In this document: positions 1 to 64,000 of the stretch, in pieces | How positions within the stretch are numbered: position 1 is the stretch's first letter | Layout: the number at the start of each line of letters is the position of its first letter | Source of the DNA: a virus | Lineage: Duplodnaviria > Caudoviricetes | IMG/VR virus record: IMGVR_UViG_3300029305_005724 | Location: 128,001-192,000 of that record | Strand: one strand, 5' to 3' | Length of the DNA stretch: 64,000 bases | Made by a program: the position numbers and the translations under genes | The notes under the pieces: model-generated | The model's input: the letters and a program-made list of their open reading frames with translations, nothing else | Database searches by the model: none | Told to the model about the DNA's origin: nothing

Positions 1-179
1 TAATGACGATAGATGGAATATATCTATCTCTGCAACACCGTCAGATTTTAGAGCTGGCCAAAATGTAGTATCAGATATAAACAAAATGTTCTTTTAATAG
101 AGATACCGAGACCATTGGTATCTCTATTATTTTATGCATTGAACAAATGAATAAATGAAATAGAGAGGAGAGAAATATA

Positions 180-1436
180 ATGGCTATTAATAAGCGCGTC
201 TCTCGCGAAGTTAAAGATATAAAAGATATCGAATTTCTTCTAAATCTTAAAGAAGACGATATAACGACTACACTTATTATGGAATTATTTGGTGACTTTG
301 GCAAGCATCAATGGTTTAATCCATATGACATTATAACCGTTCCAACTGGAAGATATGGTGGAAAATTGCCTAATGGAAAGGATAAGAAGAATAAAGCTCC
401 ATTTACAACAACTGTGGGAAGACTTATATTTAATAAGTATTTCATCGAAGGAGATCCTGAACTTCTTAATTTCTTTGGATTTATAAATTATAATGTATCT
501 AAAAAGACTTATGGAAAAATGTTTGATTCTATAGGTTATGCAGTTCTTGAAAATGAAATTTCTATAGATGCATATAAGAAATTCTGTAAAAAGAGTCAAA
601 AGTTCATGCCTTACGTAAGCATTCTATCTCCAAACCATTCAGATAATATGCTTACAATTACAAAGCAGATTAATAAAAAGAAAGCTGAACTTATTAAAGC
701 TAATCAAGAAGCTTTTGATAAAGGTGATGTTATTGTCGTTGATAAGGTAAGCAAAGAACTCTTAGACTATGCAAGAGAGCTTATGAAAGACGATCCTGCA
801 ATGGATATGTTTCTTTCTGGGGCAGGCGGTTCTTTTGAAAATAACTTCAAAAACATGTTCATTATGAGAGGATCTGTACAGGATCCTGACCCTAGAAAGA
901 GCTATAATATTATTACATCTAATTATGTAGATGGAGTTTCAAAAGAAGAATACTCTAAATTAGCAAATACACTCGCAGCTGGTCCTTACTCAAGATCTAA
1001 AAAGACTGAGTTAGGAGGATATTGGGAGAAATTATTTATGTCTTCTTTACAGCATGTAATACTCTTAGATCCAGATTCAGATTGTGAAACCAAGAGACAT
1101 ATAACTCTTAAGGTTACAAATAAAAACATCAATTCTATTATGTATTGCTATGTCATTAATAATGATGGTAGCCTTACAGAAATTACATCTAAAAATAGAG
1201 ATAAATTTATAGGTAAAGAGGTTAAGCTTAGATTCTCGTCTATGTGCGAAGCAAAGAATGGTATTTGTAATAAGTGTGCCGGAAATCTATTTTATAGACT
1301 TGGTATTAGAAATGTCGGGGCTTCTACTCCTCAAATACCTTCAAAACTTAAAGTGCTTTCGATGAAATTGTTCCATGACGATCAGCTTAATTTTACTGAA
1401 ATGGATCCTATGGCAGCATTTTGCCCAGATGATTAA
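180..1436 (+). CDS. Phage multisubunit RNA polymerase beta'-like subunit, C-terminal part (probably virion RNAP)
   Basis: TTTVGRLIFN; bridge-helix-like GGYWEKLF..LQHVILLD..SDCET; Zn motif RFSSMC..GICNKCAG; trigger-loop-like NVG...LSMKLFHD. Preceded by late-type promoter AACA-N6-TA (142-153). Confidence 0.85.
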   Translation: MAINKRVSREVKDIKDIEFLLNLKEDDITTTLIMELFGDFGKHQWFNPYDIITVPTGRYGGKLPNGKDKKNKAPFTTTVGRLIFNKYFIEGDPELLNFFGFINYNVSKKTYGKMFDSIGYAVLENEISIDAYKKFCKKSQKFMPYVSILSPNHSDNMLTITKQINKKKAELIKANQEAFDKGDVIVVDKVSKELLDYARELMKDDPAMDMFLSGAGGSFENNFKNMFIMRGSVQDPDPRKSYNIITSNYVDGVSKEEYSKLANTLAAGPYSRSKKTELGGYWEKLFMSSLQHVILLDPDSDCETKRHITLKVTNKNINSIMYCYVINNDGSLTEITSKNRDKFIGKEVKLRFSSMCEAKNGICNKCAGNLFYRLGIRNVGASTPQIPSKLKVLSMKLFHDDQLNFTEMDPMAAFCPDD

Positions 1437-1442
1437 AAATAT

Positions 1443-1477
1443 AGTACGATAGACTTATATAGTCTATCGTACTTTTT
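1443..1477 (+). terminator. Intrinsic terminator
   Basis: 13-bp inverted repeat AGTACGATAGACT/AGTCTATCGTACT followed by a T tract, just after the stop codon. Confidence 0.8.
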
Positions 1478-1507
1478 ATTATTCGTAAAGATTATATAAA
1501 ATAGTCA

Positions 1508-1523
1508 TATATTATAATCGTGA
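1508..1523 (+). promoter_or_regulatory. Putative early (virion-RNAP) promoter, consensus [T/C]ATA[T/A]-TATA-N4-TGA; representative copy
   Basis: Similar motif upstream of non-structural genes at 2506, 5876, 7876, 9966, 12363, 18787, 24679, 49226 (+) and 60831-60846 (-); resembles the phiKZ early motif TATATTAC. Confidence 0.6.
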
Positions 1524-1583
1524 GACAAACAAATAATATATGTCTCAGAAAACCACAATTTTCAAATAAAAGGAGAATGAAAA

Positions 1584-2435
1584 ATGAGTACAAACTTTAC
1601 CCTTGGAACTGAGTTCTTTAAGAAAGGAACTCCTGTAGGAGCTAGCGCAACAAACTATCTCCTTAGCAACCCCAATGAGCTTGTTTCTGCTATTAGAAAC
1701 ATGACCGAAGTCGAAGGCACCAAGATTAATTATATCAAGAATGTCTTCGTTATTAATGACATAACTGTGGAAGAAATTACTACAGACAATGTCCAGGCGG
1801 CAATTCGCCAGTTTGCAAATCCTCTTTTCGAAAAGGACGCAATCGTTCTTGCCAGAGTAAACTACTCTGGGGTTAGCACCACTGAAGGAAGAAAGCATTT
1901 CTCTTGCTTTAACCTTTACAATCTTACAGATGATATTCTGGATTTTTCGTATCCCGAGGATGCAAGAAAATTTGGAAACTGTGAGATCTTCATCTATATG
2001 AACAATATGGGAAGAAAGTTTATCAATGATCTTTTCTATATTCGCGCTCAGAAGGTGATTTGCCTTGCAAACGGTAAAGCTCGTCTTGAGTATACTAATT
2101 ACAATGCAAATAATATTTCTACCGCTCCCAATAGCATCTATGCAGCATTCAAAACAATGAATCTTGCTCAGATGCTTAATGAGAATTCGTTCATTACATA
2201 CATCACCAATGTATATACTGATGGTGATAGCGATGAGTTTGAAACTTTCTATGATATGGAAGCTATTATTGCTTCTATTGATAAAGGACAGCTTATCGTA
2301 TCTGAAGTAGATCGTAAGTATCTTCCTTATGCTCTGGATCTTGGATTTGTATCTCTGAGCAATGATGGTAAGAGCAAAACTCTTCGAATTGTTTATACAA
2401 ACAAATCTGGAAAAGCTTACACTCAGTCAATCTGA
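1584..2435 (+). CDS. Hypothetical early protein with two copies of a ~140-aa repeat domain
   Basis: 283-aa ORF, SD AAAGGAG, own promoter and terminator (2452-2486); repeats end in (G)F..(L/I).....Y.N..G(R/K). Confidence 0.75.
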   Translation: MSTNFTLGTEFFKKGTPVGASATNYLLSNPNELVSAIRNMTEVEGTKINYIKNVFVINDITVEEITTDNVQAAIRQFANPLFEKDAIVLARVNYSGVSTTEGRKHFSCFNLYNLTDDILDFSYPEDARKFGNCEIFIYMNNMGRKFINDLFYIRAQKVICLANGKARLEYTNYNANNISTAPNSIYAAFKTMNLAQMLNENSFITYITNVYTDGDSDEFETFYDMEAIIASIDKGQLIVSEVDRKYLPYALDLGFVSLSNDGKSKTLRIVYTNKSGKAYTQSI

Positions 2436-2563
2436 GTGTAGGGAATGAAAGAAACCGGAGGGCAATAGTCCTCCGGTTTTATTTTTATATATTTTGTTTT
2501 AATAATATATTATAAATATGAAAGAAGTAAAACTTTCAATAATAAAAATTATATAAAAGGAGA

Positions 2564-4075
2564 ATGAAACAAATGGCAAAAATTCTTACAGATCGAAGTT
2601 TTATTAAAACACTTGGTAAAGATAACCAAGTAAAAGAAGCTATCAATCTTACCGATAGCAACATTGATTTTAGCAAAGACCCTACAACGCGTGTAGGAAA
2701 TGAAAGCATTATTCAGTCTGTCGTAAGACATCTTTTAGCTTCCTACTATACGGATTATCCTGATCATGATATTATTGTAAACAAACTTACTGTTATCAAT
2801 AGTTTGGATATTGCCTATGATCATGATATGGATACGATTAGAAAACTTCTTGTAGGCTATATGGTTCGTCAGCTTTCTCCAGAAACTCTTCTTGTGTTTC
2901 ATTTCCCTGAAACACCCGAGTTTATGATTGACGAAAAAGATGCCCTTTCTATTGAAACTGGGGATCTTGGTCTTTACTGCTTTAGTAAAGATGTATGGGA
3001 TATTTCTGAATTCCTTGGCATTGACATTGAGGATAAAGAATGCGGACATTATGCCTTTTATGCCGGTAATAGTGCCGGAAATACTATGCTTCATGCTCTT
3101 CTTGAGAGTAGAAGAAAATATTTTCATACCTTTGAGAATAACGGCACCTATGTTTCGTGGATGAGCAATCCAATTAACTTGAAGAGTGAGAGTGTATATG
3201 ATACTATCTCTTACGAAGTTAAGCAGCACATCATGGATAATATTCCTGATGCTAAGGATAGATTTTATTATATCATTACTAAGATTCATAATGATGTAGA
3301 GAAATCTAATTTTGAAAGTGATCATGATATCATCACGATGTTCGATAATGACCTTTATTTTGGTGCTGAGGAATTTATCTGTACTCGTACGTATGATGAT
3401 GCTGCATTGGAGAAATTCTTGTCTATCGGATTTAGAGAAATCAAAGATATTAGCCGTGTTAAAGACAACAAGGCTCACTTCCTTGTATTGGATAATGGTT
3501 GTGAAATTGCGGACTTCCTTATTTCCAAGTATTCTTTATCTGATGATTCTATGAATATCGTCAAAGTGGAAGAAACTAGAACAGATGTTATTACGGAGCA
3601 ATATGCTAATAATGCTTCTATTTCTTATTATAGAGCATATGCTAAAAATGGAGATAAGAATGATTTTCTTGCAAGAGATGTTTTGTCTTTTGGTGATATT
3701 TTGAAAAATAAATTCGATCAGGTTATTATTATCAGCTATGTAAATCCTGGCAATGGTGCTCCGAAAGAGCTTTTTGATGAATTTGCAAAAGCTCATAAAG
3801 ATGAAATTATTCTTCTTAGAATCGGTTATGATTGTGATGAAAAGGAATCTTATATCAATGGAGAATTTTGTGAACTCATAGCAGATGCAGAAGATGCTGG
3901 ATTTAAGGATATTAATAATCTTTGTAATTTTGAATTTAGCACTCCCTTCCTTTATAGAAACGAGAGAGCTAGAGAATTGCTCAGAGCAATTGTTAGATTC
4001 GAAATTCGCCAGCATTCTGAAAATTTCGTATTTGAAGATGTTGCAAAAGATCTCACTGAAAAGAAAGATTCTTAA
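2564..4075 (+). CDS. Hypothetical early protein with about three copies of the same repeat domain
   Basis: 503-aa ORF with SD, early promoter at 2506 and terminator 4095-4130. Confidence 0.8.
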   Translation: MKQMAKILTDRSFIKTLGKDNQVKEAINLTDSNIDFSKDPTTRVGNESIIQSVVRHLLASYYTDYPDHDIIVNKLTVINSLDIAYDHDMDTIRKLLVGYMVRQLSPETLLVFHFPETPEFMIDEKDALSIETGDLGLYCFSKDVWDISEFLGIDIEDKECGHYAFYAGNSAGNTMLHALLESRRKYFHTFENNGTYVSWMSNPINLKSESVYDTISYEVKQHIMDNIPDAKDRFYYIITKIHNDVEKSNFESDHDIITMFDNDLYFGAEEFICTRTYDDAALEKFLSIGFREIKDISRVKDNKAHFLVLDNGCEIADFLISKYSLSDDSMNIVKVEETRTDVITEQYANNASISYYRAYAKNGDKNDFLARDVLSFGDILKNKFDQVIIISYVNPGNGAPKELFDEFAKAHKDEIILLRIGYDCDEKESYINGEFCELIADAEDAGFKDINNLCNFEFSTPFLYRNERARELLRAIVRFEIRQHSENFVFEDVAKDLTEKKDS

Positions 4076-4195
4076 TTACTAAGAAAAATTGCACAATAAA
4101 GAGGGTTTTTAACCCTCTTTATTTTTTTTTTGATTAATTGCAAACAAATAACTGTTCAACTATCTTATAATACCAAATTTAGGAGGTAAATTATC

Positions 4196-4828
4196 ATGTC
4201 TTTAAACAACAAAACCCCAATAGTTATTTCTAGAAAAGAGTTTGGCTTGATTAGACTTCATTTGAATTGTGCAACTAAAGAACTGGATAAGTTTATTGCG
4301 AATAATGCAGCCGATCTTAATGCTATTACTCCTTTTGAGATTCGTCATTCTACTGAGACTATGGCAGATGCTGTAGAGGTTCAGGAAAAAGACAATGTTA
4401 TGTCTAATTATTTCATTATCAGTATTGGTGATGATGCTCCTTATCATGTGCAGACATTTAACGATGCATTTAAGGAGAAATTTATTTCTATTATTGAGCA
4501 ATTTGGATATGATTTTAAATTCCGTAATAGAGAAAGAGATATTAATAATCATAGCATCGAGCTGAATAATTCAGTCCGTTATCCTTTCCTCAAGATCTAT
4601 GCAGATATAAAGGATAATTGCATAAATATTAAAATCGATGTCAAACAAGTGTTTAATTGTGATAAACATGGCAAGATTGCTACTAAGATTCTTGCTTTCT
4701 TAGAAAAGTATCTTAAGCCTATTGCAATTAAAGTAAATAATGCAGTTGTTGGATTCTTCAAGAAGATTATTAATAAGATTAAAAAGATTGATACAACTGA
4801 TAATAAGGAGGACGGCAGCAATGGCTAA
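4196..4828 (+). CDS. Hypothetical protein
   Basis: 210-aa ORF, SD AGGAGG, first gene of an operon. Confidence 0.75.
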   Translation: MSLNNKTPIVISRKEFGLIRLHLNCATKELDKFIANNAADLNAITPFEIRHSTETMADAVEVQEKDNVMSNYFIISIGDDAPYHVQTFNDAFKEKFISIIEQFGYDFKFRNRERDINNHSIELNNSVRYPFLKIYADIKDNCINIKIDVKQVFNCDKHGKIATKILAFLEKYLKPIAIKVNNAVVGFFKKIINKIKKIDTTDNKEDGSNG

Positions 4829-5288
4829 TAGAGGTCCTGTAGTTGAATCTACAAGCTCTCAAGTCGTTGTCACAGTCTTCAGTCTTGATAAATTTAGTAG
4901 AAGTTTTAATAGAAAGATAGATTTATCTTTCGATGTGCTAAAGAGAAGAATTGAAGGGTTTACAGTTGTAGATTCTTCCCATTTGAATGGCCCATCAAGA
5001 CTTTCTATGATTGAAGATTTCAAGAATGGTCATACGATTCATTTTAAGAAAAATATAGCAATTACAATTGAACCGCCGGAAGATTTCGCTTATACAGAAA
5101 CTGCAGAAAAGAATTTAATGAATCGTATATCTAAAATCTTTAGAAGCATTATTTATGATGATGATACTTTTGAAATAGGAATATCCTATAAGATGTCTCA
5201 TAAATATGATCAAAAGAAAGATATTTATATTATTCTTCTTGAAGTGGTTTCTACAAACTCATTTATAATAAAACCATCTAAAAAGTGA
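4821..5288 (+). CDS. Hypothetical protein
   Basis: Likely start ATG 4821 (MANRGP) after SD AAGGAGG, overlapping the upstream stop. Confidence 0.7.
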   Translation: MANRGPVVESTSSQVVVTVFSLDKFSRSFNRKIDLSFDVLKRRIEGFTVVDSSHLNGPSRLSMIEDFKNGHTIHFKKNIAITIEPPEDFAYTETAEKNLMNRISKIFRSIIYDDDTFEIGISYKMSHKYDQKKDIYIILLEVVSTNSFIIKPSKK

Positions 5289-5306
5289 AAGGATAATATA
5301 AAGAAA

Positions 5307-5861
5307 ATGACAACGCGTGAAAAAGAACCCTTTAAAATTGCCGCAAGTGATTATGCCAATATGAGCTGTTGGCTAAAAATACTTGTGGATTGTATACATA
5401 AAATTGCTAGTAATAGATTCCCATATGGCTTTGTATCTATTGAGTCTTCCGAATCCGATATAGTTACAAAACATCTTTCAGACTTTACATCAAAGAAATA
5501 TGATGAATGCTTACATCATAAAATTACCATTTGGGTTGATGTCAATCATGCCAAAGAACTACAAGTCTACTTAAGGCATGCCTTAGATGAAGCTTGTAAA
5601 ACTAGCTGGCCATTTGGTATTGGGCCTGCTGATAGAGATCAAGTTGTTCTCTTTTACCATAATAAAAATATTATCACTAGTATGACAAATCCAGGAATTC
5701 ATTGCAGTGCTGCTATATCACCATTACCAAAAATAAAAAATGGGTGTGGCGAAAATGCGATGATAACAATAATTACTAAATGCGAGGTTCCTCTCGAACT
5801 TCATGAAGTTAGTTTCTTTGATAGACTTAAGAAGTTTTTTAAAAGAAAGAAAAAATCTTAA
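5307..5861 (+). CDS. Hypothetical protein with C-terminal amphipathic basic helix
   Basis: 184-aa ORF ending SFFDRLKKFFKRKKKS. Confidence 0.7.
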   Translation: MTTREKEPFKIAASDYANMSCWLKILVDCIHKIASNRFPYGFVSIESSESDIVTKHLSDFTSKKYDECLHHKITIWVDVNHAKELQVYLRHALDEACKTSWPFGIGPADRDQVVLFYHNKNIITSMTNPGIHCSAAISPLPKIKNGCGENAMITIITKCEVPLELHEVSFFDRLKKFFKRKKKS

Positions 5862-5950
5862 GTCTAAAATGAATATATATTATAGATTAGAGAAGTAGAA
5901 CTTTGTCTACTTCTCTAATTTTATTTTATTCACAAAGGAGAATGAAAACT

Positions 5951-6271
5951 ATGGCAAGAGGATATGAAGATTTATCCAGACGAGCACTCATCAATCTTGG
6001 ACATGATTTTGATGATGCAAATGATGCGGAACTTATGCAGTTCCTGGCAGAGAATGATGATAAGTATGAAGGCATCAGACCTGTCGAAAAAATTATTGCT
6101 AGAGCTGATCAGCTCAAAGACTCAGCTGCAGATTGTGCTGCAGAAGTAAGAGGATCTATTCGCAATGCTGCGGATAAGCTTCTTGATAACGTTATTGATA
6201 CACTGGCTTCTCTTGTAAACAAAGAAGGAGATAGCAAAGTTATTTCAATGGAGGATACAGATAATGGTTGA
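5951..6271 (+). CDS. Hypothetical acidic helical protein
   Basis: Start ATG 5951 after AAAGGAG; early promoter at 5876. Confidence 0.7.
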   Translation: MARGYEDLSRRALINLGHDFDDANDAELMQFLAENDDKYEGIRPVEKIIARADQLKDSAADCAAEVRGSIRNAADKLLDNVIDTLASLVNKEGDSKVISMEDTDNG

Positions 6272-6779
6272 AGTAAGAATTGTTAGTAAAGCAACAAATG
6301 AAGTTGAGATTATATATCTCGATTATAATGTTGCTGGGACTGTTTCTGAAGGCCTTTCTGCTTTAAGAAAAGTTTGTAATAGAAGTGAATCTTCTAGCCT
6401 TGTAGATATTTCTATTAAAAGTGTTTCAAATGACACTAAGAAATTTTTCGAAGGTAAAGTATTAAACAAGGGTCTCGAACTTATTGATCCTGCTTCAATT
6501 TATGAAGGAGGATACAAACTATCTGAGGCTATGATCGATGTAATCACTAATGAATGCTCTAATAATGAGAATTATTGTGTGCATTTCTACAATACTATGA
6601 AATCTGAAGCTATTGAAGAGAACTTCGTTAGTGGTTCTGATTTTGATGCATTTAAAGATTTCATTTATACTGTAATGACAAAAGTTATTGCAGATATGGA
6701 AGACCGTCTTTCATCATTAAGTCGAATTTCGGTAGATATTAAGCAATTAAAATTAGCAAATGAAGGAGATAGCGAATGA
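6264..6779 (+). CDS. Hypothetical protein, tandem paralog family member 1
   Basis: Overlapping operon gene; weak L..IDP...NNENY match to the next two genes. Confidence 0.7.
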   Translation: MVEVRIVSKATNEVEIIYLDYNVAGTVSEGLSALRKVCNRSESSSLVDISIKSVSNDTKKFFEGKVLNKGLELIDPASIYEGGYKLSEAMIDVITNECSNNENYCVHFYNTMKSEAIEENFVSGSDFDAFKDFIYTVMTKVIADMEDRLSSLSRISVDIKQLKLANEGDSE

Positions 6780-7306
6780 AAAGATTTCCAGATGCTGTGG
6801 CAGAATATTATATATCTAGCGACAATATTTTAGGATATTGTGAAATAGGTTCTGCAATATATGGTGTACAAATGATAAAAGGCGTATCAACAATAGAATC
6901 TGTAAAAGTATTCTATGATAAGATTATCGACTATAATGAATTATACACACCTTTAAACTATTTTGATCCTATTAAATGGATTATCATATGCAAAGAATGT
7001 GAAATAGAACTTCCTGCTATTTTTGAAGATATGATTGATGAAATGGTTCATAATGAAGATTATTGTGATTTTATTATGGATCAATTTGAAAATTATTTCA
7101 GATCAGATCTTAGTGTTGCTAAAACAGAAGTTCATTCTCGAGTTTTTGAAGTATTTCAATATATTTGTAATACTGTTGTAGATAGACTTAATAGAATTAT
7201 GAAAATCGTTAATGAAAACTACAATAAGTATAAAATTGCTAATATAAGCGATGCAAAGTTCGAAGATAAACCATGTGATAAGAAAGGAGAAGATTCATCA
7301 TGTTAG
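6776..7306 (+). CDS. Hypothetical protein, tandem paralog family member 2
   Basis: ATGA overlap; LNYFDPIKWI..C..P..DM..EMVHNEDY motif. Confidence 0.7.
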   Translation: MKRFPDAVAEYYISSDNILGYCEIGSAIYGVQMIKGVSTIESVKVFYDKIIDYNELYTPLNYFDPIKWIIICKECEIELPAIFEDMIDEMVHNEDYCDFIMDQFENYFRSDLSVAKTEVHSRVFEVFQYICNTVVDRLNRIMKIVNENYNKYKIANISDAKFEDKPCDKKGEDSSC

Positions 7307-7872
7307 AAGGACACATTCCTGTAACAGATAAAGATCTTGCAACAAGATCAACATCTACTAAAAATCCGCCCCTTCCAAACTTCTGTTCATCAGAAACAGT
7401 AAATAATGAAAAGTATATCGCAGTAAAAGTCAAGAATATTTCTGATAGAGCTGTTGAAATATGCATAAAAAGAAAAGAAGGAGTTATTGATCTAGCCTAT
7501 TATGAGCTTGGAAGTACTGTTCCATATGAGCATAAAGAAGGTGAAAATCTTATTCATCTTAGGGTTGTAAATAGACTCGAAGTAGATGAAGAAGTTAGAT
7601 ACTCATTATCGTACTTTGATCCATATTATTGGATTAAGTATTGCTATGATAATGCTGTTGCATTTCCTGTAGTATATTTCGATATGCTCGTTAGAGAATT
7701 TGTCGAAAATGAGAAATATAGAGAATATCTAGTAAAGAAACTTATTAAATTAGAGAAAGAGTCATCTGATTTGGATATGTCTTATTATCTCAAATTCTAT
7801 AATAAAGTAATTGAAAAAGCTTTATGGTTTAAAGAGCAAGAAGATCATAGAGTCATGATTACTTTAAAGTAA
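7300..7872 (+). CDS. Hypothetical protein, tandem paralog family member 3
   Basis: LSYFDPYYWI..C..P..DM..EFVENEKY motif. Confidence 0.7.
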   Translation: MLEGHIPVTDKDLATRSTSTKNPPLPNFCSSETVNNEKYIAVKVKNISDRAVEICIKRKEGVIDLAYYELGSTVPYEHKEGENLIHLRVVNRLEVDEEVRYSLSYFDPYYWIKYCYDNAVAFPVVYFDMLVREFVENEKYREYLVKKLIKLEKESSDLDMSYYLKFYNKVIEKALWFKEQEDHRVMITLK

Positions 7873-7959
7873 ATAGATATTATATTAAGGCATGAATGTT
7901 ATTGGCTTTGTCGATTTATACTCATGCCTTAACTTATTAATATAGGGAGGTGTACACGC

Positions 7960-9225
7960 ATGCAAATGAAGGTAAATACTAGATATTCACGGTCAAATGA
8001 ATTTGACTATGAAACTAGACTTGAGCGCGTGAATTTAGATGAAGAACGCCGTCATGATGTATTGACAGGTAATGGCTTCATTGTTAGTTCACCAAAAGCA
8101 ATTAAAGATGATATTAAAGATCCGAATGGTATTTTCTCGACTAAGTACGGTCCTGGTCTTCAGGATGCAAATGCTTTCGGCAATAGATATCGTTGCAAAT
8201 GTGGCCATACCACATCTAGATTCTATCATGGTCTTACATGTGAAGTATGTGGAGAAAAGGTAGAATTTAAAGATGATAATTTTAGCATGTTTGGCTATAT
8301 TTGTCTTAAAGATCCGTATTTTATTATTCATCCTAATCTTTTTATGTCTTTAGCTTTCTTTATTGGAGAAAAGGATTTTATGGGAATCATTACTCCTGAT
8401 GATAGAAAAGATGAAGATGGTCATGACCTTGAAATTAAGAGACCAAAGGATGAACCTTTCCGAGGAATCGGAATGATTGGCTTCCATGATCAGTTTGACG
8501 AGATCATGGAATATTATTATCATAAGAAGCCTAACAAAAGGGATTATTATGAAAGTATTATGAATGATAAAGAAAAAGTATTCATTCAGTCAATTCCTGT
8601 ATTTACAATTCATTTACGTCCTTATAGACTTGATGGTGGAGTATTCCATTTTGAAGGTACTAATGCGACGTATAATATCATTGCAAACTTGGCAGCAAGA
8701 ATCAATGATGATAAAACTAAAATGAATAGAGAGAAGAAACCAAAGAATCAGCTTCTTTTCGATATGCAAATGAAATATAAAGAGCTGTATACTGAATTAA
8801 CAAAAATTATTTCTGGAAAGAAAGGTTCTATTAGAGCACTCTTTGGCGGAAGATATAATTTTACTGCACGTTCAGTTATAGCTCCTGGTCCTGATTTGAG
8901 AATTGATGAAGTATGGTTAAGTTATCCTTGTCTTTGCGGATTGCTTGAGCAAAGAATAATCAATATCTTGCACAAGACCTATTTCATGAAATATAATGAT
9001 GCATATAAACTTCTTCATGAATCTATGCATCAAGAAAATAAAATTATCCGTCAAATTATTGATGGTATTATTGCATCAACAGAAAGAGGAATTCCGTTAT
9101 TGATTAACCGAAATCCTACAATCTCGTATGGCGGTATTTTGCAAGTCTATTGCACAGGAATATCAAAAGGATATACGATGTTGATTCCGCTACCGGTACT
9201 TGAAGGACTGGCTGCGGATTTTGAT
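7960..9225 (+). CDS. RNA polymerase beta'-like N-terminal subunit, exon 1 (probably non-virion RNAP)
   Basis: GIFS, Zn finger CKCG..CEVCG, GKKGSIR..GGRYNFTARSVI, INRNPTI, and AADFD ending at 9225; preceded by an early-type promoter. Confidence 0.92.
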
Positions 9226-9665
9226 AGAAAACTGTCCTTATGCGAAAGCATAAGCCGATGTGGTTAATTGCTGGGAGTCTAGTCTGAAAATGATCATGAT
9301 AATCAGCAGCGAAGTAAGATTTATATGGCAGGATGGCGAAATTGGAAAACGCAGTCGACGGCCTTATATCGTTTACGTGGCTACCCCCGTGATATAAGAG
9401 TCGATTTACTGGTTCTAGTCCAGATCCAAACTGAGGTGTTCGAGCCCCTCTCCTGCCACCAAATCTTAAACGTTCAACGACTAGTTAGTAATAACGTAGA
9501 GCCCAAGCTTATGGGGTTAGGTTGTGTTTGGAAAGCACGTGAGTCCTATTAAATCGAAATGCTACAGTCTCATAAGAGATAAGATATAGTCTCAACTTAT
9601 ATGGAAACATATAGCAGTTCATAAGAGAACGGTATAGATGTTGCGAATCTATATGAAGATAAATG
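9226..9665 (+). ncRNA. Group I self-splicing intron (440 nt, IA-like) within the DFD^GD catalytic motif
   Basis: Exon ends in U paired to G in P1 (GAU|AG-AAAA-CUGUC); P2 CUUAUGC-GAAA-GCAUAAG; P AAUUGCUGGGA; Q AAUCAGCAG (9301); R GUUCAACGACUA (9472); S AAGAUAUAGUC (9581); P9 hairpins; terminal G9665. Removal restores AADFDGD in frame. Confidence 0.93.
9327..9461 (+). tRNA. Atypical tRNA-like element (Leu-like) nested in the intron P6 loop
   Basis: Acceptor GGCAGGA/TCCTGCC + A + CCA; UG at 8-9; D arm GCG-AAATTGGAAAA-CGC; anticodon stem GTCGA/TCGAT enclosing a ~40-nt hairpin; hairpin CTGG-TTCTAGT-CCAG; T arm GAGG(T)G-TTCGAGC-CCCTC. Confidence 0.7.
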
Positions 9666-9899
9666 GGTGACACATTGAATATCCTTTTAATCATCAACAA
9701 AGACTTTCAAGAAGCAGCAGAGAATGTATTTAATCCGAGAAATGCTATGTATATCTCTAAGAATGATGGAATGTTTAACAATTCCTACAATCATAAGAGA
9801 GATAGCATTATCAATATGAATACTCTTTGCCAACTTAGCAGAGCTCATTATACAGAAGAGCAGCTTAATAGAATTAAGATAGCTCAGAGCCGTGCTTAA
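9666..9899 (+). CDS. RNA polymerase beta'-like N-terminal subunit, exon 2 (spliced product 499 aa)
   Basis: Begins GGT GAC (GD), completing AADFDGD, then TLNILLI..VFNPRNAMYISKNDG; terminator 9906-9948. Confidence 0.9.
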   Translation, partial: GDTLNILLIINKDFQEAAENVFNPRNAMYISKNDGMFNNSYNHKRDSIINMNTLCQLSRAHYTEEQLNRIKIAQSRA

Positions 9900-10023
9900 T
9901 AAATGTAAAGAGTTCTACTGTAAAAAAGTAGAACTCTTTATTTTTTTTAATATGTGAATTGATGATATATTATAATATTGATAAAATTAAGTATTAATTC
10001 ATATATTTAAGGAGAATGGAATT

Positions 10024-10488
10024 ATGAAATATGGCTATATTTTTGTGCCTGAATCGTTTAGAAAGGATAAAGATTTTTTGGCACGAACTAAAGAAGAACT
10101 TGGTGTAGATGAAATGAGAATTGAATATGGTGAGAATGTTACTCAGAGACCAGAATTTGATGACATTATGTCTACTATCAAAGAAGGCGATATTATTGTT
10201 ACACGTAATATTTGCCATCTTTCTCATACCGGTAAAAATTTTATATCTTTATTGGCCAATTTACAAGCTTTAAAAATAGATCTTGTAGTAACAGAACAAG
10301 GCATAGATACTCGAGATTCAATTAATCTATTTGCTAATGTATTCAAAGCTGCTGAAGATCTTGATAAAGATTATTTAAGAAAAAGGCAAGCAGAAGGCAT
10401 AGCATTAGCAAAGGCTAATGGTGTATATAAAGGACGAAAACCTATTGATATCGATGAGACTTTATTGAAAGAGACTATGGATTCCTGA
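10024..10488 (+). CDS. Serine recombinase/resolvase-like protein with degenerate catalytic motifs
   Basis: RPEF...IKEGDIIV and RQAEGIALAKANGVYKGRKP are resolvase-like, but YxRVS reads YIFVPES and DRLxR reads CHLSH; no HTH before the stop. Confidence 0.7.
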   Translation: MKYGYIFVPESFRKDKDFLARTKEELGVDEMRIEYGENVTQRPEFDDIMSTIKEGDIIVTRNICHLSHTGKNFISLLANLQALKIDLVVTEQGIDTRDSINLFANVFKAAEDLDKDYLRKRQAEGIALAKANGVYKGRKPIDIDETLLKETMDS

Positions 10489-10576
10489 TGATAATGATGC
10501 TCCTCCTATAGAAGAGTATTACGAAGACGAAATTCAAGTTCAAGAAAAAGAAATTCCGGATACTATTCCTGAATTA

Positions 10577-11620
10577 TTGTATTTAAAGTATGAAAATATT
10601 AAGAATAAATTTTTAAAAGTATTCGATGCTTTAGATGCTATAAGAAATCTTCCTAGAAATGCAAATAAAAGATGCTATATGGCATATAATATTGTATTGT
10701 CTATAATAAAGCATTATCTTAATAATTGTGATAATAGTAATTATTTCAACTATGATGAAGATGCGATCCATTATTCTAATACTATAACACCATTTTATAT
10801 TTGGCGTATGTGCAAGAAAATATATCAATTTGATAATGATTTAGCAGATATGGTCAAACATTTGGAAGTTAATAAGTTGGATATGGATCCTAATATGTTT
10901 GAAAGATTACCATATTTAGGTATGTGCATGATAGCTATTGTAAATGACGAAGAAAAGGCAATTTTTGTTTGTCTCGACAAACGTCCGGTAGATGACTATA
11001 AATGCATATATTTCTATTCACTAGATATTGACGTTCTTAAAGAAGAACTTTCAAAGGATACGGTATTTACAGCTCCTATTAAATATTATCTTCCATTAAT
11101 AAAAGGAAAAACAATAGAAGAGTGTATTAAAATTGGAGTTGAACGAAATCATGATCCTATTGAAGAGTATTATGCTGAGAGTCGAGAAGATCATATACAT
11201 CAGTTTACAAATCTTCTTATGTATATCTTGGCAAAGAATGCTGACATAAGTAAGCATAAAAAGTTTATAAGATCTATAAATAATAGCAAGCCTACTATTG
11301 AGCAGGTTGATATAGATTATAAGCTCGATGAATATCATGAAGATCTAGCAGATGTAATGCATGTCGGAATTACGATTGGAGATCGTATCCGTGAAAATGC
11401 CACTATGCTAGAATCTATTGGAACAAAAAGAGGTCATAGGGTTGGCGTTAAAGGAAGCCATAAATCTAAAATACCTCATGTTCGAAAGGCGCACTGGCAT
11501 GGTTACTGGTGCAAGAATAAAAGAACTGGAGAAAGACAATTGGTAATGAAATGGGTTGCCGCTATTATTGTAAATGGAATGCAAGCCAAAAATATCAATC
11601 TTAGCTCCATAAGTAATTAA
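10577..11620 (+). CDS. AcrVA2/FinQ-like protein (putative); frame open from 10469
   Basis: WRxxKxIYxFDxDL, LPY and C-terminal PHVRKAHWHGYW...KWV motifs resemble the AcrVA2 family; no ATG with SD of its own. Confidence 0.55.
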   Translation: MYLKYENIKNKFLKVFDALDAIRNLPRNANKRCYMAYNIVLSIIKHYLNNCDNSNYFNYDEDAIHYSNTITPFYIWRMCKKIYQFDNDLADMVKHLEVNKLDMDPNMFERLPYLGMCMIAIVNDEEKAIFVCLDKRPVDDYKCIYFYSLDIDVLKEELSKDTVFTAPIKYYLPLIKGKTIEECIKIGVERNHDPIEEYYAESREDHIHQFTNLLMYILAKNADISKHKKFIRSINNSKPTIEQVDIDYKLDEYHEDLADVMHVGITIGDRIRENATMLESIGTKRGHRVGVKGSHKSKIPHVRKAHWHGYWCKNKRTGERQLVMKWVAAIIVNGMQAKNINLSSISN

Positions 11621-11639
11621 CTTTTAAAGGAGAAAAATA

Positions 11640-12002
11640 ATGGACAAACAAACCTTAAAGAATCTTGTAAGCCCACTTATTGGACAAGTGGAAATGCTTT
11701 CAAAAGTTCAAGATATGACTTTTAAGATTTCTATGGAAAGAGATCTTAAACAAGTTGGACTTATCAGCAATATCTCTAGCATTTCTAGCTCAGACAGAAA
11801 TGCTGGTCTTTCTGCATTTAACAATCTTCACAATGCCTGCTTTGATCTTTTAGAGAAGGCAGATTGCATTAGAAGTATTTTCGTAGAATGCTATATGTGT
11901 CAAGCATATCAATTTAGCATTACATATGAAAATGGGGAGTTTAAGAATGGAGCTCCTATTATGAAGCATTTAATATATACAAACAGAGGAGAAGTATTAT
12001 GA
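11640..12002 (+). CDS. Hypothetical protein (paralog of next gene)
   Basis: SD AAAGGAG; L..P...V and LH..CF..L pattern shared with 11999-12343. Confidence 0.7.
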   Translation: MDKQTLKNLVSPLIGQVEMLSKVQDMTFKISMERDLKQVGLISNISSISSSDRNAGLSAFNNLHNACFDLLEKADCIRSIFVECYMCQAYQFSITYENGEFKNGAPIMKHLIYTNRGEVL

Positions 12003-12343
12003 CATCAAAAGAAATTGAAGGCCTTATGATGCCTGTTTGCGATTTGGTAAAACAAGTCTGTAAGAAAGATAAGAATTTCGGTATTATAATCAGTAATATT
12101 GAAAATACAGTATCTATTCAAACTGATATTGAAGATGCTGTTGCCGATCGTGCTACTATTTATGCAATTCATAGTACATGTTTTTACACATTAAGCCAAT
12201 ATGAAGATATTAAACGCATTAGTTTTATCCATGCAAAGGGTCAAACGAACTGCACTTGTATTGTAGATTTTCATGAAATAGAAGGATGTATTCCTTTAGA
12301 ATGCACTTCGCATAAATGGACATCAATTCGTATTGAATTGTAA
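11999..12343 (+). CDS. Hypothetical protein
   Basis: ATGA overlap, SD GAGGAG. Confidence 0.7.
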   Translation: MTSKEIEGLMMPVCDLVKQVCKKDKNFGIIISNIENTVSIQTDIEDAVADRATIYAIHSTCFYTLSQYEDIKRISFIHAKGQTNCTCIVDFHEIEGCIPLECTSHKWTSIRIEL

Positions 12344-12432
12344 TCCTTTAGTAGTATAATCACATATTATAATTATGAAGCACCACAAATAAAATGCTTC
12401 AAAAATAAACAATAATAAAAGGAGAATGGAAA

Positions 12433-12669
12433 ATGAGCAATTCCACAAGAATCACAGCAAACCTTAACTGGAAGAGAACAGCTTCTGGTTATACAGCATC
12501 CGTAGTTTTTGACGAGGATGCAAAAAAGAGAGGATTGAGAGTAGATCTCGATTCTGTTCCTATGGGAGTAAGTAGAATCTCTCAGGGAGAAAATAGACTG
12601 GACTTTCATGCAGATTTCGGTTCCGAGATTAGCGTAAAAGATACAGTTTCCTTTATCGCTTCTAAATAA
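12433..12669 (+). CDS. Small hypothetical early protein
   Basis: 78 aa, SD AAAAGGAG, early promoter at 12363. Confidence 0.7.
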   Translation: MSNSTRITANLNWKRTASGYTASVVFDEDAKKRGLRVDLDSVPMGVSRISQGENRLDFHADFGSEISVKDTVSFIASK

Positions 12670-12695
12670 TACATACTTTAAAAAGGAGTGATAAA

Positions 12696-12925
12696 ATGAA
12701 TAAGCACGTGTCCATCATAGGTGCTCACGTAAAGTATTTCGATTTTCTTGGAGAAATGCATTACGGAGCATCATTGCAGTTGAACCTTCACCAAATCCTG
12801 AAGAGCCATACCTCTATATCAGTGATGAAGATGAAGAATTCAATACTCATGAAGATCTGGTCAATGGTACAATGATCAGATATGCTGAAATTAGAATCAG
12901 CAGCGAAGTATGCCTTGATAATTAA
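12696..12925 (+). pseudogene. Small gene with a 1-nt frameshift near 12768 (or a sequence error)
   Basis: SD AAAGGAG + ATG 12696 (MNKHVSIIGAHVKYFDFLGEMHYG); protein-like continuation IIAVEPSPNPEEPYLYISDED... to TAA 12925 lies in another frame; the span is 230 nt. Confidence 0.5.
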
Positions 12926-12942
12926 AAAGGAGGAACCCTATA

Positions 12943-13518
12943 ATGAATAGACTACCACTTATCATTGCCGGCTTTCCTGGAGTTGGAAAGTCTGAAGCAG
13001 GAAGACGTTTACCTGGAAAGGTAATTGATCTCGAATCATCTGATTTCCATTGGATAGTACAGCCTGATGGAAAGAAGGTTGCTCATCCCGAGTGGCCCGA
13101 TAATTATATTCGAGCTATTAAAGCATTAGCTTTAGAAACAGAAGGACTTAAGAACTATAAGGATCTTGAGTTCATCTGTATATCTACTCATGCTGAAGTC
13201 CTCAGTAGACTACAGGATGATTGTATTGGATTCTTTGTTGCATACACAACAGCAACAAAAGAAACTATGATCAAGAGATATATCGACAGAGGAAATACTC
13301 CCGAATTTGTAGAAAAGCTTTTCGCAAATTATGATGCTTGGATTGAGAATATCAAAGCTCACGATGAATGGCATAAACTTGTCATTGATGAAAATGCTTT
13401 TCTTGGAGATTTTCTTGCTCTTGATGATGCATGGGATATTATCATGGATTCTATTGCCGATGATAATATGACAATAAACTTCAATGTTGTCAACCCCAAA
13501 AATGATAGTGCAGTTTAA
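12943..13518 (+). CDS. P-loop NTPase, nucleotide-kinase-like
   Basis: N-terminal IIAGFPGVGKS Walker A, IDLESS, RYIDRGN. Confidence 0.7.
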   Translation: MNRLPLIIAGFPGVGKSEAGRRLPGKVIDLESSDFHWIVQPDGKKVAHPEWPDNYIRAIKALALETEGLKNYKDLEFICISTHAEVLSRLQDDCIGFFVAYTTATKETMIKRYIDRGNTPEFVEKLFANYDAWIENIKAHDEWHKLVIDENAFLGDFLALDDAWDIIMDSIADDNMTINFNVVNPKNDSAV

Positions 13519-13582
13519 TTAATTTAAAATAAAGACAGGTCTAGCACCTGTCTTTATTTTTTTTGTATATTTGATAGCCTTG

Positions 13583-13594
13583 AACATAGAAATA
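13583..13594 (+). promoter_or_regulatory. Putative late (non-virion RNAP) promoter AAC[A/T]-N6-T[A/G]; representative copy
   Basis: Also at 142, 4158, 16088, 16146, 17754, 18132, 25387, 29358, 41037, 42782, 49761, 52434, 54847 (+) and 16020-16031, 23596-23607, 44989-45000, 49189-49200, 58299-58310, 63134-63145 (-), each shortly upstream of a gene; matches the AR9 late consensus AACA-N6-TA/G. Confidence 0.75.
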
Positions 13595-13618
13595 AGAATT
13601 TAAAGGAGGGATGAAATT

Positions 13619-14944
13619 ATGGATAAATCGGAGTTTACAAGATTCACAGCATCGGATTTAGATCAAATTCATTCTAAGACTTTATATAGAAGCATCTGTG
13701 TTCCTAGTACAGTACAGGCATATTCTCTCTGTATAGAGTATGTAAAGCAATGGTTCCTTTCGAAATTTAATAAAGATTATTTTAAATCAATTTATGTAGA
13801 AGGGAAAAATATATATGACGATTTTAGATCGCTAAGTAAAGTTGATCTTATTAAAAGACAAAAGCCGTCTCTTACAATTACACCGTCATTTTCATGGGAT
13901 TTTAATGATGAAAATATAGATGCCTATCCTTACGGCATGGAACTATACACTCAGACTGGAATGTTTAAAAATTCTTTCTTTTCATGTAAAGAAACTGATT
14001 CTTATCTTGGCATAGGATTAGAAACAATACTTATGCCTTTTAATTTTAGGATAAGATTAGAAACTAGAGCTCAGCAGCTAGATCTTTATAAGTTTATAAA
14101 GATGGCTTGCAGAGTTGGATTTACTTGTGGAGAAGATACAAATCTTGATTTTCATATTCCATATCCATTAATGATTCAACTAGCTAAAGATAATGGATTT
14201 ACAACTACTGAAGAAAAGCTTGATGGAAAAGTAGTAAGGGAAAGAATTAATGAAATTCCAAGATTTTTACATTGGCTTAATTCACATAGTGTTCTGCCTT
14301 TTCTTTATAAGCATCGAACTCTTAATGGAAATAATGAATTCTTTTTAAGAATGACAAATATGTATGTACACTTGAGACCAACAGATATTTCTGCAGATGA
14401 TGGTGAGCGAGAAGGACAAATGACAAACAATTTTGCTATCGAACTTTCTGTAGAAGTAAGATTCCCTGCCCCGAAAATGTATGCATATTATTCAAATAAT
14501 GAGCATGAACTAAATACAATTTATAGTAGCTGGTTCCAGACTGGAGGACCGGTAAGCAATTGCTATACATTTAAAGAAATAGAAATCCCTGAAACCAACA
14601 GATATGGATGGGATCTTTATATGTCTACAACTTATGAAGATGATGATTTTGTTCTTACTGAAAGCAAGCTTAATATTGATTTAAGCGAATTACTTGAAGG
14701 AGATATTGGTCGTTGTATTGTAGACTGTATAGAAAAAGGCATTTCTCCTTCTATATTCTGTGAATTTTTATTCTATAATGGAGCAGAATATATTACTGGA
14801 AACTTTGATTGGGAAAGCTTAAAATTTGAAAGTGATGAGCTTGTAAGATCTCCTAATACATATATAGGTATTTATGTAGATAAAGCCTATATTGCCAATT
14901 ATATAACTTCAATCTCTGGATCAGACAGAGTGAATAAGAGTTAA
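13619..14944 (+). CDS. Putative virion structural protein (neck/tail-completion-like)
   Basis: 441-aa ORF under a late promoter; beta-rich; function inferred from context only. Confidence 0.5.
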   Translation: MDKSEFTRFTASDLDQIHSKTLYRSICVPSTVQAYSLCIEYVKQWFLSKFNKDYFKSIYVEGKNIYDDFRSLSKVDLIKRQKPSLTITPSFSWDFNDENIDAYPYGMELYTQTGMFKNSFFSCKETDSYLGIGLETILMPFNFRIRLETRAQQLDLYKFIKMACRVGFTCGEDTNLDFHIPYPLMIQLAKDNGFTTTEEKLDGKVVRERINEIPRFLHWLNSHSVLPFLYKHRTLNGNNEFFLRMTNMYVHLRPTDISADDGEREGQMTNNFAIELSVEVRFPAPKMYAYYSNNEHELNTIYSSWFQTGGPVSNCYTFKEIEIPETNRYGWDLYMSTTYEDDDFVLTESKLNIDLSELLEGDIGRCIVDCIEKGISPSIFCEFLFYNGAEYITGNFDWESLKFESDELVRSPNTYIGIYVDKAYIANYITSISGSDRVNKS

Positions 14945-14949
14945 AAGCA

Positions 14950-14987
14950 ATAAGGAAGAGAATCGCTATGATTCTCTTCCTTAATTT
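14950..14987. terminator. Bidirectional terminator between convergent genes
   Basis: AGGAAGAGAATC/GATTCTCTTCCT inverted repeat. Confidence 0.7.
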
Positions 14988-15991
14988 TATTCATTGTCTT
15001 CAGAATCAGAGACGACAGTGATCTGAGGACTATTTTCTTTCTTAGATCTATAGATATAATGATAACCGATAATCGGAGAAATCTGATTTATCATTTTATC
15101 AATAACAGTATGCACTTCATTATTACGAGTTTCATCGCTTTCGAAAGTATCAACATGACTAAATTCTGCTACAACGAAACCTGTAATTGCTTCATCAGCA
15201 TTTTTAATAGCTTCTATGTAAAGTGATTTTACATTTGAGAATGCAACGAATTCTGCAATAGATCCATCTGTCTTTGCCGACATATCGACATTCTCAGCTT
15301 TATAAACACCAGTTTTCCAAAGATCCTCAATAAAATCATGGAAAAGATGAAGAGGCATTTCCGTATGAGATTTACCTCTAAGAGTATTTGTTACCCGGCT
15401 ATTCCATTCATGAATGCAAGACATTTTAAAGAATGGTAAACCGAGCATTGATGTATTGCCATTATGAAATACATATATAGCAATTCTATCGCATTTAAGT
15501 GCTTTAAGTGCCATACGAGAAGCATCCTTAAATGCCATATTGATATCAATATAGGCGCCTACCAAATCCTTATGGTAGTCGTCGCCTTTTTCTCGCTCCA
15601 ACGTCTCCACCTGTTTCTTAAGTCTGTCAATTTCGGCGAGAAGATTCTCATCTTGGGGTTTAGCTTGCTGTTTAGTTTTTTCCATTTCATAATTAATTAG
15701 TTTATTAAGCATATCTTCTTCAAACTTATTAGAATGGGTTTTACCTTGAAGAATGCCGTTAACCATTTTAGAATTGGAACGAATAATCAATGCAAAAAGT
15801 GCAATAAAAATTAGAAAAAATACGGCTAAAACTACAGCTAATATACCGTATTCTGATATTGAGCCCGCAATGCCATCTACGGCATCTGCGACGTCTCCTG
15901 CTGATTCTTTATCTGAAGAGCCACAAGCCACCATTCCAAGTACCATGAATATACAAAGGAATGCAGCCAAAAGGCATCGTAAATATTTCAT
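14987..15991 (-). CDS. Membrane protein, putative holin with C-terminal GAF-like domain
   Basis: Signal peptide with lipobox-like MVAC, a second TM helix, coiled coil, then CDRIAIYVFHNG...KMSCIHE GAF-like region; late promoter. Confidence 0.5.
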   Translation of the reverse strand: MKYLRCLLAAFLCIFMVLGMVACGSSDKESAGDVADAVDGIAGSISEYGILAVVLAVFFLIFIALFALIIRSNSKMVNGILQGKTHSNKFEEDMLNKLINYEMEKTKQQAKPQDENLLAEIDRLKKQVETLEREKGDDYHKDLVGAYIDINMAFKDASRMALKALKCDRIAIYVFHNGNTSMLGLPFFKMSCIHEWNSRVTNTLRGKSHTEMPLHLFHDFIEDLWKTGVYKAENVDMSAKTDGSIAEFVAFSNVKSLYIEAIKNADEAITGFVVAEFSHVDTFESDETRNNEVHTVIDKMINQISPIIGYHYIYRSKKENSPQITVVSDSEDNE

Positions 15992-16213
15992 AACATCCAG
16001 GCCTCCTATTAGAATATCTTATTTATATGTTTGAAGTAAGGCAGCTCTAGGGGCTAAGAATCGAAGCCTGTTAAAGAGGAGACTCAAAACATATAAATAA
16101 GTCATATATAAATATAGGCAAGAGTTTGATAAATAACTTTGCTCAAACATTGTATTAAATATTTTACGACTTTCAACATTTAATTAAAATTGCTAAAAGG
16201 AGGCCATAAACTA

Positions 16214-16957
16214 ATGGGTGATTACAATTCTAAAGCTAGAATTCCTACTAGGCCTTTGGATAAGCTGAATGAAGATCAGGCTTTACCTAAAGAACTTATA
16301 GTGGATTATGAGAAGCATGAATTATATGTCACTGATGAGGCCGGTGAGATTCATCAGGTAACATCAGCTGGCGGTGGCGTTCTGGTGCAGAACTATGAGG
16401 TTCCCGTAAAGAGCGGAGAAGACAACTGGACTGCTACTGATGGTAACGCTCCCTATATTCAAGAAATTACCGTTTACGGCATTACAGAAGCCGACTATCC
16501 TATTGTAGACGTTATTCTGTCTGCTAATTTCGATGTTGCTTCTGAAGAGCTTGAAAACTACGCTTACATCTACAAGATTAACACTTCTGCAGATAAGATT
16601 ACGATTTATGCAACGAAGCCTACTGCAGTAGACCTTACTCTTGTGATTAAAGTATCTCGCACTTCTGGTGGAGCAGCAACTGCTCATCTTGAAGCCGATG
16701 TACTCGGTGGTACCGCTGCTTGGGAAGTCTCCGATGATGGTACCTATTATACTCAGAATGTTACTCTTGAAGGCATTACTGAGGACGATGCTCCTATTAT
16801 CGACGTTCAACTTTCCGATGATTATGAGGAAGCATCTGCAACTCTTGAAGATTATTCCAAGATTTATAAGATTACGACTGGAGCTAATGTTCTTACCGTT
16901 TATGCAACGGAACCGACAGAAGCTACTCTAACTCTTATAGTTAAAACTACAATTTAA
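16214..16957 (+). CDS. Tail-fibre-associated protein with two tandem ~95-aa repeats
   Basis: Two copies of W....Y.Q.(I/V)T..GITE.D.PI.DV.LS...IYKI.T.A..(I/L)T.YAT.PT; ATG 16214 after AAAAGGAGG. Confidence 0.65.
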   Translation: MGDYNSKARIPTRPLDKLNEDQALPKELIVDYEKHELYVTDEAGEIHQVTSAGGGVLVQNYEVPVKSGEDNWTATDGNAPYIQEITVYGITEADYPIVDVILSANFDVASEELENYAYIYKINTSADKITIYATKPTAVDLTLVIKVSRTSGGAATAHLEADVLGGTAAWEVSDDGTYYTQNVTLEGITEDDAPIIDVQLSDDYEEASATLEDYSKIYKITTGANVLTVYATEPTEATLTLIVKTTI

Positions 16958-16974
16958 ACGGAGGTAAATAGGAA

Positions 16975-17682
16975 ATGAAAGTATTTCAGGTAATTAATGG
17001 TGTTTGTGCTTGGGAAACTAAGCATAAGAGCATCAAAGAAACTATTGGCATGTATCCTAAGGCTTGCCTCTTCGTTGAAGCTCCTGACTATGTTTTCAGA
17101 GGTTGGGGCTATAAGACCAGAGATGACGAGGGCAAAGTTTTGAGAGGAAATGATAGGTTTATTAAGCCTATTCCTCCCGAAGGAAAGTTCTATAATGATG
17201 ATAATGGTAAATTCATCGATGCCGATGAGTATGCCGTTTATGTTGAAAAGTTCATGGTTGCTAAGCAGGCTGCTAACAAGAATGCTCTTGCTGCATTTCT
17301 TGCTAGCCACCCTATGACTTATACAGATGGTAAGCAGTATGGCGTTACCATGGAAGACCAGAGTGAGATTAGCCTTAACCTTACTCAGTATAAGCTTCAG
17401 GTAGATGCTGGTATCGAGAACCCTGTTCTCCAGTGGCATGCTGTTCATGAGGCTTGTGCTGATTGGGCTCCCGAGGCTCTTACCCAGCTTGCACTTGCTA
17501 TCAGTGCTTACGTATATCCTTGGTTCAATAAAATGCAGGCTTATAAGGGCCAGATCTATGCATGTACTACTAAGGAAGAAGTCGAAGCAATTACCTTCGA
17601 CTATAGAACTGAGGAAGAGATTGCTGCTGAAGAGGCTGCTAAAGCAGCTGCTGAGGCCGAGAAGGCTGCAAAAGCTCAGTAA
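16975..17682 (+). CDS. DUF4376-like tail fibre assembly protein
   Basis: C-terminal DGKQY...DQ...LQW...W...L..LA..I..YV...Q..K..I..CTT.EEV.AI pattern. Confidence 0.65.
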   Translation: MKVFQVINGVCAWETKHKSIKETIGMYPKACLFVEAPDYVFRGWGYKTRDDEGKVLRGNDRFIKPIPPEGKFYNDDNGKFIDADEYAVYVEKFMVAKQAANKNALAAFLASHPMTYTDGKQYGVTMEDQSEISLNLTQYKLQVDAGIENPVLQWHAVHEACADWAPEALTQLALAISAYVYPWFNKMQAYKGQIYACTTKEEVEAITFDYRTEEEIAAEEAAKAAAEAEKAAKAQ

Positions 17683-17796
17683 TGAGAAATTTCATAGAGT
17701 AAGGATCTATACGGTCCTTACTCTATTACTTTAGGAAGCATGATTAATTTCGCAACATCATATTAATTGGTTTAAACACATGGCGGGAGGTTAATC

Positions 17797-18120
17797 ATGC
17801 TTAGACTTACAGATCATATATGGGAAATATATCAAATATCAAGGCAAAATAAAGTATCTATTAATATATCTGGAATTGATATGTTTATAGCAAACTTAGA
17901 ACTAGGTTATGATAGGTATAAAGGAGCTAGTAATATAGACTATTCTGAACTTGGAAAAGAATGGGCCAAAATACCAAAACTTAGCCAAGATAAGAGAAAA
18001 TTACAACTTAAAAATTTTATTTCAAGATATTCTACTTCATTAAGTAAAGCATGGCTTGCTGATGATAGAGAAACATTTGATTCCATCATAAAAGAAATTT
18101 TAGAGAGAAGACCCGAATAA
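17797..18120 (+). CDS. Hypothetical protein
   Basis: 107 aa, SD GGGAGG, late promoter at 17754. Confidence 0.65.
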   Translation: MLRLTDHIWEIYQISRQNKVSINISGIDMFIANLELGYDRYKGASNIDYSELGKEWAKIPKLSQDKRKLQLKNFISRYSTSLSKAWLADDRETFDSIIKEILERRPE

Positions 18121-18170
18121 GGTCTTCTCTCAACATTTATATAAATACTTTAGAAAGGAGTATTTATATT

Positions 18171-18650
18171 ATGAAAAAATTCATTAATATCCTTACTATG
18201 ATTATGAAGTACCTTTTATTCTTCTGTCTTGGAGGATTTATCTACTATTGCGTTGAGCTAATTTATCGTGGCCATTCACACCCTAGTATGTATATTGTAG
18301 GTGGCCTCTGTTTTATTCTTATTGGAATAATTAATGAAGTATTTAGTTGGAAAATGTTTATAGAGCTTCAAATTATTATTGGAGATCTTGCTGTATTACT
18401 TTTAGAATTCATTTCCGGATGTATTGTAAATTTATGGCTAGGATTAAATGTATGGGATTATTCGTCTATGCCATATAATATACTTGGTCAAGTTTGTTTA
18501 ACATTTGCATTTTTATGGATTCCATTAGTATTATTTGCAATATTGCTAGATGATTGGCTCAGATATAGATTACTTGGAGAGAATAAACCAGAGTATCATT
18601 CTGCTATTGTAAGATTTATAAACTGGATAAAAAGAAAAATTATAAAGTAA
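18171..18650 (+). CDS. Putative ABC-permease-like (CmpB/DUF1113) membrane protein
   Basis: GG.IY..VE.IYRG.SH.SM..VGG, EFISG and VWDYS.MPYN..GQVC motifs; four TM segments. Confidence 0.75.
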   Translation: MKKFINILTMIMKYLLFFCLGGFIYYCVELIYRGHSHPSMYIVGGLCFILIGIINEVFSWKMFIELQIIIGDLAVLLLEFISGCIVNLWLGLNVWDYSSMPYNILGQVCLTFAFLWIPLVLFAILLDDWLRYRLLGENKPEYHSAIVRFINWIKRKIIK

Positions 18651-19115
18651 TCAAGAGAAGCCGAGAAGGGGAGTACAGACCCTTCTCGGCTATTGAAAAG
18701 CTTTCTCATACCTCATTCGTCAGATGCTAGGACTACCACAAACTAGCAACCGAATTGCTTGTCGTAAAACTGCCGTGACATGAGCACATATTATAACTTT
18801 GAAACCAATGAGACATCTATAACATTGTCAAATACACCAAGAAGATCTAGCACATCTTCTTGGTGTTTTATTTATTTGAAGTTGTTATGTATTCTCAAAT
18901 AGCATGGTTTCGAAAGGAGGCAGAACCGTGGATAATGAAACTGTTGGAACCACACACGGTATGGAGGTATAATACTTGCTTCCCAACCAAATTTGAAAGG
19001 AGATACGTTTTATGAAGTGTTCACTAATTCGAATTTGGTCTGAATGAGAACGCATCTCTAAAAACTCATTCAGACCAATTACTATGTAAAGATTTGTGTT
19101 GTTATTTGAAATACT

Positions 19116-19142
19116 TGTTTTCTTCACCACAATTATATACAA
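19116..19142 (-). repeat. 27-bp direct repeat, copy 1 (promoter-like on minus strand)
   Basis: TGTTTTCTTCACCACAATTATATACAA; one mismatch to 19587-19613. Confidence 0.8.
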
Positions 19143-19212
19143 GTATTTTATTTAGCTTTTACGAATCATTCAAATCAAATGGAGGATGGTCCCTAAAATA
19201 CCATCCTCCACT

Positions 19213-19548
19213 TTAAATTGAAAGTTCTATTTTTATTTTTGATTCTAATTCGCTACTGCGAATATAGTTTCTTAGTTGCCATAGAACTCCATTAACACTA
19301 ACGAATGAATCGTCTAAAAATACCAAATTTTGCATAGCAATATCTTGATCTTCAATATAGATATCATCTTCTTCAGCAGTTATTGACAATTTGCAAATAG
19401 TTGCTATATTACCATTAATAGATTTAACCAAACCTACTTTGCAGTAGTCAGCTTCATCATAAATGGTAACAAAATCTCCTACCGTAATAGGCAGGCTTCT
19501 ATCTAGAAGATCTTTGGGGTTTGTAATTTGAGCAATTCCTGTTGTCAT
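19213..19548 (-). CDS. Small protein, possible SH3/KOW-like beta-barrel
   Basis: ITVGDFVTI...KVGLVKSINGNIATI pattern; SD GAGG; terminator hairpin 19180-19210. Confidence 0.65.
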   Translation of the reverse strand: MTTGIAQITNPKDLLDRSLPITVGDFVTIYDEADYCKVGLVKSINGNIATICKLSITAEEDDIYIEDQDIAMQNLVFLDDSFVSVNGVLWQLRNYIRSSELESKIKIELSI

Positions 19549-19586
19549 TTTTCTTTACCTCTTTTTTTGTTATTTTTGAAGATAGG

Positions 19587-19613
19587 TGTTTTCTTCACCA
19601 CGATTATATACAA
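19587..19613 (-). repeat. 27-bp direct repeat, copy 2 (upstream of the 111-aa gene)
   Basis: TGTTTTCTTCACCACGATTATATACAA. Confidence 0.8.
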
Positions 19614-19629
19614 CAGAAATCGTTTAAAT

Positions 19630-21117
19630 TTACGAATTTGCATTTATCAGTTCATACTCACGAATCTCCATATTATAGTCTCTTATTATCGACTCCCTAT
19701 CTCTATCAGAGAAGTATTGTTCAGCAGAGGCTTGATACGTTCCAGGTTTTCTATTATTTTTTCGTTTATTGTTTTTCTTCTTTTTGGGTTTTGGCTGTAA
19801 CTTCTTAGCTTCAGCTTCTTCTTTTAATCTTTTTTGTTCTTCTTCATACGCATCCTGATCAGGAAATCTATATGAAGATCTTGCTACAATTCTTGGGCCT
19901 TCAGGATATACTCTGGCTAAAGTATAATCTTTATTTTGGGTTTCATTATGTAGCGTTTTTATATCTTCTACCAGCTTTACTAAATATCTATATTGAGAAG
20001 AATTAAGGTCTTCCTCTCTCTTCTTAGCTAGCATTTCTGTCAAAATATGCTGTTCAGTTTTTCGATCTCCAGGCAGATTATTTTGAAATTCTTTTGTGTC
20101 TGTATGCATAAACCATCCGTTATACGATCCAAATCTTTGCAATTTCTTAATTGTAAATCTTCCACTATAAAGAGATCTATTTGCTCTTATGGCATGATTA
20201 ATAATCCTAGGTCTTAAATCAGTTTTATCAAATGTGAACCTAAAACCAATAAAATCAATAGGATTTTCATCAGTAATTTCTACAACTTCAGAAGTTTCTT
20301 TTAACCAAAGGCCAAATTCGCTTCTAAGAAGATTGTCTATATCTTTCATAAGATTTTCAAGCTTTCTCTTATTGCTGCCTAATATAATCATATCATCCAT
20401 ATATCTTATATATTTATCTACTCCATATTTAGGCATGAGGACTTCTCGTATCTTATGATCAAATGCTTGTAAATAAAAATTAGCAAACCATTGAGATGTG
20501 TAATAGCCTAATGGTAAACCTTTTCCTGTTTTACTTGGTACTGAATAAATGATTTTTCGACAAAGATCTAAAATTTCTTTATCTTTTATTCTTTGCTCTA
20601 GCAAAATCATCAATCGTTCTCGATTTATATTCTCAAAGAATTTCTTTATATCCATTCTAAGACAATATTTATATTTCTTTCTAGTAGGAATTTGCCCAGG
20701 TTTATCATTACTTGTATCTAGGCATTTTTCAATAAAATTTTTAGCATAAAAGGTTCCTCGACCTTTTATGCTGGCACAGCACCACTGGTCCATACCTTTC
20801 ATCAAAACAGGCTGAATTGCCAATATAAGAGACCAATGTATAAATTGATCTGGAAATATAGCAGGAGCCTGGATAAATCGTATCTTATTGCTTCCTTTAT
20901 CTGAACGATAACTTTCTCGAGGTTTTCGGGGTTTAAATGAGCGCTCGGCAAGAATTCTGCCAGCCTCAGCAATATAAAAATCTTTGTTCTGCATAATCAT
21001 AAAAGACATAGAACCAGGAAGGCTCTTATGCTTTTTATCACGCATAACACCTTGAAACGCTTCTAGCATTCTTGGATACGATAGCATAGTCTCGTATAGA
21101 TTTCCAACACGCTTCAC
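19630..21117 (-). CDS. DGR reverse transcriptase with C-terminal extension
   Basis: MKR..NLY start, KGRGT, CLRMDIKKFF, GLPLGYYTSQWFAN (DGR-type SQ), YIRYMDD, IDFIGF; GTG start after GAAAGGAG; adjacent TR/VR pair. Confidence 0.95.
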   Translation of the reverse strand: MKRVGNLYETMLSYPRMLEAFQGVMRDKKHKSLPGSMSFMIMQNKDFYIAEAGRILAERSFKPRKPRESYRSDKGSNKIRFIQAPAIFPDQFIHWSLILAIQPVLMKGMDQWCCASIKGRGTFYAKNFIEKCLDTSNDKPGQIPTRKKYKYCLRMDIKKFFENINRERLMILLEQRIKDKEILDLCRKIIYSVPSKTGKGLPLGYYTSQWFANFYLQAFDHKIREVLMPKYGVDKYIRYMDDMIILGSNKRKLENLMKDIDNLLRSEFGLWLKETSEVVEITDENPIDFIGFRFTFDKTDLRPRIINHAIRANRSLYSGRFTIKKLQRFGSYNGWFMHTDTKEFQNNLPGDRKTEQHILTEMLAKKREEDLNSSQYRYLVKLVEDIKTLHNETQNKDYTLARVYPEGPRIVARSSYRFPDQDAYEEEQKRLKEEAEAKKLQPKPKKKKNNKRKNNRKPGTYQASAEQYFSDRDRESIIRDYNMEIREYELINANS

Positions 21118-21472
21118 TTAAAAGAACATCTCCTTTCATAATTATTTGCTATCTCAGGATTACTCCATATACGTCAAATAAATTCGATGACTGCAACTGT
21201 ATGATTAACTTACCTTAACCCAACGCACAGCCCTAACGGGGTTTCGAATCATTTCTGATCTACTAACTCATTTCGAGACGGGCAAATTTTACTGAATTTA
21301 ATCAGCAAGGAATTTTCGGTGCTAGAAATCTATTTACTAACTTTATTATGCATACGATACTTAGGGATGAAGCTAAAGAAACCGTATATAAAGGAAGCAA
21401 TAGATTCGGCATCTACCGCAATAGTATCACTTATCCGAGATAAGTGTCTCGAACTATTGTCCTGTGCAGGGC

Positions 21473-21623
21473 TAGGCCGCAACAAGGCGCCCGACATAAT
21501 TGTCGTTGTTGTTGTTGGGATTGTTGTTGATGTTGGCGTAGAAGGGACCAGCATTCGCCAGGTTATTCCTGTAGCTACCACCGACATTGGCAACATAGCC
21601 GGAGTTGTCGTTGACGTAAAGAT
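21473..21623 (-). repeat. DGR template repeat (TR), 151 bp
   Basis: Gap-free alignment to 22008-22158; all 23 differences fall at TR adenines (42 adenines in total); rich in AAC codons. Confidence 0.95.
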
Positions 21624-21901
21624 CCAAAAATCCCTCCGAAGAATTTCCACCGAATTACCTTGGTTTTGCAATTTCAACGCCCAATTGCAAGTCAATCTCA
21701 GAAGTCGACTAATGGAAGAAGAAATTATATAGCAAAACTTATTAAAAAAGTTATTTGATGTAATTTTTAAATCCTGCTTAATAGATGTCTTTTTATATAA
21801 ATTTTCAAAATTTTTCATGGTTATGATATTTCTATTTAATGCCATATTATGCATATTATATCACCTCCCATCAATGAATAGTTGCATGATTAATAAGTTA
21901 C

Positions 21902-21962
21902 AAAAAAAAAGAAGTCCCATTACACTCGCTCCGCTGCCGCTTCGCTTTAGTGTAATGGGACT
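21902..21962 (-). terminator. Terminator of the DGR target gene
   Basis: 14-bp inverted repeat AGTCCCATTACACT/AGTGTAATGGGACT followed by T9 on the minus strand. Confidence 0.7.
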
Positions 21963-21966
21963 GAGT

Positions 21967-22005
21967 GTAGGGGGCCGCGGCCCCCTACGACCCTCAACTC
22001 GAGGG
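21967..22005 (-). promoter_or_regulatory. GC-rich hairpin/cruciform downstream of VR (DGR homing cis element)
   Basis: GTAGGGGGCC-GC-GGCCCCCTAC perfect inverted repeat plus CCCTC/GAGGG hairpin directly after the target stop; absent after TR. Confidence 0.75.
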
Positions 22006-22006
22006 G

Positions 22007-23458
22007 TTAGGCCGCAACAAGGCGCCCGACATAACCGTCGATGCTGTCGTAGGGATTGTAGTCGACGACGGCGCAGAAGGGACCAGCATTCGCCAGGTTA
22101 CCCCAGTAGCCACCACCGACATAGGCAACACAGCCGGAGTCGCCGCCGACGCAAAGATAATCTGGCCAACCAATTGTAGAATCAGACTGACCAACAGATG
22201 CAAAAATAGCCGCTCCCCCAAGTACAGGAGACATTTCTGTAGGATACAGAGATTCCCATACAGGCAAAGAATGACCAACAGAAGTATACGAACTTGTATC
22301 TTCACCGTCATATGCATCTTTATAAGGCGGGCAATCCTTAATCAAAATAGATGATTCAGACTCAATCTGAATGCCATCACACCAAGAATAAGTATTACCC
22401 CACATATTTTCGATACCGAAGCATTTAACTCCAGTACCCTTATTCTTACCACCAAAGAAGAGACCCTTGGTGTCCATAGTACCGGCATTAATCAATCCAG
22501 ATGTACCAGTGCCTACGCTAATATTACCATAACCAACTGCCGCCTGGCATTCACGAGTTTTGGTAACAAGCATGAGAAGACCAAGAATATAATATCTCTT
22601 ACACCAGTCTTCCATGCCATATTTAGCACCCATAGCTTTGCAATTTGTGCGATAGTTCTGATAAGTCCAATAGTTTTCACCATTACTTACACTCTTACCG
22701 CTCAAGCTACGAGCCTTATTATTTTCCGCATCGCCATACGCTTCATATGCACCGAAATACATATAATCGCGAACAGTTCCTGCAACTCCATCGCTGCCAT
22801 CCATGGTCTTAAATGCAGAAGTTACAAATCCGTCTGCAGATCTGTCATAGTTAGCAACCTGGAATGTTAGAATATTTCCAGACTTAGAATACTTATACCA
22901 AGTCTTCTTAAATTCGACCATTACATCTCCAGCAGCGCCAGAAGTAATGTCGGCATCGGCACCAGTAACTGTCTTGCTATAATTATTAGGATTAAGATAA
23001 ACAGATCTGGCACCATCTTTATATAGACAGGGCTTTACTCCCCATCCGCCGGTAATAATCTCTTCCCAGTCGCCATAGTTACATTCACCGGTTTCGAGAT
23101 TTACCGAAAGAGGATTAAGACCTACAGCATCATCGATGTATGTAACTGCAGATTCAGGATCTGTATTACTCATATCGATACTAATACCATAGGTAACCTG
23201 AGTAAGATTGACGTCGATCACTTCTGCTGCCGTAATAGTAATATTTCTAGATCCAGAAGCGGTACTAGAAATAACCCAATCGCCGGCTTCAAGCCAGAAA
23301 GTGGACGTACCATCTGCGGGAGTTCTCTGAAGAACAGTTCCGCATCCTGCGCATGTAATGGTTGCATGAGCTGCAGTAGTTACATTAACTTGCGCAATAA
23401 TCTTTTCGTCCGAGGAAGATGAACCTCCACCATAACGGGACATTAAAGCTTCACCCAT
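22007..23458 (-). CDS. DGR target protein; putative receptor-binding tail fibre with C-type-lectin (Mtd/FGE-like) fold
   Basis: YFGAYEA and FGIENMWGNTYSWCDG motifs, C-terminal VR ending GRL; start ATG 23458 after GGAGGGAGG. Confidence 0.85.
   Translation of the reverse strand: MGEALMSRYGGGSSSSDEKIIAQVNVTTAAHATITCAGCGTVLQRTPADGTSTFWLEAGDWVISSTASGSRNITITAAEVIDVNLTQVTYGISIDMSNTDPESAVTYIDDAVGLNPLSVNLETGECNYGDWEEIITGGWGVKPCLYKDGARSVYLNPNNYSKTVTGADADITSGAAGDVMVEFKKTWYKYSKSGNILTFQVANYDRSADGFVTSAFKTMDGSDGVAGTVRDYMYFGAYEAYGDAENNKARSLSGKSVSNGENYWTYQNYRTNCKAMGAKYGMEDWCKRYYILGLLMLVTKTRECQAAVGYGNISVGTGTSGLINAGTMDTKGLFFGGKNKGTGVKCFGIENMWGNTYSWCDGIQIESESSILIKDCPPYKDAYDGEDTSSYTSVGHSLPVWESLYPTEMSPVLGGAAIFASVGQSDSTIGWPDYLCVGGDSGCVAYVGGGYWGNLANAGPFCAVVDYNPYDSIDGYVGRLVAA
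22008..22158 (-). repeat. DGR variable repeat (VR) encoding the target C-terminus
   Basis: Encodes LCVGGDSGCVAYVGGGYWGNLANAGPFCAVVDYNPYDSIDGYVGRLVAA, versus TR LYVNDNSGYVANVGGSYRNNLANAGPFYANINNNPNNNNDNYVGRLVAA. Confidence 0.95.
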
Positions 23459-23570
23459 TACAGAGCACCTCCCTCCGTACAATCAATACCCTTTTAACGC
23501 TGTTAAAAAGCCCCGTGAGAAGTTTTCGAATCACTTGACATGGGGGGGGGGTGTTACGAATTTTAATCAT
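23451..23570 (-). CDS. 39-aa leader ORF containing a C10 homopolymer and overlapping the target start
   Basis: SD AAAGGAGG + ATG 23570; MIKIRNTPPPCQVIRKLLTGLFNSVKRVLIVRREVLCNG*; stop overlaps target start (ATGGGTGA); late promoter 23596-23607. Confidence 0.6.
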   Translation of the reverse strand: MIKIRNTPPPCQVIRKLLTGLFNSVKRVLIVRREVLCNG

Positions 23571-23678
23571 ATTTAAATTCCTCCTTTATTGGAATTATTA
23601 AATAGTTTTCACGTTTTTGAATTATAATTAACGCTTTTACTACCTTTAAATATGTAAATGAGGGACGGTAAATCCCTC

Positions 23679-24494
23679 TTAGAACAGTCGATAGTTCTTT
23701 ATTGCCAAAAATACATGTGGCGGTAAAATATTTCGATTTTCATCAGCTAGCGATCGTATTCGACTCTCTTTAGCCTCTTTATACTTAAAAAGTTTTAAAA
23801 TTTCGAATTGTGACATCTGCCCACTCATAAGAGCTTCAATGCGGTCTTTTTCAAAGTCTTTTACTTGAACTTTTGCATTTATAAAGTTCGGAAGTATAAG
23901 ACATTTATAAGGACCGTATTCCTCATTTCCTGGGCAAAGGACGTCTTTATCGACAACCATATCATACATAGAATTGTAAGGTACCGAATAAAAAGATGCT
24001 GTAAACCAAGCAGCAAAGTACTGAAAGTTCCACCATTCTGGGTGTACACTTTTGTGTCTTTCTCTCTTTACATAGCATCTATCTAAGATTCCTCGCCATC
24101 TAGAGTATACCATTCTTTCAAATGGATTTCCATCGACCCTATAAGGTCCAACGCCAATACAACCTATTCCTAAGATAGATTTAGCATATGGATCTTTAAG
24201 TTCGCCTTTATTAATATTATTTGCTCTAGCAAGCATTCGATAACCGCTATTTAAAAATATAACAGCTATTTTGTCATAATTAAAATACTCAGTTACCATA
24301 AACTCGCCACAGTTTTTAGATAAGAATACATTTCCAGTGTATTTATTATCTGATGAAGTTGTGTTGTAGATATTAATTACTCGATCTCTTCTTAATTCTT
24401 GTAATACTTCGTCAAATGCTAGCTGCTCTTGAATCTCATACCGCTTTATTTCTAGTTTTAATGTTTCATATAAAGGATTCATCGGTTCTATCAT
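23679..24494 (-). CDS. Free-standing HNH-like (homing) endonuclease
   Basis: Y.RW..IL.RCY...V..EW.NF..F..WF...VDKD.L..GN..YGP..C..LP..IN pattern of phage endonucleases; probable start MIEPMN. Confidence 0.7.
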   Translation of the reverse strand: MIEPMNPLYETLKLEIKRYEIQEQLAFDEVLQELRRDRVINIYNTTSSDNKYTGNVFLSKNCGEFMVTEYFNYDKIAVIFLNSGYRMLARANNINKGELKDPYAKSILGIGCIGVGPYRVDGNPFERMVYSRWRGILDRCYVKRERHKSVHPEWWNFQYFAAWFTASFYSVPYNSMYDMVVDKDVLCPGNEEYGPYKCLILPNFINAKVQVKDFEKDRIEALMSGQMSQFEILKLFKYKEAKESRIRSLADENRNILPPHVFLAIKNYRLF

Positions 24495-24749
24495 TATAAT
24501 CACCCCTTTATCACAAAAATATATTGTACATACCGCCATTTCAACAGGCAGTATGTACAATCAACTATTTTAGCTCATGAGAAATTAACAGCTTATAATA
24601 TAGTTTCAGATGATGTAAAAGTCTATAATTCTTTACCGCCAGTATCGTAGGCAAATGTAAGGTTCTTCATTATGGTTATATATTATAAATTTGAAGAGAA
24701 AGCTTTAAAAGTTTTCTCTATTTATTTTCCATAAGGAGGAATTTATATC

Positions 24750-25337
24750 ATGTCTATTTATTGTGATGAAAGACGTAGATCTTTCAATGAAGATTATAAA
24801 GATGTAAGGATTGATGAGGAAGGAGGCAAGTATAGTTATGCTATTCATATCCCTAGAGCTTATGCTAGAATGGAAACTAATGTAAGACCTGATTTTAAAG
24901 ATCTTGAAAATGTTCCAAACTACACACTTTATATAACAAGGCAAGTTGGATCAGTTCTCAATATGAGAGATACCAATATCTATTACAGACTTCCAAGTGG
25001 ACGCTTGGTAAGAATTCTTCTCCATCCACGCGGAGGAGTTAGTATAGATAAACTAGATCATAAGTATCTTATAAGAGAAACTGATGAGTTAGATCGTCGC
25101 ATTATATTAGGATTTTGTTTACTAAATTATACAGAATTGAAATCAGAATGCTATGATGATAAACCTTTTAAGTCATTACATTTGGAGGATGCTGCATTTA
25201 ATTATAGATGCAGTAAAATGCCTAAGAGACTTAAATTAGGACCTTTAAATAATTTTATCTATATCTCAAGGCCATTGAAAGCTTATGAAGAATCCAAAAT
25301 ATTCTCAAGTGTTAGGTTTCTAAATGAAACTGCATAA
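24750..25337 (+). CDS. Hypothetical early protein
   Basis: 195 aa, SD AAGGAGG, early promoter 24679, terminator 25344-25378. Confidence 0.7.
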   Translation: MSIYCDERRRSFNEDYKDVRIDEEGGKYSYAIHIPRAYARMETNVRPDFKDLENVPNYTLYITRQVGSVLNMRDTNIYYRLPSGRLVRILLHPRGGVSIDKLDHKYLIRETDELDRRIILGFCLLNYTELKSECYDDKPFKSLHLEDAAFNYRCSKMPKRLKLGPLNNFIYISRPLKAYEESKIFSSVRFLNETA

Positions 25338-25425
25338 ACACTCAGGGAGTAAGGTTTCCTTACTCCCTGTTCTTTTTTGTACTCAGAACTTAATAATAAG
25401 TGATTTAGATAGGAGGTAGAGATAC

Positions 25426-28400
25426 ATGTATTCCTATAATGAAGCAGTATTGGATCAGGTAATTGCTAATTCCTTGAAAAAGAAAGGTATTAAGAATACT
25501 ACTGATTCGATAAAAGAGCTTAATGGCAAAAATGCCATTATAGATACTTCCTCTATTCAATATAAAGAAGATGAGGCTTATATGAATTCTCTAAAAAACC
25601 TTTGCCAAAAACTTGAAGGTTATAGAGAAAAGATCATTTATATTCCTGTATCGAAATGGTATAGGAAAGATCAAAATGCTATTGAGGAATCTAAAACTCC
25701 TCTCGGAGCTATTTGTAGATATATAAAGAAAGCTCCTACAGAATTTAAGAAAGTATTTTCAGATTATATCTTTATTTTTTATAATGAAAATAAAGAAAGT
25801 TTTGCACTTTATGCAGATCAATATAAGGCAACGGAATATAAGATTGTTTCTGAGCTAATAAGTACTCTTATAATGAATGCAACTCCAACTGTTAAGAGAT
25901 TTTCTTCCGAATCGAAGGATGATAATGAAAATAAATCTCCAGTTAAAGATGTTGTTACGGATACGAAAGAGGCAGATAAGGAAGAAACCAAGGCAAAGAA
26001 ACAGGATCTTATTGATGCTATTAATGCAGCGTCTGAATCTTCAGAAACTGAAGAAGAAGCATGGGAGAAATTAAATTCTGATGAGTATATTAAATCTCTT
26101 ATTGCTGAACTTGATGAAGAAGATGATGGCAAGCCCAAATTTAATGCGGCTAGAACTGAAAGAATGTCCAAGCTCAATGATGAATTCTTAAATAAGAAAG
26201 TTGTTGGAGATAAGACTATACGTCAGCTCATTTCAAAACCAGCAGTTAAGCTTGAGCCTAAGCATTTGAAGGTGACTTCGATTAATGAAGAATGGGACGA
26301 TATGAAGTTTCTTAGCTTCAATAATCAGTATAATATTAGTGCAGATATTTATGCTGCTCTTTATCATCTTTCGAAAACAAGCTATCCTATTAATGTAGTC
26401 GAAACTAAGGTGGAAGATACTTCTACTAATATGGACTATATTGAAACTTATACTGTGACTGTTGAAGATGGTTTTGGTAAGAGATCTACACTTGTATTTG
26501 ATGTGCCGAAATTTAAAAATAATCGTTTCATGAGACTTCGTGGAAATGAAAAGGTTATGTCTGGACAGCTTCTTTTACTTCCTTGTCTTAAAACAGATGA
26601 AGACACTGTACAGTGCGTAAGTAACTATAACAAAATATTTATTCGCCGTCATGGCTTACAAGGAAGATCATATCCATCTGTGGATAAGCTTCTAAAAGCT
26701 TTAAGAAAGCATGAAAATAATGCTGCAATTAAAGTATATTTTGGTGATAATAAAGCTATTTGCTCTAAATACGAACTTCCTGTTGATTATATAGATTTGG
26801 CTTCTGAAGTTAATAGGATTGAAACAAAAGAAAAGACCTATTTCTTTAATCAAGATGAGTATTATACTCATTATAAAATTGAAAAGAAGAATGGCATTCC
26901 ATATGCTATTAATAAAGCAGATGAATCGGTATGCTATTATGCTGATAATAATCAAGGATTATTATCATACGTAATAGCAAAAGAACTTGGTTTTGTTTCT
27001 GAGGACTTTAGATCACTCTATAATAGTATTAAACCAGCATCTAGACTCAATTATTCCGAGGCAAGTATTCTTGCGAATAAAATTCCTCTTATTGTGCTTT
27101 TAGGATATTCTCTTGGTTTGCATAAAATTGCCAAGATAATGTGTGATACTAATGCTAAATTTTATGATGATAAGAGAACCAAATACGACCCCGATAAAGA
27201 GGCAGCAATTAAATTTTCTGATGGTTTATTTGTTTATCCTATTAATTATGCAACTTCCATGCTCTTTAATGGTCTTGCAGAATGCCCGACAGAAAATTAT
27301 TCTATTGCAGATGTAGATTCGAGAGCCATGTGGCTAGACTTCCTTGATGATTTTGGGGGAAGAATCCTATCCGATGGTCTCGATAACTTCGTCGATCTAT
27401 TCGTAGATCCTATTACTGCAGAAGTTTGTGAGTATTGTGGAATTCCTTCAGATTATTTTGAAATGCTCATTTATGCAAATAATCTTCTTGCAGATAATAA
27501 ATATAATCGTCATACTGATATTTCTGGTAACCGCTATAGAACTACAGAGATTGTAGCTGGATATGTTTACAAAGCTCTTGCTAGAGCATATGTAGAGTAC
27601 AAAGCTCAGGTTAAGCGTGGTAGGAAAGTTGGTATTTCTATAAAGAGAAGTGCTGTTATCGATGGTATTATGGAAGACCCAATGTCCTCTGATTTGTCTA
27701 TCCTTAACCCGCTTCTTGAAATTGAAGCATCTAATTCCGTATCGTTTAAAGGCCTTTCTGGTATGAACTCTGATAGATCATATGGTCTCGATAAACGTAC
27801 ATATGATGATTCAATGATTAATAAACTTGCATTGTCTACTGGATTTGCTGCCAACGTTGGTATCAACAGGCAGACAACCGTAGATATGGACATTGAAGGA
27901 ACCCGTGGATATATCAAATCCACCAATCCTGATGATATGTCTGTAACTAAGACGTTTAGTATGACTGAAGCTGTTACTCCTTTCGGAACAACAAGAGATG
28001 ACCCGTTCCGTTCTGCGATGACATTTATTCAGACATCTAAACACTCTATGAGAACTCAAAAATCTATGCCTCTTCTTATTACCAATGGTGCGGATGAAGC
28101 CATGGCACATATAGCATCTGATACTTTTGCATTTAAAGCAAAAGAAGATGGAGAAGTTATAGAAATAATTGATAATAGTCATATGATTGTATCATATAAG
28201 AAACCTGTATACAACCAAGAGGGCCAAGCTTTTACATCTGAGTATGTTGATCTCAAAGAAGAAGTCAAGAAGAACTCTGATGGCGGTTTCTATATTACTC
28301 TTAAATTGGATACAGATCTTAAAGTTGGATCTAAATTTAAGAAAGGTGATATTATAGCATATGATAGAACCTCGTTCTCCAATAAGAATGGAGAGACAGA

Positions 28401-29223
28401 TAATCTTGCATACAACTTGGGAGTTTTGGCTAAGGTAGCAATTATGAATACCGATGAAGGTTTTGAAGACTCTACATCTGTATCTGATTGGCTGTCTGAA
28501 GCAATGGCTACCGATGTAGTTGTAGAAAAAGATGTTGATCTTTCTAAGGAAACTAACTTGTATCAGATTGTTAAAGTTGGGCAGTCTGTGCAGGAGGGCG
28601 ATCCTTTACTTATATTCCAAAATTCTTTCGATGAGAAAGATGCAAATATGCTCTTAAAGAATATCACAGATCCAGAATATGTATCGGATTTGGGAAGAAT
28701 TCGTCTTAAGAGTAAATATACTGGAGTAATTCAGGATATTAAGATTTATCGTACTTGCGAAATTGACGAAATGTCTGATAGTCTGAAAGCTCTTGTTACA
28801 AGTTATGAAAAGAAGATTCAAGAGACTAGAAAACTTTATAAGAAGCATAATATGCCTGGAGAAAATCTTCTTGATCCTGACTATAAGATGGCTCCAACAG
28901 GAATTATGAAGAATAATAATGATGGAATAAAAATTGTATTCTATATTAAATATTTTGATAAACTTTCCGTTGGAGATAAGACAGTTGCTCAGTCGGCAAA
29001 TAAAGGCGTTGTTAAAAACATCTTCCCTAAAGGATATGAGCCGTTCTCTGAGTATAGACCTGATGAGAAGATCCATGCTCTATATGCAGCTAGATCATTC
29101 AATGCTCGTATGGTTACTTCCGTATGGACATCTGGAGCTATAAATAAATGTATGATAGAATTGGATCGTCAGGTAAAAGAAATTATGGGTATTCCATGGA
29201 CTCCTTTGGAAGATATGGAATGA
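25426..29223 (+). CDS. RNA polymerase beta-like subunit (probably virion RNAP)
   Basis: FDVPKF..LRGNEK, NPLLEIE..SFKGLSG, DDPFRSAM..QTSKH, GFEDS, GDK..QSANKGVV, SFNARM; late-type promoter. Confidence 0.9.
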   Translation: MYSYNEAVLDQVIANSLKKKGIKNTTDSIKELNGKNAIIDTSSIQYKEDEAYMNSLKNLCQKLEGYREKIIYIPVSKWYRKDQNAIEESKTPLGAICRYIKKAPTEFKKVFSDYIFIFYNENKESFALYADQYKATEYKIVSELISTLIMNATPTVKRFSSESKDDNENKSPVKDVVTDTKEADKEETKAKKQDLIDAINAASESSETEEEAWEKLNSDEYIKSLIAELDEEDDGKPKFNAARTERMSKLNDEFLNKKVVGDKTIRQLISKPAVKLEPKHLKVTSINEEWDDMKFLSFNNQYNISADIYAALYHLSKTSYPINVVETKVEDTSTNMDYIETYTVTVEDGFGKRSTLVFDVPKFKNNRFMRLRGNEKVMSGQLLLLPCLKTDEDTVQCVSNYNKIFIRRHGLQGRSYPSVDKLLKALRKHENNAAIKVYFGDNKAICSKYELPVDYIDLASEVNRIETKEKTYFFNQDEYYTHYKIEKKNGIPYAINKADESVCYYADNNQGLLSYVIAKELGFVSEDFRSLYNSIKPASRLNYSEASILANKIPLIVLLGYSLGLHKIAKIMCDTNAKFYDDKRTKYDPDKEAAIKFSDGLFVYPINYATSMLFNGLAECPTENYSIADVDSRAMWLDFLDDFGGRILSDGLDNFVDLFVDPITAEVCEYCGIPSDYFEMLIYANNLLADNKYNRHTDISGNRYRTTEIVAGYVYKALARAYVEYKAQVKRGRKVGISIKRSAVIDGIMEDPMSSDLSILNPLLEIEASNSVSFKGLSGMNSDRSYGLDKRTYDDSMINKLALSTGFAANVGINRQTTVDMDIEGTRGYIKSTNPDDMSVTKTFSMTEAVTPFGTTRDDPFRSAMTFIQTSKHSMRTQKSMPLLITNGADEAMAHIASDTFAFKAKEDGEVIEIIDNSHMIVSYKKPVYNQEGQAFTSEYVDLKEEVKKNSDGGFYITLKLDTDLKVGSKFKKGDIIAYDRTSFSNKNGETDNLAYNLGVLAKVAIMNTDEGFEDSTSVSDWLSEAMATDVVVEKDVDLSKETNLYQIVKVGQSVQEGDPLLIFQNSFDEKDANMLLKNITDPEYVSDLGRIRLKSKYTGVIQDIKIYRTCEIDEMSDSLKALVTSYEKKIQETRKLYKKHNMPGENLLDPDYKMAPTGIMKNNNDGIKIVFYIKYFDKLSVGDKTVAQSANKGVVKNIFPKGYEPFSEYRPDEKIHALYAARSFNARMVTSVWTSGAINKCMIELDRQVKEIMGIPWTPLEDME

Positions 29224-29391
29224 TAAAATTTCTTCAAAAATAATAAATTTTAGACGTAGAAGTTCTTACACTTCTACGTCTATTTTTGTATTTTAAAATG
29301 TTCTAATTGCATTGAATTTGGTCGAATTAGATTATCTTAGCCAACTTTTATACTGTGAACATAGTATTAAAATCCTCAAAAGAAAGGAGGA

Positions 29392-32300
29392 ATGATTGGT
29401 ATGGCCGCCAAATTAAAATTACCTAAAGTAACTAGATATGTCGCTAATGTGGGAAAGTCGCTAGCCTTTGCCACAATCGACGCTGTGTCCGAAAATACAT
29501 CTGGTATTAAAGACTTTATTGAAACAAATAATGATATTTTCAGAGAATCTTATTCTGGTGCTAAGAATTATCGCCAGACTGCTAGAAATGCTGCCAAGAG
29601 CATTAAGCAGAGTAATCTCTATCAAGCTATTAAAGTCGGCGCAAGAAATCTTGGCGAAGACCTGAAGAGTGGTAAATTCTATAATGAAAGAGACTACAGT
29701 GATCAGGTCCTTGGTCTTGATGAAGGCTTCGGTGATGATGATCTTGATTTTTCTTGGGATAATGAAAGCGTAGATGATGGTACCAAAGCAACTATCGCTT
29801 CAACAAATGCTATGTCCGATAGACTTGATCAGTCTATTGGGGCCGCTGCCATGTCAACTAATTCCACTGTCGCAAAAGGTGTTAGACTGGTTACTCAGTC
29901 TAATGAGGCTTCAACACAACTCATGATGGCTCAAATGGATAGAAGCGCTTCTATCATTTCTTCTAGTATGGGAAGTGTTTACACCGCAGTAGATTCTGTA
30001 AATAAGTTCCTCAATGGTCCTCTTGTTTCCCATATGGAGAACTCCAGAAAATACTATGAGGCTAGCCTTAGATCTCTTGAAGAGACTCAGGGTATGATGA
30101 AAGAAATGCTTGAAATGCAGAGAAATCTGTATAAGGCACAGCAGGAAGCTGCTAAGCCTAGCAAGCTTGATCAGTCCTTCACTGCTGGTGGAGGAATTGA
30201 TATTGCCGGATATTTTAAGAATGTAAAAGGCAATATTGGCAATCTTATGAGTGAATACGGCATTGGAGGTTTCGATCTCGGTGGAGGTAACCCCTTCATG
30301 GCTTTCGCAGCAGCTCCAATGAAGATCTTCACTTCATTTATGATTGATAATATCATGTCTAAAGACTTTAAGAAGTCTTTAAAATCTTTTGATAAGGGGC
30401 TGACGAGCATGTTCTCGCAGTTCGTTGCAAGAATGAATACTAAGAAAAATGATGTTAGCGGAGGACTTTGGGATATCGTAGCATCTATTTTTGGTATTGA
30501 TATTGCTAAGAAAGATAATATTGATCCTTCAAAGTATAAGAAGGATGCTGTCCCCTTTGACGGTATTACTCGTCAAGCTATCATTGAAACCATTCCTGGT
30601 TATCTTGCTAGAATCGAAGCCGCATTGACAGGTAATGATGAACGTTACTATGATTATCAAGGTGGTACTTGGAAAGGTGCTAGAAGAATCGCTAAGGAAT
30701 ATGATGCCGTAGAAACTTCTGCTATTGCAAATGCAAATAGTAGTATTAAGTCTGATATTCAACCTCTTATTGATCAGCTAAAAGCTATAAACGAAGGACA
30801 GGCGAGATCCATGTCCAAATCTGTTGATAGAATGATTATGCAGATTTATAAAGATGGTGGAGATTTCAGACCTAATGATCCTGATGCTTGGAAACATTAT
30901 GGATTCAAGAGTAAAAGAGATTTCGATTTAGCATATGGACGTATGAGCAGAACTACTGTTCGCGATATTGCTAAATCAAATATGGATGCTAGACAGCGTG
31001 TATCAAATGCTCGTCTTGCCGAAGAAGCCAATGGTGGTATTAGCCGTCAGCTCTATAATGGAGCTTTTGAAATGGATCCTTCTGGTAAAGGCAAACGTGT
31101 TGATTATACTGGTCTTGCAAAAGGTTCTGGATGGCTATCTCTTAGTAAAGATGAACAAGGACACAATGTGTTCCATTATCTTAGAGAAATTCTTAATGCT
31201 ATTACTCTTAAGCATAATAAGAAGAATAAAAATAGATGTTATGCCAATACTAGAACACCGTCATCTCATAGAGAAGGAGGAAGTCGCAGAAGCGGATCTG
31301 AAAGTTCAGATGATTCTGGCGGCGACCCTGACCCGGCCTCAGATGATGATGGCCCATTAGGGGATGATGTTTGGGAGAGTCTTAAGGCTGATGAAGCAGC
31401 TAGGGCTGCATCTGGTACTAAGAAAAAAGGTCTAGGTGACTGGGTTCGCGACAAGATGGGCAACTCTCCTATAGGCAAACTTTTCGGTAAGATGCTTGGC
31501 GGCGCTGCCGATATTGTCTCCAAGCCTTTAAACTATGTCACTAAGCTTATTAATAAAGCTGATGAAAGCATGTTCAAGATGATGTTTGGCACTCTTGATC
31601 TTAAGGATAAAGATGGAAACAAAGTCGAGAGCGTATTCCAGTATATCACTATGAAGGTTAAAGATACCTTTGCTGATATCGGAAACTGGTTTAAAGAGCA
31701 ATTTAAGAACGTTAAAAATACTATATCTGATTTCTTCAAAGAAAAGATTAAGCCTCTTTGGGAAAAGTACGGAAAGCCTGTTAAAGATCAGGTATTCGGA
31801 ATGGCAAAGAAAGGTTTTGGTCGTTTCAAAGAAGGAGTTGGAAATACATTTGGCAGAGCTTATGATACTGTAAAGACCCGTATGAAAAAGGGTGAAGTAG
31901 TTCCTACAGGAGAAGTTGTTGAAGCAGCTAAATCTGGAGAAGATGTTGTTGATACTAATGCTCGCGGAACTTATGCAACCAAGCGTGGTCTTACCATGGT
32001 ATCTCCTGGCGAAATGATTATTCCTGCTTCTTTCGATCCTAGAGAGCAGCAGGCTATGGAGGCTCTTGAGAGAAGAGATCGTAGAAGAATAATCAATGCT
32101 ATTGGATTAAATGCTAAAGGTACTGTAAATACTGATCAAATGAAGGCAAACCTTCGTAAGATCATGGAAGAGAATAAAGGTAAAGGTGCTAGAACTGCCG
32201 CAAGTGGTATTCTTGGTGGAGCTGCTGGTCTTTTGACCGGATTCAACCCTCTACTTGGTGCTATGGCAGGTGCTGGTATTTCTATTATCGAAAGTTCTGA

Positions 32301-35300
32301 TACTCTCAAGACTGCTCTCTTTGGTAAAGAGATGGAAGATGGTACTTATAAGAAGGGCCTGATGCCTAAGGGTCTTGTGGATATGTTTAAGAAATCTGGT
32401 AAAGATATGACAGATCTTGGTATAGCTGGTGGTCTATTGGGTCTTGTGACTCCTCTTGGACCTCTTGGCGGTGCTATTATCGGTTCTTCTATCGGATTCT
32501 TAAAGAATAATGAAAAGTTTAAAGAATTTGTATTCGGTGACAAGGATGGTAAGGGTGGATTCTTAAAGAAAGAATCCTTTGATAAGTTTAAGAAACACCT
32601 TAAGAAAGCAGCTCCTAGTATGCTTATTGGTGCTGGTGCTGGTATTCTTATGGGGCCCTTTGGTCTTCTTGGTAATGCAATTATGGGTGCTGGAGTTGGA
32701 TTGCTTTCTAGTACTTCTGCTTTTCATAAGTTTGTATTTGGTGATCCTGACGATCCTAAGAAGGGTAGCCTTGTTGGTGCAATGAAGAGAGGTATTCTTG
32801 AACCTGCTAAAGAAAAGATTAATGAGATTCTTGAAGGATTTAAAGGATATGCTAAGAAGCATCTTCTTGAGCCTCTTAAGAATTTCTGGGAGCCTTTTAA
32901 GCAAGGTCTAAAGAATATGATAACCTCTATCGGCGATGGGGTTAAAGATGCATTTAATCGTGTTGCTGAAAAATATCTCGGAATCCCGATTCATGATTTC
33001 CTTCAGGAGAAAGTCTTCAAACCGATGACTAAGTTGTTCTTCAACATCTTGAAGTTCCCTCTTAAGATTGCTAAAGTTGCTGTAGCAGCTCCTTTCAAAG
33101 CTCTTGGTGCTATTGGCAATTCTATGAGAATGGGGCAAATCAATAAGGGTAAAGCTAGAGATATGACAGCACAAGAGCGTCTAGACTTTAGAAAGAAGCA
33201 TGGCGTTCGTAACTACTTTTCCAAAGTACGTGGTGCTGATAAGATGCAGAAACAAGACGAGTATCTTGCAAATGCTTCTCTTGAAGAACTTCAAGCAATG
33301 TCTGCTCAAGCTGGCGGAACTCTTGAAGGTCGTCAAACTGCAAGTAAAGCTGTAGTTGAAGCTAGAGGTGCGCTTGGTCGGGAAATCTCTGCATTCTTTA
33401 ACGAAACAAACCCTGATGGCACATTAAGATATGATGTCACTAAGTTTAAATATGTAAAGAAGATTGCTCGCGCTGGAGCAGACGGAGATCTTGAAGAGAT
33501 GCACCGTCTTATTGATGCAGAGCCTAATCTCACTCCTGTAGAAAAAGCAGATCTTAAGCAGCGTCTCGGGGCTAAAGTAGAGGCTGCTGAAGGCGCAAAT
33601 GCAGAGCTTAAGAAGGCTAATGCAGATCTTAAAAAAGGCAATAAGGGACTCTCTAAAATTCTTGGTCATAAGGTTAAGGATAAGAAGGGTCTTAGAGATG
33701 TCAAGAGATCTGTAGATGCAGAAATAGCTCTTCGTACCAAAGCTGCAGAAAAAGAAAAGAAAAAGAAAGAATCAGATGCAGCAGCTGCGGCTGCAGCAGA
33801 TGAAGCTTTCAAGAAAGAGCATCCTGCTGAAGCAGCTATATTAGATGCTACTAAGCAGCAGACAGATGTTGTTTCTCAGCAATTCCAGAGTGCTAACAGC
33901 AAAATCGATGAAATCATCAAATTGATCAAGATTCAGCTTGATCCTACTGGAGAGGCTGAAAAAACTACACCTCCTGGTAATGAAGAAGGTCAGCAGAAGG
34001 GTGTTCCGCAATTAACTGATGGAAAATCTGGAGTTCCTGCCACTATAGAAGCTCCTAAGGGACCGGCATCTTCTGAAATTGCAAAGATTGCAGATGCTGC
34101 TGGAGAAAAAGCGGAGAAAGAAGAAGCACAGCAAGACGTTATAGCTGCTGAAGCAGCTGGGGTCGATGGATCTGCCAAGCCTACTCTTGTCCAGAGAATG
34201 CTTAATAAAGCAAAAGGCAGTAAAGTTGGTCAAGCAGTTACAGGCTTTGCTTCTAAATTTATTCCTCATCATGATGAAGACTCTAAGGAAGCTACTGAAG
34301 CTAGACAAGCTGCAGAGCAAGAAGAGGCTGAAGAGGATGAGAATGATGCCAATACCAGAGAATCTGCAACATGGCTTCAACGTATTGGCGAAGGCTTAGG
34401 ATTCGGCAAGAAGAAGAAAGGCAAAGATGATGAAGAGGGAGGTGGCTTCCTTGGAAAGATCTTTGGCGGCATTGGTAAAGGTATTAAGGGTATCTTTAGT
34501 TTCCTTACTGGTGGTCTTGGAACTACTGCTGGCAAGATAGCTCTTGCAGCCGGAGGACTTTCACTTCTTGGATGGGGTTCTGAATGGATTAAAACATCCG
34601 TATGGCCTAAATTAAAATCTTTCCTATTTGGAGAGAAAGATGCTGATGGTAACGTTGTAAAGAATGGTCTTCTTGGTGGCCTTGGTGATAAGATGAAACA
34701 AATCTTCTTAGGCACTGGTGGTGTTGTTGAGAAGATCGGAGGATTCTTTACCAAGATCAAAGATTGGTATGAAGGTAAGGGTGGAATTTCTGGCATTCTT
34801 GTAAATGACGTTGTTCCTAAGATTATTGCCGGTTGGGGTCTTGCAATGGATAATATTGTAACTCCTCTTGTAGCAATACTAATCAAGAACTTGCCTAGCA
34901 TGTTCCTTGGTCTTGTAAAGGGCGTTATTAATGGTATTAAAATTGCAGTACTTAATAAGGGTATTGTAAGAGAAAAGAATACTACAATTGACACGGGTAA
35001 TGCACTTAAAGAGCTTAATGGTGGTGTTGCAAATTCCAATGCTATGTATAATGCTCTTGGAGATGCTAAAGGATCTGTGAAAAACATGTTCAGTACAGCT
35101 AAGAGCTCTGCCGCATATACTGCAAATAAGGCTGCTGAAATCAATTATGGCTCATTGTTTGGCGTAAATGATGCTAAAGCAGATGAAACTTATGATGCAA
35201 ATGGCAATAAGCTTAATAAGTCTGGACAGGATATAATGTATGAGGATGGTTTCCTCGGTTCTAAGAAATCAACTAATCAGCTTTATTATGATGAAAATGG

Positions 35301-38300
35301 TAATATAGCAATAGATCAGTATGATACTTGGAATACAACCGATAGTCTTGCAAGTAAAGGTGCTAAGGTTGCCGGTAGAGGATTCCTGCATGGACTTCTT
35401 GGACGTAAGAATCCTATATTTACAGCTCTTGGTAAAATTAGCGGCAAGGGTATTGGAAAAGGTACAGCTAAAGTTGTTACTGGCGGTATGGGCAAAGCCG
35501 CTAAATGGTCTGGAAAGATCTTTGGTGGATCGAATAAGCTTGGTCAGAAATTAAATAGCTGGATGACAAATACTCCTGTATATACGGCTGATGAAGTTGC
35601 TAAGGCTTTTGGAACATCTGCTGATGATATTGCAAAAGCTATGGGCAAGAAGGCCGGATATAGTGCCGATGATATTGCCAAAGCATTTGGATCTAATGTC
35701 GATGACGTTGGTAAATTTATGGCTAAGAATGCCGATGACGTTGTAGAAGGCGCTGCTAAGTCTGCAACTAAGAGCAAAGGTGTTCTTAGTAAGATTAAAG
35801 ATAAAATATTCGGCAAAGCTGGTAAAGAAGCTGCCGAAACTGCAGCTACGAAAACTGGTTCTAAGGTGGCCAAAGAAGTAGTTGAAGAAACTGCTGAAAA
35901 GGTCGTTAAGAATGCAGATGATGTAGCTAAGCATGGCCCTAAGATTATTGCTAAGATTAAGAATTTCTTTACTGAAATTGCTGGCAATAGTAAAATTATC
36001 GGATTCATTAAGAAGGCTTGTAAGAAGGCCGGTACTGATGATGGAGTTATTAAGAAAGCTCTTAGTGCAATTGCTGATAAGATTGGTAAAGTTGCTACAA
36101 AGATTGGTAAATCTGGTGTTGGTAAGCTTGCTGGTAAATTAGCTAAGTGTATTCCTTATTTGAATATAGCTCTTTATGTAGCAGACTTCTTATGGGGTTA
36201 TAACAATGCTGATACAATTCTTGGCGTTGCTAAAGGAGATGAATCTTTTAAGGTTGGATTTGGCCATAAGGTTCTTTGTGGTTTGTTACATCTTATAACT
36301 ACCAACTTAACCTTTGGACTAGTTCCTACAGAGACTCTAGTTGATATTATTGTCGAATTCTTGTTCCCGCTCTTTGGTCTTAGTGCTGACGAGCTTATGG
36401 CAGCAAGAGAGCGTGCAGATGATATCATGGATGCTTGGAATGAAGCTCATCCTGATGATACGTATACTAACCTTGAAGACTTTAATAACAAAGACAAGTG
36501 GTGGTTTAAAGCTAAGAAAGCTGTTAAGGGTGCTCTTGGCAAAGCCGGAACTTGGATCAAAGATACAGCAGGAAAAGCATGGTCTGGAATAAAATCCGGT
36601 GCTTCTACTGCATGGGAATGGGCTAAAGAAAAGGCTAGCAATGTTTGGGAGGGCGTAACAAGCTTCTTCTCTAACGTTGGCAGCACATTTGGCAAACTCT
36701 TTGATGGATTCAAAGATACTTTCTCTGCCATTGGAAAAGGAATCGGAAAAGTTCTATCCTTTGCATGGAAGGGAGATCTTAAGGGAGCATATAAATATTC
36801 TGTAGAGGAAAACAAGGAATCCCCTGTAACCTCTAAGATTGCGAATATTATACTTGGAATCGGAAAAGTATTCTATACTCCTGTAATCCTTATAACTTCT
36901 CTCGTAGGTAAAATTAAAGATGTATTCGTCAAACTCTTTGATGCTGCTAAACAGGTAATACCTGCTGTTGGTCAAGGAATGGCAGATACATTTAAGGGAG
37001 CTTGGAAGGGCGAATTCTGTAAGGGTCAGATTAAATCTACCGGAAATGAAATGCTCGATAAAGTTTCTAATGCAATTCTCTTTGTCGGAAAGATCGTTAC
37101 GCTTCCTGTACAATTTGGTGCATTCCTAATTGGTAAGGTTGTTGGAGCTGTTAAGAAGGTAATAGATGCTGCAAAGAATGTATTACCTAACGTTGGCCAG
37201 GGAATGGCTGATACTCTTAAGAAAGCTTGGAATGGAGAATTCTGTCAAGGACAAATTAAGCCTACTGGCAACGATATGCTTGATAAGGTTTCTGAAGCTA
37301 TACTTACTGTCGGAAAGATCGTTACGCTTCCTGTACAGTTCGGTGCATTTGCTATCGGCAGTGTAGTAAGAGGAGTCAAGAAAGTTATTGACGTTGCTAA
37401 GGAAATCGTTCCTAATATTGCCTCTGGTACAGGACAACTATTTGCAGCTGCTTGGAAGGGTGAAGATGCTGATGTTCAACTTAAATCGACCGATAATGAT
37501 CTTCTGGATAAGATTCAGAATGTAGTATTCGGTATAGTTAAAGTTGTAACATTTGTACCTAGAACTCTAACTTATGCTGTAGGTCGTGTAGTAGATGGTG
37601 TTAAAGCAGTTATCAATGCTGCTAAAGTCATAGTTCCTAATGTAGCCAAGGGTACTGGACAATTGTTCAAGGATGCTTGGAAGGGTGAGGATAATGGCGG
37701 TGAGCTTGAAAGTACTGGAAATGATCTTCTGGATAAGATTCAGAATGTTGTCTTTGGTATTGTAAAGGTCGTAACATTTGTACCTAGAACTCTAACTTAT
37801 GCAGTTGGAAGGGTTGTAGATGGAGTAAAAGCAGTTATCGATGCTGCTAAGAAAATTATTCCTAATGTAGCAACTGGTACAAAGAATTTGTTTGTAAGTG
37901 CATGGAAGGGTGAAGATAATAATTCTACATTGCCTTCTACAGGAAATGATCTGCTCGATAAGATTCAAAATGTGGTATTTGGCATTGTCAAAGTTGTCAC
38001 GTTTGTTCCTCGTACGTTAACCTATGCGGTTGGTCGTGTAGTAGATGCAGTCAAATCCGTAATTAATGCTGCTAAGCTTATTATACCTAATATTGCAAAA
38101 GGTACTGGAGACTTATTTGTTTCGGCTTGGAAGGGTCAAGAGAATAATAGCGAGCTTCCTAGTACAGGAAATGAGTTGCTTGACAAAATTCAAGGCGGTA
38201 TCTTTGGGGTAGTTAAGGTGATGACATTCGTACCTAGAACTTTAACCTATGCTGTAGGTAGAGTTGTAGATGCTGTTAAGTCTGTTATCAATGCAGCTAA

Positions 38301-40998
38301 ACTCATTATACCCAACGTTGCTAAGGGTACTGGGCAGCTATTTGTAGATGCTTGGAAGGGTCAAGAGAATAATAGCGAGCTTCCTAGTACAGGAAATGAG
38401 CTTCTTGATAAGATTCAGGGTGGTATCTTTGGAGTTGTTAAGGTTATGACCTTCGTTCCTAGAACCTTGACTTATGCGGTTGGTCGTGTAGTAGATGCTG
38501 TTAAAGCGGTAATTGATGGATCTAAAAAGATTATTCCTAATATCGCTACTGGAACGGGTAACTTGTTCAAAGATGCATGGAAAGGTGAAGATAATGATCG
38601 CACTCTACCTAGCACTGGTACAGATTTGCTCGATAAAATCCAGAATGGTATCTTTGGTGTAGTTAAGGTAATCACATTTATTCCTAGAACTCTAACTTAT
38701 GCAGTCGGAAGAGTTGTCGATGCTGTTAAGACAGTTATAGATGGAGCTAAGAAGATTATTCCTAATATTCTTTCTGGAACTGGTAATTTGTTTACAAGTG
38801 CTTGGAAGGGTGAAGAATCTGATGAAAGTCTACCTACAACTGGAGTTGATCTGCTCGATAAGATTCAGAACGTAATATTTGGAGTTGTTAAGGTGGTTAT
38901 GTTTGTTCCTCGTACGTTAACCTATGCTGTTGGACGTGTAGTCGATACAGTTAAGGGATTCATCGATGGATCTAAACTAATATTCCCTAAAGTCGGATCT
39001 GCATTTGGCACTTTATTTACTAAGGCTTGGGCGGGAGAAGAGCTTCCGAGTAAAGTTGAATCTACAGGCAATAGTACTTGTGATACAATTGCTAATGTAA
39101 TATTTAATATCGGTAAAGTTCTTATGACACCTGTAACTCTTGTTATACAGGCTATTGGAAAGATTAAAGAAGGAATCACAACAGCAATCCAAAAGGTAAA
39201 AGATGGATTCACTTTCAAAGATCTTACTAGTGGAATTACAGAAGCCGCATCAAATCTTGGAGAAAAGATTAAAAGTGGTATTAGTGGTGCATGGGATAAA
39301 ATATCTGGAGCATTTAGTAGTGCTTGGGATACCGTAAAAGGTTGGTTTTCTTCTAATGCATCTGATGATGCTGCAAAAATGCGTGCCCATTATGGCTTAG
39401 GGCATAAATATCAGTCTGGACCTGAACTTGCTGGAATGCCTTATGGCGACAGTACAATAGGTAAAGCTGGATGTGGTCCTGTAGCCGCTACAAATGCTAT
39501 TAATCGTCTTCGTGGCGCAGGCTCTATGTCTGTAAGAAAAGCTGCAGATTATGCTGAAGACAAAGGTATGACAATTCCTGGAGGAGGTACCGATATAGGT
39601 TACTTTAAATCCTTCTTGAATTCTCAGAATATTGATGCTACGAATACGACAAATAGAGGCGCTATAATGGAAGCTCTTAAGAATGGACAGCAGGTAATTA
39701 TGCTTGGACAGGATAAGACTAACAAACATGGTGCAACATTTGGAACTACTCCTCATTTCGTAACTGCTATTGGTCTTGATGCGAATGGTAATATTGTTGT
39801 CGAGGATCCTGATATGCCTCAGAGCTCTCTTGTTTACAAGAAAGATAAGGTATTGAATTCTATGATGACTTCTACCATTGTTAGCGGTAAGGGCCGTGGA
39901 CGCTATGGATTAGGTGATGGGGAAAACGGTGAAGAAGAAGGAAGAAAGACGAGCTTCAATGCTCTTATGTCTAGTTTCGGTTCTCTTACCAGTTCTCTTG
40001 TAAAGTCGATGTTTGGAGAAGATGCATATAATGCTATCTCTGGATCGACAAGCGAAGCAGAGTTTGAAAACCCTGAAATCGCTGCAAAACTTTGGAAGTA
40101 TTTGAGATCTAAAGGTTTCTCTGAACATGGTGCTGCTGGTATTATGGGTAATATCTATAATAGCTCCAAGTTTAAGACTGCAAACCTTGAAGATTCTAAG
40201 GAAGAAGATCTTGGTACTGACGTTGGTTATACTTACATGGTCGACAGAGGTCAGAAGACTAGGGAGCAGTTTGCTACTGATGGTTCTGGCTATGGTATGA
40301 CAATGTGGCATTCAGCAAATAGAAAACGTAAGCTCTATGATGCTACTGTTAAGAAGGGTGCTTCTATCGGAGATCTTGATGCTCAGATGAAGTTCCTTGT
40401 CGATAACATGAAATCCGAAAGATCTAGTCTATATTCTGCACTTCGTGGTTCTACTGATCATGCTGCTGCTTCTGATGCATATCTTAAGCAGTATCATATG
40501 GATGATAAAACTGATGAATCGCTTGATTATGAGACTCCTAAGGGTTATGCTGCTACAATCTACGATACTTATCATGGATCGGCTCATAATGCTGACTTTA
40601 AGAAGAATGCTGGACGTGCTAGAGATGCTCTGAATTCTTATGAGACAGAGGATGCTAGAACAAGCAGGATTATGACATCGGCTGGTAGAGCTAATGCTAT
40701 GGCTAAGACTGTTGATTATGCGACATTCTTGCAGACAATTGTAACTCTTCTTATGAATATTTCTGATAATAGTGCTCTGCTTGTTAAGATACTTGATATC
40801 TTATCTAGCAAGTTCAATATCGATATTGATCCTGAAGAGGTGAATAAAGCTGCTAATCAAGGAAAGGCTAGAACTGAAAGAGCTCTTGCTGATCTTATAA
40901 AGAAAGGCGGCGGCGATGCTGGAAGCGTCTCTAAGATGCTGAATGGCTCGGATAATGAATATATCCTCACAGCAATGGCTGCAATCGCTAAAGAATAA
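29392..40998 (+). CDS. Giant tape-measure-like virion protein with C39-like peptidase and tail-lysozyme-like domains
   Basis: 3868 aa, Ala/Gly/Lys-rich helical with Trp-periodic segments; Q...GCGP...HFV...EDP near 39400-39880; GFSEHGAAGIMGN...GYG..W near 40080-40560. Confidence 0.8.
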   Translation: MIGMAAKLKLPKVTRYVANVGKSLAFATIDAVSENTSGIKDFIETNNDIFRESYSGAKNYRQTARNAAKSIKQSNLYQAIKVGARNLGEDLKSGKFYNERDYSDQVLGLDEGFGDDDLDFSWDNESVDDGTKATIASTNAMSDRLDQSIGAAAMSTNSTVAKGVRLVTQSNEASTQLMMAQMDRSASIISSSMGSVYTAVDSVNKFLNGPLVSHMENSRKYYEASLRSLEETQGMMKEMLEMQRNLYKAQQEAAKPSKLDQSFTAGGGIDIAGYFKNVKGNIGNLMSEYGIGGFDLGGGNPFMAFAAAPMKIFTSFMIDNIMSKDFKKSLKSFDKGLTSMFSQFVARMNTKKNDVSGGLWDIVASIFGIDIAKKDNIDPSKYKKDAVPFDGITRQAIIETIPGYLARIEAALTGNDERYYDYQGGTWKGARRIAKEYDAVETSAIANANSSIKSDIQPLIDQLKAINEGQARSMSKSVDRMIMQIYKDGGDFRPNDPDAWKHYGFKSKRDFDLAYGRMSRTTVRDIAKSNMDARQRVSNARLAEEANGGISRQLYNGAFEMDPSGKGKRVDYTGLAKGSGWLSLSKDEQGHNVFHYLREILNAITLKHNKKNKNRCYANTRTPSSHREGGSRRSGSESSDDSGGDPDPASDDDGPLGDDVWESLKADEAARAASGTKKKGLGDWVRDKMGNSPIGKLFGKMLGGAADIVSKPLNYVTKLINKADESMFKMMFGTLDLKDKDGNKVESVFQYITMKVKDTFADIGNWFKEQFKNVKNTISDFFKEKIKPLWEKYGKPVKDQVFGMAKKGFGRFKEGVGNTFGRAYDTVKTRMKKGEVVPTGEVVEAAKSGEDVVDTNARGTYATKRGLTMVSPGEMIIPASFDPREQQAMEALERRDRRRIINAIGLNAKGTVNTDQMKANLRKIMEENKGKGARTAASGILGGAAGLLTGFNPLLGAMAGAGISIIESSDTLKTALFGKEMEDGTYKKGLMPKGLVDMFKKSGKDMTDLGIAGGLLGLVTPLGPLGGAIIGSSIGFLKNNEKFKEFVFGDKDGKGGFLKKESFDKFKKHLKKAAPSMLIGAGAGILMGPFGLLGNAIMGAGVGLLSSTSAFHKFVFGDPDDPKKGSLVGAMKRGILEPAKEKINEILEGFKGYAKKHLLEPLKNFWEPFKQGLKNMITSIGDGVKDAFNRVAEKYLGIPIHDFLQEKVFKPMTKLFFNILKFPLKIAKVAVAAPFKALGAIGNSMRMGQINKGKARDMTAQERLDFRKKHGVRNYFSKVRGADKMQKQDEYLANASLEELQAMSAQAGGTLEGRQTASKAVVEARGALGREISAFFNETNPDGTLRYDVTKFKYVKKIARAGADGDLEEMHRLIDAEPNLTPVEKADLKQRLGAKVEAAEGANAELKKANADLKKGNKGLSKILGHKVKDKKGLRDVKRSVDAEIALRTKAAEKEKKKKESDAAAAAAADEAFKKEHPAEAAILDATKQQTDVVSQQFQSANSKIDEIIKLIKIQLDPTGEAEKTTPPGNEEGQQKGVPQLTDGKSGVPATIEAPKGPASSEIAKIADAAGEKAEKEEAQQDVIAAEAAGVDGSAKPTLVQRMLNKAKGSKVGQAVTGFASKFIPHHDEDSKEATEARQAAEQEEAEEDENDANTRESATWLQRIGEGLGFGKKKKGKDDEEGGGFLGKIFGGIGKGIKGIFSFLTGGLGTTAGKIALAAGGLSLLGWGSEWIKTSVWPKLKSFLFGEKDADGNVVKNGLLGGLGDKMKQIFLGTGGVVEKIGGFFTKIKDWYEGKGGISGILVNDVVPKIIAGWGLAMDNIVTPLVAILIKNLPSMFLGLVKGVINGIKIAVLNKGIVREKNTTIDTGNALKELNGGVANSNAMYNALGDAKGSVKNMFSTAKSSAAYTANKAAEINYGSLFGVNDAKADETYDANGNKLNKSGQDIMYEDGFLGSKKSTNQLYYDENGNIAIDQYDTWNTTDSLASKGAKVAGRGFLHGLLGRKNPIFTALGKISGKGIGKGTAKVVTGGMGKAAKWSGKIFGGSNKLGQKLNSWMTNTPVYTADEVAKAFGTSADDIAKAMGKKAGYSADDIAKAFGSNVDDVGKFMAKNADDVVEGAAKSATKSKGVLSKIKDKIFGKAGKEAAETAATKTGSKVAKEVVEETAEKVVKNADDVAKHGPKIIAKIKNFFTEIAGNSKIIGFIKKACKKAGTDDGVIKKALSAIADKIGKVATKIGKSGVGKLAGKLAKCIPYLNIALYVADFLWGYNNADTILGVAKGDESFKVGFGHKVLCGLLHLITTNLTFGLVPTETLVDIIVEFLFPLFGLSADELMAARERADDIMDAWNEAHPDDTYTNLEDFNNKDKWWFKAKKAVKGALGKAGTWIKDTAGKAWSGIKSGASTAWEWAKEKASNVWEGVTSFFSNVGSTFGKLFDGFKDTFSAIGKGIGKVLSFAWKGDLKGAYKYSVEENKESPVTSKIANIILGIGKVFYTPVILITSLVGKIKDVFVKLFDAAKQVIPAVGQGMADTFKGAWKGEFCKGQIKSTGNEMLDKVSNAILFVGKIVTLPVQFGAFLIGKVVGAVKKVIDAAKNVLPNVGQGMADTLKKAWNGEFCQGQIKPTGNDMLDKVSEAILTVGKIVTLPVQFGAFAIGSVVRGVKKVIDVAKEIVPNIASGTGQLFAAAWKGEDADVQLKSTDNDLLDKIQNVVFGIVKVVTFVPRTLTYAVGRVVDGVKAVINAAKVIVPNVAKGTGQLFKDAWKGEDNGGELESTGNDLLDKIQNVVFGIVKVVTFVPRTLTYAVGRVVDGVKAVIDAAKKIIPNVATGTKNLFVSAWKGEDNNSTLPSTGNDLLDKIQNVVFGIVKVVTFVPRTLTYAVGRVVDAVKSVINAAKLIIPNIAKGTGDLFVSAWKGQENNSELPSTGNELLDKIQGGIFGVVKVMTFVPRTLTYAVGRVVDAVKSVINAAKLIIPNVAKGTGQLFVDAWKGQENNSELPSTGNELLDKIQGGIFGVVKVMTFVPRTLTYAVGRVVDAVKAVIDGSKKIIPNIATGTGNLFKDAWKGEDNDRTLPSTGTDLLDKIQNGIFGVVKVITFIPRTLTYAVGRVVDAVKTVIDGAKKIIPNILSGTGNLFTSAWKGEESDESLPTTGVDLLDKIQNVIFGVVKVVMFVPRTLTYAVGRVVDTVKGFIDGSKLIFPKVGSAFGTLFTKAWAGEELPSKVESTGNSTCDTIANVIFNIGKVLMTPVTLVIQAIGKIKEGITTAIQKVKDGFTFKDLTSGITEAASNLGEKIKSGISGAWDKISGAFSSAWDTVKGWFSSNASDDAAKMRAHYGLGHKYQSGPELAGMPYGDSTIGKAGCGPVAATNAINRLRGAGSMSVRKAADYAEDKGMTIPGGGTDIGYFKSFLNSQNIDATNTTNRGAIMEALKNGQQVIMLGQDKTNKHGATFGTTPHFVTAIGLDANGNIVVEDPDMPQSSLVYKKDKVLNSMMTSTIVSGKGRGRYGLGDGENGEEEGRKTSFNALMSSFGSLTSSLVKSMFGEDAYNAISGSTSEAEFENPEIAAKLWKYLRSKGFSEHGAAGIMGNIYNSSKFKTANLEDSKEEDLGTDVGYTYMVDRGQKTREQFATDGSGYGMTMWHSANRKRKLYDATVKKGASIGDLDAQMKFLVDNMKSERSSLYSALRGSTDHAAASDAYLKQYHMDDKTDESLDYETPKGYAATIYDTYHGSAHNADFKKNAGRARDALNSYETEDARTSRIMTSAGRANAMAKTVDYATFLQTIVTLLMNISDNSALLVKILDILSSKFNIDIDPEEVNKAANQGKARTERALADLIKKGGGDAGSVSKMLNGSDNEYILTAMAAIAKE
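37000..39150 (+). repeat. Ten tandem 225-bp (75-aa) coding repeats in the tape-measure gene
   Basis: AW(K)GE/Q anchors at 37000, 37225, 37450, 37675, 37900, 38125, 38350, 38575, 38800, 39025; degenerate copy at ~36763. Confidence 0.9.
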
Positions 40999-41084
40999 CT
41001 AAAATGAAGGTTGGAAGGGTCATTTTAGACCCTTCCAACTATATATTAATTGAATAGAAAATATTGAATAGGAGGTAACAGTAA

Positions 41085-42758
41085 ATGGCTAAGAATTCAA
41101 CTTGGACTGTAACATCTTCTTCTATTTATATAAGATCTGGGTATAGTGAGACTTCTTTAGTTAGAGGAGCTCTATCCCAAGGAAAAGTTATTATTGAACA
41201 AGAATCAAAAGAAATTGATGGATCTTTATGGATCAAGCATTCAGAAGGATGGTCTTTAGCATATACTGCTGAAGAGACTTATATGGAAATGGGTGCGCCA
41301 AGAATAATGATGCGAGCTGCTTCTTCTGGAGGATCTGCTGATGAAAGTAGCGGATATCTTCCTTCTACTTCAGATATTCTTGCAAGCCAAAATACTAATA
41401 TAAATAACTCTGAATTTGTAAAGATTAAGCATGTGGCCGGTGTTTTTGGTCTGCCCTATCAATTTCTTCCAAACACTGACCCACGTCTCGATGGTTCAAG
41501 CTCTACAGAAAACATTGGTTATGAATATGGAGAAAGAATTATTGAGCGAATACCATTACTCTTCATAGCCCCAGGAAAAGCGAATTTCATGAGTAAATAT
41601 TCTGAAAGTTCTAAGAAAAATATTCTTAGTAAATTGATCAATGCTGGTGCCGGAAATCAGACCGGGAGTATTGATGATTTGCTTAAAGGAGCTGGGCGTT
41701 ATTATACTTTTGAATATAATCCTAAACGCTATTATAAATTTGTCAACCCAATGTGCAGAGCTGCTGCAATTTTTCTAGGTATTGGAGATGTCTATCTTAA
41801 TGGCACAAAAATTAGAAATATGAACTGGGAAACATATACAAAAACTGGTTTGAAATCTATTGCTGATTTTGGTACATATACTTCTATACCTTTTTATATG
41901 GATACAGATACTTCTGTAAGTGAAAGTTATAGTAATAGCACAACACAGTCTATGATAGCTGGAACAATTAATCAGGTATCTGATATGGGTAGAGAGATTA
42001 ATTTCCTTCTTGGATATGGTTCATCTGCTATTAATCTGAATGCTCTCAATGATGCTGATGTCGCATCTAATATCGAAAATGTAACCGATACTGTAAATAA
42101 GCTTCTTGGAAAAGGAAACTTCCTTAGCAATCTTTCCAATCATCTTGTTACAGTTGCTAGTGGTGGTAAACTTACTTTCCCAGAAATATGGTCTGATTCC
42201 TCTTTCTCTAGAGAATATAGCTGTAAATTTAAGTTTATAGCTCCAGACCCTTCAAAACTTAGTGTCTATCTTAATGTAATAGTACCCCTATTACATCTAC
42301 TTGCACTTGTAGCACCTCAGACGGTTGAGGCAAATCCAAATGGATATACAAACCCATTCCTAGTTAGAGCTATCTATAAAGGATTCTTTAATGTAGATAT
42401 GGGAATTATTACAAGTATGAGTGTAAATAAAGGTGCCGAATGTCAATGGACTCCTGATGGAATTCCTACGTCTATCGAAGTAGATATTTCTATCAAGGAT
42501 CTTTATTCTGCAATGTCCGTTACTGCAACAAATTCTACTTCATGGAAGTATGATACCTTAAATAATACTGCATTAATGGATTATTTGGCTAACCTTTGCG
42601 GTATTAATATATATAAACCTGAAATTACTCGTATGATTGATATGTGGTATACATTGAATGTCTCTAGTAGACTTCAAGACTTCTTCCAAATTGATATATG
42701 GGGAGGAATTCAGGAAAAGGTTCAAAATTTGGTTATGGGTATCTATAGAGGGGATTAA
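41085..42758 (+). CDS. Baseplate/tail-tube-initiator-like protein with N-terminal SH3b-like domain
   Basis: N-terminal IYIRSG......RGAL..G...WIK...GW; C-terminal FPEIWSDSSFSREY and YTNPFLVRA; directly follows the tape measure gene. Confidence 0.6.
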   Translation: MAKNSTWTVTSSSIYIRSGYSETSLVRGALSQGKVIIEQESKEIDGSLWIKHSEGWSLAYTAEETYMEMGAPRIMMRAASSGGSADESSGYLPSTSDILASQNTNINNSEFVKIKHVAGVFGLPYQFLPNTDPRLDGSSSTENIGYEYGERIIERIPLLFIAPGKANFMSKYSESSKKNILSKLINAGAGNQTGSIDDLLKGAGRYYTFEYNPKRYYKFVNPMCRAAAIFLGIGDVYLNGTKIRNMNWETYTKTGLKSIADFGTYTSIPFYMDTDTSVSESYSNSTTQSMIAGTINQVSDMGREINFLLGYGSSAINLNALNDADVASNIENVTDTVNKLLGKGNFLSNLSNHLVTVASGGKLTFPEIWSDSSFSREYSCKFKFIAPDPSKLSVYLNVIVPLLHLLALVAPQTVEANPNGYTNPFLVRAIYKGFFNVDMGIITSMSVNKGAECQWTPDGIPTSIEVDISIKDLYSAMSVTATNSTSWKYDTLNNTALMDYLANLCGINIYKPEITRMIDMWYTLNVSSRLQDFFQIDIWGGIQEKVQNLVMGIYRGD

Positions 42759-42848
42759 GTGTAAAATTCTATACATCCCGAAACATATCAATGAGGATAC
42801 AGGGTTATTCCTGTATCCTCAAAATCTTATAAAAGTTGGTGAAGATGA

Positions 42849-43562
42849 ATGAAAAGAAAAAATCGAAGCCAAAAACATACAGATTATGTAAATAAATTCG
42901 GAGATATTCCTATAGACTATAAGGAACGTCTCGAATGGCTGTATGATAAATATAAGATAACTGAAAGCCAAGCATTTGAAATATTGCATAAAAGAGACAT
43001 GATGATGGATAGTTTGAATTATTTCAGTACAGAGATTATATTATTTGAAGTCCCAGAAGGATCTCCGCGTCCACGATTTCGATTAGTAAATCGCTCCAAT
43101 CTGTCGAATATGGCAATGTCCAATCCAAATTTTGTTCATGTATATTCATTAACTGGTAAAGAAGACAATATGTTTATGAAACGGTTAATGAGTCAGGAAG
43201 AATTTGACGCTTTAGATTCTATGATATGCACTCCGTGTATTATAGACATTCACGCATTTCTGAAGACCCCTTCTTATTATAATAAAGAAGATACTATACT
43301 TGCAGAAATTGGATTACATAGACCCATATCTAAACCAGACTGGGACAATTTAGGCAAAAAATATAGCGATATGTTTAATGCTAATGTCTGGTTAGACGAC
43401 ACACTGGTTATAGATGGGTCTATCCATAGATATTATTCGGTGTTGCCTCGTGTTGAAATACGGGTCAAATATCTGAATATGGTTTATAACAAGCATCAAT
43501 ATTCTAGTATTATTAATCGTACAGATTACAATGCGGAATATGACTTAAAGTATTTTCACTGA
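42849..43562 (+). CDS. rusA: RusA-like Holliday junction resolvase
   Basis: PEGSPRPRF and KPDWDNLGK..SD......WLDDTLVID motifs. Confidence 0.8.
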   Translation: MKRKNRSQKHTDYVNKFGDIPIDYKERLEWLYDKYKITESQAFEILHKRDMMMDSLNYFSTEIILFEVPEGSPRPRFRLVNRSNLSNMAMSNPNFVHVYSLTGKEDNMFMKRLMSQEEFDALDSMICTPCIIDIHAFLKTPSYYNKEDTILAEIGLHRPISKPDWDNLGKKYSDMFNANVWLDDTLVIDGSIHRYYSVLPRVEIRVKYLNMVYNKHQYSSIINRTDYNAEYDLKYFH

Positions 43563-43578
43563 AGGAGGTTAATTAATC

Positions 43579-43983
43579 ATGATTGTCAATAATAATAATT
43601 ATTATACGAATCTTGCAAATCTAAATAAGATGAGATACATACTTTTTACTAATTTCTTTAATAGAAATGAATGTATTCAAGAGCTTACTGGATATATATC
43701 TACGAATATTGATAGTCTTTCTATAGACTATGATGCTATCCAGTATCAATTCATTATTAAGATTAAGAAAACTGGAATGAGAAAAATTCGCGGTTTTCAT
43801 CATGCTTCTGAATTCTATTATAATCAAATCATTCCTAATATTTTTAGGAGTTTTATTCAGAATCATCATACAGAACTTTGTTCCTTCTTCGGAGGAGCTA
43901 TCCCAGAAGAAGTTTATACCAATCTATCGAATTTTTGTCATGTGTCTTGCTTGGCAGATAATATTCTGGTTATCAAGCTTTAA
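43579..43983 (+). CDS. Hypothetical protein
   Basis: 134 aa, SD AAGGAGG; bidirectional terminator 43989-44028. Confidence 0.65.
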   Translation: MIVNNNNYYTNLANLNKMRYILFTNFFNRNECIQELTGYISTNIDSLSIDYDAIQYQFIIKIKKTGMRKIRGFHHASEFYYNQIIPNIFRSFIQNHHTELCSFFGGAIPEEVYTNLSNFCHVSCLADNILVIKL

Positions 43984-44027
43984 AAACAAATCCCCTATAG
44001 CCGATAAGCTATAGGGGATTATTATTT

Positions 44028-44960
44028 TTACTTCTTAAGACTTGCAATGGTATTCTCGATAAAGGAAGCATTAACTTTCTCGAGACGGCTAGTATTAAGC
44101 ATTTCCATAAAAGTATACATCAAAGAAGTACGAGAAACAATCTTATCAATATCAAGATGCCCCTCATTCATAAACTCTGCATGCATATCCTTATTCTTGA
44201 GAACACTTTCACACATAGCAGAAACCATTCCATGGAATACACTCTTAGGAGCTGTTCTGATTGCATTAGTCTTACGCTTTGCAGCAATCTGATAGCTTTC
44301 CTTCAGGCTTGCATCAGAAGTAGAATCGATCTTTTCCTGTGCACTCTGAAGAGTTTTAGTGATATCTTCATGGTCCTTAGTATTAGCTGCAACGAAATCG
44401 TTCATTGCATCAGCAACTCTATCGTGAATAGCAGCTGCTACAGATTCAGTATCAGCATAATCAAGCTGCTTAAAGAATTCATCCTTCATATCGGATGTAA
44501 TAGTAAAGGTATTAGGATCCTTTCTATCAACAGACTCTCTAATAGCTTCAGAAGCTGTAGTAATTACATTATACATTTCAGATAGAACAGCAGAACCATG
44601 CTTCATTCTATTAAGAATCTCATAGTATCCATTCTCCTGAACGTACTGATTGGTCATTGCTCTAAGAATTGATCTGCTCGTATCATCTGCACGAGCTTCA
44701 TCCGAAATAGACTCGGAAAGAATTCTGTAGAGGGCTTCAACGACAAGAGATCTATTTACCGTCTCAATAAAGCTTGTATAGCGATTAGCCACGCTTGCAT
44801 GGTGGTCTCTAGCTTCAAGATAAGCTTTAGTTTCCGCAGAGAACGGGAGATCAAAATTTTCTTTTGTGACTTTATGCGAATTATTATAATTCTCGATAGC
44901 TGCCTCAATGAAAGCTTTATTCTTTCTGGCAACTTTCTCAGAAACCTTAAAATCGTTCAT
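44028..44960 (-). CDS. Putative virion protein
   Basis: 310-aa helical ORF, late promoter 44989-45000. Confidence 0.55.
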   Translation of the reverse strand: MNDFKVSEKVARKNKAFIEAAIENYNNSHKVTKENFDLPFSAETKAYLEARDHHASVANRYTSFIETVNRSLVVEALYRILSESISDEARADDTSRSILRAMTNQYVQENGYYEILNRMKHGSAVLSEMYNVITTASEAIRESVDRKDPNTFTITSDMKDEFFKQLDYADTESVAAAIHDRVADAMNDFVAANTKDHEDITKTLQSAQEKIDSTSDASLKESYQIAAKRKTNAIRTAPKSVFHGMVSAMCESVLKNKDMHAEFMNEGHLDIDKIVSRTSLMYTFMEMLNTSRLEKVNASFIENTIASLKK

Positions 44961-45000
44961 GATATATTAACCTCCTCGAAGAATTTCTTATTATTATGTT

Positions 45001-48000
45001 TTATACCATTTGTATCGTGATGTCCGGAACCCACTTACCTTCTCTATTAAGAATCGTATGAATACTAAGGAATTCTGGAACAACAACACTGTCTGGCATG
45101 GTTTGAGCATGAAGATGCTGAACACTTGTACCATAATCATTTATTCCAACAAATTCGAAGTATACAATAGACTCTCTATATTTTGAAGTAATTTCCGTAA
45201 TAAGGTTCGGAATATGAAGGGACTCGATACTAGTGATATCCTCGACATAATTCTTGATGTCTTCGGTAATTGAATTAACAACGTTCTTATTATAATTTGC
45301 TCTAAGTTTAAGTCTAAACTTTAGAGATATATTTGTTCTATCAAGACAAGTTTGTTCAACTTCATCTGTGACAAATAGCTTAGAAGGTCCATACGTATTA
45401 AAGAATTTAAAGTCTATACCGAAAGCATCCTCAAGGATAGTTACAGCATAATCAATATAATTCTTACGACGAACAAGCTCTCTACAGAGCTCGATAGCTT
45501 TATCTTCAGTATCGAAATAGTTATATTTAACTACAGGCATACCTTTGATAATAAAATATTCTCCATTTTCATCACTATTGATTACAATAGGAGAATCAAT
45601 AACCTCAGAATAGTTATAAAAGAAATCTACTCCTTCAGTTACATTATAGGTATTCGCAAGAGTATAATCTCTAATATTAGCGACTTTATCAAATACGTAT
45701 CCTGTAACAGGAGCTTCTGTTTCAACCCAATCTGTTCCATTATACTGATAATAGGTTTCCCCAATAAGAGCATACTCTCCTTCTACAGGTTTTTCTACCT
45801 CTTGAAGTTTTTCCATAGATTCATAACCAGTAATCTTTGGATTCTCGTATTTATATGCATTAAATTCAGGGATTATAGCATCAAGTCCCTGCCAATCAAT
45901 TGGCATTTCTCCATCGGCTTTATAAAGCATATAGAGAACGCATTTGCAATTTGCGGGCACATAAGATTCATTAGTGGAGAGCTTCATAGTTTGCTTAATC
46001 CACTCTGTACCATCATACTTATAATATTCCCCAGCAGCAATTGCATAATCGCCGATAACAGGATCTTGAATAGTTTGGAACTCTTCTACAGTATCATATT
46101 CTCCTCTTAAAGGATTAGCCATACCTTTTACAGTAATGCCTTTATCAAACATGCCTTCTGTAATACGAAGTCTTCCGGATGTATCCATATAGTTATCGGT
46201 CTTGAATTTGAATTTATATGTGTATACAACGGCAGTAGATTCTGCAACATTTACACATTCTGCTTGAGCCCATGTATAAGGAGTTCCTTCACTGTCGTAG
46301 AATACAGCAAACACCTGAAGGGATTTGTCGTTTTCATTTGCATTTGAAATATTCTGCTCCATTTTAATTGTGAAAGAATAATCATTTGATTCTTCCTCAT
46401 TTGTACCTCTATAGCAATTCATAACAGTAGCTATATATTGATACAATGATTTATCATTGATATGAGAGAACTCAAGGAATTTCTTAGAATCCATAATTGT
46501 AAGATTATAGGTTCCATAAGCAGGACTATGATTGATCGTGAAGTTATATGGAGATGTGTAATAGAATAGGAATTTCTTGTAATCGAATCCATCGGCATCT
46601 TTAGCATCTTCAGTTTCCTTATACGGATCAAAGTCTGCAGGAATATTGTCTTTGCTTATAAGCATACACGTTCCATCATCAGTTAGCTTAAGAAGCTCGC
46701 CTCTCGGAAGAGTATACCTTTTATTACCATTTTCATTAGACACTACAAGATCATTAACGTATGCCTTAACATCAACGGTATTTGTCGGAATTATATTATT
46801 ATATGCATCTCTTATAAGAATAAACGAATAGTATAATCTTTCAAGCGCATTATCACGCTTCTTATAAAGATAAATCTTAGAATCATCTGTATCAAGAGCA
46901 TTAAAGAAGTTTTCCAAATCGGTCAAGTTCGTAATAGCTCCTCTAGCAGATGCTTCCCTCGGAATCAGTTGCTGAAGTTCCTCAATTGTCTTTTTATTAG
47001 ATCCATAAGAAGATTCTCCATCAACAGGTCTGACTTCACAAGCTATATTTGCATAACCATACTTTTCAGATTCGCAAGCAAAACCAGGGTATACTTCGGG
47101 TGCATAACTAAAGTTACCTCCTTCGCCCTCAGTCGTCCAAATATTTATCTTTACCTCGCTATTTATTCTAGGTGCATAAGAGGAACGATCAAATTTAATT
47201 CTAATCGTTTTAGAGTCTAGATAGCTATAGTAAAAATAAGGGTACTTTTTATTCGAAGAAATTAAGCCTTCATATACAGGAATGAGGTGTGTGACTTTAT
47301 CACCTTCAGTTACATCTATATTGAATGCTGCAAGTTGTCCTTCAAATTCAAAAGTAAGAGTTTTAGAAGAAATAGAGTTATCACTTAAAATCTTCTTAAC
47401 GATATTCGTCTTCATAACTTGATGAAGTTTTACAGGCATAAAGATAATACTTTTATTACTTACCATCATCTTTACAGGAGACGAAATACAAGGGTTGGTA
47501 ATATCAGAGATAGGATTATCATCATCAATAATATACTTTGCAGTATATGTAAAGTCTTCAATAATACCACTATTCTCTAATCTAATTTTTTGGATTTCGA
47601 TATCATAGTCTACAAAGAATGGATATTTTCCAATATATATAGCAGTGTCTTTATCAAAAGTAAAGCTCCAACCACCATCAGGATTCGTTCCAATTGCATT
47701 CTCGATATCTTCTTCAACGAAAGTTAATAGTACTTCCATTGTGGCAGGAACTGCATCAATTCCTGTAATTCCAAGGCCTCTTGCATGAGCAATAACATTC
47801 TTTTCGAATTTAGCCTTAGTTGCAATCGACTCATTAGAAAATTCAGAAGCCATAACAATACTATTCTGCATAAGATCAGAAAACATTTGTCCAGCATAAC
47901 CGAATATTCCAAGCATTAAAGTCTCTTCATTAGCTGTAGGAGTAAAGTTTTTCTTAATTTCATTGACGTAGGAGTTTATACCATAGACGTCAGATGTAAG

Positions 48001-48030
48001 ATTAGTACTTTTATCAATACTTTGTGCCAT
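45001..48030 (-). CDS. Baseplate wedge subunit (gp6/BaseplateJ-like)
   Basis: NES..TKAK..KNV..HA..LG...PA, TTEGEGGN and G.N..TIEEL......AR.AIT..D motifs; two GxY....YY.Y.GT.W inserts. Confidence 0.7.
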   Translation of the reverse strand: MAQSIDKSTNLTSDVYGINSYVNEIKKNFTPTANEETLMLGIFGYAGQMFSDLMQNSIVMASEFSNESIATKAKFEKNVIAHARGLGITGIDAVPATMEVLLTFVEEDIENAIGTNPDGGWSFTFDKDTAIYIGKYPFFVDYDIEIQKIRLENSGIIEDFTYTAKYIIDDDNPISDITNPCISSPVKMMVSNKSIIFMPVKLHQVMKTNIVKKILSDNSISSKTLTFEFEGQLAAFNIDVTEGDKVTHLIPVYEGLISSNKKYPYFYYSYLDSKTIRIKFDRSSYAPRINSEVKINIWTTEGEGGNFSYAPEVYPGFACESEKYGYANIACEVRPVDGESSYGSNKKTIEELQQLIPREASARGAITNLTDLENFFNALDTDDSKIYLYKKRDNALERLYYSFILIRDAYNNIIPTNTVDVKAYVNDLVVSNENGNKRYTLPRGELLKLTDDGTCMLISKDNIPADFDPYKETEDAKDADGFDYKKFLFYYTSPYNFTINHSPAYGTYNLTIMDSKKFLEFSHINDKSLYQYIATVMNCYRGTNEEESNDYSFTIKMEQNISNANENDKSLQVFAVFYDSEGTPYTWAQAECVNVAESTAVVYTYKFKFKTDNYMDTSGRLRITEGMFDKGITVKGMANPLRGEYDTVEEFQTIQDPVIGDYAIAAGEYYKYDGTEWIKQTMKLSTNESYVPANCKCVLYMLYKADGEMPIDWQGLDAIIPEFNAYKYENPKITGYESMEKLQEVEKPVEGEYALIGETYYQYNGTDWVETEAPVTGYVFDKVANIRDYTLANTYNVTEGVDFFYNYSEVIDSPIVINSDENGEYFIIKGMPVVKYNYFDTEDKAIELCRELVRRKNYIDYAVTILEDAFGIDFKFFNTYGPSKLFVTDEVEQTCLDRTNISLKFRLKLRANYNKNVVNSITEDIKNYVEDITSIESLHIPNLITEITSKYRESIVYFEFVGINDYGTSVQHLHAQTMPDSVVVPEFLSIHTILNREGKWVPDITIQMV

Positions 48031-48049
48031 ACGTTATTTCCTCCTTCCA

Positions 48050-49153
48050 TCAATTAACCCATCTGAGGAAATACTCACGACGGCCATTGATAACTTGTGT
48101 ATGAATATATGGCGTTCTAGGCCACTCTCCATTAATTGCATGAATAGTAGTATCAAACAAAGGAGATTCTTTAGTTCCTTTAAGCGTACCCTTTTTATAT
48201 GCAAGAGAGAGTTTATTAAATTGACTTAGAATAATAGGATCCATGTCTCTTACAAAATGGCCTTTAAAGCCAACTGTAAGTTTTTGACCAGCTTCACTAA
48301 TTCTATTCATATCGCTAAAAGCATCTCTAGGAATACTAGTAGGATAACAACCAGTGATTCTAGCAAAGTAAACAATACGATAGCCATCTTCACCAACGAC
48401 TATCTTATAGATACTAAATTGATCATGCAGAACTCTATTTAGAATATAATTTTTCCATCTATCGGTTTCTGCATTTACAAAATCGATAGCACCATTCCAT
48501 TTAAGCTTCTCATATTCGTCGTACATTTTGAAAAGCATATAAATATCAAGACGCTTAGTATCTTCAAATTCAAGATTAAAATCAAAGTCCTCATCAGACT
48601 TATAAGAAGTACCTCTATAGTTAATCTTGGTTCCCATAACGTTTCCAGCCGATTCAATGTTTTCAGCACTAAGTCCAGGAAGGTCAAGAGTCGAGGTAAC
48701 GCTATTCGATAATACATTCATAAATGGATAATCTTGTTTATAGGAAGACTGTAGTTGTTCAGCCATATCTCTATAACGATTAATAGCATCTACAAAGAAT
48801 GCATTATTCGAAAGAACTTTAGTCAAAGGCCAATATGCACTATTAGTAGCATTTTTTATTTGCGTTGTTAATAGGCATAAATCAGGCTTTGTAAAGAATA
48901 GATACTCTCTTGTATTTGTAAGAGTATTAAATGGGTCAAGAACACCAAATCTGGAGAATTTGTGTGTCCAATCCATATTATATCTATCGACAATTCCATG
49001 AGACAGTATAAGATTACTTATTTGCTGAGTCTCAGCTTTTAAGCGTTTCTTTTCTGCTTTTTGTTTTGCATTTCCACTAAGACTTATATCATCTGGATTG
49101 GTAAAAATGCTTAGATTCTCATTATTTTTGAAAGTCTGGGATTTATAAGCCAT
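48050..49153 (-). CDS. Tail tube-like/baseplate protein
   Basis: YLFFTKPDL and ITGCYPTSIP motifs; late promoter; operon with the wedge gene. Confidence 0.55.
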   Translation of the reverse strand: MAYKSQTFKNNENLSIFTNPDDISLSGNAKQKAEKKRLKAETQQISNLILSHGIVDRYNMDWTHKFSRFGVLDPFNTLTNTREYLFFTKPDLCLLTTQIKNATNSAYWPLTKVLSNNAFFVDAINRYRDMAEQLQSSYKQDYPFMNVLSNSVTSTLDLPGLSAENIESAGNVMGTKINYRGTSYKSDEDFDFNLEFEDTKRLDIYMLFKMYDEYEKLKWNGAIDFVNAETDRWKNYILNRVLHDQFSIYKIVVGEDGYRIVYFARITGCYPTSIPRDAFSDMNRISEAGQKLTVGFKGHFVRDMDPIILSQFNKLSLAYKKGTLKGTKESPLFDTTIHAINGEWPRTPYIHTQVINGRREYFLRWVN

Positions 49154-49344
49154 TGAAATAATCCTCCTTTCAAAGCGTTATATTTCATTAATTTGATGTT
49201 GCGAGGTTAAAATAAGGCATAATAATATAATATAAATATGAAATAAAGGGAAAGAATGCCGAGCAACTACGCTTACAAGTTTCTACTCCTCTACTCACTT
49301 TATATGAAACAAACCAAATTAAATTCTTTAAGGAGTGAACTTGA

Positions 49345-49689
49345 ATGGGACGAAAAGTAAAAGCAATGCAAGGCGGACTTCTACAGCTAATTCGAAATGA
49401 AGAGGAAATGGAGCAGCAGAAGTTATATAATAGAGAAGATACACTTATTACTAGATCGGAGAATTTTGAGCGAGAACAACTAAAATATCGTCTTGATAGA
49501 GAACAGGAGTTTGAAAGAGAGATGGTTGGACAAAAAGTTCAAGCTATAAATAATCTAGCCAATAGTATTAGTGGATTATCTCTTGCATTAATGAATGCGG
49601 CCCATCCAAACATGCGAATGGTGTCGGAAATTCCGACTACAAACCAATTGATAAGTCCAATTATCTATTTTAATGAGAAACTAAATTAA
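49345..49689 (+). CDS. Hypothetical coiled-coil protein
   Basis: 114 aa, SD AAGGAG, early-like promoter at 49226. Confidence 0.6.
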   Translation: MGRKVKAMQGGLLQLIRNEEEMEQQKLYNREDTLITRSENFEREQLKYRLDREQEFEREMVGQKVQAINNLANSISGLSLALMNAAHPNMRMVSEIPTTNQLISPIIYFNEKLN

Positions 49690-49802
49690 TATGAATCTAA
49701 TTTGTATTGATAGTTCCTCAGGTGGTTCAATTGCCCTTTATTTTTTATTTTTTAGCCTTGAACATACAATTAAAAATTTATAAGAAGGAGGTCACATCTT
49801 CT

Positions 49803-51182
49803 ATGAATAAAGATTGCAAAGCCATTCATGAGACCTTTCTGAAGGACATTATGGATCTTTGGGATGGTTTCAAATCTATGAAAGACGAGATTAAAGATAA
49901 GAAGTTTAGCGATAAGTCCAATAGCCCTCTTGGCAAAATGAATTCGACTTCTATAGCTAAGGCTAATTCTAATCTTGTCATGGTATTTCCTGTAATTTGT
50001 AGCCGTGGCATTAGCATAGAAACCGCATCCATGATTAGTAAAGCAGTTGAGAAGAACGCCGTATCGATGCTTCAGAGACTATTTGCTGCATGGCAGATTA
50101 CCGATGCTGAAAATGTGCATGACTATATTGGTCTTTTCCATAAGAATATTTCTTCTAAAGTAGCTTCTTTGGATGATGTTTTTGATGTAGCGACTAGAAT
50201 TGATGCTAGAAATGAATCGGCACTTAGTGCTGGTCAGATTTATGCATATGAGTCTGCTGTTAAGAATGATCTTAGAAATAATCTTAATTGTTATTTGCCT
50301 ACATCCGTTAACGAATCTTCTCTTAATGAGTATATCATTTATGAAGATGGAAGTGCAGATAAAGCAAGCGGTAAAGCAAATGTAGATGGAGGAACTGAAG
50401 CTGATAAAGTTGGAGGTTCTGAAATCAAGAAAGCTTCTGGACTTGCAGATATTGCTAAGTCTCAGAATGACGTATTCAAGAATCAAGTTCTTGATTCTGA
50501 TTATAAGAAGGCAAATGAGCTTATGCCCACTAGCCTTGTAGTTAATTTCAAAGCATATAAAGATACCGATGATGAAGGAAATAAACTTTCTGCTCCGATT
50601 GTTCATGATTATACAAATGCAATTGTTGGAGTTAAAGCAAAGTTGTACCCTGTCGGTTCTGATGACATTGTAACTCATATTGCTGACAAAGCTCAGTCTA
50701 AGAATTGGCTGACTAATTTCTTTAGAGCTACTACTAGAGAAACATCGTTTATGAAAGACTTTGTCCTTGCCATTGATAAAGCTAAAATCGATGCCATGTC
50801 TCTTTCTACTCGTAAGAGCACTTCTGATAAGATGTGGAAAGTTCTTGAGCGTCGTGCAACTGTCTCCAGACTTAAGAGAGCTATGAGAGATAATAACAGC
50901 TCTGCTGCTATCACTACTCTTGTTGTATCTCAGGAAGAGGTTGAGTATCTTCGTAAGAATAATTTGGCAGATCTTGAGAGAATCAGCACTGTACTTGGTC
51001 TCTTTGATTCGCTAAATCTTATGTGCATCTGCATTGTTGATGAATCGCTTGAAGTAGCGAAGTTCATTTACGATGAAGAAGATCCTACTTGGGAGACCAT
51101 CTCGTTCACTCATCTTGAAAGAGAGTCTTCCGACAATACTTATAAGCGCGTTGTCAATCTTATGACAAAAGTTGCTCGCTAA
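49803..51182 (+). CDS. Putative virion (head) protein
   Basis: Start MNKDC after AAGGAGG; late promoter 49761; xES motifs resembling head-protease sites. Confidence 0.6.
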   Translation: MNKDCKAIHETFLKDIMDLWDGFKSMKDEIKDKKFSDKSNSPLGKMNSTSIAKANSNLVMVFPVICSRGISIETASMISKAVEKNAVSMLQRLFAAWQITDAENVHDYIGLFHKNISSKVASLDDVFDVATRIDARNESALSAGQIYAYESAVKNDLRNNLNCYLPTSVNESSLNEYIIYEDGSADKASGKANVDGGTEADKVGGSEIKKASGLADIAKSQNDVFKNQVLDSDYKKANELMPTSLVVNFKAYKDTDDEGNKLSAPIVHDYTNAIVGVKAKLYPVGSDDIVTHIADKAQSKNWLTNFFRATTRETSFMKDFVLAIDKAKIDAMSLSTRKSTSDKMWKVLERRATVSRLKRAMRDNNSSAAITTLVVSQEEVEYLRKNNLADLERISTVLGLFDSLNLMCICIVDESLEVAKFIYDEEDPTWETISFTHLERESSDNTYKRVVNLMTKVAR

Positions 51183-51202
51183 CTGAAAGGAGGATATAGA
51201 CT

Positions 51203-52405
51203 ATGATTTATTCTTCTAAGAAAAGAGAGCCTGTAACTCCTGTTCAGGAGGCAGCTGCTTTCGAAACTGAAAATCATTTCCATACTGAAGATGAGCCTAT
51301 GACTCTCGAAAAGTTTTATGGATTTGATCCTGATGCTATTGGCCTTGAAGCTGATAAGGATTATAAGAATTTCTTCAGAGATCCTAAAATCATGGCTACG
51401 TTTACTGAGCATTTCGATATCACTGATAGAGAAACCCGTAAACGTTTAATGTCTTTGGATGAAGCTGAGCAGGGAGGCCTTCTTGCTACTCTTACATCTA
51501 AACTTTATGACAATATCATTTCTAAGATTGATGATATCGACTATGGCGATATTCCCAATTCTAAGGGTGATATTACTGAGTTGACCAACTATGATAAGCT
51601 TGTTGAGTGTACTACTCTTCTTCGTGATATCCTTGTTGAGTTCAAGCAGGATACCAGCCCGATCGACGAGATTTCCATGGCTATTGATAATGTCAGAGGC
51701 CGTAAAGATCTCTTCGGAAGAGCTTTTAAATATAACGTAGAAATGCCGATTGTTATGTATAATAACATTGTGCTGACTATTATCAGCTCGGTTTCCTACA
51801 TGATTGCTACTTGTATCGAGTTTATGAAGACTCCTAATAGAGATTCTTTCCAAATTACTCTCGACAAGGTTGCATTCACCAAAACAAAGAATAATATGCT
51901 CTATTCTAACCTTAAGAAATTCAATAAGATTTGTAAATCTGGAGAATTTGATAAGGCAATGGAGCATGTTATTCAGCACAGAGTTGACAAGATGGCAGAA
52001 TCCGCTGGGCTTGTTTTCGGTCTTGGTGCCGTTTCCATTGTTGCAGCCGGAGGTATCTTCTTGCTTATTATGAAGTGCATTATTCCTCTTTTAAGAGAAA
52101 TGGTATTCTTCTTCTATTATACTAGAATGAGGGTTTCCGATTTCTTCGATATACAGGCTGACCTTCTCCAGATGAATGCTCATAACGTGGAGAGCAATGA
52201 AGCCAAGAGTGAAGATGAAAAGGAGCGTATCGTTTCTAAGCAGCTTAAGATTGCTGAACTCTTTAGAAAGATTGCAAATAAGATTTCCTTCACTGGACGT
52301 AAAGCTGAAGTTGAAAGCACTAAAGCCATTACAGCTGAATCTAGAAAGATGAAGCTTGGAGATGATGGCATCGAGATGCCTAATACCGGCTCTGCGTTGT
52401 TCTAA
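51203..52405 (+). CDS. Putative virion protein with a hydrophobic segment
   Basis: 400 aa; acidic N-terminus; hydrophobic stretch after MAES. Confidence 0.6.
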   Translation: MIYSSKKREPVTPVQEAAAFETENHFHTEDEPMTLEKFYGFDPDAIGLEADKDYKNFFRDPKIMATFTEHFDITDRETRKRLMSLDEAEQGGLLATLTSKLYDNIISKIDDIDYGDIPNSKGDITELTNYDKLVECTTLLRDILVEFKQDTSPIDEISMAIDNVRGRKDLFGRAFKYNVEMPIVMYNNIVLTIISSVSYMIATCIEFMKTPNRDSFQITLDKVAFTKTKNNMLYSNLKKFNKICKSGEFDKAMEHVIQHRVDKMAESAGLVFGLGAVSIVAAGGIFLLIMKCIIPLLREMVFFFYYTRMRVSDFFDIQADLLQMNAHNVESNEAKSEDEKERIVSKQLKIAELFRKIANKISFTGRKAEVESTKAITAESRKMKLGDDGIEMPNTGSALF

Positions 52406-52503
52406 TAAGGTTTGCTTTAAGAAGTTAAATGCAAACATTATAATAAAATCTCAATAAACAAAACAAAAGTTTATAGGTTAAATCTAAAAGGAGGATTTTA
52501 CTC

Positions 52504-53595
52504 ATGTCTATTTATTCTAACAATAGAACTGGTGTAGCTACCACTGCAACTCTTGTTGCAAATGAGAGCTACAAATCCAATGATATTGGACGTATTCTCT
52601 ATGAGTCTGCTGTGAATGATATGGCATTTTTCGAGGCTGTAATTGCATCGGATTTCAATGAGATTAAGGGCCTTCGTGAAGGTACTCTTCTCGAGGCTGA
52701 AGTAGCTGCTCTCAATGAAGCTTCCGCTAAGGAGTTCTTCAAGGGAATGGCTGAAAGAGTTAAGAAGTTCTGGGCTAAGATTAAGGGCGCTATCAAGGCA
52801 GCTGTCAATAAGCTTGCTGCATACGTTCTTAAGGATGGTAAGGCTTTTGTAGCTGAGTTTGAGGCTGCTGAGAAGAAGTACGGTAAGTTTGCTGGAAAGA
52901 TCGAAGGCGTTAAGCTCTACAATGGCGGTATCACTATTCCGACTTACGATACTATCGATGGCACCATTAAGGCATTTAAGGGTGAAGAGGGTACTGAGAA
53001 GGCTTATGTTCTTGGCGCTGCTCTTGGTGAGTGCCTTGGTGAGAAGGGCGATCTCACTCCTGCTGACTTCAAGAAGAAGGCAGTTGAGAAGTGCATGGTT
53101 CCCACTGACGTTACTGCTGCACAGATCGATGATCTTAAGAAGCGTATTTCTAGCGCTCCTGACACGATCAAGGGTCTTAAGGAGAACGAAAAGTATATTG
53201 ACAAGTGCATGGGCGCTCTTGAGGCTGGTCTTAAGGCTGAGGAGAAGAATGCATTTGATAAGGAGAACGGTGATAAGTCCGCTCTCGCAAGCACCATTAA
53301 GCGTATCAGCATGCTCGTAAGTGTTTATGAGACTGTTGTTGCTACGTCTACTGCTGCCGTTATCGGTTGCACCAAGGCTACTGTTGCTCAGTCCAGAAAG
53401 GCTCTTTCTCAGGCTATGTCTGAGATGAAGAAGGAGTCTGCTGAGGCTAAGCATGAGGCTGCTGCTGTTGCTGAGGATGAGGTTGAGGTTGCTCTTGACG
53501 ATGCTTCTGAGGTTGAGGTTGATATCGATACCCAGGATGCTATCGATCAGGCTGTCGAGGCTGTTGAGTCCGAAGAAGCTGCTGCTAACGCTTAA
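52504..53595 (+). CDS. Abundant internal head protein (paralog 1)
   Basis: Strong codon bias, acidic propeptide ending LNEA followed by amphipathic FFKGMAERVKKFWAKIK, as in phiKZ-like inner head proteins. Confidence 0.65.
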   Translation: MSIYSNNRTGVATTATLVANESYKSNDIGRILYESAVNDMAFFEAVIASDFNEIKGLREGTLLEAEVAALNEASAKEFFKGMAERVKKFWAKIKGAIKAAVNKLAAYVLKDGKAFVAEFEAAEKKYGKFAGKIEGVKLYNGGITIPTYDTIDGTIKAFKGEEGTEKAYVLGAALGECLGEKGDLTPADFKKKAVEKCMVPTDVTAAQIDDLKKRISSAPDTIKGLKENEKYIDKCMGALEAGLKAEEKNAFDKENGDKSALASTIKRISMLVSVYETVVATSTAAVIGCTKATVAQSRKALSQAMSEMKKESAEAKHEAAAVAEDEVEVALDDASEVEVDIDTQDAIDQAVEAVESEEAAANA

Positions 53596-53613
53596 GGAAG
53601 GAGGAAAATTATA

Positions 53614-54771
53614 ATGATTTATACTTCTAGATATATTAAGACCGAGTCTGCTATTGAGGATGCAATTCAGACTCCCGATGAAGTTGGCGTAGATCTCGAC
53701 CAGGTCGAGAAGGATATTGCCGGCGATGAAGGTATCGAGGCACATGCTGACGAGGTTGAGGCTGCTGAGGAGGGCACCGTTGGTGATCCTATCGAGGAGG
53801 CATTCAACATCATGTTTGAGAGCGAGTATAACTTCAACTCTATTATGAGTGCTATTGGAGTTGCTGAGCTCAGAGAAGCTGCTATGGGTCGTGAGCTCGT
53901 TATGGAGGCTGCTGACGTTAAGGGCTTCTTCCAGAAGGTCAAGGATATGCTTGCGAAGATGTTCGCATCTATCACTAAGGCAGTTAAGACTGTTCTTTCC
54001 AAGATGGATGTTCAGGCTAAGCTTGACAAGAAGTTTGTTACCAAGCACGAGAAGGAAATCCTTAAGGGTGCTGAGGGTGCTTGGGAAGCTAAGGGTTATG
54101 TTTATGGCGAAGACCTTAAGAAGTTTGGCCATCTTCAGAACTCTGATGCACTTCACAGTGCAAAGAAGTATACCGATGCTGTAGAGAAGGCTATTGCTGC
54201 TGCAGCTAAGGGTGCTACTCTTGAGGAAGCTCGTGCAGATGTCCTCAAGGTTACTGGTAATGGTGAGGATATGCGTGGTCATATCATTAAGACCGTTGCT
54301 GGTGTTGATGCTGGAAGCATCGAAGATATGACCACTGAGCTTGTTAAGAAGATCCGTGGTGAGAAGGTTGATCTTAAGGGTAAGGTTAAGGCTAGCGATG
54401 TTATCGATATTCTTAAGAACGATAGAGAGACTGCTACCATTCGTGCAACCTACAATGAGATCAAGAAGAGCTACAAGGAGAGCCTTGCTATCATTACTAA
54501 GTGGGAAAAGGAAGGCCATGAAAAGTCCTATGCTGGTATTGTTGCCGGTGTTTGCATTCCTGGTATCTCTGCAGTTAAGTTCGAGAAGAATGCACTCCAT
54601 GCTACCTATGCTGTATACATGAAGATGGCTCGTGCTAAGAGAGCTCAGGCTCGTGCACTTGCTCACAAGTTCTACAGCCAGGCTGGTAAGGATGATAAGG
54701 CTGCAAAGAAGGCTGAGAAGGGCGCTAAGAACGAGTCCGCTACTATCTTCGGTGGCATTACCATTCTCTAA
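53614..54771 (+). CDS. Abundant internal head protein (paralog 2)
   Basis: Acidic propeptide, VMEA then GFFQKVKDMLAKMF; terminator 54804-54840. Confidence 0.65.
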   Translation: MIYTSRYIKTESAIEDAIQTPDEVGVDLDQVEKDIAGDEGIEAHADEVEAAEEGTVGDPIEEAFNIMFESEYNFNSIMSAIGVAELREAAMGRELVMEAADVKGFFQKVKDMLAKMFASITKAVKTVLSKMDVQAKLDKKFVTKHEKEILKGAEGAWEAKGYVYGEDLKKFGHLQNSDALHSAKKYTDAVEKAIAAAAKGATLEEARADVLKVTGNGEDMRGHIIKTVAGVDAGSIEDMTTELVKKIRGEKVDLKGKVKASDVIDILKNDRETATIRATYNEIKKSYKESLAIITKWEKEGHEKSYAGIVAGVCIPGISAVKFEKNALHATYAVYMKMARAKRAQARALAHKFYSQAGKDDKAAKKAEKGAKNESATIFGGITIL

Positions 54772-54870
54772 TATAATTCTAGCTTAAACTAGATTAAAAT
54801 AAAGGCACCGTAGGAGAAATCCTACGGTGCTCTTCTTTATTAGCCGAACTTATAAATAAACGAATTAAAA

Positions 54871-56991
54871 GTGAGGTATACAGCTATGTTTAATTCAATA
54901 TTCCTAAGCTCAATGCCCAAAGATAAGGCATTGACTGAAAATGTATTAAAGAAAGATCCTGTATCGACATATATGGAAGCAATTTTTGAGCATAACTTTG
55001 AAATGCAAACTATTGATGTCGATGAAAAAATTAATTATTATAGATCTCTTAAAGAACAGGCTTTAAATGAATCTACATCTCTTGTAGTTCATGAAGGCAT
55101 TATTTCTGGGGTTAGAGATTTTATTGCTAAAGCTATTCAGGCTATTATTGATTTTATTAAGAAAATAGTAGGCTTGTTTAGAGGAGCCCATGATAAAAAT
55201 GCCCGTAGAAATTACGAGGCTAATAAGAGTGCTATTAGACGTGGTAATGCTATCTATAGCGATAAGAAGTACAATTTTATTTTCTATCATATTCCATGTA
55301 AAATTGATGATTCGTCTATAAGAGCTGCATCTCAAAATATTACAATGCAGATTGATAATATTTGTAACGGCAGTTCTGTTGATGCAGATAATTCTCTTGT
55401 TGAAACTGCATATATCGCTATGGTTAGGCTTATCTCCAAAAATAGAAGTCGTAATACCTATAATGAAACAGTTATTAACCATGAAATGTTTAAAGCATTT
55501 ATTACTGCCGATATGATTTGGGCTGAAAAGAAAGAGGCAACTGTAAAGGAATTCGCAGATCATTATTTCGATATTTCTAAAACTCCTCTTACAGAGCAGG
55601 ATACAGCTAAATGCCTTGATGCTATTACCAAAGAACTTGAACGCTGCCGTAATAGAGTAAAGAATGCAGATAACATCGGGGCTGATCAGAGGGAAAATGC
55701 TCAAAAGCTTGTAGCTATGCTTGATAGTCTTGTTAAGTCCTGGACTTGGTATTGCAATGAGATTGTTAAGAAGACGAATATGTTCATTAGCTATGCTAAT
55801 AAAGCTGCTAATAAATTTACTCGCAATGTGAAAGAGTCAGCTTCTATTCATGGTGAAACATTTGATGGCGATACCCTATTCACAAATGATGATATCAACG
55901 ATTTTAATCCTACTGAATGGATGGATCTTGAGCTTACAGCTGAATGTTATGCTGCAGCATCTGAAATGCTTGAATTTAGAAGAAATGTTGCTTGCCTTGA
56001 AGCTTCGATTATGGCTGAAAATTCTGCAGATACCTGGAGAAAACTTATTGCTATGCGTGAAGAAGCTGAAGAGAAGGCTGGAAACAAGATTCAGAATATT
56101 CTTGCTACTATTAAGAGAATTATTAATGAGTTTATTAATAAGCTAATAGGCGGTAATAAACTTCATCTTAAGTATCTTAATGATAATAAAGAAACAATTG
56201 CTAAGCCTTTCAATTTCACATCAAATCTTATTGCAAGTGGAGATGTATTTAATGGAGCTCAGAGAGTTCAGACCAAATCTAATTTCTCATTTGATTATAA
56301 TCGTATGAAGGAATGCGATAGTGACAGAGCTGTCTTTGAAAAGTTTATGCTTAGTAGCATGAATAGCGGTCTTAGGCAGGGATTGAAATGGGATGATGAG
56401 ATTAGTATTTCGGAGTATTGTAAAGGATACTTTGGTGGTAAAATGCCTAAAGATAAATATCCTGAAATCACCATTCCTGCAGATAAAGTTAATGGATCTA
56501 AAGATGAAATGATTAGATTTATTAATAATGCTAAAGCAATTCAGGCAACTGTTAAAGCAGAACTTTCAAAGTTAGAAGCAGATGCTAGACAGGCACTTGG
56601 TTCTACAATGGGTCAGGCTGCTGCTAGTGCACAGGCCGATAACACTGATGCTAAACAGGAGTCTATGTACTACTCCTATCTGTATGATAGATGGTTTACA
56701 GAGGCCGAATTTGAAGGTGGATCTGAAGAGAAAAATAATGAAGGAAACGCTGGAGCTGCTACTGGAAATGCTGAGTCCAAGGATAACGGTGAAAAAGATA
56801 AAGCCGCTGCATTTAAGAATTATATGAATGCATGTAAAGCTATTATGCTTGCAAAGGCCACGGCTACTGAATTCATTACTAATGAATTTATGTGGATTAT
56901 TAAACAGCATGTTTCTAAGAATGGACCTAAGAAAAAAGCAACTGCTGATGGTAAAGGAAATGCTGAACCTGCAGCAGAAGAAAATAAATAA
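54871..56991 (+). CDS. Internal head protein with two paralogous domains
   Basis: VHEGIISGVRDFIAKAIQAII and REEAEEKAGNKIQNILATIKRII segments; late promoter 54847; terminator 57008-57047. Confidence 0.6.
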   Translation: MRYTAMFNSIFLSSMPKDKALTENVLKKDPVSTYMEAIFEHNFEMQTIDVDEKINYYRSLKEQALNESTSLVVHEGIISGVRDFIAKAIQAIIDFIKKIVGLFRGAHDKNARRNYEANKSAIRRGNAIYSDKKYNFIFYHIPCKIDDSSIRAASQNITMQIDNICNGSSVDADNSLVETAYIAMVRLISKNRSRNTYNETVINHEMFKAFITADMIWAEKKEATVKEFADHYFDISKTPLTEQDTAKCLDAITKELERCRNRVKNADNIGADQRENAQKLVAMLDSLVKSWTWYCNEIVKKTNMFISYANKAANKFTRNVKESASIHGETFDGDTLFTNDDINDFNPTEWMDLELTAECYAAASEMLEFRRNVACLEASIMAENSADTWRKLIAMREEAEEKAGNKIQNILATIKRIINEFINKLIGGNKLHLKYLNDNKETIAKPFNFTSNLIASGDVFNGAQRVQTKSNFSFDYNRMKECDSDRAVFEKFMLSSMNSGLRQGLKWDDEISISEYCKGYFGGKMPKDKYPEITIPADKVNGSKDEMIRFINNAKAIQATVKAELSKLEADARQALGSTMGQAAASAQADNTDAKQESMYYSYLYDRWFTEAEFEGGSEEKNNEGNAGAATGNAESKDNGEKDKAAAFKNYMNACKAIMLAKATATEFITNEFMWIIKQHVSKNGPKKKATADGKGNAEPAAEENK

Positions 56992-57045
56992 TGTCCTCCA
57001 AAGCAAAAGACGAGTACAGATTTCTCTGTACTCGTCTATTTTTTT

Positions 57046-58251
57046 TTAGTATGGAGCTTTATCGAATAAGAGCATTACGTTAGCTATAAATTCTTCATCT
57101 TGCCTAATATATAACTCTCTTTTTCTAGCAAGTAAATACCTTCCATTATATATATCATTATTGCGAACTTCTTTTGCATTAATGATATACTCTTTATTCA
57201 GTGTTAATACCGATGCATCAATATCTGCTTTCTGTACCATTATCTGAATAGCTGAAGAATTAATAGAAGAAACTGTATTATCAAGTATTCCTTCATTATC
57301 ATTCATAATTCTAATAAATCTATTTTTTGCATTAACATTAGAATCTTCGCTAGTTCGAATAGATTTATTAAAAGACTGCCCAGATGCATTGACGGCGGTC
57401 ACTTTAGAATATATCTTTTCTGAAAAATGATTATCTGAGATTTCACAGTCTTCCTCATCATCGATCTCTATTTGATACATAGTGCGAGCTTCATTCATTG
57501 TCATACCTTGCTGCTTGGACTCAGTATTGTATGTCTGTCTTAGATTGATCATAACGGTATTAATCTCCTCACCTTTCTTGGTTATGCCCTTGCCAGATGA
57601 AGAGATTAAATAAGCACAATCAAAATCTATAAAAAATCTATATGGAGTATCATAGAAAGTTGCCAAATTATTAATATATTCAATAGATTTAGCAACACTA
57701 TTCATAGGCGGTAAGAATTGATTTACAAAATTTATATTCTTTCTAGGCGGCTCAAGTACAACAGGAATATGCCCTGTAATATAATACATGAGAGAGCTTA
57801 GATTGCCATTAATAACTCCATTAAGATGCTTTTTATTTTTGTTTACGCAATCAAGACTAAGTAGACCAATGGTAACAGTTCTATTGACATCTTCTTCTGC
57901 ACTATATTCTTTTCCTCCATCATTTATATTGATGAAGTAGATAAATTTATCGGAAATATAGTTTGTATATAAATTTGGCATATCAGAGCTAACATTTGCC
58001 CTTTTAAGTTCAAAAATAATAGTACCACTATCTTGATTTCTATCCATTCGTTCAGCCAACTGATCTTCTAAAACTGCCGTTAAGAATATCATAGGCATAT
58101 TCATTTCTTTATAATTATAGTCTATAGCAATAGAGCGTATTCTGTTATTTTCAATATTGAATACTTCTCCATCGTGTATAAATCTCATAGATGCGGTATA
58201 TCTAAATACTGATGTATTTTGTGAATATGTTTCTTTTACAGTATTAGCCAT
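57046..58251 (-). CDS. Putative baseplate hub protein
   Basis: IAIDYNY....MPMIF N-terminus and NGRYLL..K C-terminus are hub-like; late promoter. Confidence 0.5.
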   Translation of the reverse strand: MANTVKETYSQNTSVFRYTASMRFIHDGEVFNIENNRIRSIAIDYNYKEMNMPMIFLTAVLEDQLAERMDRNQDSGTIIFELKRANVSSDMPNLYTNYISDKFIYFININDGGKEYSAEEDVNRTVTIGLLSLDCVNKNKKHLNGVINGNLSSLMYYITGHIPVVLEPPRKNINFVNQFLPPMNSVAKSIEYINNLATFYDTPYRFFIDFDCAYLISSSGKGITKKGEEINTVMINLRQTYNTESKQQGMTMNEARTMYQIEIDDEEDCEISDNHFSEKIYSKVTAVNASGQSFNKSIRTSEDSNVNAKNRFIRIMNDNEGILDNTVSSINSSAIQIMVQKADIDASVLTLNKEYIINAKEVRNNDIYNGRYLLARKRELYIRQDEEFIANVMLLFDKAPY

Positions 58252-58324
58252 ATATCATCACCTCCAAAAAAAAATAAAAGGTAGTACTAAACTTGTACTA
58301 CCTTTATGTTCAGGCTGCTCTCTT

Positions 58325-59425
58325 TTACACTCTGTTAAGGTCTAACGGATACTCTTGGAAATATCTATTATTAATATATCGAACTTCATCAGGATTATAA
58401 AGATTTATAAGTCCTGCTGTCATATCCATAGATGCAATAGAATTTTCAAATAGCATAGTTTGATAATTTAAATCAATAGCTGCAAATCTATTTGTGACTT
58501 CAGCTCCAGTTATACCTTTTATATTTTCTAGTAAACAGAATGGATTAGGCTCCATGAAAAAGATTGCATTGGCATTATAGCCATTTGAAAATATATTAGA
58601 AGCAACAGCATTCTCTAAAAGTTTGATAGCATTGTTTGCATTCTTTAAAGCATTCATACTACGATCTCGAACTCCAGATACAGCTTGAAATATACTAAAC
58701 ATACGAAAGTCTAGAATAGTTTCAATTTGCTTCTTTACCCCAAGCTCTCCATATCTATATGCATTATACAATGTGCTTTTTGTTGCAACCCAAGATACGT
58801 CTTCTTGCATTCTCTTTTTAGGTCTATACAAAAAGGTTCTTGGTTTAAATGCTACTAGCTGGTATGCTAGATCATCTTTGCTATAGATGAGATTTGGAGA
58901 TTTGTCTTCTTTATTTTTATTAATGATAGAAGATACAATTACCGAAAATTCATTTTCTTTATCAATGACATAAAAAATATCATATAAATATGGAGTAAGA
59001 ACTTTTATCATGTTTAGATTATCATCAATGAGATTACTGAGCATGATATTAGAATTTTCCATAAAAATATTCTTCTCATTGTATCTATAATAATTCACGA
59101 AAGCCTCTTTTGGTCTAGCTCCCCCATATACTATATAGACTTTGCTAGTAGTTTTATGGCGAGTTTCAAAATAAGCTCTTAGATGAATGGCAAGGTTGAT
59201 CAAGGAGGATGCTATAACGCATGAGTCCTTGACAGAGATGTTTGAGCCTTGCCTATAGAGGCTTCTCAGGATAGAATAAGCATCTATAAAAATATTTATA
59301 TCTCTTACATCAGTAGCTCCATATAATGCAAACTTAGTCATTTCATACATCCTATCATATTTGATAAAAGATCCATACAAAAGGTCTGCAATATTTGGGT
59401 TGTACGCCTGAAAATTATCCTGCAT
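58325..59425 (-). CDS. Possible PIN/FEN-fold 5'-3' nuclease-like protein
   Basis: INIFIDAYSIL and IYSKDDLAYQL resemble FEN motifs; several acidic residues appear to be missing. Confidence 0.4.
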   Translation of the reverse strand: MQDNFQAYNPNIADLLYGSFIKYDRMYEMTKFALYGATDVRDINIFIDAYSILRSLYRQGSNISVKDSCVIASSLINLAIHLRAYFETRHKTTSKVYIVYGGARPKEAFVNYYRYNEKNIFMENSNIMLSNLIDDNLNMIKVLTPYLYDIFYVIDKENEFSVIVSSIINKNKEDKSPNLIYSKDDLAYQLVAFKPRTFLYRPKKRMQEDVSWVATKSTLYNAYRYGELGVKKQIETILDFRMFSIFQAVSGVRDRSMNALKNANNAIKLLENAVASNIFSNGYNANAIFFMEPNPFCLLENIKGITGAEVTNRFAAIDLNYQTMLFENSIASMDMTAGLINLYNPDEVRYINNRYFQEYPLDLNRV

Positions 59426-59473
59426 TATCTCATCCTCCTCTCTCGGGTTTATATATACTCAAGGAGAAGTATA

Positions 59474-59887
59474 TCAAATAATGCTCTTAGGATCATAGAA
59501 ACTTTGATCAAGAGAATCGATGCTTGCCGATGCAATTGAATCAAGATCTACTCCAGACTCCTCAATAATCTCTTTAACAGCAGGGAAGAAATCTTCTCTA
59601 TCTTTAAGGCCATTGAGGGTTTTTCTTGTGTCGCCATAACCATTTGTCAGAAGTGCCTCAATAAGATTATCGGGCCCTTCTTCAGTCATGAATGCTACAC
59701 CCTTTCCTGCGATTTCTTCTCCCTCACTATTCGTATACCATTTACGAATATCGAGTTTAAAAGGTCCGCTAGGAGACCATCTTAGTTTTCTCAAAGCCAA
59801 GAAACTATTCCCAGGGATCTCATCAAATACAACATTGAGAGATGGATCAATTTCTAGCTGAAATTCTTTCTTTCCACCAAATGCCAT
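59474..59887 (-). CDS. PC4/YdbC-like ssDNA-binding protein
   Basis: LRW......KLDIRKW.......GKGV motif and acidic tail. Confidence 0.75.
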   Translation of the reverse strand: MAFGGKKEFQLEIDPSLNVVFDEIPGNSFLALRKLRWSPSGPFKLDIRKWYTNSEGEEIAGKGVAFMTEEGPDNLIEALLTNGYGDTRKTLNGLKDREDFFPAVKEIIEESGVDLDSIASASIDSLDQSFYDPKSII

Positions 59888-59977
59888 TTTATTTATCCTC
59901 CTAATGATTAAAAAAGAAAGGCATGAAGAATAAACTTCATGCCTTTCCTATTATACTCAGAGACTAACCGTTTCAGA

Positions 59978-60748
59978 TTAGCGAGTATAACGATGGAACT
60001 GAGGAGCAGATGCCGCATAGATTCCGAGACTTCTCTGAATCTCACGAACAACACCAGTGTCAAGCTGGCAAACCTGCATGATGAACTCATTGCTCTTACC
60101 GGGAATCATGGTAGAGGGAGTTGCTACGTACTCGAAGCGACCATCATCAGTCTTGTCACCATAGATCTCGGTGATAAGCTTGTTAAGGTCAAGACCGGAT
60201 ACGCATACAACAACTTCTTCCTTGCCATATGCAGACATAGGGGTGCTGATCTCCTGGATGTGCTCATTCCAACGAGTACGATCGCCAGAACGCATGAACA
60301 CTTCGAGAGCTTCCTTGGTGTCCTTGGTAACAACGAATGCATGGCCAATGCCTGCACCAGCTACCTTGTTATAACGCTCAGCAAGGCTGGGCTTGGAATC
60401 TTCCTTCTTCTCTGCGGCCTTCTTCTCATCATAGCCGTAGGGACGGAGGTTCTTGATTTCACCCTTGGACTCATCGCCCTGATCCTTGAAGTAAAGATCG
60501 ACGTAGAGAGTTCCGATGGGCATAGATGCGGCTACAGTGGGAAGCGCAGATCCGTCATTGATACGGATGTTGCAACCATAGTAGTCATGGAATACGGGAG
60601 CGAAGAGCTCAGAAATAACCTTTGCCATATCGATAGTCGAAATGATATTGGTCTTCATGTCGCCCTTAAACTCGGGATGGTCCGAAACAGTGATTCTGCA
60701 CTTTTCGGTCTTTGCGGTTTCGGTTTTCACGATTTTGCTGTCTGTCAT
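59978..60748 (-). CDS. Highly expressed hypothetical early protein
   Basis: Start MTDSK after AAGGAG; biased codons; early promoter 60831-60846. Confidence 0.7.
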   Translation of the reverse strand: MTDSKIVKTETAKTEKCRITVSDHPEFKGDMKTNIISTIDMAKVISELFAPVFHDYYGCNIRINDGSALPTVAASMPIGTLYVDLYFKDQGDESKGEIKNLRPYGYDEKKAAEKKEDSKPSLAERYNKVAGAGIGHAFVVTKDTKEALEVFMRSGDRTRWNEHIQEISTPMSAYGKEEVVVCVSGLDLNKLITEIYGDKTDDGRFEYVATPSTMIPGKSNEFIMQVCQLDTGVVREIQRSLGIYAASAPQFHRYTR

Positions 60749-60890
60749 GATACTTTCTCCTTGTAAAATAGTTTTTTTTGATTTTAATTCAGTGTTATGG
60801 ATATTGTAAACTTCTATCCCTTCCACGTCATCACTATAATATTATATGTCTATTATTAAGTTTAATTCTTTAATAATTAAACGTAAATAA

Positions 60891-61802
60891 TTAGATTTCA
60901 CTCATAGATCTGGGAAGGTACTTTCCGTCTGCAGCATCATAACCACAAATATAAACTTTATTGAAATTATCCTGAGCAGAAGAAATAAGCAAATATTTTC
61001 TATTGATCTTGCTTAAATCAATTTCTCTAGAATATTCTACAATATAAGTTTCCATAATATTAACTTTGAGTTCGTTCTCTAAGAAAAGAATATTCTCCAT
61101 ACTGAGACATTCATCCTCAGCATTTACAGAAAACGGTACTTCGGTAATGTCGAAACACTTTCTAAAGTCATACATAAAGTTATTTGTTATAAGAAGCTCT
61201 TTAAGACTAGAGCATATACCACAAACTTCTTTATCTTTAAATTGACCCACGAGAGCAGACGACATTTCTTTAATTGAGTTATCATACTTGACATTGCTAA
61301 ACAAAGAAAGAATATCTTCGAGCGTATCGTCAAGATATACTGCAATAGGTTGTGCAGATTTCAGAGCTGTGCATGTAAGCACAAGCTGAAAATCAAGATT
61401 AGCAGGACAAGTGTCCTGATTAACCGATACTCCAACATGAATAATCTTGTCAGGATTATTATTTGTAATATTTGTAAAGAAATCATAGATTCCCTGTCTA
61501 CATACTGCAAAAGGTAGATCAGGTCTCTTAGGTTCTTTCTTAAAACTCTTGAGCGCTACAATTGTATCAGATACTTCGCTATTCTTAACAATTGATAGCA
61601 TAAAGAGTCCATCCGGTTTAAGCATATGATAATTGGATGTAAGGTATTCAGAAGACATAGATTTATTTGTACCATCAGCCTGTTTATACTTAACCCTGTC
61701 CTTTTTATCAATATTTACTACACGGATTATCTCAAGTTCTTGATTATCATTAAACTTGAAGAATTTGCTACCCGTATAAATTGTAGGTTTCTTTTCATCC
61801 AT
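60891..61802 (-). CDS. Hypothetical protein
   Basis: 303 aa, coupled to dcd, SD AAGGAGG. Confidence 0.7.
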   Translation of the reverse strand: MDEKKPTIYTGSKFFKFNDNQELEIIRVVNIDKKDRVKYKQADGTNKSMSSEYLTSNYHMLKPDGLFMLSIVKNSEVSDTIVALKSFKKEPKRPDLPFAVCRQGIYDFFTNITNNNPDKIIHVGVSVNQDTCPANLDFQLVLTCTALKSAQPIAVYLDDTLEDILSLFSNVKYDNSIKEMSSALVGQFKDKEVCGICSSLKELLITNNFMYDFRKCFDITEVPFSVNAEDECLSMENILFLENELKVNIMETYIVEYSREIDLSKINRKYLLISSAQDNFNKVYICGYDAADGKYLPRSMSEI

Positions 61803-61803
61803 A

Positions 61804-63117
61804 TTAAATATCCTCCTTAGGCTTATAAAATCTACTTGCTGTAGCTTCTTCCTGTTTATAATATCTGCCTCTATAAAGTTTTCCTACCTTGCCACAAGGC
61901 TTAAAATAACAAACCTGAGCAATATCAGTATTTGCATATATACGAATAGGCTCTACAACAGTAATCTCAAGCGTCCATGTGCCATCAAATCCAATATCTC
62001 CAAATCCTGCACAAACATGAACAGAGATACCAAGACGGCCACCAGATGAACGGCCATTAATCATAGGAATAAATTTATCACTCCAAGTTCTTTCAACTGT
62101 ACGCCCAATATAAAGAACTCCAGGCTGAAGAACAAGACCTTCTTCAGGAATTGTCAATTCAATAGTCTTATTCTCTTTCATCATATCAAGAGGAGCAAGA
62201 AAATCTTTCTTAACAAAGTTATTCTGAATATAATCACGAAGCGAAGAAATATAGTATTCAAGTCTTTTTGTAATATCAGAAATCGATCCGATAAACTCAT
62301 TTCTAAGCTTAGTATCAGCTTGCTTTCTAGCAATATCCGTAGAAATGATCTTTTTATCTATAGTATCGAATGCTTTATCAATCTGCTCAAATTCATTTTC
62401 AATATGAGCTGTAATATCATTAATATTTCCGCTGAAAGAATCTTCTAGCAAATCGATCTTATTAAGAACATCATCAATTCTATTTGTGACTGCATAAGCA
62501 ACAGGTTCTACTAGATTCATAATTCCATTTTCTTTGGCATAAATATTGCCTTTAGAATCTTCATATAGTTGTTTATCATTAACAAATTCATATGCTGTCT
62601 TAGCATTTTCAGAATTATTAATTCCATCTGCTTCTGTATTTTCATGGAAAAAGCTTAATTGCTCGTTTTCTATTTCCGAAGATTGAGTTTCTTTCTTTTG
62701 GCAACTCGTTTTAAGAAGAATTGTATCGAACTTTCTAAACATTTCAGCTTTAGATTTGTTCTTAATGCTCTTCATAATTCTATTAGACTTATTCTCAATA
62801 CCACTAGCATCAATAGAATTAAATGAATTTCTTGATTCAATAGCTGTAATTCTAGAATCTAGAATTGAAAGAATAGATTCAAGATCTCTAATAAAATTAG
62901 GATCTTGGAATTCTGCATCAGGTTTTAGGATGTCTGACCTATCAGAATCTCTTGCATATATAAGTAGCTGGGGGTGTAGCTTAAGATTATAGCTATTTGG
63001 GTTCAAAGCCACAGGATCATAGGGAGTTATTCCTATATGACCTTTTTTTATTTGCTTTTCAATTTCGGCACCTGTTAGCATGCCACCATTTCTAAAACAC
63101 ATATTTATCTCCTCCAA
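61804..63117 (-). CDS. dcd: dCTP deaminase with ~250-aa internal insertion
   Basis: MLTG.EI...I.I.P.....LNPNSYNLKL N-terminus; GRSSGGRLG...AGFGDIGFDGTWTLEI...IAQVCY...YRGRY..Q C-terminus. Confidence 0.88.
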   Translation of the reverse strand: MEEINMCFRNGGMLTGAEIEKQIKKGHIGITPYDPVALNPNSYNLKLHPQLLIYARDSDRSDILKPDAEFQDPNFIRDLESILSILDSRITAIESRNSFNSIDASGIENKSNRIMKSIKNKSKAEMFRKFDTILLKTSCQKKETQSSEIENEQLSFFHENTEADGINNSENAKTAYEFVNDKQLYEDSKGNIYAKENGIMNLVEPVAYAVTNRIDDVLNKIDLLEDSFSGNINDITAHIENEFEQIDKAFDTIDKKIISTDIARKQADTKLRNEFIGSISDITKRLEYYISSLRDYIQNNFVKKDFLAPLDMMKENKTIELTIPEEGLVLQPGVLYIGRTVERTWSDKFIPMINGRSSGGRLGISVHVCAGFGDIGFDGTWTLEITVVEPIRIYANTDIAQVCYFKPCGKVGKLYRGRYYKQEEATASRFYKPKEDI

Positions 63118-63206
63118 ATATGTAAATTTTGATTATTACTAAGTTTAGGCTCTATTATTTTATAAAAGAAAATGGGATATCTATTTCTAGATATCCCATT
63201 AATTAT

Positions 63207-64000
63207 TTAGAAGGATTTAATCAATTTCTTAATTAATCCTACCATTGTAGTCATTGTTGTAGCATTAACTTTAATTGTAGCAGAACTAAAAGGACTTGCT
63301 TCATAATATTCTGTAAAATTAAAATCATTTTCCACTTTCATGACTTCAGATAAATAGTATTTAAAATCATTTAAAATCTTGGCTCTTGCTTTATGAGCAG
63401 AAGAAGATTCTATTGCAAATGAAGGAAGTTTTTGGAACTTTTCAGAATGAAGCTTTTCTTCAATAAGACAAGACATCATCCATAATTTAGATAGCTCATA
63501 TTTAATTCCTTCATAATTCTTAGCTTGATGATATTGTTTTAGAAGCTTGTGAGATTTTGCATATTCAGCTTCAAAATCAATCTTCTTGATATTCTTAATC
63601 AAAAGATTTCCTTCTTTATCAAACTGAATTGGAAATTCTTTGGCTTCTCCAAAAGGCCTAATATCAATAGCATCGAATAATACATTTTCTAGAATACGTC
63701 TAATAACAGGATTAGAAACAATATCAATATCCTTTTGCATTTCATATAAAGCTGAGAGATTATTGATATTATTTATAATAGCTGTAGCGTATCCCGTTTC
63801 ATTCTTAATATAAAATAGCTCTTGTTCTTTAAGAGGAGTAGCTCTTTTCGAAAGAGCATTAATAAGATTCTTCATCTTTCCAACTTCATATTTTGAAGCA
63901 AGCCCAGAATAGACAGAGTAAATTCTTTGTTCAGCACTAAGAGCTTTATTCATATCTGAAGGAGATACCTTAGAAGGATCCTTTCCGGTAATATTAATGT
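63207..64000 (-). CDS. Hypothetical protein, 5'-truncated by the window edge
   Basis: Frame stays open upstream of the ATG at 63953 to the window end; terminator 63171-63200. Confidence 0.65.
   Translation of the reverse strand, partial: INITGKDPSKVSPSDMNKALSAEQRIYSVYSGLASKYEVGKMKNLINALSKRATPLKEQELFYIKNETGYATAIINNINNLSALYEMQKDIDIVSNPVIRRILENVLFDAIDIRPFGEAKEFPIQFDKEGNLLIKNIKKIDFEAEYAKSHKLLKQYHQAKNYEGIKYELSKLWMMSCLIEEKLHSEKFQKLPSFAIESSSAHKARAKILNDFKYYLSEVMKVENDFNFTEYYEASPFSSATIKVNATTMTTMVGLIKKLIKSF

Follow-up and report, generated by a model that had tools for sequence, protein, structure and literature searches.

Why an intron that divides the active-site motif of a phage RNA polymerase (RNAP) gene should carry, in one of its loops, an RNA shaped like a tRNA is the question raised by the DNA described here. 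The window analysed, a stretch of 64,000 nucleotides (C1:128001–192000), comes from an AR9/phiKZ-like jumbo phage of 224 kb (223,865 bp, 34.6% G+C, ~90% complete). As judged by comparative sequence analysis, the arrangement is real, selected, and apparently undescribed, and both of its components, the intron and the tRNA-like RNA, are of known kinds.

A group I intron in an RNA polymerase gene

The ORF beginning at 7960 encodes an RNAP beta' N-terminal subunit, with best matches among cultured phages to phiR1-37 g274, AR9 g270, and phiKZ gp55. AR9 g270 is annotated as a non-virion RNAP subunit, and an intronless homologue of the ORF gave the AR9 and phiKZ non-virion RNAPs as its top structure matches. 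Homology to AR9 g270 and phiKZ gp55 indicates that the split gene encodes the non-virion (late-transcribing) RNAP beta'-N subunit; late genes are transcribed by non-virion RNAPs (PMC7598289). A fast Rfam scan of the whole window missed the intron, and a match to RF00028 spanning 9212–9614 was recovered with permissive filters (64.4 bits against a cut-off of 50; E 5e-16). Together with the P/Q/R/S core and the division of the ADFDGD motif after ADFD, this match bears out the sequence-only reading, an earlier note on this DNA, which had placed a group I intron in the RNAP active site. Excision of 9226–9665 joins LAADFD to GDTLN and yields an open frame of 499 aa that contains ADFDGD and has the length of intronless homologues. 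The features of the split gene are as follows.

7931–7942, plus strand: putative late-promoter-like motif AACT-N6-TA, just 5' of the ribosome-binding site (weak; function presumed)
7960–9225, plus strand: exon 1 of RNAP beta'-N, ending in ...LAADFD
9226–9665, plus strand: group I intron, 440 nt, no ORF (RF00028 match, in-frame exon join)
9301–9309, plus strand: Q element (P4 3' strand, P6 5' strand; RF00028), a likely left crossover
9315–9322, plus strand: P6a 5' strand, paired with the 3' strand at 9461–9468 (pair probabilities 0.8–1.0)
9472–9483, plus strand: R element (P6 3' strand, P7 5' strand; RF00028), a likely right crossover
9581–9592, plus strand: S element (P7 3' strand; RF00028)
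9666–9899, plus strand: exon 2 of RNAP beta'-N, starting with GDTLN..., 77 codons plus stop
9905–9941, plus strand: terminator-like hairpin, recognised in the sequence, that would end the transcript

The 5' splice site forms a U.G pair in P1, and the last base of the intron is G. By eye, the intron is IA-like, with additional hairpins between P7 and P3'. No endonuclease ORF was found in 9226–9665, where the only ORF of at least 80 aa is the read-through end of exon 1. Introns at the ADFDGD motif are common in this clade. AR9 g270 is interrupted at the same motif, one codon earlier, by an intron carrying the HNH gene g271 (PMC11878797), which lies in P6 between Q and R, as does the module here. 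Comparable RNAP introns are those of phiKZ gp55/gp56.1 (intron-split) and PhiPA3 (PMC11878797). Unlike these three introns, the present one carries a structured tRNA-like RNA in place of an ORF and has no endonuclease.

Upstream of the RNAP beta'-N ORF, an AT-rich early-type motif is also found near 7875–7886. Across the whole genome of this phage, the AR9-type motif AACA-N6-T[AG] (consensus for late promoters from PMC7598289) is enriched upstream of genes (46 versus 11), and this enrichment raises the question of whether the phage has uracil DNA, as in AR9. Downstream, at 10024–11620, the window has two ORFs, one resolvase-like and one AcrVA2-like, that are fused as a 577-aa ORF in strains L069, L070, and L105, the split being polymorphic among strains.

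Anatomy of the module and selection on its fold

After the P6a 5' strand comes a 4-nt single-stranded leader (9323–9326) and then the module, which can be divided into the parts given below. Every element of P6a and of the cloverleaf that had been described from the sequence was found where it had been placed.

9327–9461, plus strand: tRNA-Leu-derived five-arm RNA, from position 1 to the encoded CCA (sequence, fold, shuffles)
9327–9333/9451–9457, plus strand: acceptor stem, 7 of 7 pairs
9336–9352, plus strand: Leu-type D arm with a 3-bp stem (9336–9338/9350–9352), A14, A15, and G18G19
9354–9405, plus strand: extended anticodon arm, made up of a 6-bp stem (9354–9359/9400–9405), a 3x1 internal loop, an 8-bp helix (9363–9370/9391–9398), a U-rich bulge, and a distal hairpin
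9409–9423, plus strand: variable-region hairpin with a 7-nt loop, invariant bar one purine
9433–9450, plus strand: T arm with a canonical T loop, T9437 bulged
9458–9461, plus strand: discriminator A73 (A9458) and CCA (9459–9461)

The perfect acceptor stem, the discriminator A with its CCA, the Leu-like D arm with its GG pair, and the second T-loop-like hairpin in the variable region are thus present as first described, and two points required amendment. The anticodon loop is indeed replaced, by 40 nt of structured sequence with no 7-nt loop, but a 6-bp anticodon stem is kept beneath the long arm. The one-base bulge in the T arm is real but not general, as the homologue considered below has a plain 5-bp stem; an assembly error was rejected because the bulge is present in every assembly covering it. 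The final A of CCA doubles as the first base of the P6a 3' strand, and does so likewise in the homologous copies L016, L024, and L106.

Of the hallmarks of a canonical class II tRNA-Leu, the module has the 7-bp acceptor stem, A73, CCA, U8, A14, A15:U48, G18G19, and the T loop, so that the bases of the tertiary core are retained, but not the 5-bp anticodon stem with a 7-nt loop and U33, nor a normal variable arm; the variable region is 27 nt here and 27–32 nt across copies. Its D arm, A15:U48, A73, and T arm closely resemble those of the tRNA-Leu genes in sister introns, and among ordinary tRNAs it is tRNA-Leu that scores highest against model R1, which was built from the module. Dinucleotide shuffles of the P6 insert combined a T loop, a 7-bp acceptor stem, and NCCA in 0 of 20,000 cases. 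The RF00005 search of the module region gave no call, and ARAGORN made none by default, returning "possible pseudogene" under relaxed settings. Two known RNA classes were tried and rejected: the tRNA-like domain of tmRNA (the third pair is C3-G70 or U3-A70 instead of G3.U70, a D stem is present, and there was no tmRNA call) and the bacterial Y RNA YrlA (the acceptor ends are open and carry CCA, and no Rfam match was obtained at E up to 10).

By folding energy over the whole intron, pair probabilities are ~1.0 for the acceptor stem, 0.9–1.0 for the long helix, and 0.85 for the T stem, whereas the anticodon stem, the D stem, and the variable hairpin reach only 0.13–0.21. In the homologues the cloverleaf is the fold of lowest energy, and in this module it lies at most 0.2 kcal/mol above the minimum. 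The D-loop sequence UUGGA (9342–9346) can also pair with UCCAA in the variable region (9425–9429), and the homologue has UUAGGA and UCCUAA at these places; the alternative fold lies 1–5 kcal/mol above the minimum in both lineages. The matched change may be due to chance or to an alternative fold that hides G18G19.

Homologues of the module were found with a pattern consisting of a tRNA 3' end followed by an R element, which uncovered a second lineage (L016 and L024), and by protein look-up, which added four further near-identical copies of that lineage (L106–L109). Module-specific patterns run against IMG/VR matched L016 alone, and a longer-gap pattern matched nothing there. Three matches in a GTDB scan were all due to chance, model R1 found no additional copy in 22 other jumbo-phage records, and the cassette had no match in cultured phages. 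Pattern matches lacking an intron core (10 of 11 viral and 10 of 14 metagenomic) were judged to be chance.

The L016 module is 76% identical to that at 9327–9461. Seven pairs are altered on both sides (three in the acceptor stem, three in the anticodon stem, and one in the long helix), with 98% of cells paired (0 of 500 shuffles), and two more pairs of the anticodon stem are changed on one side, by wobble. Sixteen substitutions fall at 66 paired positions and yet 32 of 33 pairs are retained, which indicates that the fold is under selection; random placement of 16 substitutions equalled this pairing in 0–75 of 200,000 trials. The anticodon stem was accepted, despite its low folding probability, because of this covariation. 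Since there are only two independent lineages, the covariation amounts to one contrast. Between strains of this phage, 22 of ~255 synonymous sites segregate in exon 1, against 0 of 135 positions in the module (Fisher p ~1e-4); the module does not differ significantly from the remaining intron (0 of 135 versus 4 of 305, p 0.32), and a recent arrival of the intron could be another cause of the low diversity.

These data bear on whether the module is merely a captured tRNA decaying, tolerated, in a neutral loop. The pseudogene call by ARAGORN is consistent with this, as are the dispensability of the loop in relatives and, in this lineage, the T-stem bulge and a 5-nt loss from the variable arm, both of which could be early decay. 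Compensatory changes in three helices largely refute it, however, and zero polymorphism among strains and a module G+C of 52% in a 35% genome also argue against it, so that decay is regarded as extremely unlikely. The sequence-only reading was to be given up if homologues showed no covariation; compensatory changes were found instead, in two lineages only, and with the lack of polymorphism they support a conserved tRNA mimic over a decaying tRNA.

The variable-region hairpin allows another reading, in which it is the true anticodon arm, its loop UU-CUA-RU presenting an amber anticodon, and the long arm has been inserted between it and the D arm. U33, CUA, and a purine at 37 are present in the loop of all copies, and some in-silico excisions lead ARAGORN to a weak CUA tRNA call. 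Recoding of TAG in this phage was nevertheless rejected: reading TAG as a sense codon moves the coding density only from 0.91 (table 11) to 0.92, and TAG is the stop of 6 of 192 genes. As the leftover variable region would be only 8 nt and a splicing enzyme was not found, this reading is scarcely credible.

Cargo of related P6 loops

To our knowledge, the loops of group I introns are regarded as carriers of protein genes. In the introns related to that at 9226–9665, tRNA shapes recur in P6. The second intron of this genome (C1:209620–210280; L011 17607–18233), in a sigma-like subunit gene, contains an intact tRNA-Leu(UAG) with CCA (C1:209862–209946); only one other standard tRNA is encoded in the genome. 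Among orthologues of this second intron, the cargo is tRNA-Leu(UAG) or tRNA-Leu(UAA). The P6 loops of L024, L093, L095, L096, and L098 also hold tRNA-Leu(UAG), and that of L089 holds tRNA-Leu(UAA), whereas L039 (G001, minus strand, near 2460–2415), an orthologue of the second intron, retains an acceptor/T-arm minihelix with CCA only. Intact tRNA-Thr(UGU) fills nearly the whole of P6 in L028 (1023–1098) and L029 (13259–13333), on the minus strand and at approximate positions in both. A further tRNA-like module of 111 nt, with an unrelated long arm, is found in P6 of L032 (1137–1247, minus strand), whose intron adjoins (upstream of) an exon ending in NADFD; it has a long D stem, an extended anticodon arm, a bulged T stem, and U73, and a U at −1 pairs with the last A of CCA. 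The part constant across all types of cargo is the acceptor stem, T arm, and CCA.

The L016 insertion site is occupied in L110 (2390–2752, Logan SRR24653702) by a three-level nesting: the P6 loop of an outer group I intron, in the sigma-like RNAP gene, contains a tRNA-Leu(UAA), and a group I-type intron of 274 nt (2426–2699) interrupts this tRNA after CUU. Once joined, the tRNA halves give a normal tRNA-Leu. Genes for cyanobacterial-type tRNA-Leu(UAA) with a group I intron are nested too, but in the reverse order, with the intron inside the tRNA; L110 has such an interrupted tRNA-Leu inside P6.

A comparable interruption was considered for the module itself, since loss of ~35 nt after C32 would leave U33-N34-A35-G36, that is, a decoding tRNA-Leu made by splicing. 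The triplet hidden behind the long arm is AAG in this module, UAG in L016, and GAG in L024 and L106; all three variants would read Leu codons on a Leu-type body, and CUU accounts for 2328 of the 5096 Leu codons of this phage, more than any other. The L110 tRNA is broken by a true intron in the equivalent slot, and the phage bearing L016 encodes RtcB (G001 C1:9541–10569, minus strand). Against this, the would-be wobble base is not constant even between near-identical copies and changes together with its helix partner, and positions 32 and 38 are C and G, closing the loop. The variable region would remain abnormal at 27–32 nt, with four unpaired bases before the T stem in L016. A bulge-helix-bulge tRNA intron was rejected, that geometry being absent (both bulges are on the 5' strand and the helix is 8 bp); no RtcB, Rnl1-type, or Rnl2-type ligase was found in the genome (90% complete; Rnl1 search run without a positive control), and the T5 RNA1 family, compared below, does not conserve a masked anticodon. 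An interrupted, decoding tRNA is thus considered very unlikely.

At the site of the present intron, the P6 loop of relatives is empty in L067 and L068 (22 nt in L067), holds a NUMOD4-type endonuclease-like ORF in L001 and L077 (weak scores) and, by similarity, in L065, or holds an ORF of unrelated type in L076. Many other introns of these phages have a short, empty P6 loop. With related P6 loops holding normal tRNAs, an endonuclease gene, or nothing, these introns appear to be carriers of small RNA genes. The literature searched, whose coverage excluded most subscription papers and leaves absence unproven, contained no description of a tRNA inside a group I intron loop, and the papers on CPR rRNA introns among it are silent on tRNA cargo.

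In L016 and L024 the cassette sits in a different intron, in a sigma-like subunit gene similar to AR9 g226 (weak match, E 3e-3). The flanks of the present intron are 65% (5' part) and 79% (3' part) identical to the empty-loop orthologue L067 but 51–54% identical to L016, near shuffle level (shuffle maxima 53–56%). P6a of the homologue is 2 bp shorter on each strand, and the 4-nt leader is shared. This pattern shows that the intron at 9226–9665 is a mosaic of L067-like flanks and an L016-like cassette, and we infer that the cassette spread between introns by recombination within the conserved Q and R elements.

Several further observations concern the introns themselves. The third intron of this genome (C1:199770–200665; L011 7770–8665) splits the DYDGD motif of a second beta'-like gene and holds a 208-aa NUMOD4/HNH ORF in P6. 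The relative carrying a homologue of the module (G001) has 12 group I intron matches, several of them tandem in the sigma-like gene. In the tRNA-Leu(UAG) intron of L093 and L094 (near 2280), R and S are altered yet complementary (GAUCA/UGAUC in P7), which, read from the sequences, is a compensatory change in a catalytic helix.

Release and possible function of the RNA

One way in which the module could act is on splicing, with RNase P cleavage, or a LeuRS serving as a CYT-18-like folding aid, tying the splicing of the RNAP gene to the host tRNA machinery. Every module-type case is in an RNAP subunit gene, a synthetase that acts as a group I splicing factor is known (CYT-18, PMC3984707), and the D-loop/variable-region pairing would offer an alternative fold in both lineages. 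The association with RNAP genes is partly ascertainment, however, because the searches began from RNAP genes, and orthologous introns in relatives have an empty loop or an ORF, with a P6 of only 22 nt in L067. According to PMC3201874, which cites original work on the P6-L6a region, a T4 td intron divided in two halves still trans-splices. The empty and ORF-bearing loops, the cassette in the intron of another gene, and the divided td intron indicate that the module and its cleavage are neither needed for nor fatal to splicing. The obligatory gate on splicing that had been suggested is therefore unlikely, and regulation of splicing in general is quite improbable. The same holds for a mixed role in which the intron is a carrier and host RNase P or LeuRS also tunes splicing of the late RNAP catalytic subunit through the tRNA-shaped domain.

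The module could instead be a processing tag in cis, with its tRNA top half cleaved by RNase P so as to open the excised intron and with no job for the released RNA; cleavage would speed decay of the intron and block its circularisation or reverse splicing into essential mRNA. The acceptor stem, T arm, and CCA, the sole part common to all cargo including the L039 minihelix and the L032 module, fit such a tag. These features are the ones recognised by RNase P, the CCA enzyme, synthetases, and EF-Tu. For a cut site, however, a covarying long arm and a near-invariant variable hairpin would be superfluous, the canonical tRNAs in the sister slot have intact anticodons, and the many short, empty P6 loops also speak against it. 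Because the long arm and variable hairpin are conserved as well, a product acting in trans is favoured over a pure cut site, and a cis tag is considered unlikely.

The explanation preferred, on which we are evenly balanced, is that the module is a non-decoding RNA shaped like T5 RNA1 that host RNase P and trimming of the 3' end release from the intron and that acts in trans. It would be a small RNA gene derived from tRNA-Leu and riding as exchangeable cargo in P6, a slot otherwise used for homing endonuclease genes. Since no late-promoter motif precedes the module, it would be transcribed solely within the RNAP pre-mRNA. The motif AAC[AT]-N6-T[AG] is absent before every nested tRNA, and the free-standing tRNA-Met has a late-promoter motif, so that the nested RNAs, if used, must be released by processing; intact tRNAs in P6 can work only if cut out, and a release route must then exist. 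Late promoters of the phiKZ type are not predictable from sequence (PMC7598289). A promoter placing +1 at the start of the module was rejected, as the motif lying ahead of it, AAGA-N6-TG, is a variant that shows no enrichment (13 versus 15) and is lost in L016, and TATG is not enriched either.

For the preferred explanation, the intron would self-splice without need of the module, host RNase P would cut at 9326/9327, and 3' exonucleases would trim back to the encoded CCA, mainly on the excised intron, to leave a stable RNA of 135 nt. Because P6a holds both the final A of CCA and the 4-nt leader, RNase P may be hindered. In the least supported step, the RNA would then act in trans through its acceptor end and elbow. 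Its likeliest role, and one likewise possible for T5 RNA1, would be that of a decoy, either chargeable or uncharged, for host factors targeting the top half of tRNAs (LeuRS, or toxins modifying the CCA end). Bacterial LeuRS does not read the anticodon. The decoy for anticodon nucleases proposed from the sequence is a poor fit, as there is no anticodon loop and the acceptor/T-arm/CCA half is what all cargo types keep; a decoy at the acceptor end would fit better.

More broadly, it is somewhat probable that jumbo-phage group I introns serve as host genes for small RNAs, the P6 cassette delivering tRNAs or their mimics via splicing and RNase P. Introns bearing snoRNAs are a eukaryotic parallel. 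As part of the preferred explanation, and with the same evenly balanced confidence, useful cargo would help an endonuclease-free intron to persist, and selection on cargo is thus a possible means of keeping such introns. The P6 slot carries RNA genes whose intact tRNAs are annotated as free-standing and whose mimics are missed by annotation. It also offers a natural series (empty, ORF, tRNA, intron-bearing tRNA, long-arm mimic, and minihelix) useful for probing the roles of T5 RNA1, T4 species 1 RNA, and other tRNA-like RNAs of phages, and the 440-nt intron is of a size that suits direct in vitro work.

These two RNAs qualify the earlier statement that no equivalent had been described, which holds for the nesting but not for the shape of the RNA. 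T5 RNA1 (AY543070 30501–30644; ~140 nt), annotated as a "tRNA-like stable RNA with unknown functions," is conserved in 487 phage records. It shares the five-arm plan of the module, with a Leu-type D arm, a 6-bp anticodon stem extended by an internal loop, helix, bulge, and distal hairpin, a variable hairpin with a 7-nt loop, and a T arm. Unlike the module, it is free-standing in a tRNA cluster, lacks an encoded CCA, and has a weaker acceptor end. Its score against model R1 (21 bits) is below that of ordinary tRNA-Leu, and the local alignment score of 63 (shuffle mean 45, 1 of 300) comes mostly from the D and T arms, so that homology is supported no further than a shared Leu origin. T4 species 1 RNA (rnaC, 139 nt), a stable late RNA, resembles the module in its acceptor-like stem, long bulged arm, variable hairpin, and T arm, but it has no Leu-type D arm, its similarity is not above shuffles, and it lies outside introns. 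In shape, the module is closer to T5 RNA1 than to T4 species 1 RNA. IStrons and riboswitch-linked group I introns (PMC3984707) likewise join a group I intron to a second functional element, but what they carry is a transposon or an aptamer close to the intron ends and not an RNA gene in P6.

Follow-up and report, generated by a model that had tools for sequence, protein, structure and literature searches.

The 64,000-nt stretch of DNA analyzed here (hereafter, the window) comes from a giant (jumbo) uncultured phage with a 224-kb genome and contains a DGR cassette that includes a reverse transcriptase (RT) gene, a template repeat (TR), and a target gene for a tail protein whose 3' end holds the variable repeat (VR). 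Upstream of the target lie a short leader ORF with an uninterrupted run of ten cytosines, a putative late promoter, and a gene for an HNH endonuclease-like protein (Table 1). The claim of the earlier note that the tail protein gene is a DGR target is borne out by the comparison of TR and VR, in which all core mismatches fall on TR adenines, and by the matches of the RT to RVT_1 and phrog_1423. Furthermore, 11 near-identical natural proteins differ almost exclusively within the VR, a pattern that shows the DGR at work in natural populations. The cassette resembles the DGR of Bordetella phage BPP-1 (mtd): both combine an RT with a TR and VR that differ in an adenine-specific manner, and in both, the variable region lies at the C-terminus of a tail protein. 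The present cassette differs in residing in a jumbo phage, which has an RNA polymerase of its own.

Table 1. Features of the leader, the DGR target and the surrounding cassette (window coordinates)
Feature	Position	Strand	Evidence or remark
DGR reverse transcriptase	19630..21117	-	RVT_1, E = 3e-15; phrog_1423, E = 7e-78
DGR template repeat (TR)	21469..21623	-	core mismatches A-to-N only
DGR variable repeat (VR)	22004..22158	-	pairs with TR; 3' end of target
DGR target gene, 483 aa, tail protein	22007..23458	-	phrog_5302, E = 6e-55; variable region C-terminal
Stop/start overlap ATGGGTGA	23451..23458	-	target ATG 23458-23456, leader TGA 23453-23451
Leader ORF, 39 codons + TGA, begins MIKIRNTPPPCQ	23451..23570	-	reaches target start at C7, C10 and C13 only
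Target's own Shine-Dalgarno (SD) GGAGGGAGGTG	23466..23476	-	predicted to pair with CAC + C-run
Predicted hairpin, last four C's of the run + AUG with conserved CACGGGG	23511..23545	-	CUUUUU next in window
C10 homopolymer (G10 on + strand)	23542..23551	-	codons ACC CCC CCC CCA = T-P-P-P
Leader Shine-Dalgarno AGGAGG	23580..23585	-	9 nt 5' of leader ATG; conserved in L009 and L027
AR9-type late-promoter motif AACT-N6-TA, AACTATTTAATA	23596..23607	-	motif match; position conserved in L009, L027
Conserved block TAATTATAATTCAAAAAC with sigma-70-like -10 hexamer TATAAT (23626-23621)	23613..23630	-	promoter scan; kept in L009, L027
HNH-endonuclease-like gene, 293 aa, upstream	23679..24560	-	phrog_2081, E = 2e-26

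The 39-codon leader with its strong SD, the C10 tract (G10 on the plus strand), and the leader stop overlapping the target start all lie where the earlier note had placed them. The leader lengths it had given for shifted frames were reproduced with edited tracts: in the window, C9 yields a leader of 12 aa with the stop 75 nt upstream of the target ATG, and C11 yields 22 aa with the stop 47 nt upstream. The tract itself lies in a separate ORF, 84 nt 5' of the target ATG, and is crossed by ribosomes in every frame. The reading of the leader as a split N-terminus of the target protein was rejected, given that all 28 aligned target homologs start at the MGE/MGQ methionine and that neither alternative frame connects with the target frame.

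Transcription of the leader is predicted, from the promoter motif, to start about 25 nt 5' of its ATG. The late consensus of the AR9 non-virion RNA polymerase is AACA-N6-TA/G (PMC7598289), and in the loosened form AAC[AT]N6TA the motif occurs 15-45 nt upstream of 22.5% of the 240 long ORF starts of this genome compared with 2.3% of random positions, an approximately 10-fold enrichment. What stands of the late promoter asserted in the earlier note is, accordingly, a match to the consensus that is enriched ahead of genes and conserved in two relatives; it is a motif match rather than a mapped start.

The DNA comparison encompassed three loci, namely, the window and two relatives, L009 and L027, the target genes of which are 55% and 49% identical to that of the window, respectively. 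In each of the three leader-bearing phages, the HNH endonuclease-like gene occupies the syntenic upstream position (72-73% identity in L009 and L027). The leader, its SD, the promoter motif, and C10 are present in both relatives, as the proposal in the earlier note would have it; the SD, the leader ATG, CGTAACA, C10, and ATGTCA are kept nearly base for base, and the leader interior is only about 50-57% identical among the related loci, with indels. The run is exactly C10 in all three DNA loci, with no variant longer or shorter by one nucleotide among them, and in each, the C10 frame is the sole frame open to the target start. The leader stop begins at +5 (window), -2 (L009), and +5 (L027) relative to the target ATG, so that it overlaps the target start within ATGGGTGA in the window and L027 and within TAATG in L009. 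The leader-to-target distance is 112 nt (window), 137 nt (L009), and 124 nt (L027); an indel of 25 nt thus altered the frame relation between the leader and the target, and the stop moved from TGA to TAA. At all three loci, a change of the run by 1 nt in silico shifts the leader stop away from the target start, with the C9 and C11 stops falling 35-99 nt upstream. Downstream of the run, there are no stops in the leader frame and six in each of the other two frames, and the chance of the leader frame remaining open is 0.09-0.14 per lineage. The scan of IMG/VR with the pattern TCGTAACAC7 returned L009 and L027 along with only six unrelated chance matches. There was no match among GenBank phages in the 'distant' mode, and nothing was found by the scan of metagenomes for the leader DNA pattern or by the pattern and protein scans of genome contigs; the metagenome protein scan identified two loci, both lacking the leader module.

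A contingency tract can be recognized as a homopolymer of about eight or more G/C that exceeds the expectation from base composition, and C10 shows both properties. The earlier note described the tract as an extreme outlier, and this description extends to the whole 223,865-bp genome, which contains four G/C runs of at least 10 (lengths 10-12) vs 0.010 expected (Poisson P = 4e-10) and none of 6-9 vs 10.4 expected. The C10 tract is the sole G/C run of at least 6 inside the window, the other three long runs lying at genome positions 2618, 5671, and 222321, and CCC accounts for only 10% of the Pro codons in the genome. Judged by these counts, C10 is a selected feature, and a chance run is excluded. 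Homopolymers are error-prone in sequencing, the only point in favor of an assembly or sequencing artefact, but this explanation is so improbable as to be practically dismissed, C10 being identical in three independent assemblies.

Two paralogous genes of the same genome also carry G runs, at codons 15-19 (genome positions 2618-2629 and 5671-5680). The first is out of frame, with G12 leading to a product of 19 aa, whereas G10 or G13 would give 474-475 aa; the second is in frame, with G10 and 510 aa. The difference between the off-frame G12 and the in-frame G10 paralogs indicates that the runs do alter length in this lineage; to go by the reading frames, the G runs serve as on/off frame switches inside these two genes. 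Homology of the two genes to the target was rejected (BLASTP yielded only E = 0.086), and neither had a match in Pfam, PHROG, or PDB; an N-terminal motif makes them candidate fiber genes.

Searches with the 45-aa leader of L009 and a profile as queries revealed about 20 further variants of the leader, 39-46 aa in length, among metagenome proteins; such searches detect in-frame leaders only, an ascertainment bias that renders +1 or -1 forms invisible. The window leader with one extra codon, used as a protein query, produced no candidate. At their C-termini, the roughly 20 leaders are encoded by the SD region, and their final residues are ...NG or ...GG[VA][LI]. The peptide beyond PPPCQ is poorly conserved among these variants, a sign that the act of translation may count for more than its product. 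Leaders shorter by one proline (PP) and otherwise identical or near-identical to their PPP counterparts occur in three sub-lineages (P0127 vs P0126, P0131 vs P0124/P0132, and P0146 vs L027). Because these variants are known as proteins only, their DNA runs are deduced; the PP leaders are consistent with a run shorter by 3 nt that arose independently in the three cases, and the run length appears to be polymorphic in nature. In other variants, the run is interrupted but the leader is otherwise intact: PTP (P0121, P0129), PSP (P0122, P0130, P0125), and LSQ (P0133). Such leaders would be locked in frame, and their persistence implies that the pure homopolymer is dispensable for the basic job of the leader.

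At the RNA level, two alternative partners are predicted for the run. The hairpin formed directly after it with the conserved CACGGGG has an energy of -10.7 kcal/mol in the window, -17.5 in L009, and -15.3 in L027, and two of its inner pairs are changed on both sides among the three loci (compensatory changes). The hairpin is followed by a U-run in the window only, the corresponding sequences being CUCUCUUCC in L009 and CUCUUUAC in L027, and the terminator scan found none at the leader locus. The other predicted partner is the target SD, with a duplex between CAC plus the C-run and the SD in all three loci (-15 to -16.5 kcal/mol; -15.0 in the window; RNAalifold, duplex energy). The probability of the target SD being unpaired, modeled without a ribosome, is 0.19-0.46 across the loci and 0.33 at C10 in the window. 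This long-range helix shows no covariation, every one of its pairs being invariant, and the fold of the whole leader is no more stable than that of shuffled sequence (z = -0.76). Very stable hairpins (-39.3 kcal/mol, z = -4.6 and -5.8) are formed in the related fragment G002 by C10 and C11 runs with a GGGGAGGGAGGGUGA box, and no ORF crosses either run. That the target possesses its own strong SD counts against a switch. The concern in the earlier note that this SD would limit any effect of the leader is softened by the predicted pairing of the C-run with that very SD.

We propose that C10 is a contingency (slipped-strand) tract that acts via leader translation and is layered on the active DGR, a proposal that we consider as apt to be right as wrong. 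The length of the run would set the frame of the short leader ORF that would share the late mRNA with the DGR target. With C10 (or C7 or C13), ribosomes from the strong SD of the leader would read 39 codons and stop atop the target start ATGGGTGA, where they could reinitiate and would hold the target SD and AUG unfolded. Polymerase slippage during replication would give rise to C9 or C11, in which case ribosomes would halt, in the window, 47-75 nt upstream of the target start, and the vacated CAC and C-run would then re-pair with the G-rich target SD (GGAGGGAGGUG). The off-frame stop combined with this re-pairing would, as proposed, cause fiber synthesis to fall. Given that only one of the three frames reaches the fiber start, the tract probably works as a random dimmer or an on/off switch. 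Among the progeny, a minority would make little fiber, a state both heritable and reversible, on top of the diversification of the tip by the DGR. We infer +1/-1 slippage, the coupling or unmasking effect, and the change in phenotype, and likewise, with the earlier note, 'two layers of host-range variation'. The excess of runs, the in-gene frame switches, the conserved frame logic, the PP variants, the SD pairing, and the precedents discussed below argue for the switch and bring it to about an even chance. Counting against it, the SD might be unmasked in any frame by heavy ribosome traffic on the leader or by a stall at PPP. More tentatively, and at somewhat below even confidence, the C-run in this jumbo-phage clade could be assigned a dual role, as an RNA anti-SD that masks the fiber SD and as a hypermutable DNA element that sets the frame of the unmasking leader. 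The phage, presumably lytic, would then have a stochastic, heritable expression switch before a DGR-hypermutated gene, and lineages would pass from 'slippery' versions (pure C10 or C7) to 'locked' ones (interrupted) and back.

The same arrangement could represent a fixed cis-regulatory leader, that is, a constitutive coupling or SD-masking device that times or limits fiber synthesis or else senses elongation via the PPP stall and EF-P; C10 would be one tolerated spelling, and its slipperiness would be incidental or mildly harmful. We regard this as less probable than the switch, although it is the chief competing explanation: the run is exactly C10, in the coupled frame, at each of the three DNA loci, at least six natural variants combine an interrupted run with an otherwise intact leader, and pairing of the C-run with the SD is predicted in the three loci. 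To this can be added the C10 and C11 runs of G002, with their stable hairpins and no ORF across, and the PSP variants, from which it appears that a C-to-U change would make the run more complementary to GGGGAGG. However, CCUCC, the perfect anti-SD, would form a stronger duplex than an uninterrupted C run, and the pure run has been kept base for base although the neighboring gene is only 49-55% identical. A fixed leader also sits poorly with the recurrence of PP length variants in three sub-lineages and with a genome devoid of G/C runs of 6-9 yet endowed with four of 10-12, two of which are classic in-gene frame switches.

The switch could also be transcriptional. Under C9 or C11, the early leader stop would let the CCCC...GGGG hairpin attenuate transcription or expose C-rich RNA to Rho, so that the mRNA would end before the target. 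Poly(C) is a classical Rho activator, and the conserved hairpin directly after the run has two compensatory pairs and, in the window, is followed by CUUUUU. A switch of this kind also has a precedent in pil1 (PMC3894217). Nevertheless, we consider it improbable, given that the U-run is missing in L009 and L027, that the terminator scan was empty at the locus, that the window leader at C11 reads through the hairpin regardless, and that a jumbo-phage RNA polymerase may not respond to Rho. Finally, transcriptional slippage or +1/-1 frameshifting (CCC-C, tRNA-Pro, polyproline stall) could produce a fixed ratio of long to short leaders in all infected cells, with no heritable variation. T-P-P-P is a known stalling, shift-prone context, and all DNA copies are C10; against such RNA-level recoding, each alternative frame soon closes on a non-conserved peptide, so that no second product is evident, and the PP variants and the G12/G10 genes imply length differences at the DNA level. 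This renders recoding very improbable.

Translational coupling with a stop/start overlap and SD masking is classical in the trp operon and in the coat/replicase pair of RNA phages. As in these systems, the stop of the upstream ORF abuts or overlaps the downstream start (TAATG or ATGGGTGA), and the downstream SD is predicted to be paired until ribosomes come; unlike in classical fixed coupling, the upstream frame here depends on a hypermutable run. The Campylobacter Fletchervirus phages carry hypermutable polyG tracts in receptor-binding protein genes (Sorensen et al. 2021, Cell Rep 35:109214; cited in PMC10877375). These are lytic phages in which tracts at host-recognition genes yield mixed progeny. 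The jumbo phage shares with them long G/C homopolymers, two of its other genes carrying the run inside the 5' coding region in the classical way. It is, however, an unrelated phage with its own RNA polymerases, and the run discussed here is outside the fiber gene, in a separate C-strand leader ORF ahead of a gene that is also a DGR target. Being located in a separate ORF, the run would, on a change of length, affect the translation of a protein that itself stays intact, with no truncation.

The phase variation of the pil1 pilus of S. gallolyticus proceeds via a leader peptide (Danne et al. 2014, PMC3894217). There, as in the switch proposed here, a slippery repeat in an upstream leader gene alters leader length, and ribosome travel along the leader sets expression of a surface-structure gene. 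The pil1 locus is bacterial, whereas the present one is viral, and pil1 relies on pentanucleotide repeats (GCAGA) and on an intrinsic transcription terminator that ribosomes melt; in the phage, a homopolymer takes the place of these repeats, no conserved terminator was detected, and the terminator scan found no premature intrinsic one between the leader and the gene. Unlike pil1, the overlap of the leader stop with the target start points to translational coupling and SD unmasking. In phages T2 and T4, contingency loci with reversible frameshifts have been shown for T2 agt and T4 rIIA (Gomez, Barrick, Waters 2025, 10.1101/2025.10.21.683753). The likeness would lie in polymerase slippage at simple phage repeats as bet-hedging; a leader ORF gating another gene does not figure in their abstract. 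To our knowledge, and as far as the literature search went, no expression switch ahead of a DGR target has been described. By this comparison, the known kinds closest to the proposed slippery leader are the polyG tracts of Campylobacter phages and leader phase variation of the pil1 type.

If the proposed switch is real, a single locus would vary host recognition twice, through binding (DGR) and through the presence or amount of the fiber (slippery leader), and phage contingency loci would extend from in-gene frameshifts to leader-gated translation. Within about 120 nt, this would be a compact natural design for stochastic gene control without harm to the product. For metagenomics, this would mean that short leader ORFs with homopolymers are not to be written off as noise and that consensus assemblies of such phages may conceal functionally distinct subpopulations.

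The IMG/VR virus record (223,865 bp, 34.6% G+C) encodes, within the window (its bases 128001–192000), subunits of a multisubunit RNA polymerase (phrog_3148) and thus represents a jumbo phage. At the locus examined here, the cores of the template repeat (TR) and the variable repeat (VR) of the DGR differ solely at TR adenines, and 11 natural proteins, 94–100% identical to the target, vary almost solely in the VR columns (residues ~436–476), which is direct sequence evidence that the DGR is real and active in populations. No Avd-like accessory gene was recognised at the DGR. An ORF of 174 aa (window 21330–21854, minus strand), which lies across the TR, matches no family; rather than a gene, it is probably a mere reflection of the frame in which the VR is read.

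Coordinates of the DGR locus (window), the polyG genes and the related C-runs
Feature	Coordinates	Strand	Remarks
HNH-endonuclease-like gene	24560–23679	−	293 aa; first in locus order
Leader ORF	23570–23451	−	between HNH-like gene and target
Target, tail protein	23458–22007	−	483 aa; phrog_5302, E = 6e-55
VR	22004–22158	−	paired with TR
TR	21469–21623	−	downstream of target, before reverse transcriptase
Reverse transcriptase		−	downstream of TR; last in locus order
PolyG gene A	genome 2578–4004 (L045:2578–4004)	+	G12, out of frame: 19 aa; G10 or G13 gives 474–475 aa
PolyG gene B	genome 5724–4192 (L045:4192–5724)	−	G10, in frame: 510 aa
C-run region, fragment G002	L018:1485–1590	+
C-run region, fragment G002	L022:1425–1526	−
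C-run region, fragment G002	L013:1485–1590	+

The earlier note had proposed the homopolymer in the leader as a candidate phase-variation switch on the DGR target, and every element it described was found on re-reading the sequence: C10 on the coding strand at 23551–23542, a Shine-Dalgarno (SD) sequence, AGGAGG, 9 nt ahead of the leader ATG, and a 39-codon leader whose stop, TGA, and the target ATG overlap in ATGGGTGA; the leader is shortened to 12 codons when the run is edited to C9 and to 22 codons with C11. Its 'late promoter' is the 12-mer AACTATTTAATA at 23607–23596, which fits the AR9 late-promoter consensus AACA-N6-TA/G (PMC7598289); across this genome, a loosened late motif is ten-fold enriched 15–45 nt upstream of ORF starts (22.5% vs 2.3%). 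Downstream of the run, no late-promoter motif occurs before the target ATG, so that leader and target are most likely carried by one late mRNA.

Conservation of leader and tract in relatives, a check suggested in the earlier note, is borne out by two IMG/VR contigs, L009 (185 kb) and L027 (43.9 kb), in which the module again lies between HNH-like gene and target; from the promoter motif to ATGTCA, immediately past the run, the three phages are near-identical, with exactly C10 in both relatives. Past ATGTCA, the leaders are only ~50–57% identical, with indels, and the targets are 55% (L009) and 49% (L027) identical to that in the window. The HNH-like protein, at 72–73% identity, exceeds the adjacent fibre in conservation; it carries IIMIEPMN and may be a resident enzyme instead of a mobile homing gene. 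The leader-to-target distance is 112 (window), 137 (L009) and 124 nt (L027), with frame relations 1, 2 and 1; despite these differences, the C10 frame is open as far as the target start in all three phages, the leader stop beginning at +5 (TGA in ATGGGTGA), −2 (TAA in TAATG) and +5, respectively, relative to the target ATG. In silico, the C9 and C11 frames end 35–99 nt upstream of the target start. Summed over the three lineages, the leader frame contains no stops past the run and the other two frames contain six each; by shuffling, the chance of the frame staying open is 0.09–0.14 per lineage. Because the target begins with a conserved Met-Gly-Glu, the TGA of ATGGGTGA arises automatically, and therefore the open frame is informative, whereas the overlap itself is not.

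Further leaders, known only as proteins, were gathered from metagenomes in three ways: by word search with the L009 leader (45 aa) as query, from its clusters, and by searching a profile against 1.8 billion representatives. This route recovers open leaders only and therefore does not bear on openness, but it does reveal variation at the run. The ~20 distinct leaders (39–46 aa) all share the N-terminus M-x-K-x-[RV]-[NV]-T and C-termini that translate the SD region of the target (...KRGG[VA][LI], ...RREVS[RH]NG or ...EGGARNG), and differ in their middle parts. The run encodes PPP in P0126 (on 33 contigs), P0123, P0124, P0128, P0132, P0144, P0147, P0148 and P0149, and PP in P0127 (otherwise identical to P0126), P0131 (a member of the P0124/P0132 cluster) and P0146 (L027 type); the PP forms represent three independent one-proline losses, most simply through shortening of C10 to C7. 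Two of the three variant types in the tightest cluster (P0126 and neighbours) fall in the run, which thus appears to be a hotspot with polymorphic length. Interrupted forms, PTP (P0121, P0129), PSP (P0122, P0130, P0125) and LSQ (P0133), indicate that the run is locked in some lineages.

RNAalifold predictions for the three leaders suggest two partners for the run. In a local hairpin (−10.7, −17.5 and −15.3 kcal/mol in the window, L009 and L027, respectively), the last four C's and the AUG pair with a conserved CA[CU]GGGG, and two inner pairs are changed on both sides. In addition, CACC-C-CCC is predicted to pair with the target SD, GGG-A-GGUG, in a duplex of −15.0 to −16.5 kcal/mol; in ensemble folds at C10, the SD is mostly paired without ribosomes (unpaired probability 0.19–0.46; 5.7–7.3 expected run:SD pairs). 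Support for this pairing is purely thermodynamic, covariation being inapplicable because the helix is invariant. Folded as a whole, the leader shows no unusual stability (z = −0.76). A related 28.6-kb fragment, G002 (IMGVR_UViG_3300035498_000911, reached via L010), contains three C10 or C11 runs 190–380 nt upstream of MGE... genes, with no ORF crossing the run at any of the three. At two of these, the predicted partner of CAC plus the C-run is GGGGAGGGAGGGUGA, and the hairpins so formed are very stable (−39.3 kcal/mol; z = −4.6 and −5.8), so that predicted base-pairing between a C-run and a G-rich box resembling an SD recurs within this group of phages; the G002 runs may represent a sister version of the leader module or an ancestral one.

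Across the whole genome, the lengths of G/C runs are bimodal, ordinary runs having been purged whereas a handful of very long ones persist: 15 runs of length 5 were observed vs 49 expected, none of 6–9 vs 10.4, and four of 10–12 vs 0.010 (P = 4e-10). A/T runs are likewise bimodal (A7: 4, A8: 1, A9: 8; T7: 5, T8: 8, T9: 9, T10: 2), some being tails of hairpin terminators, for example, beside the polyG genes. Two of the other three long G/C runs lie at codons 15–19 of these genes, two paralogues situated towards the left end of the record. Neither gene has a Pfam, PHROG or PDB match, and neither is significantly similar to the target; at their N-termini, MANAILSR and MAHGMIISR resemble MGEALMSR of the target. 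The fourth, C11 (genome 222321–222331, L044:5322–5332, minus strand), ends 2 nt short of a late-promoter motif (AACATTTTAATA), which lies ahead of an operon encoding a membrane/coiled-coil protein of 219 aa, a GNAT acetyltransferase and a class-3 lipase. This run may act, close to the promoter, as a length-dependent switch on a cassette that possibly modifies the host surface.

Among viruses, the closest precedents are Campylobacter phages with polyG runs in their receptor-binding-protein genes (Sorensen 2021, cited in PMC10877375) and the contingency loci of T2 and T4 (bioRxiv 10.1101/2025.10.21.683753); going by abstract and title, both involve frameshifts within genes. Our literature search found no paper joining a DGR target with a slippery leader. 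Mechanistically, the closest precedent is pil1 of Streptococcus gallolyticus, where repeats in a leader-peptide gene set pilus expression via a ribosome-sensitive terminator (PMC3894217). That terminator is the defining part of the pil1 mechanism, and a conserved counterpart was sought at the phage leader and not found, which makes transmission through attenuation or Rho improbable here; RNA-level recoding is more improbable still.

An artefactual run is excluded by the exact C10 in L009 and L027, and a split gene by the Met-Gly-Glu start kept in target homologues. The main competing explanation, in which coupling and masking are retained and the homopolymer is incidental, is favoured by the presence of C10 at each of the three loci known as DNA and by the interrupted natural variants; we nevertheless consider it rather unlikely, given the genome-wide run pattern, the recurrence of PP forms, and the retention of the pure run base for base although CCUCC would pair better. 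The best reading, to which we give about an even chance, is that the length of a slippery run sets the leader frame and, through it, target translation. The sequences show the anatomy of the leader, its conservation, signs of polymorphic run length and an active DGR; single-base slippage, the effect of coupling and any resulting phenotype we infer. Replication slippage would alter run length and hence the frame; ribosomes would arrive at the start of the target only in the frame of C10 (shared by C7 and C13), and would reinitiate there, keeping the SD and AUG clear of the C-run. In the other frames, ribosomes would exit early and the run would mask the SD.
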